A stretch of DNA of 63,171 bases, the filler included, from Basidiobolus ranarum (lineage: Eukaryota), in assembly GCA_040143965.1 (NCBI GenBank). It is 38 parts of 38 records of this genome, joined end to end, with 100 filler letters (N's around TTAATTAATTAA, not from the genome) between each part and the next. Parts side by side here need not be neighbours in the genome. Positions count along the whole stretch, not along the records: positions 58,299 to 59,856 come from JASJQH010004844.1; 37 more parts are not named here. One strand, given 5' to 3'. The notes under the pieces were generated by a model. It saw nothing but the letters and a program-made list of their open reading frames with translations, made no database searches and was not told the DNA's origin. This document shows, one piece after another, positions 1 through 63,171 of the stretch (its first letter is position 1; every line of letters begins with the position of its first letter). A program made the position numbers and the translations under genes.

Positions 1-20
1 AGGCGTCACCTAACGTACTT

Positions 21-386
21 CTACCTAATTTCAAAACTAACAATCACACTGAACACACCCTGACAGCTGAGGTGCTGCGTATCAGCCACTCCTATCACCG
101 CGGTGATCATATTGTAGCAACAACTTGCCGCTGCCTCGATAGGAATTACTTTGTTATCTTTCGTATGACAGTGCGAATAAAATAGAGTGGTGATCGAGTC
201 ATTGATCTCTTGATATAGTATAAAGGTGTTCGCGCCAGAGACCTCTTCCTCGGGAATAAAGGCGAGACCACTCTTTCCAATCAGTTCGTCCGGCCAGTAT
301 CCAAGAACTTCATAAACACTATCGGATAAGTATAAGATTTTTCGTTGTGGAGATAGGTCGTAGATTGCGATGAAATTTTTCTCCAT
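21..386 (-). CDS. PAS-domain protein, N-terminal exon (partial)
   Basis: MEKNFIAIYDLSPQRKILYLSDSVYEVLGYWPDELIGKSGLAFI is a typical PAS core (LY.SDSV..VLGY.P.ELIG). The reading probably continues after an intron near the contig edge. Confidence 0.75.
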   Translation of the reverse strand: MEKNFIAIYDLSPQRKILYLSDSVYEVLGYWPDELIGKSGLAFIPEEEVSGANTFILYQEINDSITTLFYSHCHTKDNKVIPIEAAASCCYNMITAVIGVADTQHLSCQGVFSVIVSFEIR

Positions 387-1573
387 GAGCAAGAAGTAAA
401 ACTCGAAAAGCAGATATGAGATTTAATTGCGTAGAAATACTTCTGAATATGAATCAATAGACGATAGATAGAAGAACCCGAGGAAAGATAATGAGCCGAG
501 AGGTGCATAGTATATAAACGAAATACTGATGGAGCGTTGGTACAAAGTGAATTTTCTAGTTGGTGGAACATTCGTTCAATACAATTAATCTCGATCAATT
601 GATGGTCAATTCTGAAATGGAAACAAACGTCACATTAGCTACAAACCAAAAAGAATACTATTTCTTAGGAACGAATAAAGAATCAAAAGCCTAAGCTGCC
701 AGAGAATGGAGCATCTATGGTTTGTCCGCTGCTCCATGACCAAATGAAGTAGAAGAATCATGACTAATGAGCTCACCATGATCGATTAAGCAGTTGATAT
801 ATGCAAAGCAACCGATGAACGCTTCCGTGTTCGAGAGTAACGATTTCGAGTGGAAGCTATTTATGAGAGGTTGACGCCCACATCCAACGGTTTACTTAAA
901 ATGTACATCTGAGCCAGCTGGGATCCGTTCATCAGAAGGCGAATGTAATCTCTTGAATGTTGCGCTTGATCTGATTTGTGCGAATGAAGTGGAAGATGCA
1001 TGAAATCTAGCAAAACACTAAACAATGTCCATTTCTCCCCAAAAAATCGCAAACAAGCCTGCATCTAAGTACGGTCGGTGTGCTAGGTTTGTAGCGGACT
1101 TGAGGCTTCAGATTGCAGAAGGATGGGCATGATGATTGCACAAACCAACTCGGGTCCTAGCAAAGAGAACTTTAATTTTAAGATTTACACAACTCCTTGG
1201 AGTGTGCTGGATGATGGTCGTCCATTGGCCAGCTTGGCACAGAAATCTGCAGCCACCGCCCAAGCTTGGGTAATTGCGTGCAGACAAACAAGAAACACTC
1301 TTTGTACAATAATTCTCGGCTCGGAAATCCCAATCTTGTGGGCATGGGTTGTTCATCCAGCTCGATGTGGAATGCCGTTTTGACCTTCACGAAAGCCTCC
1401 CATCATTCGGCTCTATCATTATGACAGATTGGTCATACCCCCATTGGGCTCCATCCCGATTGCCCTAAATCTGTTGAATGGTATGATGGTTAGTGATTAT
1501 GTCAGACATGCCAGATAAACCGGTCGACATGTGGCCTACCCGATACGTTCAGGATTCCTGAATTAGAGTTGAC

Positions 1574-1673
1574 NNNNNNNNNNNNNNNNNNNNNNNNNNN
1601 NNNNNNNNNNNNNNNNNTTAATTAATTAANNNNNNNNNNNNNNNNNNNNNNNNNNNNNNNNNNNNNNNNNNNN
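1574..1673. other. Artificial contig-joining linker N44-TTAATTAATTAA-N44 (first of 37 copies)
   Basis: The identical 100-nt spacer recurs about every 1.66 kb, and TTAATTAATTAA gives stops in all six frames. Contig lengths fall monotonically from 1573 to 1557 nt. Confidence 0.98.
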
Positions 1674-1823
1674 GTTAGGGTTATCAATGAGTTTCTGGTC
1701 AAGTTTAGCATTGAGTTCACGTTCCAAACGTAGGAGTTCCTTTTCGCGTTCAGTGAGCTGATCCTCATCGGCAGCACCGATTTCCATCTGTTGGAGTTCG
1801 TGAACATCCTTTTCGGTGGCCAT
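1674..1823 (-). CDS. N-terminus of a probable membrane transporter (possibly POT/PTR family), truncated by contig end
   Basis: MATEKDVHELQQMEIG...DQKLIDNPN is a hydrophilic N-tail with fungal codon usage and a TATA box 50 nt upstream. The family is inferred only from the neighbouring gene. Confidence 0.5.
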
Positions 1824-1872
1824 AGTGAAGCGGAAGAGATATTGTCTACTTTGAATCAGAGATGCGACGCGC

Positions 1873-1880
1873 TTTATATA
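1873..1880 (-). promoter_or_regulatory. TATA box (TATATAAA) of the gene starting at 1823
   Basis: Plus-strand tttatata at 1873-1880, 50 nt upstream of the ATG. Confidence 0.55.
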
Positions 1881-3094
1881 TCTTTTTACCTCGGATAATT
1901 ACCTTTTATTGCGATGGCCTACTGCTTGAATTGGTAGAAATAGAAAGCTTAATACTGATCAAGATCACGTTTACTTGCCTTATCACTTGTGCAATGTTAA
2001 AGCAAACTCTAATTCGGACCAAAAAGAGTGAAATCATATCTCCTTGATCATATGATGGTTCAAAAGTGTTGTCAAAAACCTAGTTCTCGCCAATCATCTC
2101 TTAGAAATCCCGCAAATATTCACAAGTACTCGAATATGGAATCCGTGATAGTTTCAAGTCAAGTGCCTTTGCGTTATACAAATAAAGCATTAGCAATTTA
2201 TTCAGAATTTACCTCTAAAGTAACGAAGATTGTGCCAGTTATCTCCTAGATATAATTGAACTAAGTGAGATAAGGAAAGCCTCCACTAATTTCGTGATCC
2301 AAACATTATTGTAGTACAAAGATAGATTTGATTAAATGATTATCCCAACCCTTAGCCCTAACCCTGATCTATCATTAAATACTTAGTAATATTGAATTAT
2401 CACAATAGAAGCGCTCTAGAGTAAGAGATCACGCATTGCTATCACATGAGAGTGGATACGATACACACCTTAAAATACAATTTTGCACGATGATCGGTTG
2501 TTCAGGTCGGTAACTGCCTCATTGGAAGTAAAGTTCGAATATATTCATGTGACCATTCCAAATCGTAACAGTGGGACAATTTCATCTCTGATTTCTGATT
2601 TTTCACCAACAATACTCCTCCGCTGTATGCAAATTCTGAAATCACGATCAACATCAATTACCCAGTTTCGTACTCCGACAGAAGTGAACTATATTGTATC
2701 CTAGTGCCAATACAACATGCGATCTAGTGCATTTGCCTGAAATTCTAAGTCATACTAAACCTTATCTTGTACACCACAACTCATCCCTATAGATCATTAC
2801 ACGCCAAATGAGGTCATAGAATTAGAGACCTCAGCCCACCTGCGCTCAACAGAACCGTAAAACTCTTTATTAACAAAAAAAAGAGTTGCCAATTCTTACC
2901 TTTACAGTGTACTTACTCATAGGGTTCAATGAGATAAATATATTCAAATTTCTATGAATTCACACAAGTATAATGGTATTTTATTTATATTTATGTGGTG
3001 ATTCCTTTTGATGTCGACAAAATGAAAATATATTATAATTGAGGTGTTAATATGCAATGTGAATAGCGAACGAATGCTTAAATTGTACAAGAGC

Positions 3095-3246
3095 TTAAAT
3101 TTGTCCTTTTTTCTCAACTGCAGCGGCCTGTAGCTCAGCATCTCTGTCCTCTTTATAGGTATACTTGGTGGCCAAGAAGCAGAACACAGCGTTGGCGACA
3201 AGGCCAATACCACAGTAGAGGAAGTATTTGGGAGGTCCTTGCACTG
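3095..3246 (-). CDS. C-terminus of a POT/PTR2 (SLC15-like) peptide transporter (partial, not in ORF track)
   Basis: Manual translation VQGPPKYFLYCGIGLVANAVFCFLATKYTYKEDRDAELQAAAVEKKGQI* gives a last TM helix followed by a Y.Y.E tail, as in PepT/PTR C-termini. Confidence 0.55.
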
Positions 3247-3346
3247 NNNNNNNNNNNNNNNNNNNNNNNNNNNNNNNNNNNNNNNNNNNNTTAATTAATT
3301 AANNNNNNNNNNNNNNNNNNNNNNNNNNNNNNNNNNNNNNNNNNNN

Positions 3347-3817
3347 TATCTGAATGTAAATGGAGGGTGAAACTGCTTGATGCTTGAAGTTATGATCAGG
3401 TAACGCTTGTTGAGGTAAAGATTGACCAAGAGTATTTGCTAACTGTAAGGGTAGATCTAAGGGTAAAGCGTTCGATGAACCTGTACCAGCTATCCCCGGT
3501 ACATTTTTACTCGCGTTATTGAACCCTGAATCTGAAGCTTGAGATAGTAGAGGATCTTCAGAGTTAGAATCATCTGCAGGTGGTGTTTGAGCAATATCCA
3601 TGCCTCTTTCAGCATCCTGTGGCATTTCATACACTCCTGGGGTAATATTACCATCACCACCTGACCCAGAATCGAAAACTTCTCCCTGGCAAGATTTTAC
3701 ACCGCTGGCTTCCACTTCAAAGCTAGGTCCTGACTGATATTTGAGGTCAGAATTGTTTTGCCCATTGATATTCGCACTGTTCAAGTTATAATTCTTTCTG
3801 GTAACAGTGGTAAACAC
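3347..3817 (-). CDS. Low-complexity Ser/Pro/Gln/Asp-rich hypothetical protein (partial; start uncertain)
   Basis: Open frame of about 157 codons running into the contig edge, with a diverged copy at about 4260-4430. Confidence 0.45.
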
Positions 3818-4259
3818 TTGCTTGAGCAGGGGGACTGACTCTACGCTTTCTGGCTGCTCAACAGAGGAGGTGTATTCTTCATTGTAATCTGTTGAAGTCG
3901 CCTTTCATCTCTATGACAATTAGAGTATCTTTGCAGCAACTAATACCTTAACAAATAAAACCGAGGTGAATATTAAGCCAGGTATTCAATGCATAATTGT
4001 GATGTTGTTACGTATATAAGTTTATTCGAATTTATATTAGTATGAATACCATATTTACTCAAACATATTTAATGCTTTAAGCTGCGTCATTCTATATAAT
4101 TCAGATGGCAAGTAAATGAAATAGATTTATTGAAGTATTGACTGAATGCTCGCTTGCTTTATCTGACTCATGCACTTGAAGTAAGTAACTGTAACTTAAA
4201 TATGTATAAAAGATGGTTAAGAGCAAACTAACATTAGGACTATCAACTTAATTGTTGGT

Positions 4260-4430
4260 AAAATTACTGAATCTGATGCTTGAGGCGGTAAAGTATCTTC
4301 AGAGTAAGAGCCATCCGCTGGTGATGTCGGAGCAATTCCCATTTGGCCCTCAGAATCCTGTAGCATTTCATGGTGTAATATTACTGTCACCATATGTCCC
4401 AGAATTGACAATTTCTCCCTGGTCATCAAT
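4260..4430 (-). pseudogene. Degenerate tandem paralogue of the 3347-3817 ORF segment
   Basis: QGEIVNSGTYGDSNITP / EMLQDSEGQMGIAPTSPADGSYSEDTLPPQASDS aligns with QGEVFDSGSGGDGNITP..EMPQDAERGMDIAQTPPADDSNSEDPLLSQASDS across a frameshift. Confidence 0.6.
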
Positions 4431-5018
4431 TTAGCAAAGGTAAGACTAAAGTTGTAATGCAGAAGTATCATGAGGTTTTTACTAATTCATACTTTTCATT
4501 ACAGAATTGGCCAGCCACCAGAATTATGCAGCATCCCACTATTCGAGCGCTTGCAACACGTTGAATGCCACTGGAGGTTTGCCAAACCAGAACTATGATC
4601 CAGTTGTCCCATTACAAGTAACCAAATACATATTCTTGAGAAACTTCTTGGCTCAAGTGATATCATTACTTAATATAAGCCCCCAGATACAGTACTTTTT
4701 ATCAAGTACCAGTTGTCCTGAATAATATAAACCTTCGATAATATAAACCTTCGATGATATACGGAACTAGGGAACTATTGCAATTGGAATAGACTCGAGA
4801 AACTCAGTAACCGCCTTCTCTATCTTATTAACCGCCTTCTCTATCACAAATCAAAATACTTTCAGCTAAAAGCTACAACCATGTGTTCAACCATTGCTTA
4901 TTAGTAATGAATTAGTGGNNNNNNNNNNNNNNNNNNNNNNNNNNNNNNNNNNNNNNNNNNNNTTAATTAATTAANNNNNNNNNNNNNNNNNNNNNNNNNN
5001 NNNNNNNNNNNNNNNNNN

Positions 5019-5200
5019 AGCCAATGCATACCACAGTGCATCAACCTCAAGCCACAACTCATGCTGGCCAAGATAGAGGAACTTCAGCAGGATTAAACTA
5101 ACCAACTCAACACAGAGGTTCAAGCAAAGTTTCTTCCGTGGAAATATTGAGGAGACAACAAAAGTAGCAGAAGCAAATCAGCATATACTGCTTCAAACCT
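5019..5200 (+). repeat. Fragment of the unclassified interspersed repeat also at 20051-20200 (reverse)
   Basis: ccaatgcataccacag...ggagacaacaaaa matches the reverse complement of 20051-20195. Confidence 0.7.
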
Positions 5201-5229
5201 GGGCAACTGCTGAATATTCTTGTTGATAC

Positions 5230-6063
5230 TTATATTATCCTATCTTTACTGTTTAGTGCAGCATGCAAAATTGATATGGATTGCAGTTAAATATAGCATA
5301 AATTGCTTTAGTTAGATCATGATCACTTATGTGTTTATGAAACACTGATTGCATGAAATTGTGATATATCAAAAAAATCAATGATAGCCTATTAATAAAA
5401 GCAATCTCTCTACAATCAAATGAAAAATGTCTGTCAATAAAAAGCTTGCGCAGCTGTATTGGCTCAATATGGCTCAATCTATTCACATTTTCACCCAATT
5501 AGATGCTTACATGATTAAATGAATTATTTGCTGATCTAAAAATGATGAATTGAGCAATCCTGAGCACTACTATCATACTGCAGATTGATCCATCTTCAAG
5601 TGCTGTGATTTGTAACCAGAGTGCCAAAACTAATGCTGTTTTGTAAAGCAGGAGCTGTTGTGCCCAATTGAAAATCAGGATACTGTGTAAGTGAGGGACA
5701 CATGACTGGCCTAAAACATGTGAATGTCTTGGTTATACATTTGATTGGATAAGTTACAGTATACATTGTTTATTGTTACACATTCTGTAATTTGTAAGTT
5801 ACAAACTAGGGGATGAACTTACTTTGTCAGTTACCCAAAATTGTAACTTGGCAATACTAAATTGGGTAACTTGGTATGGGCTGGCACAATATCTCCAACA
5901 AAGTCATTGTGTCCAATTGTGGTGGGAAAGCACCATATTGTTCCTTATAGTGTGCAATCAAGTGTTATAGGACCTAGCCATGGTAATTGACAGATTGCAC
6001 TAGATGGTATACTAGTAGGGTGGATCAAGTGGCACAATCTGACCTGGTCCAATGGAACAAGTC
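5230..6063 (-). mobile_element. ISL2EU/IS5-like DNA transposon, one terminus plus degenerate 5' coding region
   Basis: Ends in ATGGAACAAGTC|TA, the inverted copy of the TA|GACTTGTTCCAT end next to the DDE transposase at 49349. Homologous blocks lie at 45021-45842, 48343-48888 and 41697-41844. Confidence 0.65.
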
Positions 6064-6249
6064 TACCTAGCTTATATTAACCTGATAAAGCAAGAGGTTG
6101 GAACTTTTTATCTGAGCTCTTGACTGACAGTCCTCTTCTCCCAATTCATCATAGAGCTTTTGGCAACAATTTGGTGCTCACAGTAGTAATCTAGTAAAGT
6201 CTTGAGCCTCAACTGTAACTTGGGGTGCATAGGCAAAAAACACTATCAC

Positions 6250-6590
6250 TGTTGAAATCAGCATGGCCTAAACATCTATATAGTCATGTATAGCTTGCTA
6301 TTTATATATTCCAAACTTCATTCAGATATTTCCTGAGTACTTAAACTGGTTAGGAACCCTGAGATTACCTCTCCTTGACATTTACTTATCAAACTTCCGG
6401 AACTTTCACCTCTTTCAAAAAATGGGTGGATTCAATTAGCCAATTTGAAAATGAAAATGCTGCTGCAACAAAAAAGGACTACAGGATACTATTGTTGGAG
6501 AAGATAACAATGCAAAGCTATTTGAAAGCAAAGTATTACTCCAGGCTAACAAAGTACCAAGTGCCATTCATGCAATTTGTCACAATGTTG
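6250..6590 (+). mobile_element. Ty1/copia LTR fragment and degenerate gag start
   Basis: tgttgaaatcagc LTR start, then gag-like tggattcaat...gaaaatgaaaatgctgctgcaa similar to the other copia gags. Confidence 0.55.
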
Positions 6591-6690
6591 NNNNNNNNNN
6601 NNNNNNNNNNNNNNNNNNNNNNNNNNNNNNNNNNTTAATTAATTAANNNNNNNNNNNNNNNNNNNNNNNNNNNNNNNNNNNNNNNNNNNN

Positions 6691-8261
6691 TAAGTGATAT
6701 TTGACTAAATAATGTTGACTAACTAATATGTGATATATGAAATAGTTAGGTGTATAAAGATAGGGATAACATATATGATAAAGACAATAAACTTCAACAT
6801 AGTCCACTTACATCTTGACAAAAATACAAATGTCAACTTTCTGCTCAATAGATTAATAAGTGAAAACCACCAATTTCTCTAATTCCCCAAACCACTTCCT
6901 ACAGGCTCCCAAATACTTTAACAGGTTATGAGGCCCAAGCTTACCCTCTCTGTAATGTCTACTTCTTAAATTTATGGAACTTTTCTGTCTTCTTAAAAAT
7001 TTGACGGAATCAGTTATCAAGTTTGGAAAATTTAAATGAATATGCTGCTGCAAGAAAAAGGATTTTTGGACACTATTGTAGAAGAAGACAATACAAAGTT
7101 ACCTGAAGCCAAGGTTTTACTCCAGGTCCAAAAAGAACAAAGTGCTTTCAACAAAATTTGCCTTAATGTTAAAGAAAAATTGCAAATTCACTGTTCAAGA
7201 GCTAAAACTGCCAAGAAGGTATGGAAAGCCTTGGAAGACACCTACAAACATGTTCTGCTGCCAACATGATGTTTCTAAGAAGACAATTCTTTAACTTAAA
7301 GATGAAGCTAGGAGCAGTCAGCAAGTCACTAAATAATAGAGTAACTATTTAGTGGATGATATGGAATGAACTGCAATACCTACTACTGATCAAGATATCA
7401 TAGTTACAGTCCTGAATAGCTTGCCACATGAGTTTCAGAGCCTAGTATTGGCTCTAGAATCAAGAACTGAAAATTCAACCTTAAATTAAATATTTGGCAT
7501 ACTTCTGGATGAACATTTATGCAAATTGGGATTCAGCCAAAAGAGTGAAGAAAATGCTTTAATAGGCTCTGGGAGACCTTCCTATCAAGGTCAAAAGCAC
7601 TTTAAGAAGAAGAGTAACATATTCTGTGAATGCTGTAAACAAACTGGCCATTTAAGCAAAGATTGCTTTAAAAGAATTGCAAAAGATGAAAAATGTACTG
7701 AATCTGGAAATGTGATTACAACAGAAGAGCACTTGTTCATATCTGCTCTGTCTATTACTACCAACTAGGATTCACATTCTGTGATTACTGTAGAAGAACT
7801 GGCCATTTAAGCAAAGATTGCTTTAAAAGAATTGCAAAACAAGAAAAACATACTGAATCTGGAAATTTGGTCATAACAGAAGAGCATTTGTTCATATCTG
7901 CTCTATCTATTACTGCCAACAAGGATTCTCAGACATTGTATATTGACTCTGGAGCCTCCCAACATCTCACAAATGAAAAATATTGGTTTGTAGATTATGA
8001 AGAAATCCCAATAGAAAGGTTTTTGTGGGAGATAACCACTTATTGGATGCTATTGGAATGGGAATAATTCAAGTCAATTTGAATGGAGATTCTAAATAGA
8101 AAGTGTATACTTTGAAGGATGTACTACATGTTCCAGATATTGCCAACAATTTAATATCTGTATGCAAGGCCACCTTGGAAGGGCTAAAATTCAATTTTGA
8201 TAAGTCAGGGTGCACCATCACTGACCAAAATGGGAGTTTTTTAGCTTTGGGAGAAAAGGAT
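6691..8261 (+). mobile_element. Ty1/copia family A remnant: LTR end, PBS, gag (UBN2, CCHC) and protease
   Basis: LTR ends ...tttaaca at 6923 followed by PBS ggttatgaggccc. Motifs: CECCKQTGHLSKDC, LYIDSGASQHL and LKDVLHVPDIANNLISV. Multiple stops and frameshifts. Confidence 0.9.
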
Positions 8262-8361
8262 NNNNNNNNNNNNNNNNNNNNNNNNNNNNNNNNNNNNNNN
8301 NNNNNTTAATTAATTAANNNNNNNNNNNNNNNNNNNNNNNNNNNNNNNNNNNNNNNNNNNN

Positions 8362-9932
8362 GATGGGAGTCCTGGTAAAATACAATGGTAACTTGATGTT
8401 TTCAAGCATTTTCTCAATTGATTCAAACTTTGATCTTATTTTGAATGGCTCATTCATATTGAGTTTTTGACTATATAGCTGAGTAAGTAGCATTGGAATG
8501 TTGTTGAATAGTAAGTGCATGGTGCCTAATGGGAAGCTCTGGCTCCAGCTGAGTGAACTCCATTGATTTGACAAAATCTACAGCAAAATAGTGGATTGTG
8601 CCCATGAAAACTTCCAAGTTTACTGACAGCAGGGGTGTCACCAATACAAACATTGATATTAGCTTCAATAAAGTATTTACCCACCTGAACCCCATCAGAT
8701 AACCATTTGAATTCTACAATCAAAGGCTGCAAGAAGCTATCTATAAGCACTGGTAATTTAGGTCCACATGTGATGGATAGTATCAAAATATTATGACTCC
8801 AATACCATTCAGAAGGAGCAAGACTTAAGTTGATCAAATTTTTAGCCAGCAAGCCTTCCCAATGGTATATTTGTTTAGTGAGAAACCATCCAGAGCAAAT
8901 GCAAATGCATGATTATACATGTTCTCAAAGGAACCTTAACTTTTCAGATTCTGGTGGTGATATCCATCAATTATGTCAGTAATACCAGTAGCTTTATGGT
9001 GAGGACTTCAGTATTGGATCAACGATCTATATTTGTGTGAATTCATCAAAACTTTAAAATGGGAAATCAATGGTATGTAAGCCAAATATGAACAATATTT
9101 ACATGATTCAGTGATTGCCAATTGTGTGCAAACAGTACTTGACTTCAGGTTTTTCAGATCACCAGTGAAAGCTAAACAATAATTGGATATGAAGGTAGTT
9201 CAATTACTGAAGGATTATAAGTCATACAATTGACTAGTGTTTTCCACTTGTACCAGGTTGGTGGCAAGCAACAGTTGCCAATCAAATATGGTAAAAGTGT
9301 AAGAAAATGAATAAACACCTGGTTGCTAAGATTGGATTGAACTCCCCACTCATCAATAATCAAAGCTACTTCCTTTACAGTGAGGGTTATGAGTGGACTA
9401 ATGTTTGCCAATAATAAAGAGTCCATAAAAAACCATTGTCTTCTTCTTCAACTTCTGATATACTACCATCTGTACTGGAATAACCATGGTCAACATCTAG
9501 CAGGAAGTTCTTGAAGTTGTCTAGAAGTACTGGTTTGATCAAAGTTGTATTTTGACCTACACCATTCTGTTCATAGAACTGTAATAACTCCATGGTATCA
9601 TGACTTCTAGCAGTGTTACCAAAACTTTGAGGCAAACTATTGTCAATGGACTCAATGGGCAAAACTAAAGTTGATTCAGTGCACTTATCACTGCTGTTGT
9701 ACACCAGGCTTTGTGCAGCTGGTGGCATTGCACAGTGACCATGCTTGTGATTATTTTTTCTATGAAGCCTGCAGCTTTCATAGCAAAAGAACATGTGACA
9801 ATAATAGCAGGGCTTCTTTAAATGTTTGAGTTGTGGCATGAGAAGGATATTGTAGAAAAACAAACACCTCCTATGTGAAGATGGTGTTTTAGTTATAGAC
9901 CATCTATATCATCAGCTGATTCTGAGACAGTG
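8362..9932 (-). mobile_element. CACTA/EnSpm transposase (Transposase_21-like) 5' part, pseudogenised
   Basis: LINLSLAPSEWYWSHNILILSITCGPKLPVLIDSFLQPLIVEF..GDTPAVSKLG...CCRFC, plus an N-terminal CYYCH..H..H zinc motif. Confidence 0.85.
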
Positions 9933-10033
9933 NNNNNNNNNNNNNNNNNNNNNNNNNNNNNNNNNNNNNNNNNNNNTTAATTAATTAANNNNNNNNNNNN
10001 NNNNNNNNNNNNNNNNNNNNNNNNNNNNNNNNT

Positions 10034-10414
10034 TTTGGACCCTCTGTAACATATTCTCTTATTCTCAATGATGACGAGTTAACCAACCTTAACATTGCTA
10101 TATCTAACGTTCTCAAATGTTTCGAAACTGTTTTGGCAATTGTATATATGGCCATAAATTTTGTTTATGCTGGTTATATTGCTAACAATTCATACAGGTG
10201 CACCAATTATCCATCTGAAAATTTTGCTAGATTAAATGGTGTATTAATTTTAGTCTACGCGTTTTACTTTGTATATTTTACTTATATCATCAAAAATGGA
10301 TTTAACAATGCAAACAACTTTTCATGTTTGACCAAACTCAGACAACTTAAAAACAACCTGCTTAATAAATTTTTATCCCCAGAAGAACAAGCATTGCGTG
10401 AATCACTGATTTAA
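10034..10414 (+). CDS. Hydrophobic membrane protein of unknown family, 5'-truncated, very AT-rich
   Basis: The frame is open from the contig start (FGPSVTYSLILNDDELTNLNIAISNVLKCFETVLAIVYMAINF...) to TAA at 10414. Two clear hydrophobic segments. Confidence 0.6.
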   Translation, partial: FGPSVTYSLILNDDELTNLNIAISNVLKCFETVLAIVYMAINFVYAGYIANNSYRCTNYPSENFARLNGVLILVYAFYFVYFTYIIKNGFNNANNFSCLTKLRQLKNNLLNKFLSPEEQALRESLI

Positions 10415-10499
10415 ATTTATTAAGTATTTATTCAACAAACACAACACATCTTTTTATTATTACTAACATATTTATTGCATAACTTGAATTTAAATTTTT

Positions 10500-11325
10500 G
10501 ATGATAAAATATTTTTTTTAAAGTTTTTCCAGTTGACAAATTTTTGGTTTGGAAACTTTTGGAAATAACTCTAAGGTATTAAAAACTTTTTCGTGTAATA
10601 ATATTTTTAAAAAACTTTCTCCAGATGACAAACTTTTGGTTTAGAAAAAAATTATCTCAAGCTGCAACTTTTTGGCTCGGAAATAACTTTTCCAAATTGC
10701 AACTTTAAGGTTGGACAAAACTTTTTCCAGATGACAAACTTTTTGGTTTGACAAAGTTTTGGATTTAAAAAAGTTTAGTTCAGAAAGTTTTAAGTTTGAC
10801 AGAGTTTTGGATTTTAAAAAATTTAGTTCAGAAAAGTTTTAATCTGAGATAAAGTTTTGGTTTACAAAAAAATATTTCAAGACGAAAAAAGTTTTTAGTT
10901 CAGAAAGTTTTAAGTTCGACAAAGTTTTGGATTTAAAAAAGTTTAGTTTAGAAAGTTTTAGTCCGAGATAAAGTTTTTGGTCTACAAAAAAATATTTTAA
11001 AAAATTTTAATCCGGGATAAAGTTTTGGAGTCGAAAAAGTTGGTTTGTCAAAAGTTTTTAAGTTCGACAAAGTTTTGGATTTAAAAAAGTTTGGTTCAGA
11101 AAGTTTTAATCCGAGATAAAGTTTTTGGTCTACAAAAAAATATTTTAAAAAGTTTTAATCCGAGATAAAGTTTTGGATTTAAAAAGTTTAGTTCAGAAAG
11201 TTTTAATCCGAGATACAAGTTTTGGATTTAAAAAAGTTTAGTTCAGAAAAGTTTTAATCCGAGATACAAGTTTTGGATTTAAAAAAGTTTAGTTCAGAAA
11301 AGTTTTAATCTCGACAAAGTTTGGG
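10500..11325. repeat. AT-rich hierarchical tandem repeat (about 50-nt unit built from about 16-nt AAAGTTTT subunits)
   Basis: Unit gataaagttttggatttaaaaaagtttagttcagaaagttttaatccga is near-perfect at 11161-11315 and increasingly degenerate leftward, where the cores read aaactttt. Confidence 0.9.
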
Positions 11326-11359
11326 GTAAAGAAAAGGTTAACACTTGATAATTTGAGTG

Positions 11360-11603
11360 TTGTTGCAACTATAATTGGGTGATACAAAAGGTTTCTAACC
11401 CTCCGATGATAGTTTGTATTTTGGTTCCAAAAGTTGAAGTTGTGTCAAATATTAGTTAGATGTTGCAACTAGAATCAGATAATACAAAATTACGAACCCT
11501 CCGATGATAGTTTTTATTTAGTTAATATGTGCCCAACCATGGTTGTTGTCGGAACAATAATCTGATAATACAAAATTACGAACCCTCCGATGATAGTTTT
11601 TAT
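11360..11603. repeat. Three interspaced copies of an approximately 58-nt repeat with core AACCCTCCGATGATAGTTT
   Basis: Cores at about 11397, 11496 and 11581, separated by non-identical stretches. The array runs off the contig end. Confidence 0.8.
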
Positions 11604-11703
11604 NNNNNNNNNNNNNNNNNNNNNNNNNNNNNNNNNNNNNNNNNNNNTTAATTAATTAANNNNNNNNNNNNNNNNNNNNNNNNNNNNNNNNNNNNNNNNN
11701 NNN

Positions 11704-11784
11704 GGTAAATTAGTTGAAGAAGCTTGCGCCCCAGGTACTGTGTGCAGAACCTTTGGCGACTCCATCATCTGTGATTGGGCTTAG
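11704..11784 (+). CDS. C-terminal CBM19-type chitin-binding module (end of a chitinase or similar gene)
   Basis: GKLVEEACAPGTVCRTFGDSIICDWA* has the CAPGTVC...CDW signature of fungal CBM19. Confidence 0.7.
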   Translation, partial: GKLVEEACAPGTVCRTFGDSIICDWA

Positions 11785-13373
11785 AGTCTTCATAGATTAG
11801 AATTTTAGATCAATTCGTTAAATCCGAGTTTAGATGAAGATGAAATATGATTCCACTTTGAATCAAACCCTCTATAATATCTAGAGATGTAAATGTATAA
11901 AGAAATCTCAACATTCAATCAACAATCCACATTTGAACCAGATTGTATAGAAGTAATTTAGTCACTAACTCGATACAGTTACTCATACTCTCTTAGTTTG
12001 CGCAAGAATTTATGTCAACCTCCGGAATATTTACCCGAAGAGGCAATGAATTTCGAAGTTGTTTACACGAGGTTAAAGATACTGGGATATAATTTCCTAA
12101 ACGGGTGAATTGCAAAACATTCTTCCATATGGAAATGCTCATGTTTTTTATTTGTTTATCAATAGTAACAATAAAGATAATGTTAAGCAGTGAATGACTG
12201 AAGTATTTTTTAATGATCAATTATGGAACATAATCCTGTAACACTAACCCTAAATACGATGAATCGTTTGATTCCAATTTTATCCACGCACGTGTGATTA
12301 ACCTGATTTGATGCAACTTTTAGCTATAGCAATTAATTTGACACTCTCAGCAATCAATTAATGGGTTTATAAAACCACGGACTAGTTACACAGCATTAAT
12401 CTGGAATATGCAGATACTAACCAGATATGTTCAACTGCTTATTCTTCCAGTTGATATAGTATGTATTGTAGCAAATCCATTCACTATGCAATTTCAACAA
12501 ACTCGGTTCATCTAGAATTTCGATTTATTCATTTAATTAAAACTCGTTTCTAACTTCTTCAGGATTCAATTTGTAACACATACTTTCTTGTCCTACACTA
12601 TCCTAGTTATACTATGTAATATGTATCAAGTTTTCTAAGCAATGGCCAACAATCTTAACGAGGATACAAAGATATGATATGGAATAGCGGCTATACTGCA
12701 TACTGACCAAAGATTTCAACTTTTCTTCAATAGGATCCAATTCAAAGACTAAGCAGGTTTTGGATTATCGATATCTAAGCATTTACTTATGCTTGTGTCT
12801 ATATTAACTCAACCCTATTAGTGACTCTATCAGTGAAATATTTAACAGTAATTCAGACTGAATAGTGTATGTGATTTAAACATACAGATATAAGATATAG
12901 AGAATATTATACAAGTTCAAGCATCTTCCCATCTGAGCAGAGAGCAGATTTGAGTATGTTATTATTCACATTTGCCATATATTCTTGGCCGCTGTTACTG
13001 CAAATGATGTTATACAAGCCGACGATCCCATCTTCGAACGCATCACATGTATATGAAGTAACCGTATCATGACCACTAACGATTTACCCTAATTTTTTCT
13101 GCCTTGACTTTGAGCCCATCAGGTTACCATTGACTTTGGTAGTTGACTATCACCATTGCTGGATTGAAGAAAAACCTTATTGAAGAAAGTGATAACTCCA
13201 ACTTTGTCGGCAGGGGCGAAGAGATTTTGCCATATACGGGCCAGGTGAGAAAAGTTATTTTAGTACGGCTATTNNNNNNNNNNNNNNNNNNNNNNNNNNN
13301 NNNNNNNNNNNNNNNNNTTAATTAATTAANNNNNNNNNNNNNNNNNNNNNNNNNNNNNNNNNNNNNNNNNNNN

Positions 13374-14943
13374 TTTTGATGTGAGGAGCGGTTTGAATAG
13401 CAATGAGTGGTTTGCTGTTTTAATAGTGATACTTTGTTCAATCCTGCATTTGGTTAGTGATTGGATTGGAGATACTTTGTTCAACCCTGGTATTGATCTT
13501 GTTTGTTATTGATTATGATTTATATGTGTGACTATATTTAGTTTTCTTTGTTTCCAATAAAGCAATTAAAATCCAATTTACATATATGCATTGACAAAAT
13601 CTAACAAAGAAATCAATTTTGAAGCAACCTGTGACATTTGAAAGTGGCATTGGTTATAAAAGCTACTGGATTAAATGTTGAAAGACCAAGAGATGGCAAT
13701 TTGGATACAAGTTGTACAGTAATGTGGCCAACCATTAGTATGTTGTTGTGAGAAAATGTGCGTAGTATAACTCTGTAAAAAAAGACCCTGACCTTCACTG
13801 AGGACACTAGGCATATTTGAGTACAAGGATGTAGTACTATAGTGACATAGTTGAGAGTACTGAGGCATTTTTGGGAAAACCAAGGCATCTTTGGGAGCAT
13901 TGATATATTTATATATCAGAGCTTTTATTTACACAACCTAAGTCACAATGGTGATATTGCGGGATATTTATACTACATATTCTGGTCAGGCCAACCAATA
14001 TGGACCCATATTTATTCCAAGATTGATCCTTTGATGGAGTAGCATAACATAGATTTATCAGTTGTGAAATAATTGGTCATAATCCTTTGTCTAGATGGTA
14101 TAGTAACAAAGTTGACACTCATAATACATTGGAACTGCAACCCTTTAGCATATTACCCTAGGATATGCATGTATTATTGATGTGGATATGGCAATACAAC
14201 ATACTGTCACTGGCTTGATCAATCAGGGATAAAAGTTATGGCTGCCATTCTTGGCTATTTTATTTACAAAATAGCCAAGCTAGTTGATATGGTAGCAATT
14301 CTATACCAGCATAAGATGGTTCTTAATGTAAGGTTCAATTCCTTGCTATGCCTTATCTTTGTGAAGGTTTATGCAAATGTGCTAGATTTGCAGCCACTAC
14401 AATACAGTCACAGGGTGAAAAATGGCTCATAGAGTAACTTACTTTAATAAAGACTATGTTGAAAATTAGGCCATATATTGACTGAAGAGGTGATATAAAC
14501 AATTACTCTCAGAGAATGCTGCTCTTACCAGGTTTATTACAGTACCCAATTAAAGATCCAAGAAAACAAGAAAGATTAGGGAGTGGATGCTGAATTGCAG
14601 AATAAGAATCCTTCACTCCAATTTAGTATATGTGAGGTGGAATGTTTACTAGCCTAACAAAAGCTTCTCTTGGTTCTGAGCTTCCAATTGCTTGGCAATC
14701 TCATATGCTACCACCCCACCATAAGAATATCCAGCTACAGCATTGTAGTTGTTTTAGGGTGTAAGCAGCAACTATAACTGCAATATCCTAAGGGTTTTGT
14801 GAGGTGTCCAAAGGGTGCAATAACCACGGTCAAATAACTCTGGGATGTACTGAAATTTGGGTCTGTCTCTTGCCTCTTGGGTCTTTGTGAAAGGGAATCA
14901 AGCCTCTAGAAATGTCTAAGGACTGATAAACCACAATGCAATG
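13374..14943. repeat. CpG-depleted degenerate repeat DNA, unclassified; part matches the short LTR-like insert at 57190-57341
   Basis: No long ORF. 14745-14815 (gtaagcagcaactataactgcaatatcc...gtgtcca) is the reverse complement of about 57260-57330. Confidence 0.45.
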
Positions 14944-15043
14944 NNNNNNNNNNNNNNNNNNNNNNNNNNNNNNNNNNNNNNNNNNNNTTAATTAATTAAN
15001 NNNNNNNNNNNNNNNNNNNNNNNNNNNNNNNNNNNNNNNNNNN

Positions 15044-16612
15044 ATTATCTTGCAAAGTTATTCACAACTCCACTTTTCTAAAGTTCCTCCAAACAGCCCA
15101 TATTTTCCCAATAATTTTTATATAGTACTTTCACACTATCATAGCTTAGATGACCCAAGTTCTGATGCCAAGTCATCAAGTTTCCAGAAGTAATTGTTGC
15201 AAAGTTAGAAACAGTCTCAGTCATTGGTGTAATATCCTGGTGATATAGATTATCAATTCTTGTTCCAATTGCTACTATCAAGTCCTTTGATTTGTATATG
15301 GTTGCTTTTCTTTGGCTGAATTTGACATCATAACATTTCTTTTCAATTGCTCCAATTGAAAATAGATTTGTTGTAAACGATTGAATATATAAGACATCTT
15401 GCAAGGTTACCATTACACATTTGGTTTACTTATTTGTAAGTCAAGTGTGATCTTTCCCATACCATATGCAACCAGTTTGTTTCTTCCAGCCACTGTGATG
15501 TCCAGAGGTTCTATTTCCTTATAGTCATGCATTATGTTTCTATTGTGACACATATGACCACTTGCACCTGAATCCAGAATCCATAAATCAGCAGAGTCAT
15601 TTCCTGATTTAGTGGTTGCCATAAGTACATAGTGTTCATTTCCTCTTTTAGTGGTGTTGTATGCTTCCTCTTTCTTTGAAACCTACTTCTTCTTTGATCT
15701 GCAATAACATGAAATGTATCCAAGTTTTCCACATTTGTAACATTTCACAGTGCTTCTATCTGATTGGCTATTCTGAGAATAAAATGCTTGTGTAGGTTTT
15801 GTTTCATTTGCAAGCTGACTTTTATCTTTGCCTTTAAATTCTTCTTGACATAGATGTGTGATCAGATAATGCTGAGTAAGCTTATCCTCAATTGCTTCCA
15901 AAGTGAGTACAAGGGCTCAACATGATTCAGGGAGACAATTAATTATGGTAAGAATTATGTCCATTTCAGATACTTCATAATTCACTGATTCCTGTTGTTG
16001 GGCAAGTTTCTTGACACCATTTACATATGTCACAATATCTGAATTGTCAGACTTGCAAGAGTTTAAGAATTTTCTTTATAGCATCATCAAGTGGGCAAGC
16101 CCTTTTTGCTTGTGATATTCCACTAGGATTTCCCATGAATTCTTGGCTGAGTCAGCATCTCAGACTAGCATAAGTTATGATCCCAGTCTTAGACATATTT
16201 GCCTAAATGTCAATCTGTCTTTTTCTTTGAAGGTTGCCATGGCTGCTTTATGTGTTGGCTTCTTTGTTTCAGTGTCAGTATCTGTACTTTCTTCTTCAGA
16301 AGTTTCTTCTTGATCATCTGGTTGAACTACTTCCCAAACATGATTCCCTTCAAGCACCAGTTGCTTCTTGGATTTCCATTCATGGAAATCTTCCCCATGG
16401 AATGTTGGAATATTAGTAATCTCCTTTTGGGAAGAAGATTCTAATTCATTTGCTGCTACCATGTTGGAGGATCTTGATATAATGAGGGTAGACTTTGTGT
16501 ATTAGAAGTAACTTATGATAGTGTGTTTTAGTTACATTATTCTTAAGAGTAAATGGTGACTTATATTTTAGAAAAGTAAATTAATTGTTTGAGATATACA
16601 GGAGTTTTTGTA
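15044..16612 (-). mobile_element. Ty1/copia family B: LTR end, PBS, gag (CCHC), protease, GAG-pre-integrase
   Basis: LTR ...caagatcctccaaca ends at 16462, followed by PBS TGGTAGCAG. Motifs: IPTFHGEDFHEWK, CYKCGKLGYISCYC, WILDSGASGHM and WHQNLGHLS. Confidence 0.9.
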
Positions 16613-16714
16613 NNNNNNNNNNNNNNNNNNNNNNNNNNNNNNNNNNNNNNNNNNNNTTAATTAATTAANNNNNNNNNNNNNNNNNNNNNNNNNNNNNNNN
16701 NNNNNNNNNNNNAC

Positions 16715-16935
16715 CAATTACGCCAGCAGCAAATGCAACAATTACAGCATCAACATCAACATCCTCAGCACGGCAACGGGGTAAAGTCAATGGTTTCACA
16801 ATCATCATTTTAAACAATTTTGACCTTGTTTTTTTTCAGGATGCAACTGAACAAACCCTAAGCAGTCTGGGGATACATCAACACTCTCACTCTCAAGGAG
16901 AATTGAATGATGGATCTTTCCTCCTTCCTGTCTAA
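16715..16935 (+). CDS. 3' end of a Gln/His-rich host gene with one intron (16781-16839)
   Basis: QLRQQQMQQLQHQHQHPQHGNG | GTAAAG...ttttttCAG (59 nt) | DATEQTLSSLGIHQHSHSQGELNDGSFLLPV*. Splicing keeps the frame open. Confidence 0.65.
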
Positions 16936-17343
16936 CCGAAGCCTTTATTTGCATTATAGTCAACCCTTCAAGTATACTTCACTGTTTTCCAATACACATA
17001 TATGTATCCATGTGATCATGTCACAAAAAGAAGAGACCCTATTCATCACTCGAATTACTCTACAAATCTCCTTTTTTTAATTGGAGCACCACTGCGACTT
17101 CTTACGAATGCCTCTTTATATGCTGCACTACGTTTCTTGCCTTTTCTTATTGCTCTTTCTTATAATATCTCTTCCGGTCGTTGTTGTCAACGTATTAATA
17201 TCTTCATTATTACTTCAGTTCGTCCAAAGATCATCCAATCCTTTTGTGTTTTTATTTTCTAAATGGGATAACGTACTCCTACCTCCTACAACTTCACCAA
17301 TTCTAAAGAGAAAGTGTTCAAAGACTTACTCTGTACCAAATGT

Positions 17344-18281
17344 TTAGTGTTGCGATAACCACACAGGATTGTTTGCTTTTTTCGTTGGTCGACTGCTGCT
17401 AGCTGACGAGATACCCTTTCTTTTATAGCTGGTAGAGAGAGGTTCCTTCAATCTGCAAAAACGTTCTGGTCTTCCTCCATTTGAGCGCAAGTTAAAAAGA
17501 ATATGTCTAAAGTTCAAAGTAGCAGCCAGGTCACGAGTCCAAAGACGATGGTGAGAAACTTCAGTAGTTGCCTCAGTAGTATTGGTCACGACCTTTAAAC
17601 ACTGTTGGTTTTTGCACCTGAGCAGAAATTGGGTTTGAATTTGGAATTTTTCACTTGCATGTAAAAAGCGTTTACCTTAAAAGGCCGTGACGATATACAA
17701 TAGGATACTTTTCTCTTTTGTATGGTCTAGGATATTGTACCTTTTGAAACTTTTCCAGTTCACCGTTCTGACAAGTAGGGCGTAGACTTGAAGTTTTAAA
17801 CTCGTCAAGGAGATATAGCTGGAAGCCTCCTTTGGCTAGCATTTTTCTCATTCCGGCGCCTCTATTGGGCTCACGATACTTTACATTTTCAGCCGACCAG
17901 CTACCAAGTATTAACATAGTATCATTCCGAAACTTCTCTCGAAGATTCTTGGCAAGCCGTTTGTCTGATTGTAGTTGGTTAATGAAACTTGAGAGCTTCA
18001 TTTTTCTAAAAGGTAACAATCCCCTGATATGCCGGTCTTCTCCTGCAGGACGATCTTCATTTCAAGTAATACGCTCTCATGACCAGAGTGACTTTGGCTT
18101 TTTCTTGAGAAGATACTCGGCAAACTTGTCTTTATGGCCGCCGTAATCTCTTTCTCGCTTCCCCCGTTCTTCTTCATTTCGCTTTCCAGCGCTTTGATTC
18201 TTTCGTTCTTCTTCAAGAGCAAGTTAAGAAACATTCTGACTTTGTTTTCGACTTGAAGGTTGCTACCTTTCAGATAAGCTG
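17344..18281 (-). mobile_element. Fanzor1 (eukaryotic TnpB-like RNA-guided nuclease) gene remnant with intron 17618-17675, internal deletion and frameshift
   Basis: PFRKMKLSSFIN...LILGSWSA...EPNRGAGMRKML...LLDEFKTSSLRPTC...HGLLR|CKNQQC...RLWTRDLAATLNFRHIL. This has the relocated RuvC-II Glu (DE..TS) before the zinc ribbon and the RuvC-III RD..A..N motif typical of fungal Fanzor1. Confidence 0.85.
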
Positions 18282-18508
18282 NNNNNNNNNNNNNNNNNNN
18301 NNNNNNNNNNNNNNNNNNNNNNNNNTTAATTAATTAANNNNNNNNNNNNNNNNNNNNNNNNNNNNNNNNNNNNNNNNNNNNCTGGGGTTCATGTATCTGA
18401 GCTGTGCAGGCATAGGCCCAAATTTGGGACTCATTGATAGAGTAATCGGAGCTATTTCTGATCAAATTTGATCTCCTGGTTTGGGATAAAGGTACTACAA
18501 CTTCTGGT

Positions 18509-19950
18509 TATTGAAATTAGCATTGCCTAAACACCTATATAGCCATATATAGCTTAGTACTTAGTTATCTTATAATTCACTAATATATTATCAATTATTC
18601 CCAATTGGAATTTACTTAGAATATTTTTACTAACTTAGAAGTTCTCAGATATATAGACTTTTCAAACTTATGCTAGAAGCCCCCAACTGTGCACACATGT
18701 TCCTGGGACCTTCCTTTACACATTCTATATGTTTGTTTGTTTACATCTTGACAAAACTATAAATGTCAACTTTGTACTCAAGTAATCAATATGTGAAAAA
18801 CCACCAATTCCTCTAATTCTTCAAACCACTTCTAACAGGCTCCCAAATACTTTAACAGGCTATGTGCCCCAAGCTTGCACTCTCTGTAATGTCTACTTCT
18901 AAAATTTATGGAACTTTTCCCTCTTCTGAAAAATTGGATGGAGCCAATTATCAAGTTTGTAAAATTGAAATGAACATGCTGCTGCAAGAAAAAGGACTTT
19001 GGGGCACTATTGTAGGAAAAGAAAACAATGCAAAACTATCCAAAACTGAAGTTTCAGGACAAGTTAAAAAGAACAAAGTGCCTTTAAAACAATTTGTCTT
19101 AATCTTAAAGACAAATTGCTAATTCAATGTTCAGGAGCTAAAACTGCCAAGAAGGTATGCAAAGCCTTGGAAGACACCTACCAAACAAGTTCTGCTGCCA
19201 ACAAGATGCTTCTAAGTAGACAATTCTTTAACTTAAAGATGAAGCCAGGAGAAGACACTAAATCACTAATTAATAGAGTCACTATTTTAGTGCATGAAAT
19301 GGAATGCATTGGTGTACCTACCACTGATCAAAATATCATGGTTACAGTCCTGAATAGCCTGCCACACAAGTTTCAGAGCCTAGTATTGGCTCTAGAACCA
19401 AGAACTGAAAATTGACCTTAAATTATGTATTTGGCAGACTTCTGGATGAAGATTTATGCTAATCAGGACTCAACCAAAAGAATGAGGAAAATGCTTTAAT
19501 AGGTTATGGGAAACCTACCTATAAAGATTAAAAGCACTTGGAGAAGAAAAGTAACATATTCTGTGATTACAGTAAAAGAACTGGCAATTTAAGCAAAGAT
19601 TGCTTTACAAGAATTGCAAAAGAAGAAAAACATACTGAATCTGGAAATATGGTCACAACAGAAGAACACTTGTTCATATCTGCTCTATCTATGACTACCA
19701 ACAAGGATTCTCAGATGTGGTATATTGATTCTGAAGCTTCCCAACATTTCAAAAATGAAAAACATTGGTTTGTGGAATATGAAGAAATCCCAATTAGAAA
19801 AGTCTTCATGAGAGATGACCGCACATTGGATGCTATTGAAATGGGAACAATTCAAGTCAATTTAACTGGAGTTTCTGAAGAGAAAGTATATACTTTTAAG
19901 GATGTACTACATGTTCCAGATATTGCCAAGAATTTAATATCTGTATGCAA
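18509..19950 (+). mobile_element. Ty1/copia family A: complete 5' LTR (18509-18857), PBS, gag, protease
   Basis: LTR tattgaaattagc...tttaaca (about 349 nt), PBS ggctatgtgcccc, then KLDGANYQV, SSAANKMLLSRQFFNLKMKPGE and WYIDSEASQH. Confidence 0.9.
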
Positions 19951-20050
19951 NNNNNNNNNNNNNNNNNNNNNNNNNNNNNNNNNNNNNNNNNNNNTTAATT
20001 AATTAANNNNNNNNNNNNNNNNNNNNNNNNNNNNNNNNNNNNNNNNNNNN

Positions 20051-21618
20051 TTTTGTTGTCTCCTTGATATTTTCATGGAAGGAACTTTGCTTGAAACTCT
20101 GCGCTGAGTTAGTTGGTTTGATCCTGTTGAAGTCCCTCAACCTTGACCCGCATGAGTTGTGGCTTGAGGTCAATGAGCTGTGGTATGCATTGGCTTGGCC
20201 AGTCAAGTTTGCAGTTGGTTTGTATCTACAGTCTCTTCTTCAGATGTGGAGCCTTCACTTAATGGGTTAACCAACCATTGCTGCTGGTGCACAGCTCTAC
20301 GCATTGACCTGGAATGTCTCACTTGAGGTTTGTGCTTAACAGTTATTGATTCTTTAATCATAGTAAAAGCTTCATCTCTTTCGACTGGCTGTGGCCACAG
20401 TTGCATGGCAGTATGTGTTACAGCAACTTGTCTACCTTGTGGTTTTTTTTGGCAATTCTTGCCTCTTCAACCATATCAGAAGCTTCATCTCTTTAGACCT
20501 GCTATGGCCACAGTTGCATGGCAGTACATCTTGGAGCAAGTTGTCTACCTTGTACTTTGTGTTTGGTAGCTCTTGCCTCTGCAACCATGATAGAAGCTTC
20601 ATCTCTTTTGACTGGCTGCCATGACCTCTGTTGCATGGAGGATCACATTGCAACAGATTGTCTACATTGAGGATTGTGTTTGACTGTTGTGGCTTCTTCA
20701 AGCTCAGTAAGAGCTTAACTATTTCTCTCAAACACCTGTTGTCTTGGCCTCATGGGTGTACACATTGTAACAGATTGCTGTCTTGGTAGGTCACTCTCAG
20801 GTGTCAGATCTTCATCCAATAAAGTGGAAGGGTCAATACTCTTGCAGTTGGCCATTGTTGCTGTTGTGCTGTAGTACACTTCAAACTGGTATGTCTTTCT
20901 GGTTGCTAGCTTCTTAGAGCTGACTCTTCTCCAGATGTAAAAAGCTGATTGGTTGGCTTGGTTCAAGCAGGTAAGTTGCATGCTATGAGGCATGAGAATG
21001 TGTGCCATCCTCTTTCTGGTTCTTCATTGACTGCTTGCTCTTCATCAAAAAAAGGAGAAACATCACAGACTCTTCCAAGCTGGCATTGCTGTTGATGTGT
21101 ACTACTAGCTAATGAACCAAATCATTGGGCTCTTGCTCTTGTTGGAGTTGTTACCTCAATTCTAGTGGCAAATTGCGTAGATTATCCTTGTTACATAGAT
21201 GCCTTGTCAGGGGTCTCTTCCATTTGGAGTGATCCAGTATGTCTGTGCCATGGTCTAGACTGCTTCAATTTGCCTGTGGGAATATCTATTGATTCTACAG
21301 ACTTGCTTTTCTCTTTAGACATCTGTATATTACTGCTGCCATAGTATCTTGAAATGTTGTTTTGAGCTCTGCAACCTCCATCAACAGTTGCTGCAAAGTC
21401 TCATTGAGTAGTTGTAGATATGTATTCAGAACATCATTGGTCTCTAAAGTTGAGGCTGCAAAGGTCACTTCCAGTCCATACAAGCAAAAACACAATTGGA
21501 ATTGTGTCTTTGCAGACTCAAAATCATAATTCCTATTTCTCTATTCATGCTTTCTATTCTCATTTGTCTTATTGTATATTTTCTTGCAGATTTCTGAAGG
21601 CTTGAAGATTTAGTATTC
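20051..21618 (-). repeat. Unclassified decayed interspersed element containing an approximately 114-nt (38-codon) internal tandem repeat
   Basis: agcttcatctc recurs at about 20368, 20481 and 20595. A second copy of one part lies at 5019-5200. CpG-depleted like the TEs. Confidence 0.6.
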
Positions 21619-21718
21619 NNNNNNNNNNNNNNNNNNNNNNNNNNNNNNNNNNNNNNNNNNNNTTAATTAATTAANNNNNNNNNNNNNNNNNNNNNNNNNN
21701 NNNNNNNNNNNNNNNNNN

Positions 21719-22059
21719 CTTGTATTTTTTGATTCTCATTATGGCTGGAATACAAAGCCTAAAATATCTAAATAAGGGCATGCATATTAATTTGAATTCC
21801 TACAGCAGTAAACCCAGTAATTTGCCATTTGAAAATTATATTTTGCAAAAGTTGCTGGATACTAAATGACACATGCCAAATTTGATGATCAATATTTTAA
21901 CATGTATGAATACCATTAAGATACCATCAGGAAACAGCCGTCATACCATCAAAATCCCTGGCAGAATCAAGCCAGCAATATTGTGACGGTTCTCTGATGG
22001 TTTTGCTATTTTGGATGGTGGAACTGATCTGGATCAGAGCAATTTTATTTTTGTAAGGG
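21719..22059 (+). mobile_element. CACTA element right end (transposase 3' end to terminus ...tttttgtaaggg)
   Basis: Matches the right-end copies at 26508, 27281 and 43908 (CCCTAACAAAAATAAAATTG, reverse). Confidence 0.75.
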
Positions 22060-22069
22060 AAAGTGTAGC

Positions 22070-22840
22070 AGTGACCTTGAAGGATGTCTTATATATCTCA
22101 ACATTTGCAACAGATCGGTTTTCAATTGGAGCAATTGAAAAGTAACATCATGATGACAAATTCAGCCCAGGAAAAGCAACCTTATACAAATCAAAGGACT
22201 TGATAGTAGCAACTGGAAGAAGAGTTGAGATTCTACATCACCTGGATATTGCACCAATAACTGAGACTGTGTCTAACTTTGCAACAATTACTCCTGGAAA
22301 CTTGATGACTTGGCATCAGTGCTTGGGTCATCTAAGCTACAATAGTGCAAATTTTTATATAAAAATAGCTTACATACTAGATGTGAAAGCCGTATTCAAG
22401 GGAAAATCACCAGAAAACCATTTCCAAAAGAAGGAGCTAGCAAAGCCAAAGATCTATTGGATCTTATTCATAAAGACTTATGTGGCCCAATGCAAACTCT
22501 GACACCAAGTAAGCAATGATATTTACTCATCTTTATTAATGATAAATCTCACTTCACAGTTTCATGTCTTCTGTTGAGCAAAGGAGAAGTGTTTCAATAT
22601 TTTGAGATATATGAAGCAATGGTCACAACCATAACAGGATGAAAAATCAAATACCTATGCAGTAATAATGGAAATGAATTTAGCAATGAAGCCATGACTC
22701 GCTTTTGTCAAAAAAAGGGAATTCAGCAGCAATTTACTATTCCATACAGTGCTGAACAAAATGGAGTTGCAGAAAGGATGAATACAACTTTAGTAGAGTA
22801 AGCACATACAATACTGATTGATTCAGATCTGCCTAAGACT
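22070..22840 (+). mobile_element. Ty1/copia family B GAG-pre-integrase and integrase remnant
   Basis: WHQCLGHLS, and IPYSAEQNGVAERMNTTLVE (rve core) read from 22739-22797. Confidence 0.8.
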
Positions 22841-22854
22841 GTCACAACAAGAAA

Positions 22855-23286
22855 CCCTAACAGAGACTTGAGGATTGTTATTGTAGGAAAACCGTCACAA
22901 TTTTAATCCATTTGGGATTGACTGATTACTTACCGTCATAAAATCATCAAGTTAGATTTGATGCCCAAATGGTTGTTTGGCTTTCACTGGTGATCTGAAA
23001 AACCTGAAGTCATGTACTGTTCGCACACAATTAGTAATCACTGAATCAGGTAAACATTGTTCATATTTGGCTTACATGCCATTGATTCCCCATCTTAAAG
23101 TTTTGATGAAATCACCCAAATATAGATCATTAATCCAATACTAAAGTACTCACCGTAAAGCCGATGGTATTACGCATATACTTGATGGATATCACTACCA
23201 GAATCTGAAAAGTCAAGGTTTCTTTGAGAACACATATGATCATGCATTTGCATTGGCTCTGGATGGTTTCTCACTAAACAAATATA
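22855..23286 (+). mobile_element. CACTA left terminus (CCCTAACAGAG...) fused to an internal transposase segment
   Basis: Left-end consensus ccctaacagaaatttgaggattgttattgtaggaaaaccgtcac, then sequence homologous to 36220-36545. Confidence 0.75.
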
Positions 23287-25053
23287 NNNNNNNNNNNNNN
23301 NNNNNNNNNNNNNNNNNNNNNNNNNNNNNNTTAATTAATTAANNNNNNNNNNNNNNNNNNNNNNNNNNNNNNNNNNNNNNNNNNNNTACCTTGCGCTCCA
23401 AAGCTTGATTATCGAATCGAAAAGAGAATCTCGGAACATGTCGATTTACGATGTTCAAAATCTCTAGCTTGTTATTCTATTCACTAAATATTAACATAAT
23501 GCAAGCAAAACTCAGTTAATTGACTTTTCTTGATGATCCCAGAGGTTTGCGAGAGTATCACAGATGCTACATGAATACTCAAATATTCTATAGAGTCAAC
23601 GAACTATGACCGGCTCAATTGTGTTTTCGTCTTGCAAAGTTCCCCAGCTTCCTTTACCAAAATAGGCGCCTCATTTTTTTAAAACTTAAAAAATCACAAT
23701 AAGGGTAAATCATATGAATTGGCTATTTTGATCGTTTGCACATAAGGTGGGTGCTCTATTGCGTAAACATATAATTTCTAATAAAAAAATTATTATCAGA
23801 AACTTAAATTATTCCCATTTAGAGGTCATTGGAGGCACAAAATTGATGATAGGGTTAGACCCACATGATTGCACCTAGCAAGAGCGAAGATCACGAGCAC
23901 ATCACGATGGCTGAACCACGGGGCCACCATCAATTTGTTCATCTTAGAGTTTTTCTCCTTCAATGGTCAGTTTACCTTCTTCCTTGTCCATGTTAGCAGT
24001 GAGATTGTAGCTGCAAACCACTTGTCAGCTCTTGTAAGGATCACACCAAGAGTTGGCTTGACTGTGACTGATCAAAACACTAACTATCATAACTGGTAGT
24101 AATGAGCAATAATCAACTTTCTATATAGATGAATAACTCTTTCAAGAGTAACAGCACTAGCTGGAACTTTGCTAGAAATATCGAGTTTGTTTCTAAAAAA
24201 TAGAGCATTGCAGTCCACATCAGGCAAAGATGGAAAAATTGAGATGAAAGTACGAAGTTTAATGGCAACAATGGTAAAGTAGTATAGCTTTAAGTTATCG
24301 ATGCCCCAAATTCTTATTCAAGTTTGTATACTCTCACTTTTATTAGTACTTTTGTTGTGACCATTTATCTGTAAATGGTGTCGCCGAGGTTACATAAAAC
24401 CAGTTTTAACTAATTGACTGAAAATTCGATTTACTGATTTGGAATATCAACCGAAGTCCGACCGTTGATAGAGATCTTACAATGTGATTTTTTTCAGTGA
24501 GTAAATTAATGGATCGATTCTGGATAAAGGTCTAATCCTAGTACGTTTACAGCATAGCAACCACACATATCAACAGTCTATGAAAAATGTCCGAAATATT
24601 CTGTGTAATGATGTCTAATAAGTGACTGAAAATCTCAAACATTCCGCTTGAATACATATTTGTGCCACTTTTACGTTCCATAGCTCAATATAATATTTTA
24701 ATTTCCAATCAAGAACCATATATCCTATAGCTTATAAGTTGCGAGGGAGTGTTTATTGAAACAATTAATCAAAATCCAAATCATCAAGAATGAGGCAAAA
24801 TCTTAAATCTCAAAGTAGTACACTTAGCAATTACGAGGGTTACGAGCACACCACAATGGTTGCAAAGGAACAGCTCCAATACCACGATCAACTAAACGTG
24901 CTCTTTGTTCATTAATACGAGGGAATACATCACCAGTCTTGCGGATAGTACCANNNNNNNNNNNNNNNNNNNNNNNNNNNNNNNNNNNNNNNNNNNNTTA
25001 ATTAATTAANNNNNNNNNNNNNNNNNNNNNNNNNNNNNNNNNNNNNNNNNNNN

Positions 25054-25793
25054 GGCTCAGAAAGAGTCTATTATCAAAGCTTGTTGCTTCATAACACTCA
25101 TCCAATATAGTCCAAGCTTGATGGGAAGTCTTTGCACATTGAATATTCACAAGTTGCAAATTGTTCAAAGTTTGACACATGAAATTCAAGGCCTTCTTGT
25201 CTCATTTCATGTAAGCTTCCAATAAAGCAGGATCAGAAGGTTCCTTTTCATCTCCAGAGATTACATCCCAAAGCTCCCTGTCTTCCAGTATGATTTTGCA
25301 TCTTGAACTTCCAGAAATTGTAATTATCTCCATGAAGCTTTTTGACACTGCAGTTAGTACAAGTGGTAGCAGTGGTTTCAGTCATGCTGTAAAGGTTAGA
25401 ACATGGGGCTCATAACCTATTGGGAAATATGGGTTGCTTGGAGGAACTTTAGAAAGTGGAGTTGTGAGTAGCTTTGTGAGATAATTATTAATTGTCCAGA
25501 AATAGAGCATTTATAAATTTTAGTGGAAATAGAGAAAACTGACACTTGGGTTGTGTTCAAAACATCTGTAGCAGTAAAATGAGCTATTTTTGGGGCCATT
25601 TGGAAGAGTTTGATATTTCCAATATGGAATTGCTAATTCTCACATTATTCACTTATATATATATTATATACTCTGATTTTCAGCTAAGTGATATTTAACT
25701 AAGTAATGTTAACAAACTTATGTGTGGTATATGAAATAGTCAGGTATATAGAGATAGAGATAACAAATGTGATAAAGACCATAAGCTTCAACA
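25054..25793 (-). mobile_element. Ty1/copia family C: 5' LTR (25418-25793), PBS GGTTATGAGCCCC and gag start
   Basis: LTR starts tgttgaagc on the minus strand. Gag reads NIQCAKTSHQAWTILDECYEATSFDNRLFL. The same LTR occurs at 47286-47663 and about 32080-32420. Confidence 0.8.
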
Positions 25794-26619
25794 TCAACAA
25801 TCTTCCAGCTATCTAGTGGATACCCTGCAATATTGTGCCACTCTGTGTTAAGTTCTTCCCAGATATCTGTATGGTCAACACCTGACTGAATGTCAAGTTG
25901 AATGTTCTTCTTCTAATGCCAGTTTCTGCATAATTGCACTGTGTTTTTCCCATGATACTTGTGGAAATACTTCTCAAGCACTTTTACTATTTTTATATGT
26001 CCTTGTATTGTGACACTACTGATCATGCTCTGCAGTGTTTGTGCAGCTTTTTCTTTGCCTCTAAGTTTGGGGCTAATTTCAAAACTTTGAAAAGTGCCAT
26101 TTGAGGTTAGTAAGCCATGAGTTTTATTTGCTGGTATTTTGGCTTGCTGAGAGGTGCCTGGTGTTGGATAAATTTCTAAATATGGCCCACTTCCAACAGG
26201 TGTACTTGGTTCCATGGTGAATTAAGCCTTGTTGTTGGTATATTTGCTGGTATATCTAACTGTGGAAATACAGATTTTGAAATGGTGTGAAGAGTTTGTT
26301 ATGTAGGACAGTTGAGCCCAACCCTAATGACTCCACCACTTTTCCCTTTTGCTTCCTAACTTCCTGCTCCTTGAGTACTTCTTTAGCTGCCTTTCTTCGA
26401 TTTCCAAGTTATTAATTTCATACATTGTTGAAATCTTTCATGCATAGGCCTATATTAGCCCAATTGCCATTTGCTTGCTAAAACCCAGGAGAAACCACAT
26501 GAATTAACCCTAACAAAAATAAAATTGATTTGATCCGGACCGGATCCACCCTCCAAAATAGCAAAACCATCAGAGAACCGTCACAATATTGTTGGCTTGC
26601 ATTCTGCCAGGGATTTTGA
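25794..26619 (-). mobile_element. CACTA ORF2 3' fragment with a nested CACTA right terminus at 26508
   Basis: MEPSTPVGSGPYLEIYPTPGTSQQAK is homologous to 33381-33600. CCCTAACAAAAATAAAATTG begins at 26508. Confidence 0.7.
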
Positions 26620-26719
26620 NNNNNNNNNNNNNNNNNNNNNNNNNNNNNNNNNNNNNNNNNNNNTTAATTAATTAANNNNNNNNNNNNNNNNNNNNNNNNN
26701 NNNNNNNNNNNNNNNNNNN

Positions 26720-27691
26720 AAGCATTTTTGCCAGTATATCTGACTCTGGAATTGCAGAACTTTGTAATGGTGTAAAGAATTTGGTAAGCGGGACAGTAGA
26801 ACCTAAACTCACTGGCTCCTCTGCTTTTCCCTTGGGTTTACTAACTTCCTGCTCCTTGAGTACTTCTTTAACTGCTTTTCTTTCTTTACCAAGTTGACAA
26901 TTGCATACATTTTTGACATGCTTTGTGAGTAGGCCTATACTAGCCCAATTGCCATTTGTTTGCAAAAACCCAGGATAGGCCACATGAAATAAGTCAAGAG
27001 CCTTCAGAGTAATGTCTGGTTTTTGGTTTTTCCACAATTGGCTCAAATCCAGGTGATTTTGGGCAAGATTCTACACAGTTTCCAAAATGTTAAACCACTC
27101 ATCATCAGAGCAAGCAACAACAGCTCTGACATTCAGAGTCTTTTGGTTTGCCAGTTCTCCTATGAGACTTCTACTTTCATGCACCCAAGCAATTGCAGGT
27201 TGTTATGTAGGCTTCATGGTCCAACACATATTCTGCTCTGCTAGATTGTCACTAAGACATTCATATGTATGGTGTGGGATCCCTAACAAAATAAAATCAA
27301 TTTGATCTTGATTGGATCTGCCCTCCAAAAGAGCAGAACCATCAGAGAACCATCACAATATTGGTAGCTTGCTTTCTGCCAGGGATTTTGATGGTGTGAT
27401 GGTGGTTTCTTGATGGTATTTTGATGGTATTCATACATGTTAAAATATTGATCCTCAAATTTGGCATGTGTTATTCAATATCCAGCAATTTTTGCAAAAA
27501 TATAGTTTTTGAATGGCAAATTATTGGGTTTACTGCTGTAGGAACTTAAATTAATAGGCATGCCTTTATTTAGATATTTTAGACTTTGTAATCCAGCCAT
27601 AATGAGAATCAAAAAATACAAGAATCTTGTTGTGTTTAGTCTCTACATATGCATATACTTGACTGATTAGATATAACTCAACAACAGCAAT
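26720..27691 (-). mobile_element. CACTA ORF2 middle fragment interrupted at 27281 by another CACTA right end
   Basis: SQLWKNQKPDITLKALDLFHVAYPGFLQTNGNWASIGLL; ccctaacaaaataaaatc begins at 27281. Confidence 0.7.
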
Positions 27692-28228
27692 TGTCATGAT
27701 TCTGATCTCAGCATACTAATCCACTGCAAATAGAACTCTTCTTTTATTAGATTATGGCATCATATCTGCTGTGCCATCCCTTCTCAGCAATCTGGTGTCA
27801 GTTTATCCAGATTACCTTATATGGAAATCAAATTCTTTGGAACATTCCATGAAACCTAACCATTCATGTCATCCCACACATAGTGTATTTCCGCCCAGAC
27901 CTTCCATGGAAGGTCACCTGATCATCCTTACATCATCCTTATATCATCCCTCTTAGTATTGGTCCTTGTAGTCCCCAACACCCCCAACTCTTGAACTTGC
28001 CACAGTATATTCCCTATTAAGTATATTATGTTTCATCTTGCAATATCTATATAAGCCCCATGTATTCCTTGATCAGACTGAGGTCTGATCAATGCCAGTT
28101 ATCAATAAAGATTCTTGCCAAAGCATCTTCCTTGTCCAGTCTTGTCTTGTGGTCTACACCCAAGTACTCTCCTGCCTTCTAGCCTCTTGTTGTTGTTCTC
28201 AGTCCTTGTCCAGTTCCTTATTGTGACA
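27692..28228 (-). mobile_element. LTR of 537 nt with TGTCA...TGACA termini (retrotransposon, family unassigned)
   Basis: Perfect 5-bp inverted termini. Further copies at 56640-57140 and 58063-58198. Confidence 0.7.
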
Positions 28229-28385
28229 GTTTGATCAGACTACTTATACTTGCCTGTAGACTTCTCTCCATCCCTGTTCTCCAACNNNNNNNNNNNNNNN
28301 NNNNNNNNNNNNNNNNNNNNNNNNNNNNNTTAATTAATTAANNNNNNNNNNNNNNNNNNNNNNNNNNNNNNNNNNNNNNNNNNNN

Positions 28386-29951
28386 AGCGTTCAAGTGGTA
28401 ATTGTGTAAAATTTGAGTTACGTTTTTTGCACATGTGTTGATCCATAGTTCTCTGAGATTTTAGCCAATCATTTGCAACTATTTTGCAAGATCTTGGAAT
28501 TTCACTCCTGAAACTGAAAAAATTGATTAAAATCAAATCTAACTTGACAATTTTATGACGGTAAGTAAATGGTCAATGCCAAATGGATTAAAATTGTGAT
28601 GGTTTTCCTACTATAACAATCCTCAAATTTCTGGTAGGGATGTTACTGTTGATATTTGCCAGGCCTTGTGCTGCTGGTTGCTTTACACAGTGACTGGGCT
28701 TGTGATTACTTTTTCTATGAATCCTCTGGCTTTCATAGCACAAGAATTTGTGACAATAATAGCAGGGCTTCTTTATACATTTGTGTTGTGGCATGAGAAA
28801 GATATTATAGAAAAAAGAACACCTCCTACCTAAGGATGGTATTTTAGGTATATCCCATCAATATCATCAGCTGATTCTGAGACAGTGTCACAGATGAGTC
28901 ATTGGGGGATTTACTGATGAAGTTTATCATCTTCATCATATTTGTTATCTCTATCTTTATGCACCTGACTGTCACATATATCTCATATGGATTATTCAAC
29001 ATTACTCAGTCCAATATCACTTAACTGCAAATCAGTACAAATATTATACATATATATTCCTAACAGAAATTTGATGTTTGTTATTATAGGAAAACCATCA
29101 CAATTTTAATCCATTTGGGATTGACTCTTTACTTACCATCATAAAATCATCAAGTTAGATTTGATTTTAATCAATTTTTTTCAGTTTCAGGAGTGAAACA
29201 TCAAGTACTGGCAAAATAGATGCACATGATTGGCTACAATCACAACAAATTAATGATCAATGCATGTGCAAAAAAAGTAACTCAAATTTTACACATTTAC
29301 CACTTTAACATTAACTTGTCACCTTCAAAATTCCCAGTTTCTTTGATATATTCTCCTGAATATTTTTATAGAGTTCCTCATACCCAAGGTTTAGCTCATA
29401 CCGCACACAAGTATGTATCAATATCTCTATCAAAGCCCACCATTGTATTAACATTGCTGAATCAACATTCTTCCAGCTATCTGACAGATACCCTGCAATA
29501 TTGTGCCACTCTGTATTAAGTTCTTCTCAGATATCTGCATGGTCAACACCAGACTGAATGTCAAGTTGAATGTTCTTCTTCTTTTGAAGTCACTTTCTGC
29601 ATACTTGCACTGCGTTTTTCCCTACATGGTTTTGAATATACTCCTCAGGTACTTTTTCTGTTTTCATACATCCTTGTAGTGTGACACTACTGAGGGTGCT
29701 TTGTGGTGTTTGTGTGGCTTTTGCCTTCCTTTATCTTTGGGGCAAATTTCAACACTTTGAAAAGTACCAGTTAATGTTGATGAGCCACAAGTTTTATTTG
29801 CTGGTTTTTGGCTTGTTGAGTGGTACCAGGTGTTAGATAAGCTTCTGAATTTAGCACTCTTCCAACTGGTGTATTTGGATCCATGGTGAAATTAAGTTTT
29901 TTTGCCAGAATATCTGACTTTGGAAATACACATCTTTGTAATGGTATGAAG
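28386..29951. mobile_element. Nested CACTA pieces (left ends at 28639 reverse and 29058, transposase start, ORF2 3' end) with a copia C LTR fragment at about 28915-29050
   Basis: MPQHKCIKKPCYYCHKFLCYESQRIH transposase N-terminus. The left end at 29058 runs continuously into the ORF2 3' region. Confidence 0.75.
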
Positions 29952-30051
29952 NNNNNNNNNNNNNNNNNNNNNNNNNNNNNNNNNNNNNNNNNNNNTTAAT
30001 TAATTAANNNNNNNNNNNNNNNNNNNNNNNNNNNNNNNNNNNNNNNNNNNN

Positions 30052-31100
30052 CAAATAACAAAGTACTCACCATAAAGCTGATGGTATTACCAATATACTT
30101 GATGGACATCACTACCAGAATCTGAAAAGTCAAGGTTTCTTTGAGAACACATGTGATCATGCATTTGCATTGGCTCTGAATGGTTTCTCACTAAACAAAT
30201 ATACCGCTAGAAAGGCTTGCTGGCCACTAATTCTAATCAACTTAAATCTTCCTCCTTCTGAATGGTATAACAGTCATAATATTTTGATACTATCCATCAT
30301 ATCTGGACCTAAATCACCGGTGCTTATAGATATCTTCTTGGAGCCCTGGATTACGGAATTTGAACGGTTATCTAATGGGGTGCATTTTAAGCTAATAATA
30401 TTCCTTCTTATCAGCTTATTGTAGGCATCAGACAATCTTTGCTAGATTACTTCAAAGGCCCATCATACTAATAGTTTTGACTCTTGTTCATTGAATAAAC
30501 ACAATATTTTCAATATTGAGACTAAACATGTTAAAGGTGCTTTGTTCTGTTTTAACCATGAGTAAAACTCTGGCTTTACACAGCTTTGCTTTGTTTTCTT
30601 CAGCTACAAATTTATGCAAAAGTCCTTATTCTTGTGGTAGTATTTTTATTTGTATTGATGGACCTTCATAATTGAATCCATCCAAATCACAGAAGAGAGA
30701 TATTTTCTTGATATTTGAAGGGTAGATATTACTGAGAGCACAAGCTCAGTGCTCATAACCTATTAAATATCTTGGGAGCCTGTTGGAAGTGCTTTTAGAA
30801 CTAGCGAGATTTGAAATTTTGCCTACTCATTTATTTAGTTGAAAGTTTACATATATAGGTTTGTCAGTATGTTTGCATGTTAACATGTAGAATGAGTTAA
30901 GGAAGATCCCAGGAGGATGTGTGCAAAGATAGGGATTTTAGCACAAGTTTGAAAAAAGCTGTATATCTCAGAATTTCCAAGTTGGTATAATTTTCTAACA
31001 AAATTCTGTTTGAGAATAATGCATGATAGATGAATGAAATATATATTCACTAAACTCTAAGCTTTATATGGCTATTTAGATGTTTATGCTATAACTACTT
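30052..31100. mobile_element. CACTA transposase fragment (+, to about 30385) abutting a copia gag/PBS/LTR remnant (-)
   Basis: ACWPLILINLNLPPSEWYNSHNILILSIISGPKSP; the minus strand has ggttatgagcactgag PBS-like sequence at about 30760. Confidence 0.7.
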
Positions 31101-31716
31101 CAGTACTATAAGCAAGGTAACATGTAATTTGAACACTTTGTGATGGTTCTACAAATGTTTCTTGACTCATATAATTGGATCTAGTTAAGTTTGAAGAATT
31201 ATATTATTGTTAGGGCCAAATGTGCCATATAGATGGCTTCATAAAGATAGAGACAAAAAATGTAATGCAGGCAGTACATTTAATGGTTGTTAGAACCAAT
31301 ATTAACACCTTATTTGAAAGTTTCAGGATTTACTAATGATATATTATAAATCAATATTATCTCCATTGATCCTCAGTTAGCTCACTTCCCTTTCATAATG
31401 TAACTCCAAGAGTGTTCTGTATTTCTATCATATAGTAAAAATTGTTTAGTTCCAGTCAATGTATCACAATCTCTCTAGTCAATCATGGCATCATTTCATT
31501 AGATATATTATCTATAGTGCTCAAATTTTTGCAATGGGCTATGAGCTCTAGATACGTTTGTGTTGGGAAATTTTACTTCAAGAAAAATATTGAAATTTGG
31601 TAACTGATGCACATATNNNNNNNNNNNNNNNNNNNNNNNNNNNNNNNNNNNNNNNNNNNNTTAATTAATTAANNNNNNNNNNNNNNNNNNNNNNNNNNNN
31701 NNNNNNNNNNNNNNNN

Positions 31717-33280
31717 TCTGCCAAATACATAATTTCAGGTCAAATTTTTAGTTCTTGATTTGAGAGCCATTACTAGGCTCTGAAACTTGTGTGGCAGCGT
31801 ATTCAGGACTATGACTATGATATCTTGATCAGTAGTAGGTACTCCAAAGCATTCCATTTGATCCACCAGAATAGTGACTCTACTAATTAGTGATTTATTA
31901 ACTTCTCCTGGCTTCAGCTTTAAGTAACAGAAATGTCTTCTTAAAATCATCTTGTTGGCAGCAGAACTTGTTTGGTAGGTGTCTTCCAAGGTTTTCCTTC
32001 CCTTCTTGGCAGTATTAGCTCTTGAACATTGAATTAGCAATTTGTCTTTAACATTATGATAAATTTGTTGAAGGCACTTTTATTGGGAAAATTTGGGCTG
32101 TTTGGAGAAGCTTTAGAAAAGTGGAGTTGGGAATAGTATTGTGAGAAAATTAGTTATTGTCCAGAAAAGAAGCATTTATACATTATGGTGGAAATACAGA
32201 AAACTAACACTGGGGCTGTGCTCAGAACATCTGTGGGAGTAAGATAAGCTATTTTTGGGGCAATTTGGACAAGTTTGATATTTCCAATATGGAATTGCTA
32301 ATTCTCACATTATTCACATGTATTTATAATGTATGTTTTGATTTGCAGTTAAGTGATATATGACTAAGTATTGTTAACTAACTTATATATGATACATGAA
32401 ATAGTTAGGTGTAAACTTCAACAACTTTGTTCTTTTTTAACCTGGAGTAAAACTTTGGTTTCAGATAGTTTTGCATTGTTTTCTTCCCCTACAACAGTAT
32501 TGCAAAGTCCTTATTCTTGCAGCAGCATTTTCATTTTAATTTTCCAAACTTGATATTTGATTCCATCCAATTTTTCAGAAGAGGGAAAAGTTCCATAAAT
32601 TTGAGAAGTAGACATTACAGATAGTGCAAGCTTGGGACTCATAACCTGTTAAAGTATTTGGGAGCATGTGGGAGGTGGTTTGGAGATTTAGAGTAATTGG
32701 TGGTTTTCACTTATTGCTTTATTGAGTAGAAAGTTTACATGTATAGTATTGTCAAGATATAAACAACTAACAAGTAGAATATGTTAAGGATGGTCCCAGG
32801 AATATGTGTGCAAATTTTGGGGCATCTAGCACAAGTTTGAAAAATCTATATATCTGAGAGCTTACAAGTTGGTAAAAATACTCTAAGTAAATTCCAACTG
32901 AGAATAATGCATAATAACTTAGTGAATTATAGGATAACTAAGTACTAAGCTATATATGACTATATAGGTGTTTAGGCAAAGCTAATTTCAACAAATATAA
33001 GCACCATGTTGAATAAGAATTAAGGGAAGGTTTTGGAAAATTAATCTTTATTCAACATCATAGTTAACTTTAGTTGTGATAGATATATCAGAAACAGAAA
33101 GCAATGTATCTATAGCCCCTAGATTCTAAATAGGGATATCTCTGTATGCATTCAACAAGTATGTCTTATTACCTCCACTTATCTATTATATCTTATTACA
33201 CAAACTCCTGAATATCTCAAACAATCAATTCACTTTTCTACTATATAAGTCACCATCTACTCTTACAAATAAAGTAACTA
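31717..33280 (-). mobile_element. Copia A gag and 5' LTR (32647-32993), with a copia C solo LTR inserted (about 32080-32420), adjoining a copia B LTR (32994-33280)
   Basis: SSAANKMILRRHFCYLKLKPGE. Gag resumes on the far side of the C-type LTR. PBS ggttatgagtccc at 32646. Confidence 0.8.
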
Positions 33281-33380
33281 NNNNNNNNNNNNNNNNNNNN
33301 NNNNNNNNNNNNNNNNNNNNNNNNTTAATTAATTAANNNNNNNNNNNNNNNNNNNNNNNNNNNNNNNNNNNNNNNNNNNN

Positions 33381-34944
33381 GTGACTATTTTTGTATGATA
33401 TTGTAGTGTTACACTACCAGGGGTGCTTTGTGGTGTTTGTGCGGCTTTTTGCTTGCCTTTAACTTTGGGGCTAATTTCAACAATTTGAAAAGTACCAGTT
33501 GAGGTTGGAGAGCCAATAGTTTTATTTGCTGGTGTTTTGGCTTGTTGAGAGGTGCCAGGTGTTGGATAAACTTCCACATTTAGCACTCTTCCAACTGGTG
33601 TACCTGGTTCTATGGTGAAATTAAACTTTTTTGCCGGTATATCTTACTCTTGAAATGCAGATCTTCGTAATGGTATGAAGAATTTGGTAAGTGGACAGTA
33701 CAGCCTAAACTCACTGGCTTTTTTGCTTTTCCCTTGAGTTTACTCACTTCCTGCTCTTTCAGTACTTCCTTAGCTGCTTTTCTCTCTTTTCAAAGTCAAT
33801 AATTGCATACATTTTTGAGATATTTCAAGAATAGGCCTATACTAGCCCAATTGCCATTGGCTTGCAAAAACCCAGGTTAAGCCACATGAAATAAGTCAAG
33901 AACCTTCAGAGTAACACCTAGTTTTTGGTTTTTCCACAATTGACTCAAATCCAGGTGATTTTGGGCAAGATTCCACACAGTTGGCAAAATGTTAAACCAC
34001 TCATCATCAGAGCAAGTGATGGCAGCTCTGACATTCAGAGGCTTTTGGTTTGCCAGTTTTCCTATGAGATTTCTACTTTCATGTGCCCAAGCATTTTGGA
34101 TTCTTGTGTAGACTTAAAGTCCAACACATATTCTGCTCTGCTAGATTGTCACAGTGACATTCAAATATATAGTGTGGGATTGATTGAAATCCCATATGAG
34201 AATGGATGGAGGGAGCAGCATGTTGCTTTAGCTCAAGTACAGCATTCTGAAGGCCTTGTATCATTATTGAGTGACTCTCTAACTGCTGACTAATTGCTTC
34301 CAAAGGCTGCATTAATTGCAATATTGTGGTGTTATTGCTTGTCATGACCTGTATAGCAACTTCATATTTTTTACTTATGATTGCATACAAATCATTATGG
34401 TGTTCAGCCTGCAATTCCCTAGTTCTAATAATTCTATCCAAATTTTCTATGGAGGGTTGTTCAAGAGTGGGCAAAGTAGCTGTTTTGGAAGTTGATGGTC
34501 TTGATGGTGTTTGGTTGAACTTTGCTCAACTATTGATTTACTACATAAATGGGGGGATTACAATCTCTTCACTTGCACTATTGCTGGAAAGGAACACATC
34601 TGGTACATTGATTAATGAATCATCATTACTTGAGTTAGTTTCCAGCATGTTACCACCTTCCAAAGTGGATAGTGGATTGCTAGACTGCTCATCAATTAAG
34701 TCCTCCATTCTTGCTGGTTTTTTCTCATTTGTGCCAGCAGGCTGTGGCATGGAAGCCCATTTTCACTTAGATTTTGAATGCTTTTTGAAAGGCATTGAAA
34801 TTTTCAGATGGTAATCTTGGTGTAATGAAATTTCTTAGAAACAGCTTATAATAAACCAAAATTGCCATCCATTACCAGAAATATCTTGTAAATCCCCTGA
34901 TGACTCATCTGTGACACCATCTCAGAATCAGCTGATGATATTGA
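33381..34944 (-). mobile_element. CACTA element ORF2 (accessory protein, nearly full length, decayed) and shared upstream region
   Basis: Broken ORFs 34541-34750, 34079-34474 and 33381-33586. The upstream 34880-34944 matches the region upstream of the transposase (28860-28910, 9900-9932). Confidence 0.7.
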
Positions 34945-35044
34945 NNNNNNNNNNNNNNNNNNNNNNNNNNNNNNNNNNNNNNNNNNNNTTAATTAATTAA
35001 NNNNNNNNNNNNNNNNNNNNNNNNNNNNNNNNNNNNNNNNNNNN

Positions 35045-35398
35045 AATATAAGCACAATGCTGAATAAGATTTAAGGGAAGGTGTTGGATAATTAATATTT
35101 ATTAATCATCAAAGTTAACCTTAGTTATGATGCATCTATCAGAAGCAGAGAGCAACATATCTATAACCCCTATATTCTAAATAGGAGTATCTCTATATCT
35201 ATATAACAAGTATGTCTTATTACCACCATTATCTATTATATATTATTGCACAACTTCCTGAATATCCCAGACAATTGATTTACTTTTCTACTGTATAAGT
35301 CACCATATACTCTTAAGAATAAAGCAAGTAGAAACAAACTATCATAAGTTGCTTCTGATACTCAAAGTCTACCCTCATTATGTCAAGATCCTCCAACA
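35045..35398 (+). mobile_element. Copia family B LTR
   Basis: aatataagcacaatgc...caagatcctccaaca; the same LTR occurs at 16462-16612, 32994-33280, 37495-37850 and 61405-61514. Confidence 0.75.
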
Positions 35399-35399
35399 A

Positions 35400-36608
35400 T
35401 AAATAATTCAAATTCCTACAGCAGTAAACCTAGTAATTTGCCATTCAAAATTTATATTTTTGCAAAAATTGCCTGATATTGAATAACACCTGCCAAATTT
35501 GAGAATCCATATTTTAACTTGTATGAATATCATCAAAATATCATTAAGAAACCACCATCATAACATCAAAGTCCCTGGCAGAATACAAGCCACCAATATT
35601 GTGATGGTTGTCTGATGGTTTTGCCATTTTGGAGGGTGGATCCAATTTGGATCAAATTGATATTATTTTTGTTATGGTCATTGTACAAAGCCACCAGCTG
35701 CACAAAGACCGGTGAATATCAACAGTAATAAGTACATAAAATCAACTTTAGTTTGGCCCACTGAGTCCACCAGGTGTACTTTGCCTCAAAGTTTTTGGTA
35801 ACGCTGCCAAAAGTCAAGATACTATGGAGTTACCACAGTTATATGACCAGAATGATGTAGGTAGGAATGCATCTTTAGTCAAACCAGTAAGCTGAGACAG
35901 CTTTGAGGACTTGCTGCTAGATGTTGACCTTGGTTATTACAGCACTGATGGTAGTTTATCAGAAGTTGAAGAAGACAATGGTTTTGCTATGGACTATTTG
36001 TTATTGGTAAGCATTAGTCCACTCATAACACTCACAGTAAAGGAAGTAACTCTCATTATTGATGAGTGGAGAGTTCAATCCAATCTTAGCAACCAGGTGT
36101 TCATTGGTTTTCTTACACTTTTCCCATAGTAGATTGGCAACTGTTGCTTGCCATGGATCTGGTACAAGTGGAAAACAAATGTCAATTGTATGACTTATAA
36201 TCCTTCAGTAATTATACTACCTTCAGGTCCAAATGGTTGTTTGGCTTTCCCCAGTGATCTGAAAAACCTGAAGTTATGTACTCTTTGAACATAATTGGCA
36301 ATCACTGAATCAGGTAAATATTGTTCATATTTGGCTTACATACCATTTATTCCCCATCCTAATTTGGATGAAATCACCCAAATATAGATCATTGATCCAA
36401 TACCAAAGTACTCACCGTAAAGCTGATGGTATTACCAATATACTTGATGGATATCACTACCAGAATTTGAAACGTCAAGGCTTCTTTGAGAACATGTACA
36501 ATCATGCATTTGCATTGGCTCTGGATGGTTTTGCACTAAACAAGTATACCATTGGAATGGCTTGCTGGCCAATAATTTTAATGAACTTAAATCTTCCTCC
36601 TTCTGAAC
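35400..36608 (+). mobile_element. CACTA right end (to about 35677) nested in a CACTA transposase 5' region
   Basis: DGITNILDGYHYQNL..AFALALDGFALNKYTIGMACWPIILMNLNLPPSE includes the first catalytic DG motif. Confidence 0.85.
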
Positions 36609-36782
36609 NNNNNNNNNNNNNNNNNNNNNNNNNNNNNNNNNNNNNNNNNNNNTTAATTAATTAANNNNNNNNNNNNNNNNNNNNNNNNNNNNNNNNNNNN
36701 NNNNNNNNAAGTACTAAGCTATATATGACTATATAGGTGTTTAGGTAATGCTAATTTCAACAATTGCAACCCTCTCCCTCAA

Positions 36783-37460
36783 CTAAATAGTCATATAAAC
36801 TAATCCTAATAAAGGTCTAAATTTCTCAAATTTCTGTCTAGCTAATGGTTTGGTCAACATATCAGCAATTGTGTCTTCTGTAGAATAATAAGCTAAGTGA
36901 ATAAGCTTACTCTCTACAGTCTCTCTAATGAAGTGATGCTTAATATCTATATGTTTGCTTCTAGTATGAAACATGGGATTTTTAGCTAATTTGATACAAC
37001 TTTGATTATCTTGAAATGTTGTGGTTAGTGAATTTTGAGAATAACCTAAATCTGTTAAGAGTTTTCTTAACCATATCACTTCCTTTGTTGCTTCACAGGC
37101 AGCCATGTATTCTGCCTCTGTTATCAAAAGTGCTACAGTAGGTTGTTTCTTTGAATTTAAACAAATAGCTCCATTACAGAAAGAAATAAGTATCCTGTTG
37201 TAGATCTCCTGTCTTCAATATCTCTTCCCTAATTTGCATCTGAATATCTCATCAGATCAAAGTTTGATCCAGAATATATGTATTTTAAGCACAGATCCAC
37301 AGTATCTTTCAAATATCTGCAAATCCACTTAACTGCTATGATTTGATTAGATCCATAATTTTGAAGATATTGGCACATAGCTCCCACAGAATATGCAATA
37401 TCTGGCCATGTTCCAACCATAATATACATCAAACTACCAACCATAGATTGATAAGGAGAT
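36783..37460 (-). mobile_element. Ty1/copia RT C-terminus, RNase H and polypurine tract
   Basis: MVGSLMYIMVGTWPDIAYSVG, EAEYMAACEATKEVIWLR...DNQSCIKLAKNPMFHTRSKHIDIKHHFIRE...ADMLTKPL; PPT gagggagaggg just downstream. Confidence 0.9.
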
Positions 37461-37494
37461 TTGTCTCCATTGAGGTAGATACTTGATTACATTT

Positions 37495-38271
37495 GTAGGT
37501 GGATCTTGACATAATGGGGGTAGACTTTGTATATTAGAAGCAACTTATGATTGTGTGTTTTTAGTTACTTTATTCTCAAGAGTATATGTTCACTTATATA
37601 GTAGAAAAGTAAATCAACTGTTTGAGACACTCAGGAGCTTGCATAATAAGGTATAATAGATAAGTGGGGGTAATAAGACATACTTGTTATATATAAAGAG
37701 ATATTCCTATTTAGAATATGGGGGCTATAGATACATTGCTTTCTGTTTCTGATATATGTATCATAACTAAAGTTAACTATGATGTTGAATAAAGATTAAT
37801 TATCCAACACCTTCCCTTAATTCTTATTCTGCATTGTGCTTATATTCACAAATGCCTATTCCTGCACTTAACTTCTCAAAGCTTGAAGTTTTGAGTGGTT
37901 TTGTTGATATATCTGCAAGCATGTTTTCAGTATTACAATCAATAAAGCCCACTTTTTGTCTTGAACTTTCTCTTGTATAAAATGATGTCTTACATCAATA
38001 TGTATCATCTTTGAGTGATGCTCAGGTTTTTTGGTGACCCAAATGCAACTAATATTATCTTGATATATTGGGGTAGGATTAACTTGATCATATCCTGGTT
38101 CCTTGAGAAGACTCCTTAGCCATATAGCTTCTTGAAAAGCCATAGAGCTTGCCATATATTTTGCTTCTGTAGTTGATAATGCAACATTTTGCTATTTCTT
38201 ACTAATTGAGCTTATTGGCCCACCTGCTGGCTTAATCACAAATCCAGGTCAGGCCATCCAGTCTTCTTTAT
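37495..38271 (-). mobile_element. Copia RNase H remnant followed by a family B 3' LTR
   Basis: QEAIWLRSLLKE...IYQDNISCI...HIDVRHHFIQE; LTR at about 37495-37850. Confidence 0.8.
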
Positions 38272-38371
38272 NNNNNNNNNNNNNNNNNNNNNNNNNNNNN
38301 NNNNNNNNNNNNNNNTTAATTAATTAANNNNNNNNNNNNNNNNNNNNNNNNNNNNNNNNNNNNNNNNNNNN

Positions 38372-39934
38372 CAGGTCTGGTCAAGCAACACTTGCCAATC
38401 AACTATGGTGAAAGTGTAACAAAACCAATACACACCAGCTTGCTATGAATGGATTGAACTCTTTACTCCTCAATAATCAAAGCTCCTTTCTTTACTGTGA
38501 GTGTATACAAGTGGACTAATGCTTGCCAATAACAAAGAGTCAATACTAAAACCATTGTTTCTTCTTCATATTCTGATATTCTGCAATCAGTACAGGAATA
38601 ACATCTAGCAGCATGCCCTCAAAGTTTTCAAGACCTACTGTTTGCCCAAAGTTGCATTTCAACCTACATCATTCTGGTCATATGACTATGTTAACTCCAT
38701 TGTACCTTGAAATTCTGCAGTGTTACCAAAACTTTGAGGAAAAGCAAAGCTAGTGGACTCAGTAGGCAAAACTAAAGTTGTTTTGTGAATGTATTACTGT
38801 TGATATTCATCAGGCTTTGTTCAGCTGGTGGCTTTATAGAATGACCTTGTTCTTTTTCTTGATCTGCAAAAATATTATAAGATAGCAGTTGATATGTTCT
38901 TCCTACTGATTATGTGCAAGATAGCAACGGAACATTTCTAACACTACACTGTGCTTCTGATTATTTTTTCTATGAATCATCTGGCTTTTATAGCACAAAA
39001 ATATGTGACAATCATAGCAGGGTTTCTTTAAACATCTGTGTTGTCACATGAGAAGGATATTGTAGAAAAAAGTACACCTCCTATGTTGTATATTAGGTGT
39101 ATCCCATTGATAGTTTCTCTTGATGTTGAGAGGATGTCACAGATGAGTCATCAAGGGATTTACACCATATTTCCAGTAATGGATGCCAATTTTGGTTTAT
39201 AATAAGCTGTTTCTAAGCACTATTGGCAACAACAAGTTTACCATCTGAAGTTTTTGATGCCATCTAAAAAGTGTTCAAAACATAAATCACAGTTGGCTTC
39301 CAAGCAAAAGCCTGCTGGAACAAAGTGAAAAAGCCCAGCAAGAACAGAGGACTTTCTTTAGGAGCAGTCTTTCAAGCCATTATCCAGTTTGGAAGGCATT
39401 AACATGGTGGAAACTAACTCAAGTAAGGCTGAAGTGTTAATCAATTTACCAGATGTGTTCCCTTCCAGTCATGGTGCAAGTAAGGGGACTATAATCCCCT
39501 CATTTTGTAATAAATCAAGAGTTGAGCACAGTTGAACTGTAACACTGTCAAGACCATCAACTTCTAAAATGGCTACTTTGCCAACTATGGATCACCTCCC
39601 AGTAGAGAGTTTGGATAGAATTATTACAACCAGGGAATCTCAGGCAGAACACCAAAATGCCCTAATAGAAATTTGAGGTTTGTTATTGTAGGAAAACCAT
39701 CACATTTTTAATCTATTTGGGACAGATCACTTACTTACCATCATAAAATTGTCAAGTTAGATTTGATTTTAATCAATGTTTTCAGTTTCAGAAGTGAAAT
39801 TTCAAGATCTTGCAAATTAGTTGTGCATCATTGGCTACAATCTCAGAGAACTATGGATCAACACATGTGCAAAATGCATAACTCAAATTTTACACAATTA
39901 CCACTAGAACACTAATTTGTCACTTTTGAATTCC
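38372..39934. mobile_element. CACTA central region showing divergent transposase (-) and ORF2 (+) starts, then a nested left end at 39660
   Basis: Transposase N-terminus ends near 39050 (minus), the ORF2 homologue starts near 39255 (plus), and ccctaatagaaatttgagg begins at 39660. Confidence 0.75.
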
Positions 39935-40034
39935 NNNNNNNNNNNNNNNNNNNNNNNNNNNNNNNNNNNNNNNNNNNNTTAATTAATTAANNNNNNNNNN
40001 NNNNNNNNNNNNNNNNNNNNNNNNNNNNNNNNNN

Positions 40035-41596
40035 CATCTTGAAAAGATTTCTTCCTGATAAGTATTGGCAACATTGGGAGTTGTTTGTGGATATTGACAA
40101 TATATTGTTACGGCATCAACTCACATTGGCAGATCTCAGGCAGATACAGCTACTATGCAAAGATTTGTAATTGGCCAAGAAAAACTTTATTACAGGTTCA
40201 AAGAAGATAGACTGAATCTATGCCAGTATTCAATACATTCCCTGCTGCATCTTTCTCAATGCTTGGAGATTATAGGTCCTTACTCTATATTCTGGGAGTT
40301 CCCAATGGAGTGCACCTGTGGCAAAATGATGCTCCATGTGAAGCATCAGTATTACCATACACAAATATGATTAATAATGTATCTGCAAAATCTGTGATGG
40401 ATGTAATGCAATGGGTTTTGTAGACTCTAGAGTATATTAACTTCCAACCAAGGGCTCTTTTCAATGTTCTCACAGGTCTTTGCATTGTTTGAGAACAACA
40501 ATAGCAACAAAGCCCAATCCATGGACACAGAGTGAGTACCTCTCTAATTTGGACTAATTTGTTTGTATGATAGTATGATAGTACTTCTAGCAAAGCTTCA
40601 TGACAGACTTCTTGGTGAGATTGATGGAGATAGACAGTATTATTGTTTTAGCCATGGGGTAATCTATTTAAGCAATGACACACCTACTGGTAGAAGGACA
40701 TTTGTTGACTGCAAGTTAGGGATATACAGGCTGAATTCTTTACAGAAATTTGCCAAAATCCAAGAGCTTATTCTCATTGTGAGCCGTATCAAGAGTCAGT
40801 TATTTGCCAAGTCTCAGAGCTATTAAAAGTCTCAGATGTTTAGCAATTTTTCCATGGTTAGTTTGCAGGTAAAGCAAATTGATGTTGTTGAGTTATGTCT
40901 GATCAGTCAAGTATGTGCATATGTAGAGACTAAACACAATAAGATTCCTATATTTTTTGATTCACATTATGGCTGGAACACAAAGCCTAAAATATCTAAG
41001 TAAAGGCATGCATAATAATTCAAATTCCTGCAGTAAACCCAGTAATTTGCCATTTGAAAAATGATATTTTGCAAAAATTGCTGGAAATAATAACACATTC
41101 CAAATATGAGGATCAATTTTTAACATGTAAGAATACTGTCAGAATACCATCAAGAAACAACCATCCAAATCCCTGTCAGAATGCAAGCCACCAATATTGT
41201 GATGGTTCTCTGACAGTTTTGCAATTTAGAAGGGTAGATCCAATCCAGATCAAATCAACTTTATTTTTCTTAGGAATAAAATAATCATAAGCACAGTCAC
41301 TGCACAAAGCCACCAGCTGCACAAAACCTGTTAAATATTGATAATAATAAGTGCACAAAAACAGCTTTTGTTTTCCACAAAGCATCCACTGGCTGTGCTT
41401 TACCTCAAAGTTTTGCTACCACTACGGAAAGTCAAAATGTCATTGAGTTACCAAAGTTATATGACCAACATGATATAGGTAGAAATATGACTGTTGTTGT
41501 TTCAGTAAGTTCAGAATACTTTGAGGTCATGCTGCTGGTTGTTGACCTTGGCTATTCCAGTCCCTCTGGTAGAATATCATAAGAAGAAGAAAAAGG
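40035..41596 (+). mobile_element. CACTA transposase C-terminal half (DUF4218-like) running to the right terminus (about 41274)
   Basis: LYYRFKEDRLNLCQYSIHSLLHLSQCLEIIGPYSIFWEFPMECTCG matches the H.L.HL...GP....W.FP.ER motif. Confidence 0.85.
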
Positions 41597-41696
41597 NNNN
41601 NNNNNNNNNNNNNNNNNNNNNNNNNNNNNNNNNNNNNNNNTTAATTAATTAANNNNNNNNNNNNNNNNNNNNNNNNNNNNNNNNNNNNNNNNNNNN

Positions 41697-42241
41697 ATTG
41701 TGGTGGGATAGTGCCATATTGTTCCTTATAGTGTCCGATTGAGTGTTATAGGACCCAGCCATGGTAATTGACAGATCACGCCAGATGGTGTACTAGCAGG
41801 CTGGATCGAGCAGCATGATCTTACCTGGTCTGATGGAACAAGTCTAATGTTAATACAATGGTGGACTTTGATGGAGATATTGATACAAACTTGGGTTGTT
41901 TATGAGCTAAACTTTGGGTTTAAAGAACTTAAAAAAAATATTCAGGAGAATATATCAAAGAAACTAGGAATTTCAAAGGTGACAAATTAGTGTTCAAGTG
42001 GTAAATGTGTAAAATTTGAGTTATGTTCTTTGCACATGTCTGGATCCATAGTTCTCCAATATTGTAGCCAATCATGTGCAACTATTTTGCAAGATCTAGA
42101 AATTTCACTCCCGAGACTGAAAAAATTGATTAAAATCCTATTTAACTTGACAATTTATGAAGGTAAGTAAACAGTCAATCCCAATGGGATTAAAATTGTG
42201 AAGGTTCTCCTACCATAACAATCCTCAAATTTCTGTTAGGG
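41697..42241 (-). mobile_element. ISL2EU-like terminus (to 41844) inserted at TA into a CACTA left end (terminus 42241)
   Basis: gatggaacaagtc|ta followed by the reverse complement of the CACTA left end ending ttctgttaggg. Confidence 0.7.
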
Positions 42242-42339
42242 TCACTGAGTTTACCATGGAGTTAGTTTGCTCAGATTTTCTATTAGACTTTTCTTACATG
42301 TTGTTCCTGATTCTTGCTACAGATTTGCATGTCATCCAA

Positions 42340-43130
42340 GTAAGTAATGACAAGCTGGTCTAAACACTTGGCAAAGACATTCTACATTATTGTCATACAG
42401 GTAGCTGATGCATTGGTTAGCCCAAAACCTATGAAAAGATATTGTTAGTGTCCATATCCTGACCTAAACGCAGTCATAGGTATATCTTCCAGTCACACTG
42501 GAATATGTTTTAGCTAGACAAAAGATTGATTGTGTTAAAATATTTGGCTCTATTAAGTTGCTCCTGTAGCTCATCTATCACAGTGATAGGATATTTGTTC
42601 TCATGCTGACTGAGCTCAGTGCTCAATAATTAATACACATTCTTAGGGAACATCTTTGTTCTGAACAAACTAGACTAGCACTCCCCATGCTGGCTTACTG
42701 TATTTTATATACACTTGCTCTAAAAGTTGGTTTATCTGCTTCTTAAGTTCTTGTAGCTCCAAGGGACTCCTACAGTTAGGTGCTTTGCTCACAGGTTCAC
42801 TATCTCCTGTATCAATTACACAGTCTACTTCTCTGGCAGGTAGAAGTCCTGTCAATTCCTATGGGAATATTTCACATTACTCCCACAGCATTTCTGTCAC
42901 CACTTTTGGGATATACTTTGCCTCCTTCTCCTGCAATACAGCAATTGGAGACATCTCTAGATATTTCCTGACTGTTTTGCTGAACTGGCCCTTACTGGGA
43001 GATATAGAGTTCTTCAAACTGGTTTTGAAAAAGTTATGCTACATTTTGACTAGGGTATGCTGATAAGCATAGCCTTCTTCTTTGACAGTAATAATGTGGG
43101 TTCCCAAATCATTTCTCGGATTAGGCTCAA
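42340..43130 (-). mobile_element. Ty3/gypsy pol (reverse transcriptase N-terminal part) remnant
   Basis: GLLPAREVDCVIDTGDSEPVSKAP..RSPLELQELKKQINQLLEQ..SKPAWG; downstream NKYP, EDIP.TAF and GLTNA motifs in broken frames. Confidence 0.8.
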
Positions 43131-43358
43131 ATACCCTAACAGAAATTTGAGGATTGTTATTGTAGGAAAACTGTCACAATTTTAATCCATTTGGGGTTGC
43201 CCATTAACTTACTGTCATAAAATTGTCAAATTAGATTTGATTTTAATCCATTTTTTCTNNNNNNNNNNNNNNNNNNNNNNNNNNNNNNNNNNNNNNNNNN
43301 NNTTAATTAATTAANNNNNNNNNNNNNNNNNNNNNNNNNNNNNNNNNNNNNNNNNNNN

Positions 43359-44920
43359 CACCAAAACCATCAGAGAATTTTTACAATGTTGGTGGCTTCC
43401 ATTCTGCCAGGGATTGTAATGGTGAAAAGGTGGCTTCTTGATGGTGTCCTGACAGTTTTCATACATGGTAGAGTACTGTTCCTCATATTTGGCATGCTTT
43501 ATTTAATTTCCAACAATTCTTTCAAAAAATCAATTTTCAAATGGCAAATTACTGGGTTTACTGCTAAATGTATTCAAATTGATATGCATACCTTTATGTA
43601 AATATTCTAGGCTTTGTATTCCAGCCATAATGAGAATCAAAAAATACAAGGATCTTGTTATGTTTAGTCCCTAAATATGCACATACTTGACTAATCAGAC
43701 ATAACTCAACAACATCAATATGCTTTACCAACAAACTAATGGTGGAAAAATTGCTAAACAATTGAAATTTTGAATAGCACCAACACTTGGCAAATAGCTC
43801 ACTCTTGTTACCATTCACAATGAGAATAAGCTCATGAATTTTGGCAAATTTCTGTAAAGAATTAGGCCAAAATATTCCCATCTTGCAGTCTCCAAATGCA
43901 CTGGAATCCCTGACAAAAAAAAAATTGATTTGATCCAGAGCAAATCCATCCTTATAAATTGCAAAATTGTCAGAGAACTGTCACAACATTGGTAGTTTGC
44001 ATTCTGCCAGGGATTTTAATGGTGTGACAGTGGTTTCTTGATGGTATTTTCACAATATTCATACATGTTAAAATATTCATCCTCATTTTGGCATGTGTTA
44101 TTAATTTCCAGCAATTTTTGCAAGAATATAATTTTTGAATGGCAAATTACTGGGTTTACTACTGTAGAAATTTAAATTAATGTAAATTCCTTTATTTAGA
44201 TATTTCCGGCTTTATTCCAGTTATAATGATAATCAAAAAATACAAGAATTGCATTGTGTCTAGTCTCTAGATATGCATACACTTAACTGATCAGACAAAA
44301 CTCAACAACATGAATATGCTCTAACAGCAAACTTACAGTGGAAAAACTGCCAAACATCTGAAATTTTGAATAGCACTGACACTTGGCAAGTAGCTGACTC
44401 TTGTTACCATTCACAATGAGAATAAGCTCTTGGATTTTGACAAATTTCTGTAAAGAATTCAGCCAATATTTCCTCAACTTGCAGTCAACACATGTTCTGC
44501 CACAACTGAATGTGTCATTGCTTGAATAGATTAACACATGGCTAAAACAATAATTCTGTGTATTTCAATCTATCTCACCAAGAAGTTTTATCTTGCAGCT
44601 TTCCTAGCAAAACTATCAGATTATTACACAATCAAGTTGGTCCAAATTGTAGAGATACTTACTCAGTGTCCATGGATTGGGCATTGTTGCTGTTACTGTG
44701 CTCAAACAATGCAAAAACCCATGAGCACATTAAAAAGAGCCCTTTGTTGGAAGGTTAATAAACTCTGGAGTCTCCTTAATCCATTGCATCACATCCATCA
44801 CTGACTTTACTGATACATTGTTAATCAGATTAGAATATGGTAATACTGACAATTTCACATTGAGCATCCTTTCACTGCAGGTGCACTCCATTGTGAACTC
44901 CCAGAATATATAGCAAGGGC
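43359..44920 (-). mobile_element. Two CACTA right ends with transposase 3' regions (second terminus at 43908)
   Basis: NSLQKFAKIHELILIVNGNKSELFAKC occurs twice; ccctgacaaaaaaaaaattg at 43908. Confidence 0.8.
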
Positions 44921-45020
44921 NNNNNNNNNNNNNNNNNNNNNNNNNNNNNNNNNNNNNNNNNNNNTTAATTAATTAANNNNNNNNNNNNNNNNNNNNNNNN
45001 NNNNNNNNNNNNNNNNNNNN

Positions 45021-45842
45021 ATCTTTACTGTTTAGTGCATCATGCAAAATTGATATGGATCATAGTTAAATATAGCATAAATCACTTTAGTTAGATAACA
45101 ATCACTTATGTGTTTATGTAACACTGATAGTGTGAAATTGTTGTATATCAAAAAAATCAATGATAGCCTATTAATTCAAGCAATTTCACTACAATCAAAT
45201 GAAAAATATCTGTCAATAAAAAGCTTGCGCAGCCGTATTGGCTTGATATGGCTCAATCCATTCACATTTTCACCCAATTAGAAGCTTACCTGATTGAATT
45301 AATAATTTGCTGATCTAAAAATGATGAATCAAGCAATCCTGATCACTACTATCATATTGCAGATCAATCCATCATCAAGTGCTGTGATTTGTCACTGGTG
45401 TGCCAAAACTACTGGTGCTTCATAATGCAGGAGCTGTTGTGCCCAATTGAAAATCAGGATACTGTGGTAGTGAGGGACAAATGATTGGCCTAAAAACATG
45501 TGAATGTCTTGGTTATACATTTGATTGGGTAAGTTACAGTATAAATAGCTTATTGCTACACATTCAGTAATCCATAAGTTACAAACCAGGGGATGAACTT
45601 ACTTTGTCAGTTACCCAAAATTGTAATTTGGCAATACTAAATCAGGTACTTGGTACAGGCTGGTACAATATCTCCAATATAATCTTTGTGTCTGATTGTG
45701 GTGAGATAGTGCCATATTGTTCCTTATAGTGTCTGATCAAGGGTTAAAGGACCCAGCCATGGTAATTGACAGCTTGTGCCAGATGATGTACTAGCAGGCT
45801 GGATCAAGTGGCACAATCTGACCTGGTCCAATGAAACAAGTC
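45021..45842 (-). mobile_element. ISL2EU-like element terminus and 5' region, inserted at TA into a copia
   Basis: Near-identical to 5240-6063; ends atgaaacaagtc|ta. Confidence 0.7.
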
Positions 45843-45844
45843 TA

Positions 45845-46581
45845 TAGCTCCAGATCTGGTTGAATTACAAAATGTAGTCCCAAAACCATCTTGTTTTTGG
45901 TTAAATTTCTCATATTTTCAGCTCCTAGATGACCCAATCTCCTAAGCCAGATTTTCCAGTCTATCTCTTCAGTGGTGGCAGTATTAACTTGTTCATATAT
46001 TGGCCCAATATAATGAAGTTTATACAAGTTATTTTGCTTAGCTCCAGAAGCTACATAATTCTCTTTTTGATCCCTGATTGTACAGCCATTTTGATAAAAA
46101 TTAAAGCTGTATCCCTCAGATGTAGCTTTACTCACTGATAACAAATATTTTGCTATCCTAGGCACATATAGCACATTTTTCAGTGTCAAATACATGTCCC
46201 CAGAGATGTCCCCAAGATCCACTTCAATATCTCCCACTCCCACAGCTTCTAGTGGCTGGCCATCTTCCATATAAACCTTCTTGTTTATGTCAGTTTTGAG
46301 TGTCTTAAACTAGTTTTTTTGATTATAGAAGTGTCAAGAGGCTCCAGAATCAATGTACCATGACTTAGAGTCTTGTTCAGTGGTCACTGATAGGGCAGAA
46401 ATTAATATAACTTCCTCTTTGAATGAGACCTGATTTGCTTGTTCTGACCTCTCATTTTTGTTGTAATTTCTTGATTTGCAATCTTTTAACTGCTATCTGT
46501 GTTTGTTACAACCAGAGAATAAGCCTGGTTTCCTTCTTTTGTAACCTTTGTACTTGCCAAAGCTACACTTTCCAGCTCCAA
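45845..46581 (-). mobile_element. Ty1/copia (further family) CCHC, protease and GAG-pre-integrase
   Basis: WYIDSGAS at about 46340-46362; LKNVLYVPRIAKYLLSVSK; WLRRLGHLG. Confidence 0.85.
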
Positions 46582-46681
46582 NNNNNNNNNNNNNNNNNNN
46601 NNNNNNNNNNNNNNNNNNNNNNNNNTTAATTAATTAANNNNNNNNNNNNNNNNNNNNNNNNNNNNNNNNNNNNNNNNNNNN

Positions 46682-47280
46682 GTGTTTGATGGAAGGGAGG
46701 TCTGAAAGTAGATGAGGAAGGAGAGAAGAAAGGAGCCATATTTCTTTGTTGTTGTCTTTCAAACAACTGGTTGTCACATTTAACTGCCTGATGGATTGCA
46801 TCAGTCAAGGTCAATGGGTCAGCCGTTGTGAGTAAAAGATCCTTAATATTGTCTTGGAGTCCATATTGAAATATGTTGATCTGGCCAGATTCTCCCCAAT
46901 TGAGATAACAGGCAAGAAGGCAGAATTCCCCAGCATAAGTTTATTCAGGCCTTGACCCTTGTTGAAGCACACGGAGATTGGTGGCTGAAGTATGTTCCTT
47001 ATCTGCATTTCTAAATGTGGCTTGTAGTTCAGCAAGAAAGGCAAGGAAGTTTGAAAGTAGTGGAGATTCACTTTCCATCAGATGAGCAAACCAAGATAGA
47101 GCTGTGCCTGATAATAGTGTTCCCACTATGGCCTACTTTTGTTTGGTCAGCGGGGTAGCAATGGGGATGTAACTGGATGATGAGTTTGACTTGGTTAATA
47201 AAAACACAATAGTTTTGGCAAGAGCCATCAAACTTATTTGGTAAGGAGATCTTGGGTTCAGGAGTTGGAATTGCAGGATA
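46682..47280 (-). mobile_element. Ty3/gypsy gag (Retrotrans_gag, PEG10-like) remnant
   Basis: EPKISLPNKFDGS, GTLLSGTALSWF..L..ESPLLSNFLAFLAELQATF and LTDAIHQAVKCDNQLFER. Confidence 0.8.
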
Positions 47281-47285
47281 GTTGG

Positions 47286-48242
47286 TATTGGGAAAATATT
47301 GGCCGTTTGGAGGAACTCTAGAAAAGTGGAGTTGTTAATGGCTTTGTGACATACTTATTTATTGTCCAGATATGAACCATTTATACAATTTGGTGGAAAT
47401 ACAGAAAACTAAAACTGGGGTTGTGATCAGAACATCTGTAGGAGTAAAATGAACAACCTTTGGGGCAATTAGGATGAGTTTGATATTTCCAATATGGAAT
47501 TGCTAATTCTCACATAATTCACATATTTATATAACCTGTGTTCCAATTTTCAGTTGAATGATATTTGACTAAGTAATGTTAGCTAACTTATATGTGATAT
47601 ATGAAATAGTCAGGTGTATAAAGATAGAGATAACAAATATGATAAAGATAATGAACTTCAACACTCCCACTCAACTAAATATCCATATATCTTAATCCTA
47701 ACTTAAATCTTAATTCTTCAAATTTTGGCTTGGGTAATGGTTTGGTAGAGATGCCAGCAAACATGTCCTCAGTTAGACAGTACTCTAGTTGGACACGCTC
47801 AAATTACAATAGCTTCCCTAACAAAATGATGTTGAATGTCAATGTGCTTACTTCTAGCATGAAATTTGGGATTTTTAGCTTATAAAATACAAATTTGATT
47901 TTCCTTGAAAGTTATGGTGGATGAACTTTGAAAAATGCTAAGTTTGTGAACAATTTCTTTAACTACATAGCTCCTTTATTGTATGTGATGCTTCCATGTA
48001 CTCTGCTTCAGTTGTTGAAAGTGCTATGTTGGGTTTTTTCTTGCTATTACAAGATATGGCTGCTTCACTCTACAGAAAGGTATATCCAGTGATAGATCTT
48101 GTGTCCTCAATATCACATCCCCAGTCTACATCACTAAACCCAATTAGATCATTATTCTCATAACAAATGTGTATCTTAATCACAGAGCAATTGTCTCCTT
48201 CAAATAGCTGAAAATGCACTTAACTGCTGCATAATGCTCAGA
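47286..48242 (-). mobile_element. Copia family C 3' end: RT/RNase H remnant, PPT and 3' LTR (47286-47663), inserted into the gypsy gag
   Basis: STTEAEYMEAS and HARSKHIDIQHHFVRE motifs; PPT gagtgggag immediately before tgttgaag. Confidence 0.8.
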
Positions 48243-48342
48243 NNNNNNNNNNNNNNNNNNNNNNNNNNNNNNNNNNNNNNNNNNNNTTAATTAATTAANN
48301 NNNNNNNNNNNNNNNNNNNNNNNNNNNNNNNNNNNNNNNNNN

Positions 48343-48888
48343 ATGAATAATTTGCTGATCTAAAAATGATGAATCAAGCAATCCTGATCACTAATATCAT
48401 ACTGCAGATTGATCCATCAACAAGTACTGTGATTTGTCACCTGTGTGCCAAAGCTACTGGTGTTTTGTAATGCAGGAGCTGTTGTGCCCAATTGAAAATC
48501 AGGATACTTTGTTAGTGAGGGACACATGATTGGCCTAAAAACATGTGAATATCTTGGTTAAACATTTGATTGGGTAAAATACAGTATAAATTGCTTATTG
48601 TTACATATTCAGTAATTTGTAAGTTACAAACTAGGGGATGAACTTGCTTTGTCAGTTCCCCAAAATTGTAATTTGGCAATACTAAATCCGGTAACTTGGT
48701 ATGGGTTGGCACAATATCTCCAATAAAATAATCATGTCCAATTTTGGAGTGATAGTGCCATATTGTTCCTTATAGTGTCCAATCAAGTATTATAGGACCC
48801 AGCCATGGTAATTGACAGATCATGCCAGATGGTGTACTAGCAGGCTGGATCAAGTGGCACAATCTGATCTGGTCTGATGTAACAAGTC
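48343..48888 (-). mobile_element. ISL2EU-like terminus inserted at TA into CACTA ORF2
   Basis: Ends aacaagtc|ta; CACTA ORF2 sequence follows (48891-49346). Confidence 0.7.
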
Positions 48889-49348
48889 TATTATGGTGTT
48901 CTGCATGCAATTACCTTGTTGTCATAATTTTATCCAAATTTTCTGTGTAGGGTTGTTCAATAGTGGGTAAAGTAGCCATTTTAGAAGTCAATGGTCTTGA
49001 CAGTATTTTGATTGAACTTTGCTTAACTATTGATGTACTATGTAATTGGGAGGCTACAATCTCTCACTTGCACCATTGCTGGAAAGGTACACATCTGGTA
49101 AACTAATTAATGTTTCTTCATTACCTGAGTTAGTTTCTGGTATATTAATTTCTTCCAAAGTGGATAATGGAGTGCTAAACTGCTCATCAACTAAGTCCTT
49201 TCTTCTTGCTGGTTTCTTTCCTTTTGTGCTAACAGGATCTGGTTTGGAAGCTGATTTTGATTTAGATTATAGATGCTTTTTGAATGGCATTGAAATTTTT
49301 GGATGGTAAGCTTGGTGTAATGAAATTGCTTAGACACCGCTTATAATA

Positions 49349-49902
49349 GACTTGTTCCATTTTGTTGAGCCAGATCAGGCCAGCTAAAAAGTGTGCCAGC
49401 ACAAATTGGCATGATTGGGCACTATCCAGCACAATGTTATTTACTGTTTTGGAAACAGTTTATTTTACTTTTGTGGTATATTCAAGAAAAGTACTTTTAG
49501 ACATTGTTGCACATTCAAAAGATGATGGAAGCTTTATTCATAGTGTCTTAAGTCTAGAGCTCTCAATGGATATCTCTGAGTATGGATGTATTGAGAATTA
49601 ATCAAGATATTGACTACTTTGCCTGACTTTGATTGAGGCCCACAAAATGATTTTCCTCTATACTTTCCTGCTAAAATGCTATATCTCTTTAGGAAACCTA
49701 AGCTATGTTCTACTCTTGCTCTAAAATAAGAAAAAATGTCATTATAAAGCTTTTGCCTCTCTGTGTGTATCCCTCCTCTGGGCCTCTTGTAAGCAGTGAC
49801 ACATCCTAGCCTTCTGCATTCTTCCCCAACATATGCTAAATCAGCCATAGTCTTCTCATATCTTACAAATGGTGCATGCCTCTCAACCCAAAGCCTTTTG
49901 TC
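49349..49902 (-). mobile_element. ISL2EU/IS5-like DDE transposase C-terminus (49534-49902) and opposite terminus
   Basis: ADLAYVG...TAYKRPRGG..TERQKLYNDIFSYFRARVEHSLGFLKRYSIL is a DDE_Tnp_4 signature. Terminus TA|GACTTGTTCCAT at 49349. Confidence 0.8.
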
Positions 49903-50002
49903 NNNNNNNNNNNNNNNNNNNNNNNNNNNNNNNNNNNNNNNNNNNNTTAATTAATTAANNNNNNNNNNNNNNNNNNNNNNNNNNNNNNNNNNNNNNNNNN
50001 NN

Positions 50003-51562
50003 TGAATGGCTCATTCATAATGAATATGCAACCATATAGCTGAGTAGGTAGTATTGGAATGTTGTTGAATAGTAAGTGCATAGTGCCTAATGGGAAGCTT
50101 GGGTTCCAGCTGATCCACTTTAGCAATATAATCTTAGGCTTACAGCTAATACCAAGTTTGATGTTAGACTGACTATTTGGTGAATTGATATCAGTGATCA
50201 TGTTGAAATCTGACCAGGCTCTTTATGGTAAAATCATGAAGTTTAGTGTTGTCTTTGCATAGTAGTAATGTGTATGCCTGTTAGAGTAAACTCCATTGAT
50301 TTGACAAAATCTACAGCAGGATGGTGCACTATGCCCATCAAAACCTCCAAGTTTACTGATGGCAGGAGTAGCTCCAATACAGACAATGATATTAGATTTA
50401 ATAATATATTCACACATCGGAACCCCATTTAATAACCATTCAAATTCCACAATCAAAGGCTCCAAGAAGCTATCTGTAAGCATTGGTGATACAGGTCCAG
50501 ATATGATGGATAGTATAAAAATGTTATGACTCTTATACTGTTCAGAAGGAGGAAGATTTAAGTTGATTAAAATTATTGGCCAGCAAGCCTTTCAAATGAA
50601 ATGTTTGTTTAGTGAGAAAGCATCCAGAGCCAATGCAAATGCATGATCATAAATGTTCATGAAGAAACCTTGACTTTTTTGATTGTGGTAGTGATATCCA
50701 TCACAAACATTGGTAAAACCATCAGCTTTATGGTGAGTGATTTGGTATTGGATCAATGATCTATAATTGGGTGATTTAAGCAAAACTTTGATATGAGGAA
50801 TCAACAGTGTGTAAGCCAAATATAAGCAATAACTACCTGATTCAGTGATTGCTAATTATGTGCAAACAGGACATGGCTTCAGGTTTTGCAGATCACTGGT
50901 GCAAGCCAAACAACCATTTGGACATGAAGGTAGTTTAATTTCTGAAGGATTATAAGTCATAGAATTGACTAGTGTTATCCACTTGTACCAAGTCTGTGGC
51001 AAGCAACAGTTGCCAATCAACTGTGTTAAAAGTGAAAGATGACCAATAACACCTGGTTGCTAAGATTGGATCAAACTCTCCACTCCTCAATAATCAAAGC
51101 TGCTTCCTTTACTGTAAGTGTTATGAGTGGACTAATGTTTGCCAATAACAAAGAGTCCGTAACAAAACCATTGTCTTCTTCTTCAACTTCTGATATACTA
51201 CCATTGGTACTGGAATAACCAAGGTCAACATCTAGCAGCAAGTCCTCAAAGTTGTCTGGACTTACTGGTTCAACCAAAGTTGCATTTTGACCTACATCAT
51301 TCTGGTCATATAACTGTGGTAACTCCACAGTATCTTGACTTTTGGCAGTGTTACCAAAACTTTGAGGCAAACTACAGTCAGTGGACTCAATAGGCAAAAC
51401 TAAAGTTGATTTAGTGCACTTATTACTGTTGTTATACACCAGGCTTTGTGCAGCTGGTGGCTTTGTACAGTGACTGTGCTTGTGATTATTTTTTCTATGA
51501 AGCCTCTGGCTTTCATAGCACAAGAATTTGTGACAATAATAGCAGGGCTTCTTTAAACGTTT
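50003..51562 (-). mobile_element. CACTA transposase 5' two-thirds, pseudogenised
   Basis: AFALALDAFSLNK and DSFLEPLIVEF..GATPAISKLGGFDGHSAPSCCRFC. Confidence 0.85.
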
Positions 51563-51662
51563 NNNNNNNNNNNNNNNNNNNNNNNNNNNNNNNNNNNNNN
51601 NNNNNNTTAATTAATTAANNNNNNNNNNNNNNNNNNNNNNNNNNNNNNNNNNNNNNNNNNNN

Positions 51663-53221
51663 ATTTCTATCCTATCCAAGGTCAAGCCTGCACAGGCTGA
51701 GATCCTTACTGACGATGCTCTCAGATTCGTCGCTACTCTTCATCGTACCTTCAACCCTACTCGTTTAGCTCTCCTCAAGCGTCGTGAAGATCGTCAAAGA
51801 GAACTCGATAACGGTGTTCTTCCCGACTTCCTTCCAGAGACTGCTTACATCCGTAATGACCCTAACTGGAGAGCTGCTCGCCCTGCCCCTGGTCTTGAAG
51901 ATCGCCGAGTTGAGATCACTGGTCCAGTTGACAGAAAGATGGTCATCAATGCTTTGAACTCTGGAGCCAAGACCTTCATGGCTGACTTTGAAGACTCCTC
52001 CGCTCCTACTTGGGACACCCTTCTCGATGGTCAAATCAACATGCGTGATGCTCTCCGTCGTACCATCACCTTCACCGCACCCAACGGCAAGTACTATAAG
52101 CTTCGTGATGATGGCAAGATCGCCACCTTACTCGTTCGCCCACGTGGTTGGCACATGGAGGAGAAGCATCTCTTGATCGACGGTCAACCTTGCTCAGCTT
52201 CCATCTTTGATTTCGCTTTGTACTTCTTCCACAATGCTCGTAAGTCTGTTGAGATCGGAGCTGGTCCTTACTTCTATCTTCCCAAGATGGAGTCTCATCT
52301 TGAGGCCAGACTCTGGAACGATGTCTTCAACGCTGCTCAGGATATGCTCTCAGTTCCTCGTGGTACCATCCGCGGTACCGTGTTGATTGAGACTCTTCTT
52401 GCTTCATTCGAGATGGATGAGATCATCTATGAACTTCGTGACCACTCATCTGGGCTCAACTGTGGTCGTTGGGATTACATCTTCTCCTTCATCAAGAAGC
52501 TTCGTCAACACTCCAAGTATGTTCTTCCTGACCGTTCGGATGTCACCATGACCTCGCCATTCATGGATGCCTATGTCCGTTTGTTGATCAAGACTTGCCA
52601 TAAGCGTGGAGTACATGCTATGGGAGGTATGGCCGCCAACATTCCTATCAAGAACAACCCACAGGCCAATGAAGCAGCTATGCAAAAGGTCCGCAACGAC
52701 AAGCTTCGTGAAGTGAAGGCTGGTCACGATGGTACCTGGGTTGCCCACCCTGACCTTGTCAAGATCGCTCTTGGTATCTTCAACGAGCACATGACCACTC
52801 CTAACCAAATCCACCTTCGTCGTGATGATGTCCAAGTGAGTGCTGCTGATCTACTCAACAACAACATCAAAGGTGGTAAGGTCACCGAGACTGGCATCCG
52901 TAACAACATCTCCGTTGGTATTGCTTATACTGAAGCTTGGCTTCGTGGCTTAGGTTGTGTCCCAATCCACAACCTCATGGAGGACGCAGCTACTGCTGAG
53001 ATCTCACGTTCTCAATTGTGGCAATGGGCCAAGCATCAAGTCAAGACTGCTGAAGGCAAACAAGTCACACAACAATGGCTTCTCCAGCTCTTGGATGAGG
53101 AGACCGACTCATTGAAGAAGCAACTCGGCAACAAGTATGCCAGCTACAAGTACGATCTTGCTAAGAAGTACATGGCTGGTCAAGTGTCTGGTAAGGATGA
53201 AGACTATGCTGACTTCTTGAC
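51663..53221 (+). CDS. MLS1: Malate synthase (glyoxylate cycle, type A), nearly complete, both ends truncated
   Basis: One open frame over the whole contig: [76 protein letters not shown] and [19 protein letters not shown]. Confidence 0.97.
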
Positions 53222-53321
53222 NNNNNNNNNNNNNNNNNNNNNNNNNNNNNNNNNNNNNNNNNNNNTTAATTAATTAANNNNNNNNNNNNNNNNNNNNNNN
53301 NNNNNNNNNNNNNNNNNNNNN

Positions 53322-53537
53322 GGTAACGGTGGGGCTGGCAATGGTGGTGACAATGGCAACGGCGGTAACGGAGCTGGTGCATATGATGCTGGAAAGGGTG
53401 GAAATGGCAACGGTGATGGTAACGGGGGAGCTGGCAATGGCGGTGACAATGGCAACGGCGGTAACGGAACTGGTGCCTATGATGCTGGAAAGGGTGAAAA
53501 TGGTGATAGCAACGGAGAGCAGGACTGCGACAAATAG
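53322..53537 (+). CDS. C-terminus of a Gly/Asn-rich repeat protein (32-aa unit)
   Basis: GNGGAGNGGDNGNGGNGAGAYDAGKGGNGNGD occurs about twice (96-nt unit with mostly third-position changes), then SNGEQDCDK*. Confidence 0.7.
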   Translation, partial: GNGGAGNGGDNGNGGNGAGAYDAGKGGNGNGDGNGGAGNGGDNGNGGNGTGAYDAGKGENGDSNGEQDCDK

Positions 53538-54737
53538 AGACCTCAACTTATTATACTTATATTTATACCGTATTTATTTATGCTCCATGATGTAGATGAT
53601 TTCAAAATGAGTTCGATTAAAATACAAACATATTTAATGATTGATTTCCAGATAAATGGTACGCTTTCAATATTGGAGAATAAGGCAATACATAGAGCTC
53701 CTACTCTCCAATGTAGGATTAAATACCGATTGTTAATTAGATATTGAAAATCGTGGGCCATACAAGGTCAATTCTTACTGCTCTAGTCAGTTGAAATGTA
53801 CTGAAATGGGGCAGCTTCTAATATATAAAACTTAATTACTACCCACTTGATTATCTGAATTGGTAACACTTGTTCATCAAGGGATCGGTCAGGTTTATTA
53901 TTCAAAATTGAGCTTTACCGAAGTTGAAGATTGCTTAAAATACAAGCTGCAGCGGTATCGAGTAAGATCAGATTGTAATTTGCATTGCTGTACCTAATGT
54001 TTACGGATAGTTCGACTAAAGAGTTGTCACCCAAGAGTCTTTAGCTATATTCCATATCAAAGGTGAAAGCCATTCTACTTCATACCAATATCCATATCAT
54101 ACTCGTATAAAAATAACTGACATATCTATCTTTATTCCTAAAGGGTTTGTGAAAGTATTGCATGTAGTATTAGCAATCGAGAGAGATTAGACTGCTTAGA
54201 AGCACTCAGTGCTAAATATGTCAATGAGACTTGCTTTAATACGCAAAAATATTTGTCGTTCCTACAGGATAAAGATAAATTGAATACCCACCTGGTTATA
54301 TATGTCAATAGCAATAAAAGTTTATTAAATCTGAATGCTCATTCCTAAAGTCATAGTGAACTTATTGTGGCCGGTTCCTGAGGTGAGTGCAATTTCGGGA
54401 CTTGATTCACTGATAAATTGACTGATTAACTTTATTTCGATTGTGCTATTTTTATAAGGTTGATTAGGGGAAAATCAAGTGGCATTCCTGCCGGATTTGG
54501 GAGTGTGCTAATTTCAATAATTATTCGTCCAGTAGTTCTGTAGATATATGCATTTCTTTTACTGTTTTGGTTATTGCGAGGCGTGTAGGAGAGGTGTGAA
54601 CATGAAACTGGGTTGAGGTCGAGGTTTGCTTATACACTATATGTGTGCAACTTATTGAGTTGCTTGAGGTATTATGTTGTCTCCGAAATTGACATCGCTT
54701 TTTGTCTGATAATCCAATTTCGTAACAAACTAACCAA

Positions 54738-54809
54738 GGCTCAATGGTCTAGTCGTATGATTCCTCGTTCGGGTCGTGGAGGTCCCGGGTCCAATTCCCG
54801 GTTGAGCCC
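54738..54809 (+). tRNA. tRNA-Pro(CGG), degenerate, possibly a pseudogene
   Basis: Acceptor GGCTCAA/TTGAGCC, anticodon loop TTCGGGT, T stem CCGGG/CCCGG and a downstream T5 Pol III terminator. The D-loop GG and T-loop TTC are altered. Confidence 0.8.
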
Positions 54810-54980
54810 TCTGTTTTTGTTCAATACATCACCTTTTCGATATTATAGCATTCAAGGTAATTAATGTCGGTAGCGGTAGANNNNNNNNNNNNNNNNNNNN
54901 NNNNNNNNNNNNNNNNNNNNNNNNTTAATTAATTAANNNNNNNNNNNNNNNNNNNNNNNNNNNNNNNNNNNNNNNNNNNN

Positions 54981-56539
54981 CTTGTGTTGGGTATGAGGTA
55001 AATCTTTGGTTTGAAGAACTTTATAAAAATATTCAGGACCATATATCAAAGAGACTATGTATTTTGAAGGTGATAAATTAGCATACAAGTGGTAATATTG
55101 AAAAATTTGAGTTACACTTTTTGCACATATGTTGATCCATAGTTCTCTGAGATTGTAGCCAATCATGTGCAACTATTTTGCAAGATCTTGAAATTTCACT
55201 CCTGAAACTGAAAAAATTGATTAAAATCAAATCTAACTTGATGATTTTATGATGGTATGTAAATGGCCAATCCCAAATGTATTAAAATTGTAATGGTTTT
55301 CCTACAACAACAATCCTCAAATTTCTGTAAGGGAAACCCAATCCATAGACACAGAGTAAGTATTTCTATTATTTGGACTAATTTGTTTGTGTGATTCTCT
55401 GACAGTATTTCTAGGAAAGCTGCAAGACAGACTTCTTGGTGAGATATGCAGTAATACTATTTTAGCCATGGGGTAATCTATTCTAGCAATAACACATTGT
55501 CTTGTGGCAGGACATTTGTTGACTGCTAGTTGGGGATATATTGGCTTAATATTTTACAGAAATTTGCCAAAATCCAAGAGCTTATTCACATTGTAAAAGG
55601 TAACAAGAGTCAGCTATTTTTGAAGTGTGAATGCTATTCAAATTTCATATATTTAGCAGTTTTTCCACCATTAGTTTGCTGGTAAAGTTTATTGATGTCA
55701 TAGAGTTATGTCTGATCCGTCAAGTATGTGGATATGTAGAAACTAATCACAACAAGATTCTTGGATTTTTTGATTCTCATTATAGCTGGAATACAAAGCC
55801 AAAAATTTCTCAATAAAGGCATGCATATCAACTTGAATTCCTACACAATAAACCTAGTAATTTACCATTAAAAAATTTATTTTTGGAAAAATTGCAAGAT
55901 ATTACATAATGCATGCCAAATATGAGGATCAATATTTTAACATGTCTGAATACCACCAAAATACCATCAAGAAGCCACCATCACACCATCAAAATCCATG
56001 GCGGAATGCAAGCCATCAATATTGTGATGGTTCTCTGATGGTATAGCAATTCTTATGGGTGGATCTGATCTGGATCAAATTGATTTTACTTTTGTTTGAG
56101 GTATATGTTGGACCATTGAGCCTACCCCAAAACCTGAAGTTGCTTGGGTGCATGAAAGTATAAACTTTGTAGGAAAACCAGGAATTTAAAAGACTCTGAA
56201 TGTTAGAGCTGCCATCACTTGCTCCAAAAGTGAGTGGTTTGACATTTAGAAACTGTGCAGACTCTTGCCAAAAACCCAAGGGAAAAGCAAAAGAGCCAGT
56301 GACTTTAGGCACTACTGTCCCACTTACCAAATTCTTTACACTGTTACAATGATCTGCATTTGCAGAGTCAGATATAGTGGCAAAAAAGCTTAATTCCACC
56401 ATTGAACTGGGTACACCAGTTGGAAGAGTGCTAAATTCAGAGGTTTAGCTAACACCTGGTGCATCTTAAGAAGCCAAAAGAATAGCAAATGAAACTCAGG
56501 GCTCTCCAACGGCAACCGGAACTTTTCAAAGTGTTGAAA
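54981..56539. mobile_element. Mosaic of CACTA left end (terminus 55333), transposase 3'/right end and ORF2 fragments
   Basis: Homologous to 29058-29400, 40520-41270 and 33480-34130. Confidence 0.75.
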
Positions 56540-56639
56540 NNNNNNNNNNNNNNNNNNNNNNNNNNNNNNNNNNNNNNNNNNNNTTAATTAATTAANNNNN
56601 NNNNNNNNNNNNNNNNNNNNNNNNNNNNNNNNNNNNNNN

Positions 56640-58198
56640 ACAAGTGGCTAGAAGGCAAGAGAGTACTTGGGTGTAGACCACAAGACAAGACAGGACTGGA
56701 CAAGGAAGATACTTTGGCAAGAATCTTTATTGATAACTGGTGTTGATCAGACTGAGGTCTGATCAAGGAATAAAAGGGGCTTATATAGATATTGCAAGGT
56801 GAAATATAATATATTGAACAAGGAATATATTGTGGCAAGTTTGAGAGTTGGGGTGTTGGGGACTACAAGGACCAATACAAAGAGCATATGATGTAAGGAT
56901 GATGTAAGGATGATCAGGTGACCTTCAATGGAAGGTCTTGGTGGAAATACACTAGGTGTGGAATGACGTGATTGGTTAGGTTTCATTGAATGTTCTAAAG
57001 AACATGATTTCAATATGAAGTAATCTGGATGAACAGATACTAGATTGCCAAGAAGGGATGGCACAGCAGATATGATGTCATAATCTAATAATAGAGAAGT
57101 TCTATTTATAGTGGATCAGTATGCAGAGATCTGAATCATGAAAGCCCCCATCTCATCATCAAAAACCCTGGCAGAATGCAAGCCACCAATGTAGTGAGGT
57201 AGCAATGCTACCCACTAGCTGGTTGATTTATTTACACTCCAAGCTTGTATCATTACTATTGTGGACACCACACAAAACCCTTTGGATATTGCGGTTATAG
57301 TTACTGCTTACATCTTATATCAACTACACCAATATTACTATAGTTCTTTGACAGTTTTGCAATTCAGAAGGGTGGATCAGATCTGGATCCAATGAATTTT
57401 ATTTTTGTTATGGTAGATAGAACTACCAAACAATAACTTTAAACCAATTGAAGTATATCCTGGATGTACTAAAAAAGTTTAAAATGGAAGAATTTAATCC
57501 CATATTTCCCTCAATGGAGACAAAACTTAACTTGACTAAAAATGGTGCAAATAACATGTTCTATGATTCAAATGAAAGCCAGAAATTTCATTCTCAATCT
57601 ATGGTTAGTAGGCTGAGATATATCATGACTGGAATTCCACCAGACATTGCATATTCTGTGGGAGTTATGTGCCAATGTCTTTGAAATTATTGATCTGATC
57701 AAACCATAACAGTTCAGTGGAATTTCAGATACTTGAAAGATTCTGTGAATCTGAGCTCAAATACACATATTGTGGATCAAACATTGATCAGATGGGATGT
57801 TCAGTTGCTAACTAGGAATGAAATATTGATGGCAGGAGATCAATCACATGCTCATTGAGTCCTTGCTATAATGCAGCTATTGCTTGGAATTCAGAGAAAT
57901 AACCTATGATAGCAATTTGTGTTGAAATTAGCTTTGCCTATACACCTATATAGTCATATACAGATTAGAACTTAGTAATCTTATGATTCACTAAGCTATT
58001 ATCCATATTCTCAATTTGAATTTACTTAGAATATTTTTACCAACTTTGAAGTTCTCATATATTGTCAAAATAAGGAACTGGACAAGGACTGGGAACAATG
58101 ACAAGTGGCTAGAAGGTAAGAGAGTACTTGGGTGTAGACCACAAGACAAGACAGGACTGGACAAGGAAGATACTTTGGCAAGAATCTTTATTGATAAC
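56640..58198 (+). mobile_element. Nested TE mosaic: TGTCA-type LTR (56640-57140, 58063-58198), short LTR-like insert (57190-57341) in a CACTA right end, copia RT remnant (57410-57915), copia A LTR start (about 57920)
   Basis: YILDVLKKFKMEE..PMETKL...SMVSRLRYIMTGIPPDIAYSVG; repeat identities to other contigs. Confidence 0.7.
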
Positions 58199-58298
58199 NN
58201 NNNNNNNNNNNNNNNNNNNNNNNNNNNNNNNNNNNNNNNNNNTTAATTAATTAANNNNNNNNNNNNNNNNNNNNNNNNNNNNNNNNNNNNNNNNNNNN

Positions 58299-58588
58299 TC
58301 GCCATTGTGGCGCTTCTCAACCGAGGCAACATGTTTTTCGCCATTGTGGCGCTTCTCAACCGAGGCAACATGTTTTTCGCCATTGTGACGCTTCTCGACT
58401 GAAGCAACATGCTGTTGACCATTGTGGCGCTTCTCAACCGAAGCAACATGTTTTTCACCATTATGACGCTTCTCAACTGAGGCAACATGCTGTTGGCCAT
58501 TGTGACGTTTCTCGACTGAAGCGACACTACCTGCCAATGCTAGAGAGGCCAAAGCCAATAATGTAAGACTGATAGAGGTGAAACGCAT
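58299..58588 (-). CDS. Secreted KEX2-processed repeat protein (KEP), N-terminal part: signal peptide plus (HNG[EK/QQ]HVASVEKR)n
   Basis: MRFTSISLTLLALASLALAGSVASVEKR followed by 5 full and 1 partial 13-aa repeats, each ending in KR. TATAAAA lies upstream at about 58732-58738 (minus). Confidence 0.9.
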
Positions 58589-59459
58589 GGTAGAAGATTT
58601 ATTGTTAACGTTAGGAATGTGGTTTAGTAAGGTTGCTTTGGTATTGTCCAGATATTCCTTTTGTTTGAATTTTGTGTGTTAAACTAGAAAGAGAAGATTG
58701 TTCGATCTTTCTATATACATTTCTCGGGTCCTTTTATATGTTCAATGAATTTGCCTTATCCTTGAACCAATTTGATCACTGTATATTATTTCGGAGAATA
58801 TAAAGATCCGTTGAGTGCTCTGCAATCTAATTATCTCCTGAGTGGGAAGCCATAGATGTCGCTTTGCATGTAATTGCATTATTGTATCAAAACTTTTAAT
58901 AGGATGAATTTTCTTGGCCTCAAGCAATGTAATGTACTATATCACCCCGTTACTTTATTTGTGTTGAATTCCCTTCATCTACTGTAGTCCAGCTAGTGTA
59001 CACACGTATAGAAAGTATATGGGCTATGCAAACATAGTCAATTTGACAATAAAACCTTAATTTCAAATATATATATCTCAGAGTGAGAATGCGCATGATT
59101 GAAAAATCAAGACAGGTGGAGAAAGAAGCTTAATACAATTTACAACCAATCATGTGGATAATTCGTATAAACAGGGGTTTGTATATATGGCACAACCATG
59201 CATACCAACTAGAAAGCTACCTACTTGACTAGAATTTTCAATCTGGTTTGTGTTATAAATCAAATATAGTATTGACCGCTTTATTAATCAATAGAGCTTT
59301 ATAATAAATAATTCAATAGCTTTGGCTCTTGGTATAATGAACAATAGTCTCTGTATACATGTTTCTCATTTTTGGCATAAATCGGAAGAATATTGCTAGT
59401 ATTTACCTTCTAATAATTCTATATGATCCTTTAACATGGAGCTCTCAGTAGTGGCATTT

Positions 59460-59856
59460 TTAGACAGTAGAAACATGCTGCTGTCCATTGTGACGCTTCT
59501 CAACTAAAGCAATATGCTGTTGTCCGTTGTGGCGTTTCTCAACCGAGGCAACATGCTTCTCGCCATTGTGACGCTTCTCAACTGAAGCAACATGCTTTTC
59601 GCCATTGTGACGCTTCTCAACCGAGGCAACATGCTTTTCACCATTGTGACGTTTCTCAACCGATGCAACATGTTGTTGTCCGTTGTGGCGCTTCTCAACC
59701 GAGGCAACATGCTTTTCACCATTGTGACGCTTCTCAACTGAGGCAACATGTTGTTGTCCGTTGTGACGCTTCTCAACCGAGGCAACATGTTTTTCGCCAT
59801 TGTGACGCTTTTCTACTGAAGCTACATGTTTTTCGCCATTGTGGCGCTTCTCAACT
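59460..59856 (-). CDS. KEP precursor, C-terminal part of an upstream tandem copy (correct frame missing from ORF track)
   Basis: Manual translation: VEKR, then 8x HNG(EK/QQ)HVASVEKR, HNGQQHIALVEKR and HNGQQHVSTV*. The 39-nt units vary mostly at synonymous sites. Confidence 0.9.
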
Positions 59857-59956
59857 NNNNNNNNNNNNNNNNNNNNNNNNNNNNNNNNNNNNNNNNNNNN
59901 TTAATTAATTAANNNNNNNNNNNNNNNNNNNNNNNNNNNNNNNNNNNNNNNNNNNN

Positions 59957-61404
59957 CTTTCAGCAACTCCATTTTGTTGTGGTGAATAGGGGGCAGTAGT
60001 TTCTTGCTTAATTCCATAAACTTTGCAAAAGTGCTCAAATAGTGTTGAAGTATATTCTCCACCATTATCAGTATGTGTTTTCTTGATTTTAATTCCAGTT
60101 GCAGTCTCCACAAGTGTTTTAAAATCTTTTAAGATAGAGAAAGCTTCTTCTTTTCTTTCCATAAAGTAGATCCAAGTGTATCTTGTATAATCATCAATAA
60201 ATGTGACTAAATATCTCTTTCCACCTCAAGATATATTTTGCATGGGTCCACACAAATCTGAATGAATTAGATCCAATTGTTTGACAGATTTGATTAAACC
60301 AGAACTCTTGAACAATTGCCTGGCTTGCTTTCCATATATACAACCCTCACAAATTTCCATTTTAGTTGGGAGGTTATTTTGAATCCCAGTAATTAGGCAA
60401 TTTTGATCATTTTGCTCAAATAATCAAATTGAATATGGCCAAATCTCTTACGAGATAATTGAATAGTTTCTTGATTGGAATAACTTATATTTACACATAA
60501 ATTTCTTGGATTATATGTAAGTTTGTATAAGTTTTGATCCTTTTCTCCCAAAGCTAAATAATTCCCATTTTGATCAGTGATGGTGCATCCTGACTTATCA
60601 AAATTGAATTTTAGCCCTTCTGAGGTGGCCTAGCATACAGATATTGAATTCTTGGCAATATCTGGAACATGTAGTTCATCCTTAAAAGTATACACCATCT
60701 CTTCAGAAGATCCAGTTAAACTGACTTGAATTGTTCCCATTCCAATAGCATCCAATGTGTGGTCATCTCCCATGAAAACCTTTGTAATTTGGATATCTTC
60801 ATATTCCACAAACCAATGTTTTTCATTTGTGAAATGTCAGGAAACTCCAGAATCAATATACCATGTCTGAGAATCCTTGTTGGTAGCCATAGATAGAGCA
60901 GATATGAACAAGTGATCTTCTGCTGTAACCACATTTCCAGATTAAGCATGTTTTTCTTCTTTTGCAATTCTTTTAAAGCAATCTTTGCTCACATGGCCAG
61001 TTCTTTTACAGTAATCACAGAATGTGTTACTTTTCTTCTCAAAGTGCTTTTGACCTTTATAGGAAGGTTTTGCATAACCTATTAAAGCATTTTCCTCATT
61101 CTTTTGGTTGAGTCCTGATTTGCATAAATCTTCATCCAGAAGTCTGCCAAATACATAATTTATGGTCAAATTTTCAGTTCTTGATTCTAGAGCCATTACT
61201 AGGCTCTGAAACTTGGGTGGCAGCCTATTCAGGACTGTAACTATGATATCTTGATCAGTGGTAGGTACTCCAATGCATTCCATTTCATCCACTAAAATAG
61301 TGACTCTATTGATTAGTGATTTAATGTCTTCTCCTGGCTTCATCTTTTAGTTAAAGAATTGTCTTCTTAGAAATGTCTTGTTGGCAGCAGAACTTGTTTG
61401 GTAG
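59957..61404 (-). mobile_element. Ty1/copia family A gag, protease and integrase
   Basis: CDYCKRTGHVSKDC, LIHSDLCGPM and TDNGGEYTS...TTAPYSPQQNGVAE. Confidence 0.9.
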
Positions 61405-61677
61405 TGTTGGATAATTAATCTTTATTCAACATCATAGTTAACTTTAGTTATGATACATATATCAGAAACAGAAAGCAACATATCTATAGCCCCTATATTC
61501 TAAATAGGAATATCNNNNNNNNNNNNNNNNNNNNNNNNNNNNNNNNNNNNNNNNNNNNTTAATTAATTAANNNNNNNNNNNNNNNNNNNNNNNNNNNNNN
61601 NNNNNNNNNNNNNNGGGAGGGGGGGGGGAGGAAAACTGCGGGGGGGACGAAGGGGGGAGGAGCGTGGGGCAAGGTTT

Positions 61678-61761
61678 GGAAAAATGACCGAATTGGTAAG
61701 GTGGAGGCCTGCTAAGCTTCGGGACTTATGGTCCCTGAGGGTTCGAGTCCCTCTTTTTCCG
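61678..61761 (+). tRNA. trnS: tRNA-Ser(GCT), mitochondrial type
   Basis: Acceptor GGAAAAA/TTTTTCC, anticodon arm GAGGC-CTGCTAA-GCTTC, long variable arm GGGAC/GTCCC, T arm GAGGG-TTCGAGT-CCCTC, discriminator G. Confidence 0.88.
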
Positions 61762-62806
61762 TCCGTTTACCCCCCCCCGAAAGGGCTTTATAGTTGCCAG
61801 GGGGGCCCCGACCCCGACTGAACTAAACCCCCCCCCCCAGGGGGGGGAAGTACCCTCTCCCGAGGTTTCGCTCGTGGCGAAGAGCCAAAGGATCCCCGGG
61901 CGCCCCCTACCCTCCCCTCTGGGGGGGGGGTTTGCTCGGACCCCCCCCTTCGGTCGCATCTGGGGGCTCCCCCCCCCTATCCCCCTAGGGGAGGGGGGGG
62001 AGACTTCCCGGTTTTCCCCCCCCCCGTTTGGCCCCCCTGTTTCGCCTCCCGCCCCCCTTTTTTCAGGGGCTTCGGCAGGTGCGAAGGGGGGGGATTTTTA
62101 TACTCTGGAAGGGGCCGGGTGGTGCCGCGCGCCCCCCCCCCCCCCCCCCCCCCCCGCGCGGGGCCCGGCGGGGGGGGGGCCCCCGGGGGGCGGCACCCGC
62201 CCCCCCCGGGGGGGGGTAGGATGGGGGCCCCCCCGATCCCTTCCTCCCCCCTCCCCGGTTCGGGGGGGAAACACAAGGGGGGGAAGCACTGCATGGGGGG
62301 GCTCCCATCCGGCTACGCACGGAGGGGGGGGGAGCTGAGGAGGGGGGGAAGGGGAAGCACAGGGGGGAGTGGCCAAAATGGGGGGGGGGTTTGGGTGGGG
62401 CCTACGGGGCAATTAAATTCCCCCCCCCTCCAAAGGGGGGGGGGCGGGGGGTCGGTATAAATCCCCCCCCCCGTCCCGGGGGGGGGGGGTGGGGGGGGGG
62501 GGGGGGCCGGCCCCCCCGGCCCCCCCCCCCGCGCCCCTCCCCCCCCCCCCCCCCGGGGGCGTCCTACGCCCCCCCCCCCCCCGGGGGGGGGGAAGTACAG
62601 CCCTGTGGATTGGCCGGTTTCCCATTAGCGGGTGGCCATCCTCCCCGGTCCCCTCGTTTTAATAGCCCCCCCCTCCGTAGCCCCCTCTGTCCGAAACAGG
62701 GGGGGGGGCAACGGGGGATGGGGGGGGGGCAATAGGGGGGCCCGTTCGGGAGTGTGGGCCCCTCCCTCAGTATAGGGAGGGGCCATTGGAGGGGGGGGGA
62801 ACTCAA

Positions 62807-62880
62807 GCACCTTTAGCTTAATAGGATAGAGCGTCGGTCTTCGAAACCGTAGGTTGCCCGTTCAAATCGGGCAGGGTGCT
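62807..62880 (+). tRNA. trnR: tRNA-Arg(TCG), mitochondrial type
   Basis: Acceptor GCACCTT/AGGGTGC, D arm GCTT..GAGC, anticodon loop CTTCGAA in stem CGGT/ACCG, T arm GCCCG-TTCAAAT-CGGGC. Confidence 0.85.
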
Positions 62881-63171
62881 GAACATTCCCCTCCCTCGGG
62901 GGAGCCTTTGTACGATCGGGCCGACCCCCCCTATCCAGGGGGGGGCCTTTCCAAATTATCCAATCTCCTTTCCATTATCGCTCAGGGGGGGACAAATCTG
63001 GGGCCTCCCCAACACGACCAAAGCGGGGGGGGGGAGATGATGAGTTTACGGGTGCCCCCACTTGGTAGGGAGAGGGAAACCTCCCCCCCCCTGTTTTATA
63101 CTGGCTGCATTGAACCAATGGGGCGAAGCACAGGGGAATAAAATAATGGGCGAAGCACGGAGGCCCCCCGC

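Follow-up and report, generated by a model that had tools for sequence, protein, structure and literature searches.

A disrupted Fanzor1 gene copy close to those of Rhizopus arrhizus and R. delemar on a 1.57-kb contig

Within the 63,171-base stretch of DNA that we analysed (the window), one contig carries on its minus strand a Fanzor1 gene copy that is very probably a recently inactivated pseudogene of the Rhizopus arrhizus/R. delemar lineage. Fanzor1 proteins are eukaryotic, transposon-borne RuvC nucleases that are guided by an omega RNA and descend from TnpB. The window copy is a decayed new member of a well-described family and an ordinary transposon relic. Because Fanzor1 genes of this type are already known from Rhizopus-like moulds, the relic, although real, is not exceptional.

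The window consists of 38 contigs of 1557-1573 bp each, sorted by falling length and joined by N44-TTAATTAATTAA-N44 linkers, and is therefore not contiguous genome sequence. The Fanzor1 gene runs off its contig at position 18281 and is open toward the contig end, where the N-terminal stretch of about 230 residues is out of view because the contig stops. The sequence-only reading had taken 18281 as the end of the feature; this position is a contig end followed by linker rather than a boundary of the gene. The 5' part of the gene and both ends of the element lie outside the 1.57-kb contig, on which only the right-hand limit of homology to a related locus (17315) is visible. A blastn search of this contig against all 38 window contigs returned the self-match only, and in a tblastn search of the window with 31 homologous proteins all matches were confined to 17362-18279, with no second copy found.

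The window contains 57 ORFs of at least 100 aa, and Pfam was run on 46 of these, the others being three ORFs of the Fanzor1 contig that had been scanned before and eight overlapping antisense ORFs in GC-rich contigs. Families were found in 13 of the 46, and comprise copia gag/pol pieces, Tnp2 and DDE_Tnp_4 transposases, a PAS domain and a complete malate synthase. The malate synthase ORF is uninterrupted (520 aa) and lies on a contig of 49% GC; the last contig of the window has 69% GC. The copia gag ORF gave no matches in the homologue search. The window is a concatenation of unrelated contigs, probably of mixed origin, and the neighbours of the Fanzor1 contig are not usable as its genomic context.

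That the locus is a Fanzor1 remnant, as the sequence-only reading had proposed, is borne out by phmmer similarity far above chance to two Fanzor1 proteins of solved structure. Specifically, among solved-structure sequences the middle fragment matches PpFz1, the Fanzor1 of Parasitella parasitica (chain 9cf0_P), at E=4e-35, and SpuFz1 of Spizellomyces punctatus (8gkh_P) at E=1.2e-13. For the C-terminal fragment the match to PpFz1 has E=4.6e-4, and the upstream fragment reaches E=4e-3 against PpFz1 and 1e-15 to 3e-22 against its closest Rhizopus homologues. Its relatives from Mucorales themselves match PpFz1 at E=1.6e-140. Searches of Pfam and NCBIfam with all three fragments returned no relevant family, and so the case for homology rests on the solved structures and on database proteins. 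Weak matches to EF-hand_like, Angiomotin_C and RPC3, all below the cut-offs, were set aside as chance, as was a PDB match to ribosomal protein eS31 (E=0.011).

In a large protein collection, 31 of 106 candidates matched at E<=1e-3, and the named proteins among these are all from Mucorales (Rhizopus arrhizus, R. delemar, R. microsporus, Gilbertella and Helicostylum), with none from Basidiobolus. A full-text literature search retrieved no paper combining the words "Fanzor" and "Basidiobolus". The nearest relatives are hypothetical proteins of R. arrhizus and R. delemar, to which the last part of exon 1, including the first half of the TNB zinc ribbon, is 75-76% identical; across the R. arrhizus/R. 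delemar group as a whole (P0004-P0012), protein identity to the window copy is 68-76%. A maximum-likelihood tree of a 129-aa core places the window copy as sister to the R. arrhizus/R. delemar clade with support of 95/90 and on a long terminal branch (0.23). This tree has 29 rows, P0030, P0032 and P0034 having been omitted since their aligned stretches were too short.

A scan of metagenomes yielded eight loci, one of which (L001, 4815 bp), the closest DNA relative, encodes the homologue P0005, with a best segment that is 100% identical. By tblastn, residues 1-490 of P0005 map to L001 2569-4038 at 99.6% identity and residues 488-577 to 4089-4358 at 100%. L001 is itself not a fully open reference, as an N-terminal piece (2187-2432) lies in another frame. 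Its Fanzor gene is flanked by inverted repeats (1721-1855 and 4446-4580) that are 89% complementary, and upstream of it lies a tyrosine-recombinase-like ORF (Phage_integrase, E=6e-4, below the Pfam cut-off). Gapped inverted repeats of about 400 nt, at 78%, are present in a second locus, L002. Neither the L001 repeats nor the recombinase-like ORF has a visible counterpart on the 1569-bp window contig, where a repeat search found no TIR-like feature and an Rfam search gave no match.

The features of the window copy are collected in Table 1. The four peptide strings quoted in the sequence-only reading are all present in minus-strand translations, but the three ORF fragments cannot be joined directly into one protein as it had proposed. 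The two breaks between the fragments are of different kinds. The break between HGLLR and CKNQQC, which had been read as a split, is a conserved spliceosomal intron and not damage: its position is that of the L001 intron at 4039-4088 (GTAAGT...CAG), across which P0005 maps as two exons. The other break is a deletion junction together with two small insertions.

Table 1. Features of the Fanzor1-bearing contig, numbered from the first base of the window
Feature	Position	Strand	Details
Contig with the Fanzor1 copy	16713-18281		1569 bp, 39.8% GC; N44-TTAATTAATTAA-N44 linker on both sides
Segment of the N-terminal half, AYLKGSNLQVENKVRMFLNLLLKKNERIKALESEMKKNGGSEKEITAAIKT	18127-18279	-	homologous to P0005 residues 18-68
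Junction of 817-bp internal deletion	18126-18133	-	single AAAGACAA copy; from alignment with L001
2-bp insertion	18107-18108	-	CTTCTCAAG against CTTC--AAG in L001; frameshift
1-bp insertion	18063	-	CTTGAAATG against CTT-AAATG in L001; restores the C-terminal frame
Exon 1, last part	17676-18062	-	RuvC beta-strands, LILGSWSA, LLDEF (RuvC-II), first half of zinc ribbon to HGLLR
LILGSWSA	17891-17914	-	translation
DEFKTSSLRPTC	17771-17806	-	translation
RuvC-II Glu, GAG	17801-17803	-	kept; aligns with SpuFz1 E541
CGC (Arg) at first zinc Cys	17780-17782	-	TGC in L001; one transition apart
HGLLR	17675-17689	-	on one side of the GT..AG interval
Intron, 58 nt	17618-17675	-	GTAAAC...CAG; phase 2; spliceosomal
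Exon 2	17347-17617	-	CKNQQC, RuvC-III RLWTRDLAATLNF, basic Ser-rich tail
CKNQQC	17599-17616	-	on the other side of the GT..AG interval; second zinc pair
RLWTRDLAATLNF (RuvC-III)	17509-17547	-	translation
RuvC-III Asp, GAC (RLWTRD)	17530-17532	-	kept; aligns through P0005 with SpuFz1 D606
Candidate omega-RNA SL1, TGTGTGG-TTATCG-CAACACT	17346-17365	-	5/7 pairs; overlaps last codons and stop
Stop codon TAA	17344-17346	-	end of exon 2
Rest of candidate omega-RNA scaffold	17315-17345	-	ends in GTAAGTCTTTGAACA, 15/15 identical to L001
Downstream DNA	16713-17314	-	no similarity found to L001/L002 or other window contigs

The catalytic residues could be followed through alignments with SpuFz1, whose triad is D383, E541 and D606 and in which the Glu lies between strand five and the TNB domain, according to the part of PMC11423790 available to us. 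That article also supplied the SpuFz1 numbering, and residue correspondences were counted along printed alignments. The predicted second catalytic Glu is indeed in place in the window copy, where LLDEFKTSS directly precedes the TNB zinc ribbon and its Glu corresponds to E541, and the RD..A..N motif of RuvC-III is present as well, with RLWTRDLAATLNF aligning with RLWNRDQAAVLNF of PpFz1. The first Asp of VLIDPGRRD in P0005 aligns with D383 and marks RuvC-I. Farther upstream, the N-terminal-half segment matches PpFz1 chain positions 642-694 (about PpFz1 residues 232-284).

Alignment of the window contig (reverse complement) with L001 explains why RuvC-I has no counterpart in the window copy. The contig aligns in two blocks, the first joining window 18279-18126 to L001 2620-2773 (84% identity over 154 nt) and the second joining window 18133-17315 to L001 3583-4404 (79.5% over 833 nt). 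The octamer AAAGACAA occurs twice in L001 (2766-2773 and 3583-3590) and only once in the window copy, at the point where the two blocks overlap, from which it follows that the window copy lost 817 bp between 8-bp direct repeats. RuvC-I (VLIDPGRRDLLYC) sits inside the part of P0005 that is missing from the window copy, and its absence, which the sequence-only reading had noted, is therefore due to this deletion. With a length that is not divisible by three, the deletion also shifts the frame at the junction. It may have arisen by slippage or by microhomology-mediated repair between the two AAAGACAA copies. These processes are the usual origin of internally deleted DNA-transposon copies.

The frame is indeed broken near 18110, where a frameshift had been proposed, but the single event resolves into three lesions, namely the deletion and the two insertions downstream of it. 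Between the insertions a third frame encodes QEKAKVTLVMRAYYL, which matches QERAKVTHVMKAYYL of P0005 at 12 of 15 positions, and the two insertions together with this third frame account for two apparent in-frame stops. A translation starting at the contig end terminates at TGA 17998-18000, ahead of the nuclease core. An intron of 30 nt bounded by GT and AG (about 18042-18071) was considered as the cause of the upstream frame change. We rejected it, since 30 is divisible by three and the insertions seen in the alignment with L001 account for the frames.

A further lesion affects the zinc ribbon (CxxC ... CxxxxC), of which three of the four Cys are kept in the window copy. The first is replaced by Arg through a codon one base off TGC, exactly as had been read from the sequence, and the alignment with L001 agrees. 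The surrounding motif was found in 20 of the 31 homologues, all 20 of which have Cys at both positions, while the other 11 gave no pattern match; in alignment A1, C455 is nearly invariant and C458 invariant. The C-terminal tail also carries a 6-bp in-frame deletion relative to L001. With RuvC-I lost, the frame disrupted and the zinc Cys changed to Arg, the earlier judgement that the copy is inactive holds, and to go by its sequence it would be unable to make an active nuclease.

Compared with L001, the window copy has a dN/dS of 0.26 (dS 0.52, dN 0.14; Nei-Gojobori method, 281 aligned codons). This value suggests that most of the divergence accumulated under purifying selection, before loss of function, and that the disabling lesions are comparatively recent. 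The locus thus offers a base-level record of the death of one copy, including a clean deletion of RuvC-I between 8-bp repeats, which is modestly useful.

There is a substantial chance, if somewhat short of even, that the source of the contig is not the main organism of the assembly but a contaminating or co-inhabiting Rhizopus-like mould in the sample, and this origin is compatible with the pseudogene reading. The PAS ORF of the first contig (24-422, minus strand) matches Basidiobolus proteins only (6 of 6, at up to 74% identity), and the named matches of the Fanzor1 copy are, as noted, all from Mucorales, which implies either that the assembly is mixed or that the element was transferred. Contigs of odd composition, such as those of 49% GC (malate synthase) and 69% GC, indicate that the assembly is probably mixed. 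However, the taxonomic placement covers just one contig other than that of the Fanzor1 copy, whose GC content (39.8%) lies inside the range of the other contigs, and transposons do move between fungi.

Should the contig instead be native to a Basidiobolus-like host (Zoopagomycota), a Fanzor1 of the Rhizopus type would have crossed between phyla recently, because vertical descent would have left a dS far above the 0.52 that separates it from a Rhizopus-type copy. The full scenario, in which such a transfer was followed by the internal deletion while the omega-RNA scaffold was kept, possibly yielding an RNA-only, non-autonomous derivative, seems to us unlikely. A native contig would document cross-phylum transfer of a Fanzor, and the locus is of little interest unless its contig turns out to belong to a host outside Mucorales.

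Beyond the nuclease gene, we looked at the 3' end of the pseudogene for traces of an omega RNA. The experimentally derived omega RNA of PpFz1 starts with a 7-bp SL1 with the loop TTATCG and carries GGTAAG shortly before the guide, which begins at about nucleotide 50, as given in the part of PMC11423790 that we drew on, with its Table S3. Compared by eye with that RNA, the window has TTATCG followed by AGTAAG in the same order. An SL1-like hairpin appears in the minimum-free-energy fold of the window sequence, with 2 of 7 positions unpaired. L001, L003 and L004 too have, at or near the stop codon, a stem whose loop is TTAACG or TTATAG and after which comes a block rich in G-TAA, so that a hairpin with the loop TTAWCG or TTATAG occupies this position in four lineages.

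Covariation among these hairpins points the same way. In alignment A3, which consists of four ungapped 20-nt hairpins in a register chosen by us, 67.9% of cells pair and 5 of 7 pairs are changed on both sides; in this chosen register the covariation score for the four sequences is 0.619 against 0.309 for shuffled alignments, with 19 of 500 shuffles as high and slid registers lower. Folded singly, the window sequence (z=+0.58) and L001 (z=-0.21) do no better than shuffled versions, L003 being the exception (z=-1.81). RNAalifold, applied to a MAFFT alignment of the 56-73-nt stretches, predicted 0 pairs because MAFFT misaligned them. On balance, the chances that the window copy retains an omega-RNA scaffold seem roughly even.

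Homology to L001 extends 29 nt beyond the stop TAA and ends abruptly at 17315, after GTAAGTCTTTGAACA. Position 17315 may be the right end of the element, with the guide position just beyond it; the loss of homology past this point could also be simple neutral divergence, as unconstrained DNA at a dS of 0.52 would be unalignable. The DNA beyond (16713-17314) has no Pfam-bearing ORF (the ORF at 16960-17259 belongs to no family) and no Rfam match, and is either flank, in which case its first 20 or so nucleotides are the guide position, or unconstrained element DNA. In a PpFz1-like ancestor, the 3' end of the gene would have specified an omega RNA (SL1 at 17346-17365, with a scaffold to about 17315) that guided cleavage of DNA next to a short TAM. 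The candidate SL1 and scaffold end belong to a Rhizopus-type lineage that lacks the FRI insertion described below, and may help in annotating intact relatives.

These 3' features also bear on whether the locus might be something other than a dead gene, namely a non-autonomous, internally deleted element whose RNA module still functions and is mobilised or loaded by an intact Fanzor1 or a transposase elsewhere. Clean deletions at microhomology are typical of non-autonomous derivatives of DNA transposons, the window copy agrees with L001 at all of the final 15 nt ahead of the homology boundary, the SL1-like hairpin is kept, and the part of PMC3627910 available to us describes Chlamydomonas Fanzor1 copies that have internal deletions but intact 3' ends. 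However, the hairpin has its two unpaired positions, no second copy was found among the 38 window contigs and both ends of the element lie off the contig, and we hold this possibility to be decidedly improbable. Still less probable is that the gene is intact in the organism and that the deletion, both insertions and the Cys-to-Arg change were introduced by a poor, fragmented assembly, for instance through repeat collapse or sequencing errors: although the window is built of roughly 1.56-kb contigs from the tail of such an assembly and multi-copy transposons mis-assemble easily, the junction shares only 8 bp, which from general knowledge of assemblers is too short for a k-mer mis-join, neither insertion falls in a homopolymer run (CTTCTC; CTTGAAA against CTTAAA), four independent lesions in about 1 kb suit decay better, and many annotated Mucorales relatives are themselves truncated or poor in motifs, 11 of 31 having no RuvC-II/zinc match and 14 of 31 no RuvC-I match.

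Bao and Jurka (2013; PMC3627910) describe, in the portion of their article that we draw on, four Fanzor1 families ("ROr") in Rhizopus oryzae, MuDR-like TIR elements carrying only Fanzor1 in Rhizopus, Phycomyces and Mucor, and a partial Crypton recombinase in one Mucor Fanzor1 family. The same portion reports that internal deletions are frequent in Chlamydomonas Fanzor1 families and leave 3' ends intact in such copies, and Fanzor1 genes, multi-copy and decayed ones included, have been known in Rhizopus, Mucor and Phycomyces since 2013. With the family known for that long (PMC3627910) and PpFz1 both solved and active (PMC11423790), going by the parts of these articles that we cite, the window copy matters little by itself.

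The Rhizopus group and L001 are the closest relatives. They have the same intron position as the window copy, the same C-terminal tail and post-stop block, and likewise no FRI. The window copy differs in standing outside the Rhizopus clade and in its 817-bp deletion, two insertions and Cys-to-Arg change.

In bacterial TnpB, the 3' end of the gene encodes the guide RNA, which runs into the end of the element. The window copy resembles the TnpB proteins of IS200/IS605 elements, such as that of ISDra2, in general design, with a RuvC domain that a zinc ribbon divides and a candidate guide RNA at the 3' end (from general knowledge and the available part of PMC11423790), but unlike them it is a eukaryotic gene with an intron. 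No direct sequence match to TnpB was obtained. None of the window fragments matched the Pfam OrfB/Cas12f TNB model, and homologue P0016 did so with a score below the model's cut-off (E=1e-3). SpuFz1 (PDB 8GKH) has the RuvC/TNB core in common with the window copy, including E541 and D606 as aligned with its Glu and Asp, but is far more distant (E=1.2e-13) and, as stated in the portion of PMC11423790 at hand, uses a 90-nt omega RNA and a different TAM.

The best match of solved structure is PpFz1 (PDB 9CF0-9CF3), an active protein of 849 aa with an ATN TAM, according to the same portion of PMC11423790. The LLPFRKMK..., GNWSA, DEFRTSS and HGLLR blocks and the RD..A..NF helix of RuvC-III are common to PpFz1 and the window copy. 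PpFz1 also carries the FRI, an insertion of about 105 aa (chain positions 987-1091) that P0005/L001 and the window copy alike lack; we rejected an unannotated intron as the reason for this absence, as the L001 ORF at 2356-4041 is continuous across the site. The C-terminal tail of the window protein, in turn, is about 35 aa longer than that of PpFz1. Whereas PpFz1 is intact and active, the window copy is without RuvC-I, frameshifted and has Arg at the first zinc Cys.

The relatives of the contig that carries the decayed Fanzor1 copy are all from Mucorales, whereas all six database matches of a PAS-domain ORF elsewhere in the window are from Basidiobolus ranarum or Basidiobolus meristosporus, with no more than 74% identity. 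Given these divergent affinities, the assembly may be Basidiobolus-like, may be mixed, or may bear a transferred element. The window's 38 contigs, each 1557-1573 bp, are sorted by length and joined end to end by linkers, and thus being neighbors in the window has no genomic meaning.

Two contigs of odd composition may represent foreign DNA within the assembly, bacterial or other. One carries a malate synthase ORF of 520 aa that runs without interruption (Pfam E=5e-119), and the long overlapping ORFs of the other match no Pfam family. Fragments of copia-type LTR retrotransposons make up many of the contigs (Retrotran_gag_2, DUF4219, gag_pre-integrs, Pol_BBD); when the gag ORF at 19068-19412 was used as a homologue-search query, no match was obtained at E<=1e-3.

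Features of the window other than the Fanzor1 copy
Feature	Position	Strand	Remark
PAS-domain ORF	24-422	-	database matches all Basidiobolus
Copia-type LTR retrotransposon fragments	7702-8064, 15081-16501, 19068-19948, 31738-32079, 45845-46309, 60945-61346		
Tnp2/CACTA-type (Transposase_21) and Harbinger-type (DDE_Tnp_4) DNA transposase fragments	30059-30421, 50226-50591, 49537-49902	+, -, -	
Linker N44-TTAATTAATTAA-N44	e.g. 16613-16712, 18282-18381		between contigs
49% GC contig	51663-53221		filled by malate synthase ORF
69% GC contig	61615-63171		several long ORFs, overlapping

Among the annotated Mucorales homologues, several gene models (P0013, P0014, P0018, P0020 and P0024) leave in the conserved intron that follows HGLLR, giving read-through such as HGLLRYETFNY, so that RuvC-III and the second zinc pair drop out of the predicted protein. 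Such read-through seems to come from faulty annotation, not from the biology of these genes.

In L001, the metagenome locus that is the closest DNA relative of the window copy, the Fanzor gene is flanked by inverted repeats (1721-1855 and 4446-4580, 89% over 135 nt) and adjoined by a tyrosine-recombinase-like ORF (1-906). The N-terminal coding piece of this gene (2187-2432) is out of frame with the main ORF, and a T-run lies nearby; the mismatch comes either from a frameshift or from an error in the assembly.

The structure paper on Parasitella parasitica Fanzor1, PpFz1 (PMC11423790), reports the cyclophilin-binding FRI insertion for both Parasitella and Rhizopus. However, this insertion (PpFz1 chain 987-1091) is absent from L001 and its encoded protein P0005, the Rhizopus-type lineage nearest the window copy, and therefore Rhizopus may harbor two Fanzor1 lineages, one with FRI and one without.

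Follow-up and report, generated by a model that had tools for sequence, protein, structure and literature searches.

The fungal precursors known as KEPs are recognized by a signal peptide together with internal repeats that are separated by Kex2 sites (Le Marquer et al. 2019, PMC6339444). A later survey, which required at least three repeats of 8–100 residues, lists 7,878 KEPs in 1,345 of 1,461 strains; Basidiobolus meristosporus has the highest number of all 1,461 strains, with 43 KEPs, many of them duplicated, and among 30 of these 43 several are near-consecutive in accession number (Umemura 2020, PMC7329392). The KEP peptides that have been characterized act as mating factors, virulence factors and mutualism modulators. 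Those detected by Vogt et al. 2022 were linear and minimally modified, with roles in biotic interactions suggested, and six Coprinopsis kep knockouts showed no axenic phenotype (PMC9769878). Precursors of the KEP kind are common in fungi, and in the locus described here it is the peptide that appears to be new. Thousands of members of the class are predicted, functions are known for few of them, and this locus adds one more orphan peptide.

The locus lies in a 63,171-nucleotide stretch of DNA from Basidiobolus ranarum (GCA_040143965.1), hereafter the window, which consists of 38 unplaced contigs of ≈1.56 kb each with N spacers between them. Positions 58299–59856 are exactly one whole contig (JASJQH010004844.1; 1,558 bp), bounded by N spacers. 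Because the window is made of separate unplaced contigs, nothing outside these positions is physically linked to the precursor pieces. Read along its minus strand, the contig carries the 3' end of one gene (piece B), a spacer, then the 5' end of another (piece A), and no further gene. Its features are the following.

59460..59856, minus strand: piece B, a precursor gene truncated at its 5' end by the contig edge, with a partial VEKR, nine full units, a terminal 10-mer and a stop
59493..59843, minus strand: nine full 39-bp units of piece B, in the order EK EK QQ EK QQ EK EK EK QQ
59460..59492, minus strand: terminal peptide HNGQQHVSTV and TAA stop
58589..59459, no strand assigned: 871-bp spacer, 32.7% GC, comprising the 3' region of B and the promoter of A
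59280..59285, minus strand: AATAAA, putative polyadenylation signal, ≈175 nt downstream of the piece B stop
58731..58738, minus strand: TATAAAAG, putative TATA-box-like element, 150 nt upstream of the piece A ATG
58532..58588, minus strand: signal-peptide-like residues 1–19 of piece A, with Arg2, a hydrophobic core and Ala-Leu-Ala before Gly20
58505..58531, minus strand: pro-piece GSVASVEKR of piece A
58310..58504, minus strand: five full 39-bp units of piece A, in the order QQ EK QQ EK EK
58299..58309, minus strand: start of a sixth unit (HNG) of piece A, cut by the contig edge

The frame of piece B reads from 59855 to 59460 on the minus strand, with the TAA stop at 59462–59460, and piece A runs from an ATG at 58588 to the contig end at 58299 on the same strand. 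Both genes are incomplete on the contig, so the numbers of units per gene are lower bounds. Tandem Repeats Finder recovers the 39-bp period in both pieces, and the 871-bp spacer between them has no match elsewhere within the window. A preliminary description of this contig had proposed tandem precursor genes, and the arrangement bears this out, since the 3' end of one gene is linked to the 5' end of the next by 871 bp unique in the window. Given that unmatched spacer, the simple reading of the stop-spacer-start junction is that there are at least two tandem genes. Pieces A and B are best explained by an intronless KEP gene repeated in tandem, either as two copies or as part of an array, and they may be halves of near-identical genes in such an array.

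To assign the precursor to a class, we applied the published sequence criteria for KEPs: a signal peptide with no later transmembrane segment; at least three similar repeats of 8–100 residues that together make up at least 15% of the protein; and KR, RR, KK or RK as accepted Kex2 sites between repeats. The signal peptide of piece A, assigned by hand, reaches a peak Kyte-Doolittle hydropathy of 2.62 (9-residue mean), and an alternative cut after Ala23 is possible. Downstream of it, the sequence is hydrophilic throughout with no transmembrane segment. Piece A agrees with all of the published criteria, as expected from the earlier proposal that a signal peptide followed by KR-delimited repeats represents KEP architecture; the repeats number five full units in A and nine plus the terminal one in B, and the signal peptide is judged on piece A only, the N terminus of B being missing. 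The HNGxxH precursor thus appears, from its sequence, to belong to the KEP class, and its peptide is apparently undescribed. Like KEPs, it features compact, near-identical units behind a signal peptide, KR between the units, two peptide subtypes per precursor and duplicated genes. It differs from known KEPs in the His at the start of the unit, the invariant Asn-Gly and second His, the lack of any aromatic residue and the lack of a sequence homologue in our searches.

The preliminary description reported a signal peptide followed by at least 16 copies of a 13-residue unit ending in KR. Sixteen HNG starts and 16 KR sites are present, but only 14 of the units are complete, KR-ended and 13 residues long. 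These comprise nine copies of HNGEKHVASVE, four of HNGQQHVASVE and one of HNGQQHIALVE, and are accompanied by the terminal HNGQQHVSTV and one fragment. The two variants are indeed mixed, as had been stated, with EK at positions 4–5 in nine cores, QQ in six and no hybrids. His1, Asn2 and Gly3 are constant in all 16 visible starts and His6 in all 15 complete cores, so that the reported invariance of the H-x-G-x-x-H spacing holds for 15 of 15. A His/Glu/His triad was also considered as the conserved site and rejected because 6 of the 15 cores have Gln in place of Glu4. The exchange of EK for QQ is charge-neutral, both main peptides having a computed charge of −1.06 at pH 7. Phe, Trp, Tyr and Cys are absent from all four peptides, which have GRAVY values of −0.6 to −1.1 and a beta moment of ≈0.5. 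Their computed monoisotopic masses are 1205.579 (HNGEKHVASVE), 1204.558 (HNGQQHVASVE), 1244.626 (HNGQQHIALVE) and 1105.526 (HNGQQHVSTV).

Most of the variation among units is silent, in line with the earlier claim. At the DNA level, 13 of the 14 units show a difference, and third codon positions hold 42 of the 54 minority letters. In the coding frame, these amount to 16 synonymous and four amino-acid-changing alleles; in the other five frames, the corresponding counts are 2 and 18, 2 and 18, 5 and 15, 12 and 8, and 1 and 19, and four of those five frames contain stops. Compared pairwise, all units together give pS 0.52 and pN 0.04 (pN/pS ≈0.08), the nine EK units pS 0.46 and pN 0, and the four QQ-VASVE units pS 0.54 and pN 0, figures that describe a pattern rather than a formal test since the unit pairs are non-independent. 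The 14 units contain no stops or frameshifts. The repeat units are under purifying selection in the coding frame, and the synonymous bias, which is strongest in that frame, rules out a non-coding repeat, chance or another frame. The KR dipeptide itself ends all 14 full units as well as the pro-piece, with synonymous change in both of its codons.

The unit can be divided into two parts that behave differently. The pro-piece reuses VASVE-KR without the HNGxxH core: over its final 21 nt it agrees with the corresponding ends of the units at 15–19 of 21 positions, whereas the 18 nt preceding these match the unit majority at only 4 of 18. At the other end of the array, the piece B stop replaces the Glu codon directly ahead of the former KR codons. 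Because the core is invariant, VASVE-KR is reused as the pro-piece and the stop falls at that Glu, HNGxxH is probably the working part. This suggests that HNGxxH is the active core and that VASVE-KR is probably in the main a Kex2 recognition linker. Variation in the follower is confined to the last two units of piece B, the last full one of which reads IALVE, and totals four changes; these are few and confined to the array edge, a place where drift would be expected in any case, and the contrast between core and follower is accordingly suggestive only.

We searched for relatives of the precursor in protein collections, metagenomes and the literature. The peptide had not been recognized as a described one, and it was not found in the protein collections, the metagenomes or the relevant print. 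A word-indexed protein search with piece A gave no relative among 7,999 scored candidates of 169–2,000 residues or 5,461 scored candidates of 52–168 residues, and exact protein look-up returned no match for any of three query sequences, all of them fragments, which makes this result uninformative. Using phmmer against 1.84 billion representatives, we obtained 30 matches at E ≤ 0.001, none with the HNGxxH unit and most of them unrelated repeats of similar period. Neither piece came close to a curated Pfam cut-off, PDB sequences gave one chance match (E 0.4), and the best ESM Atlas score was 0.87 for both pieces, which we treat as leads only. A back-translation scan of metagenomes yielded 49 pattern matches, none of which was confirmed. 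A looser two-unit DNA pattern found at least 117 stretches; among those listed, none repeats the HNGxxH core with a VASVE-like follower, and 6 of the 117 listed (L016, L045, L064, L080, L085 and L108) have at least three KR-HNG in one frame. The collection searched for homologues included B. meristosporus proteins; low-complexity repeats make difficult queries, and protein searches miss genes that lack annotation, so absence here is not proof of uniqueness.

The published record gave a similar result. Peptide motif searches of print returned no relevant paper, the single match being a bacterial dataset, and the motifs are absent from the supplements of the published KEP catalogues, in which the Umemura rows are accessions without sequences and the Le Marquer files do not include Basidiobolus. 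A literature search for Basidiobolus together with Kex2 returned nothing beyond Umemura's own paper (PMC7329392). Three look-alike proteins recovered from the representatives, P0008 (Rhypophila decipiens, KAK4206798.1), P0010 and P0026, consist, like the present precursor, of KR-delimited repeats. P0008 and P0026 share its period of 13 residues and carry Asn-Gly (or Asp-Gly) at positions 2–3, and the units of P0010 start with His-Asn, but none of the three has the HNGxxH core, and their 37–40% identity derives from the period and KR. Their units begin with Tyr-Asn-Gly, His-Asn-Pro or Met-Asn/Asp-Gly. The Asn at position 2 that is common to all three may reflect query selection only, and we regard them, on sequence, as search-selected analogues rather than evident relatives.

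Established fungal biology suggests how such a precursor would be handled. The signal peptide would be removed, Kex2 would cut after each KR in the Golgi, Kex1 would then trim the KR, and many copies of the linear peptide H-N-G-(E-K or Q-Q)-H-V-A-S-V-E would be secreted per precursor. By this analogy, processing by Kex2 and Kex1 to secreted linear 11-mers is likely. The residue that follows each Kex2 site argues against it to some degree, as P1' is His in these units, whereas acidic or small residues are over-represented at P1', P2' and P4' of processed Kex2 sites; in addition, one-third of candidate Kex2 substrates were left uncut in vitro, and structure can hide sites (PMC2515848). Conservation points to HNGxxH as the working part of the released peptide, in which a tight Asn-Gly turn would probably bring His1 and His6 together. 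An Asn-Gly turn is a strong hairpin former.

As for function, our best guess is that the secreted linear peptides may be extracellular ligands in a biotic interaction, either in self-signaling or directed at gut microbes or at the host, because this is the role of most characterized linear KEP peptides. We hold this tentatively, as close to an even call. The reading frame ends almost exactly at a peptide boundary, which counts in favor of this explanation as a whole, and the lack of aromatic residues and Cys counts against it. STE13 dipeptides, which are taken to suggest hormone-like KEPs (PMC6339444), do not follow KR here, where the units begin with His-Asn, and this speaks against a hormone-like KEP. 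Ascomycete MF-alpha precursors share the pre-pro layout, KR sites and many copies of short linear peptides, but we rejected an alpha-pheromone precursor given that there is no STE13 XA or XP after KR, no Trp or Cys and no match to the Pfam families MF_alpha or MF_alpha_N up to E 1; the MF_alpha cluster in the ESM Atlas scores merely 0.79. Rep1 of Ustilago maydis likewise consists of Kex2-cut repeats without the STE13 signature (PMC6339444). Its peptides form amphipathic amyloid fibrils (PMC3133707), whereas the present ones are hydrophilic with a low beta moment, and membership in the Rep1-type repellents was rejected as the peptides are not amphipathic. A peptide starting with His1 very probably binds Cu(II) or Zn(II) in the test tube, and if the peptides are ligands, metal binding would be incidental or would merely shape the ligand. 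The probability left after the ligand and the chelator and beta-sheet readings considered below covers roles that we have not named.

If metal binding were instead the purpose, the peptides would be ribosomal chelators in which the amine and imidazole of a Kex2-unmasked His1, with His6 across the Asn-Gly turn, form a three-nitrogen set that scavenges, buffers or detoxifies Cu(II), Zn(II) or Ni(II) near the hypha or in the amphibian gut; by analogy with known sites this is conceivable, and we judge it unlikely. Its more specific form, a protease-unmasked metallophore in which the Kex2-released, histidine-brace-like HNGxxH hexapeptide core captures or buffers copper or zinc in the amphibian gut, we judge distinctly unlikely; here the chelating site would be masked in the precursor and become active only once cleavage releases His1. 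His1 and His6 are both invariant, the hydrophilic, non-aromatic and near-neutral peptides suit a soluble chelator, and the spacing of the two His arises in just 1.5% of 200,000 shuffles of the unit residues, a figure for a motif that was picked post hoc. Glu4, however, is not a required ligand, being Gln in 6 of 15 cores, and an ATCUN site has its His at position 3 whereas the peptide has it at position 1, so no such site is formed. No transporter or receptor is encoded on the 1.56-kb contig, the spacer contains none of five zinc- or copper-responsive promoter motifs (a weak negative, as these may not operate in Basidiobolus), and a flexible 11-mer may lose out to host or bacterial chelators. 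Basidiobolus lives in amphibian guts and occasionally infects people, and metal competition matters in both settings. Its siderophore genes are expanded and its siderophore activity is measurable (PMC7466969). The preliminary description likened the motif to those of ZIP transporters, and the H-x-G-x-x-H spacing around a Gly-containing turn is indeed common to the peptide and to part of the segment of Candida albicans Zrt1 that binds zinc (core CHFHAGVEHC; PMC8773511), but the resemblance ends there: the Zrt1 core has three His and two Cys, whereas the peptide has only two His and lacks Cys, it is predicted to be released rather than to extend a transporter, and common descent is unsupported. 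In the histidine brace of the lytic enzymes called LPMOs, a second His joins the amine and imidazole that an N-terminal His contributes, and the site depends on precise processing of the N terminus (PMC13763027). The brace offers a closer chemical analogy than Zrt1, one that would extend to the donor set only, namely the N-terminal His (if processed) and the second His. Unlike LPMOs, these 11-residue peptides lack a folded scaffold and an aromatic second sphere and have no Pfam or PDB sequence match, and Kex2, not signal peptidase, would free His1. Mass production, put forward earlier in support of a metallophore, does not favor one, because alpha-pheromone precursors reach up to 16 copies (PMC6339444). 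A narrow literature search found no secreted ribosomal fungal peptide metallophore, and the word "metal" is absent from the searched passages of PMC6339444, PMC7329392 and PMC9769878. Chelation would, if true, be a KEP function unmentioned in those passages, and a form of fungal metal capture needing neither an NRPS nor a folded zincophore.

Beta-sheet material, a second alternative to a ligand, would result if only the first KR were cut or cutting were partial, giving an antiparallel meander with an Asn-Gly turn every 13 residues and rows of His on one face, or if the released peptides stacked as surface fibrils like Rep1. Single-sequence AlphaFold2 predicts piece B to be all-beta with Asn-Gly turns (mean pLDDT 89.6, pTM 0.80; five models ranging from 80.9 to 89.6 pLDDT), and the stop-free antisense frame, a non-coding control of equal period, reaches only 59.6 at best and 27.8 at worst, a far lower confidence that indicates that the piece B value is sequence-specific. 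This confident fold of the uncut repeat speaks against the ligand reading, and a folded context can also block Kex2 (PMC2515848). Both faces of the predicted strands are hydrophilic, however (mean hydropathy −1.3 and −1.7), so the predicted sheet has no core, and the mature peptides have a GRAVY of about −1.0 and a beta moment of ≈0.5. The antisense control was also modeled as a beta repeat, and AlphaFold2 has modeled random perfect repeats as beta-solenoids in 32 of 78 cases, with high confidence in many of these (PMC11795689). Foldseek gave no match at E ≤ 0.001, and the fold search matches were only generic sheets, namely barrel walls and OspA at 3–10% identity (best Z 12.0, rmsd 3.2, 128 aligned); fold searches that return no specific family do not show a new fold. 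We judge a beta-sheet material quite improbable. A modified dikaritin-type RiPP precursor, with its core excised and cyclized, would have the same precursor layout and an invariant core with a follower, and ustiloxin-type precursors likewise lack STE13 sites, but the conserved Tyr of that group is essential for cyclization (PMC6339444) and the present core has no Tyr or other aromatic residue. Moreover, a DUF3328 gene is nearby in 0 of 185 Zoopagomycota KEPs (PMC7329392, Table 1). We rejected dikaritin membership for lack of the Tyr and consider a modified precursor of this type very improbable. The remaining alternative is an assembly artefact or dead repeat, in which one gene was mis-joined as a false tandem or a pseudogene is decaying. 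At either end, the contig breaks off within the same repeated word, and the fourth and fifth units of piece A are identical and one base from the second of piece B, so that the contig may be one collapsed array period; yet the ends overlap inexactly (the last 23 nt equal bases 2–24 of the other end, followed by a mismatch), the spacer is unique in the window, and the intact units with their low pN/pS do not resemble decay. A collapsed array would still imply two or more tandem genes, and we regard this alternative as extremely improbable.

The other contigs of the window contain a variety of unlinked sequences. Positions 51663–53221 (plus strand) are filled by an intronless malate synthase fragment (51663–53219) with 96% and 92% identity to two B. 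meristosporus proteins (next best 76%), on a contig of 49% GC against ≈36% in most contigs. Through its presence in the same window, this fragment points to Basidiobolus, an early-diverging fungus, as the probable host of the precursor. The 3' end of a Gly/Asn-rich repeat protein with a 96-bp period, a YDAGKG element and a short acidic tail with one Cys lies at 53322–53540 (plus strand), and its contig also carries a tRNA-Pro(CGG) at 54738–54809. Two further tRNAs, tRNA-Ser(GCT) at 61677–61764 and tRNA-Arg(TCG) at 62806–62881, lie on the contig at 61615–63171, which has 69% GC and runs of G and C unlike the rest and is possibly organellar, a contaminant or of poor quality. These three tRNAs are the only Rfam matches in the window, and none is on the precursor contig. 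The contig at 56640–58198 has the same ≈100-bp direct repeat at both ends with decayed retroelement-like frames between, resembling an LTR or a collapsed tandem unit. At 59957–61514 and on many other contigs (e.g., 7702–8067, 19532–20002, 36783–37214 and 45842–46309) are what we take to be broken Ty1/copia gag-pol-like fragments, with motifs that presumably correspond to zinc knuckle, protease, integrase and RNase H. An open frame at 21–422 (minus strand) resembles what we assume to be a PAS-domain exon, and positions 10609–11310 form an AT-rich, satellite-like array with nested periods of ≈17, 49 and 148 bp.
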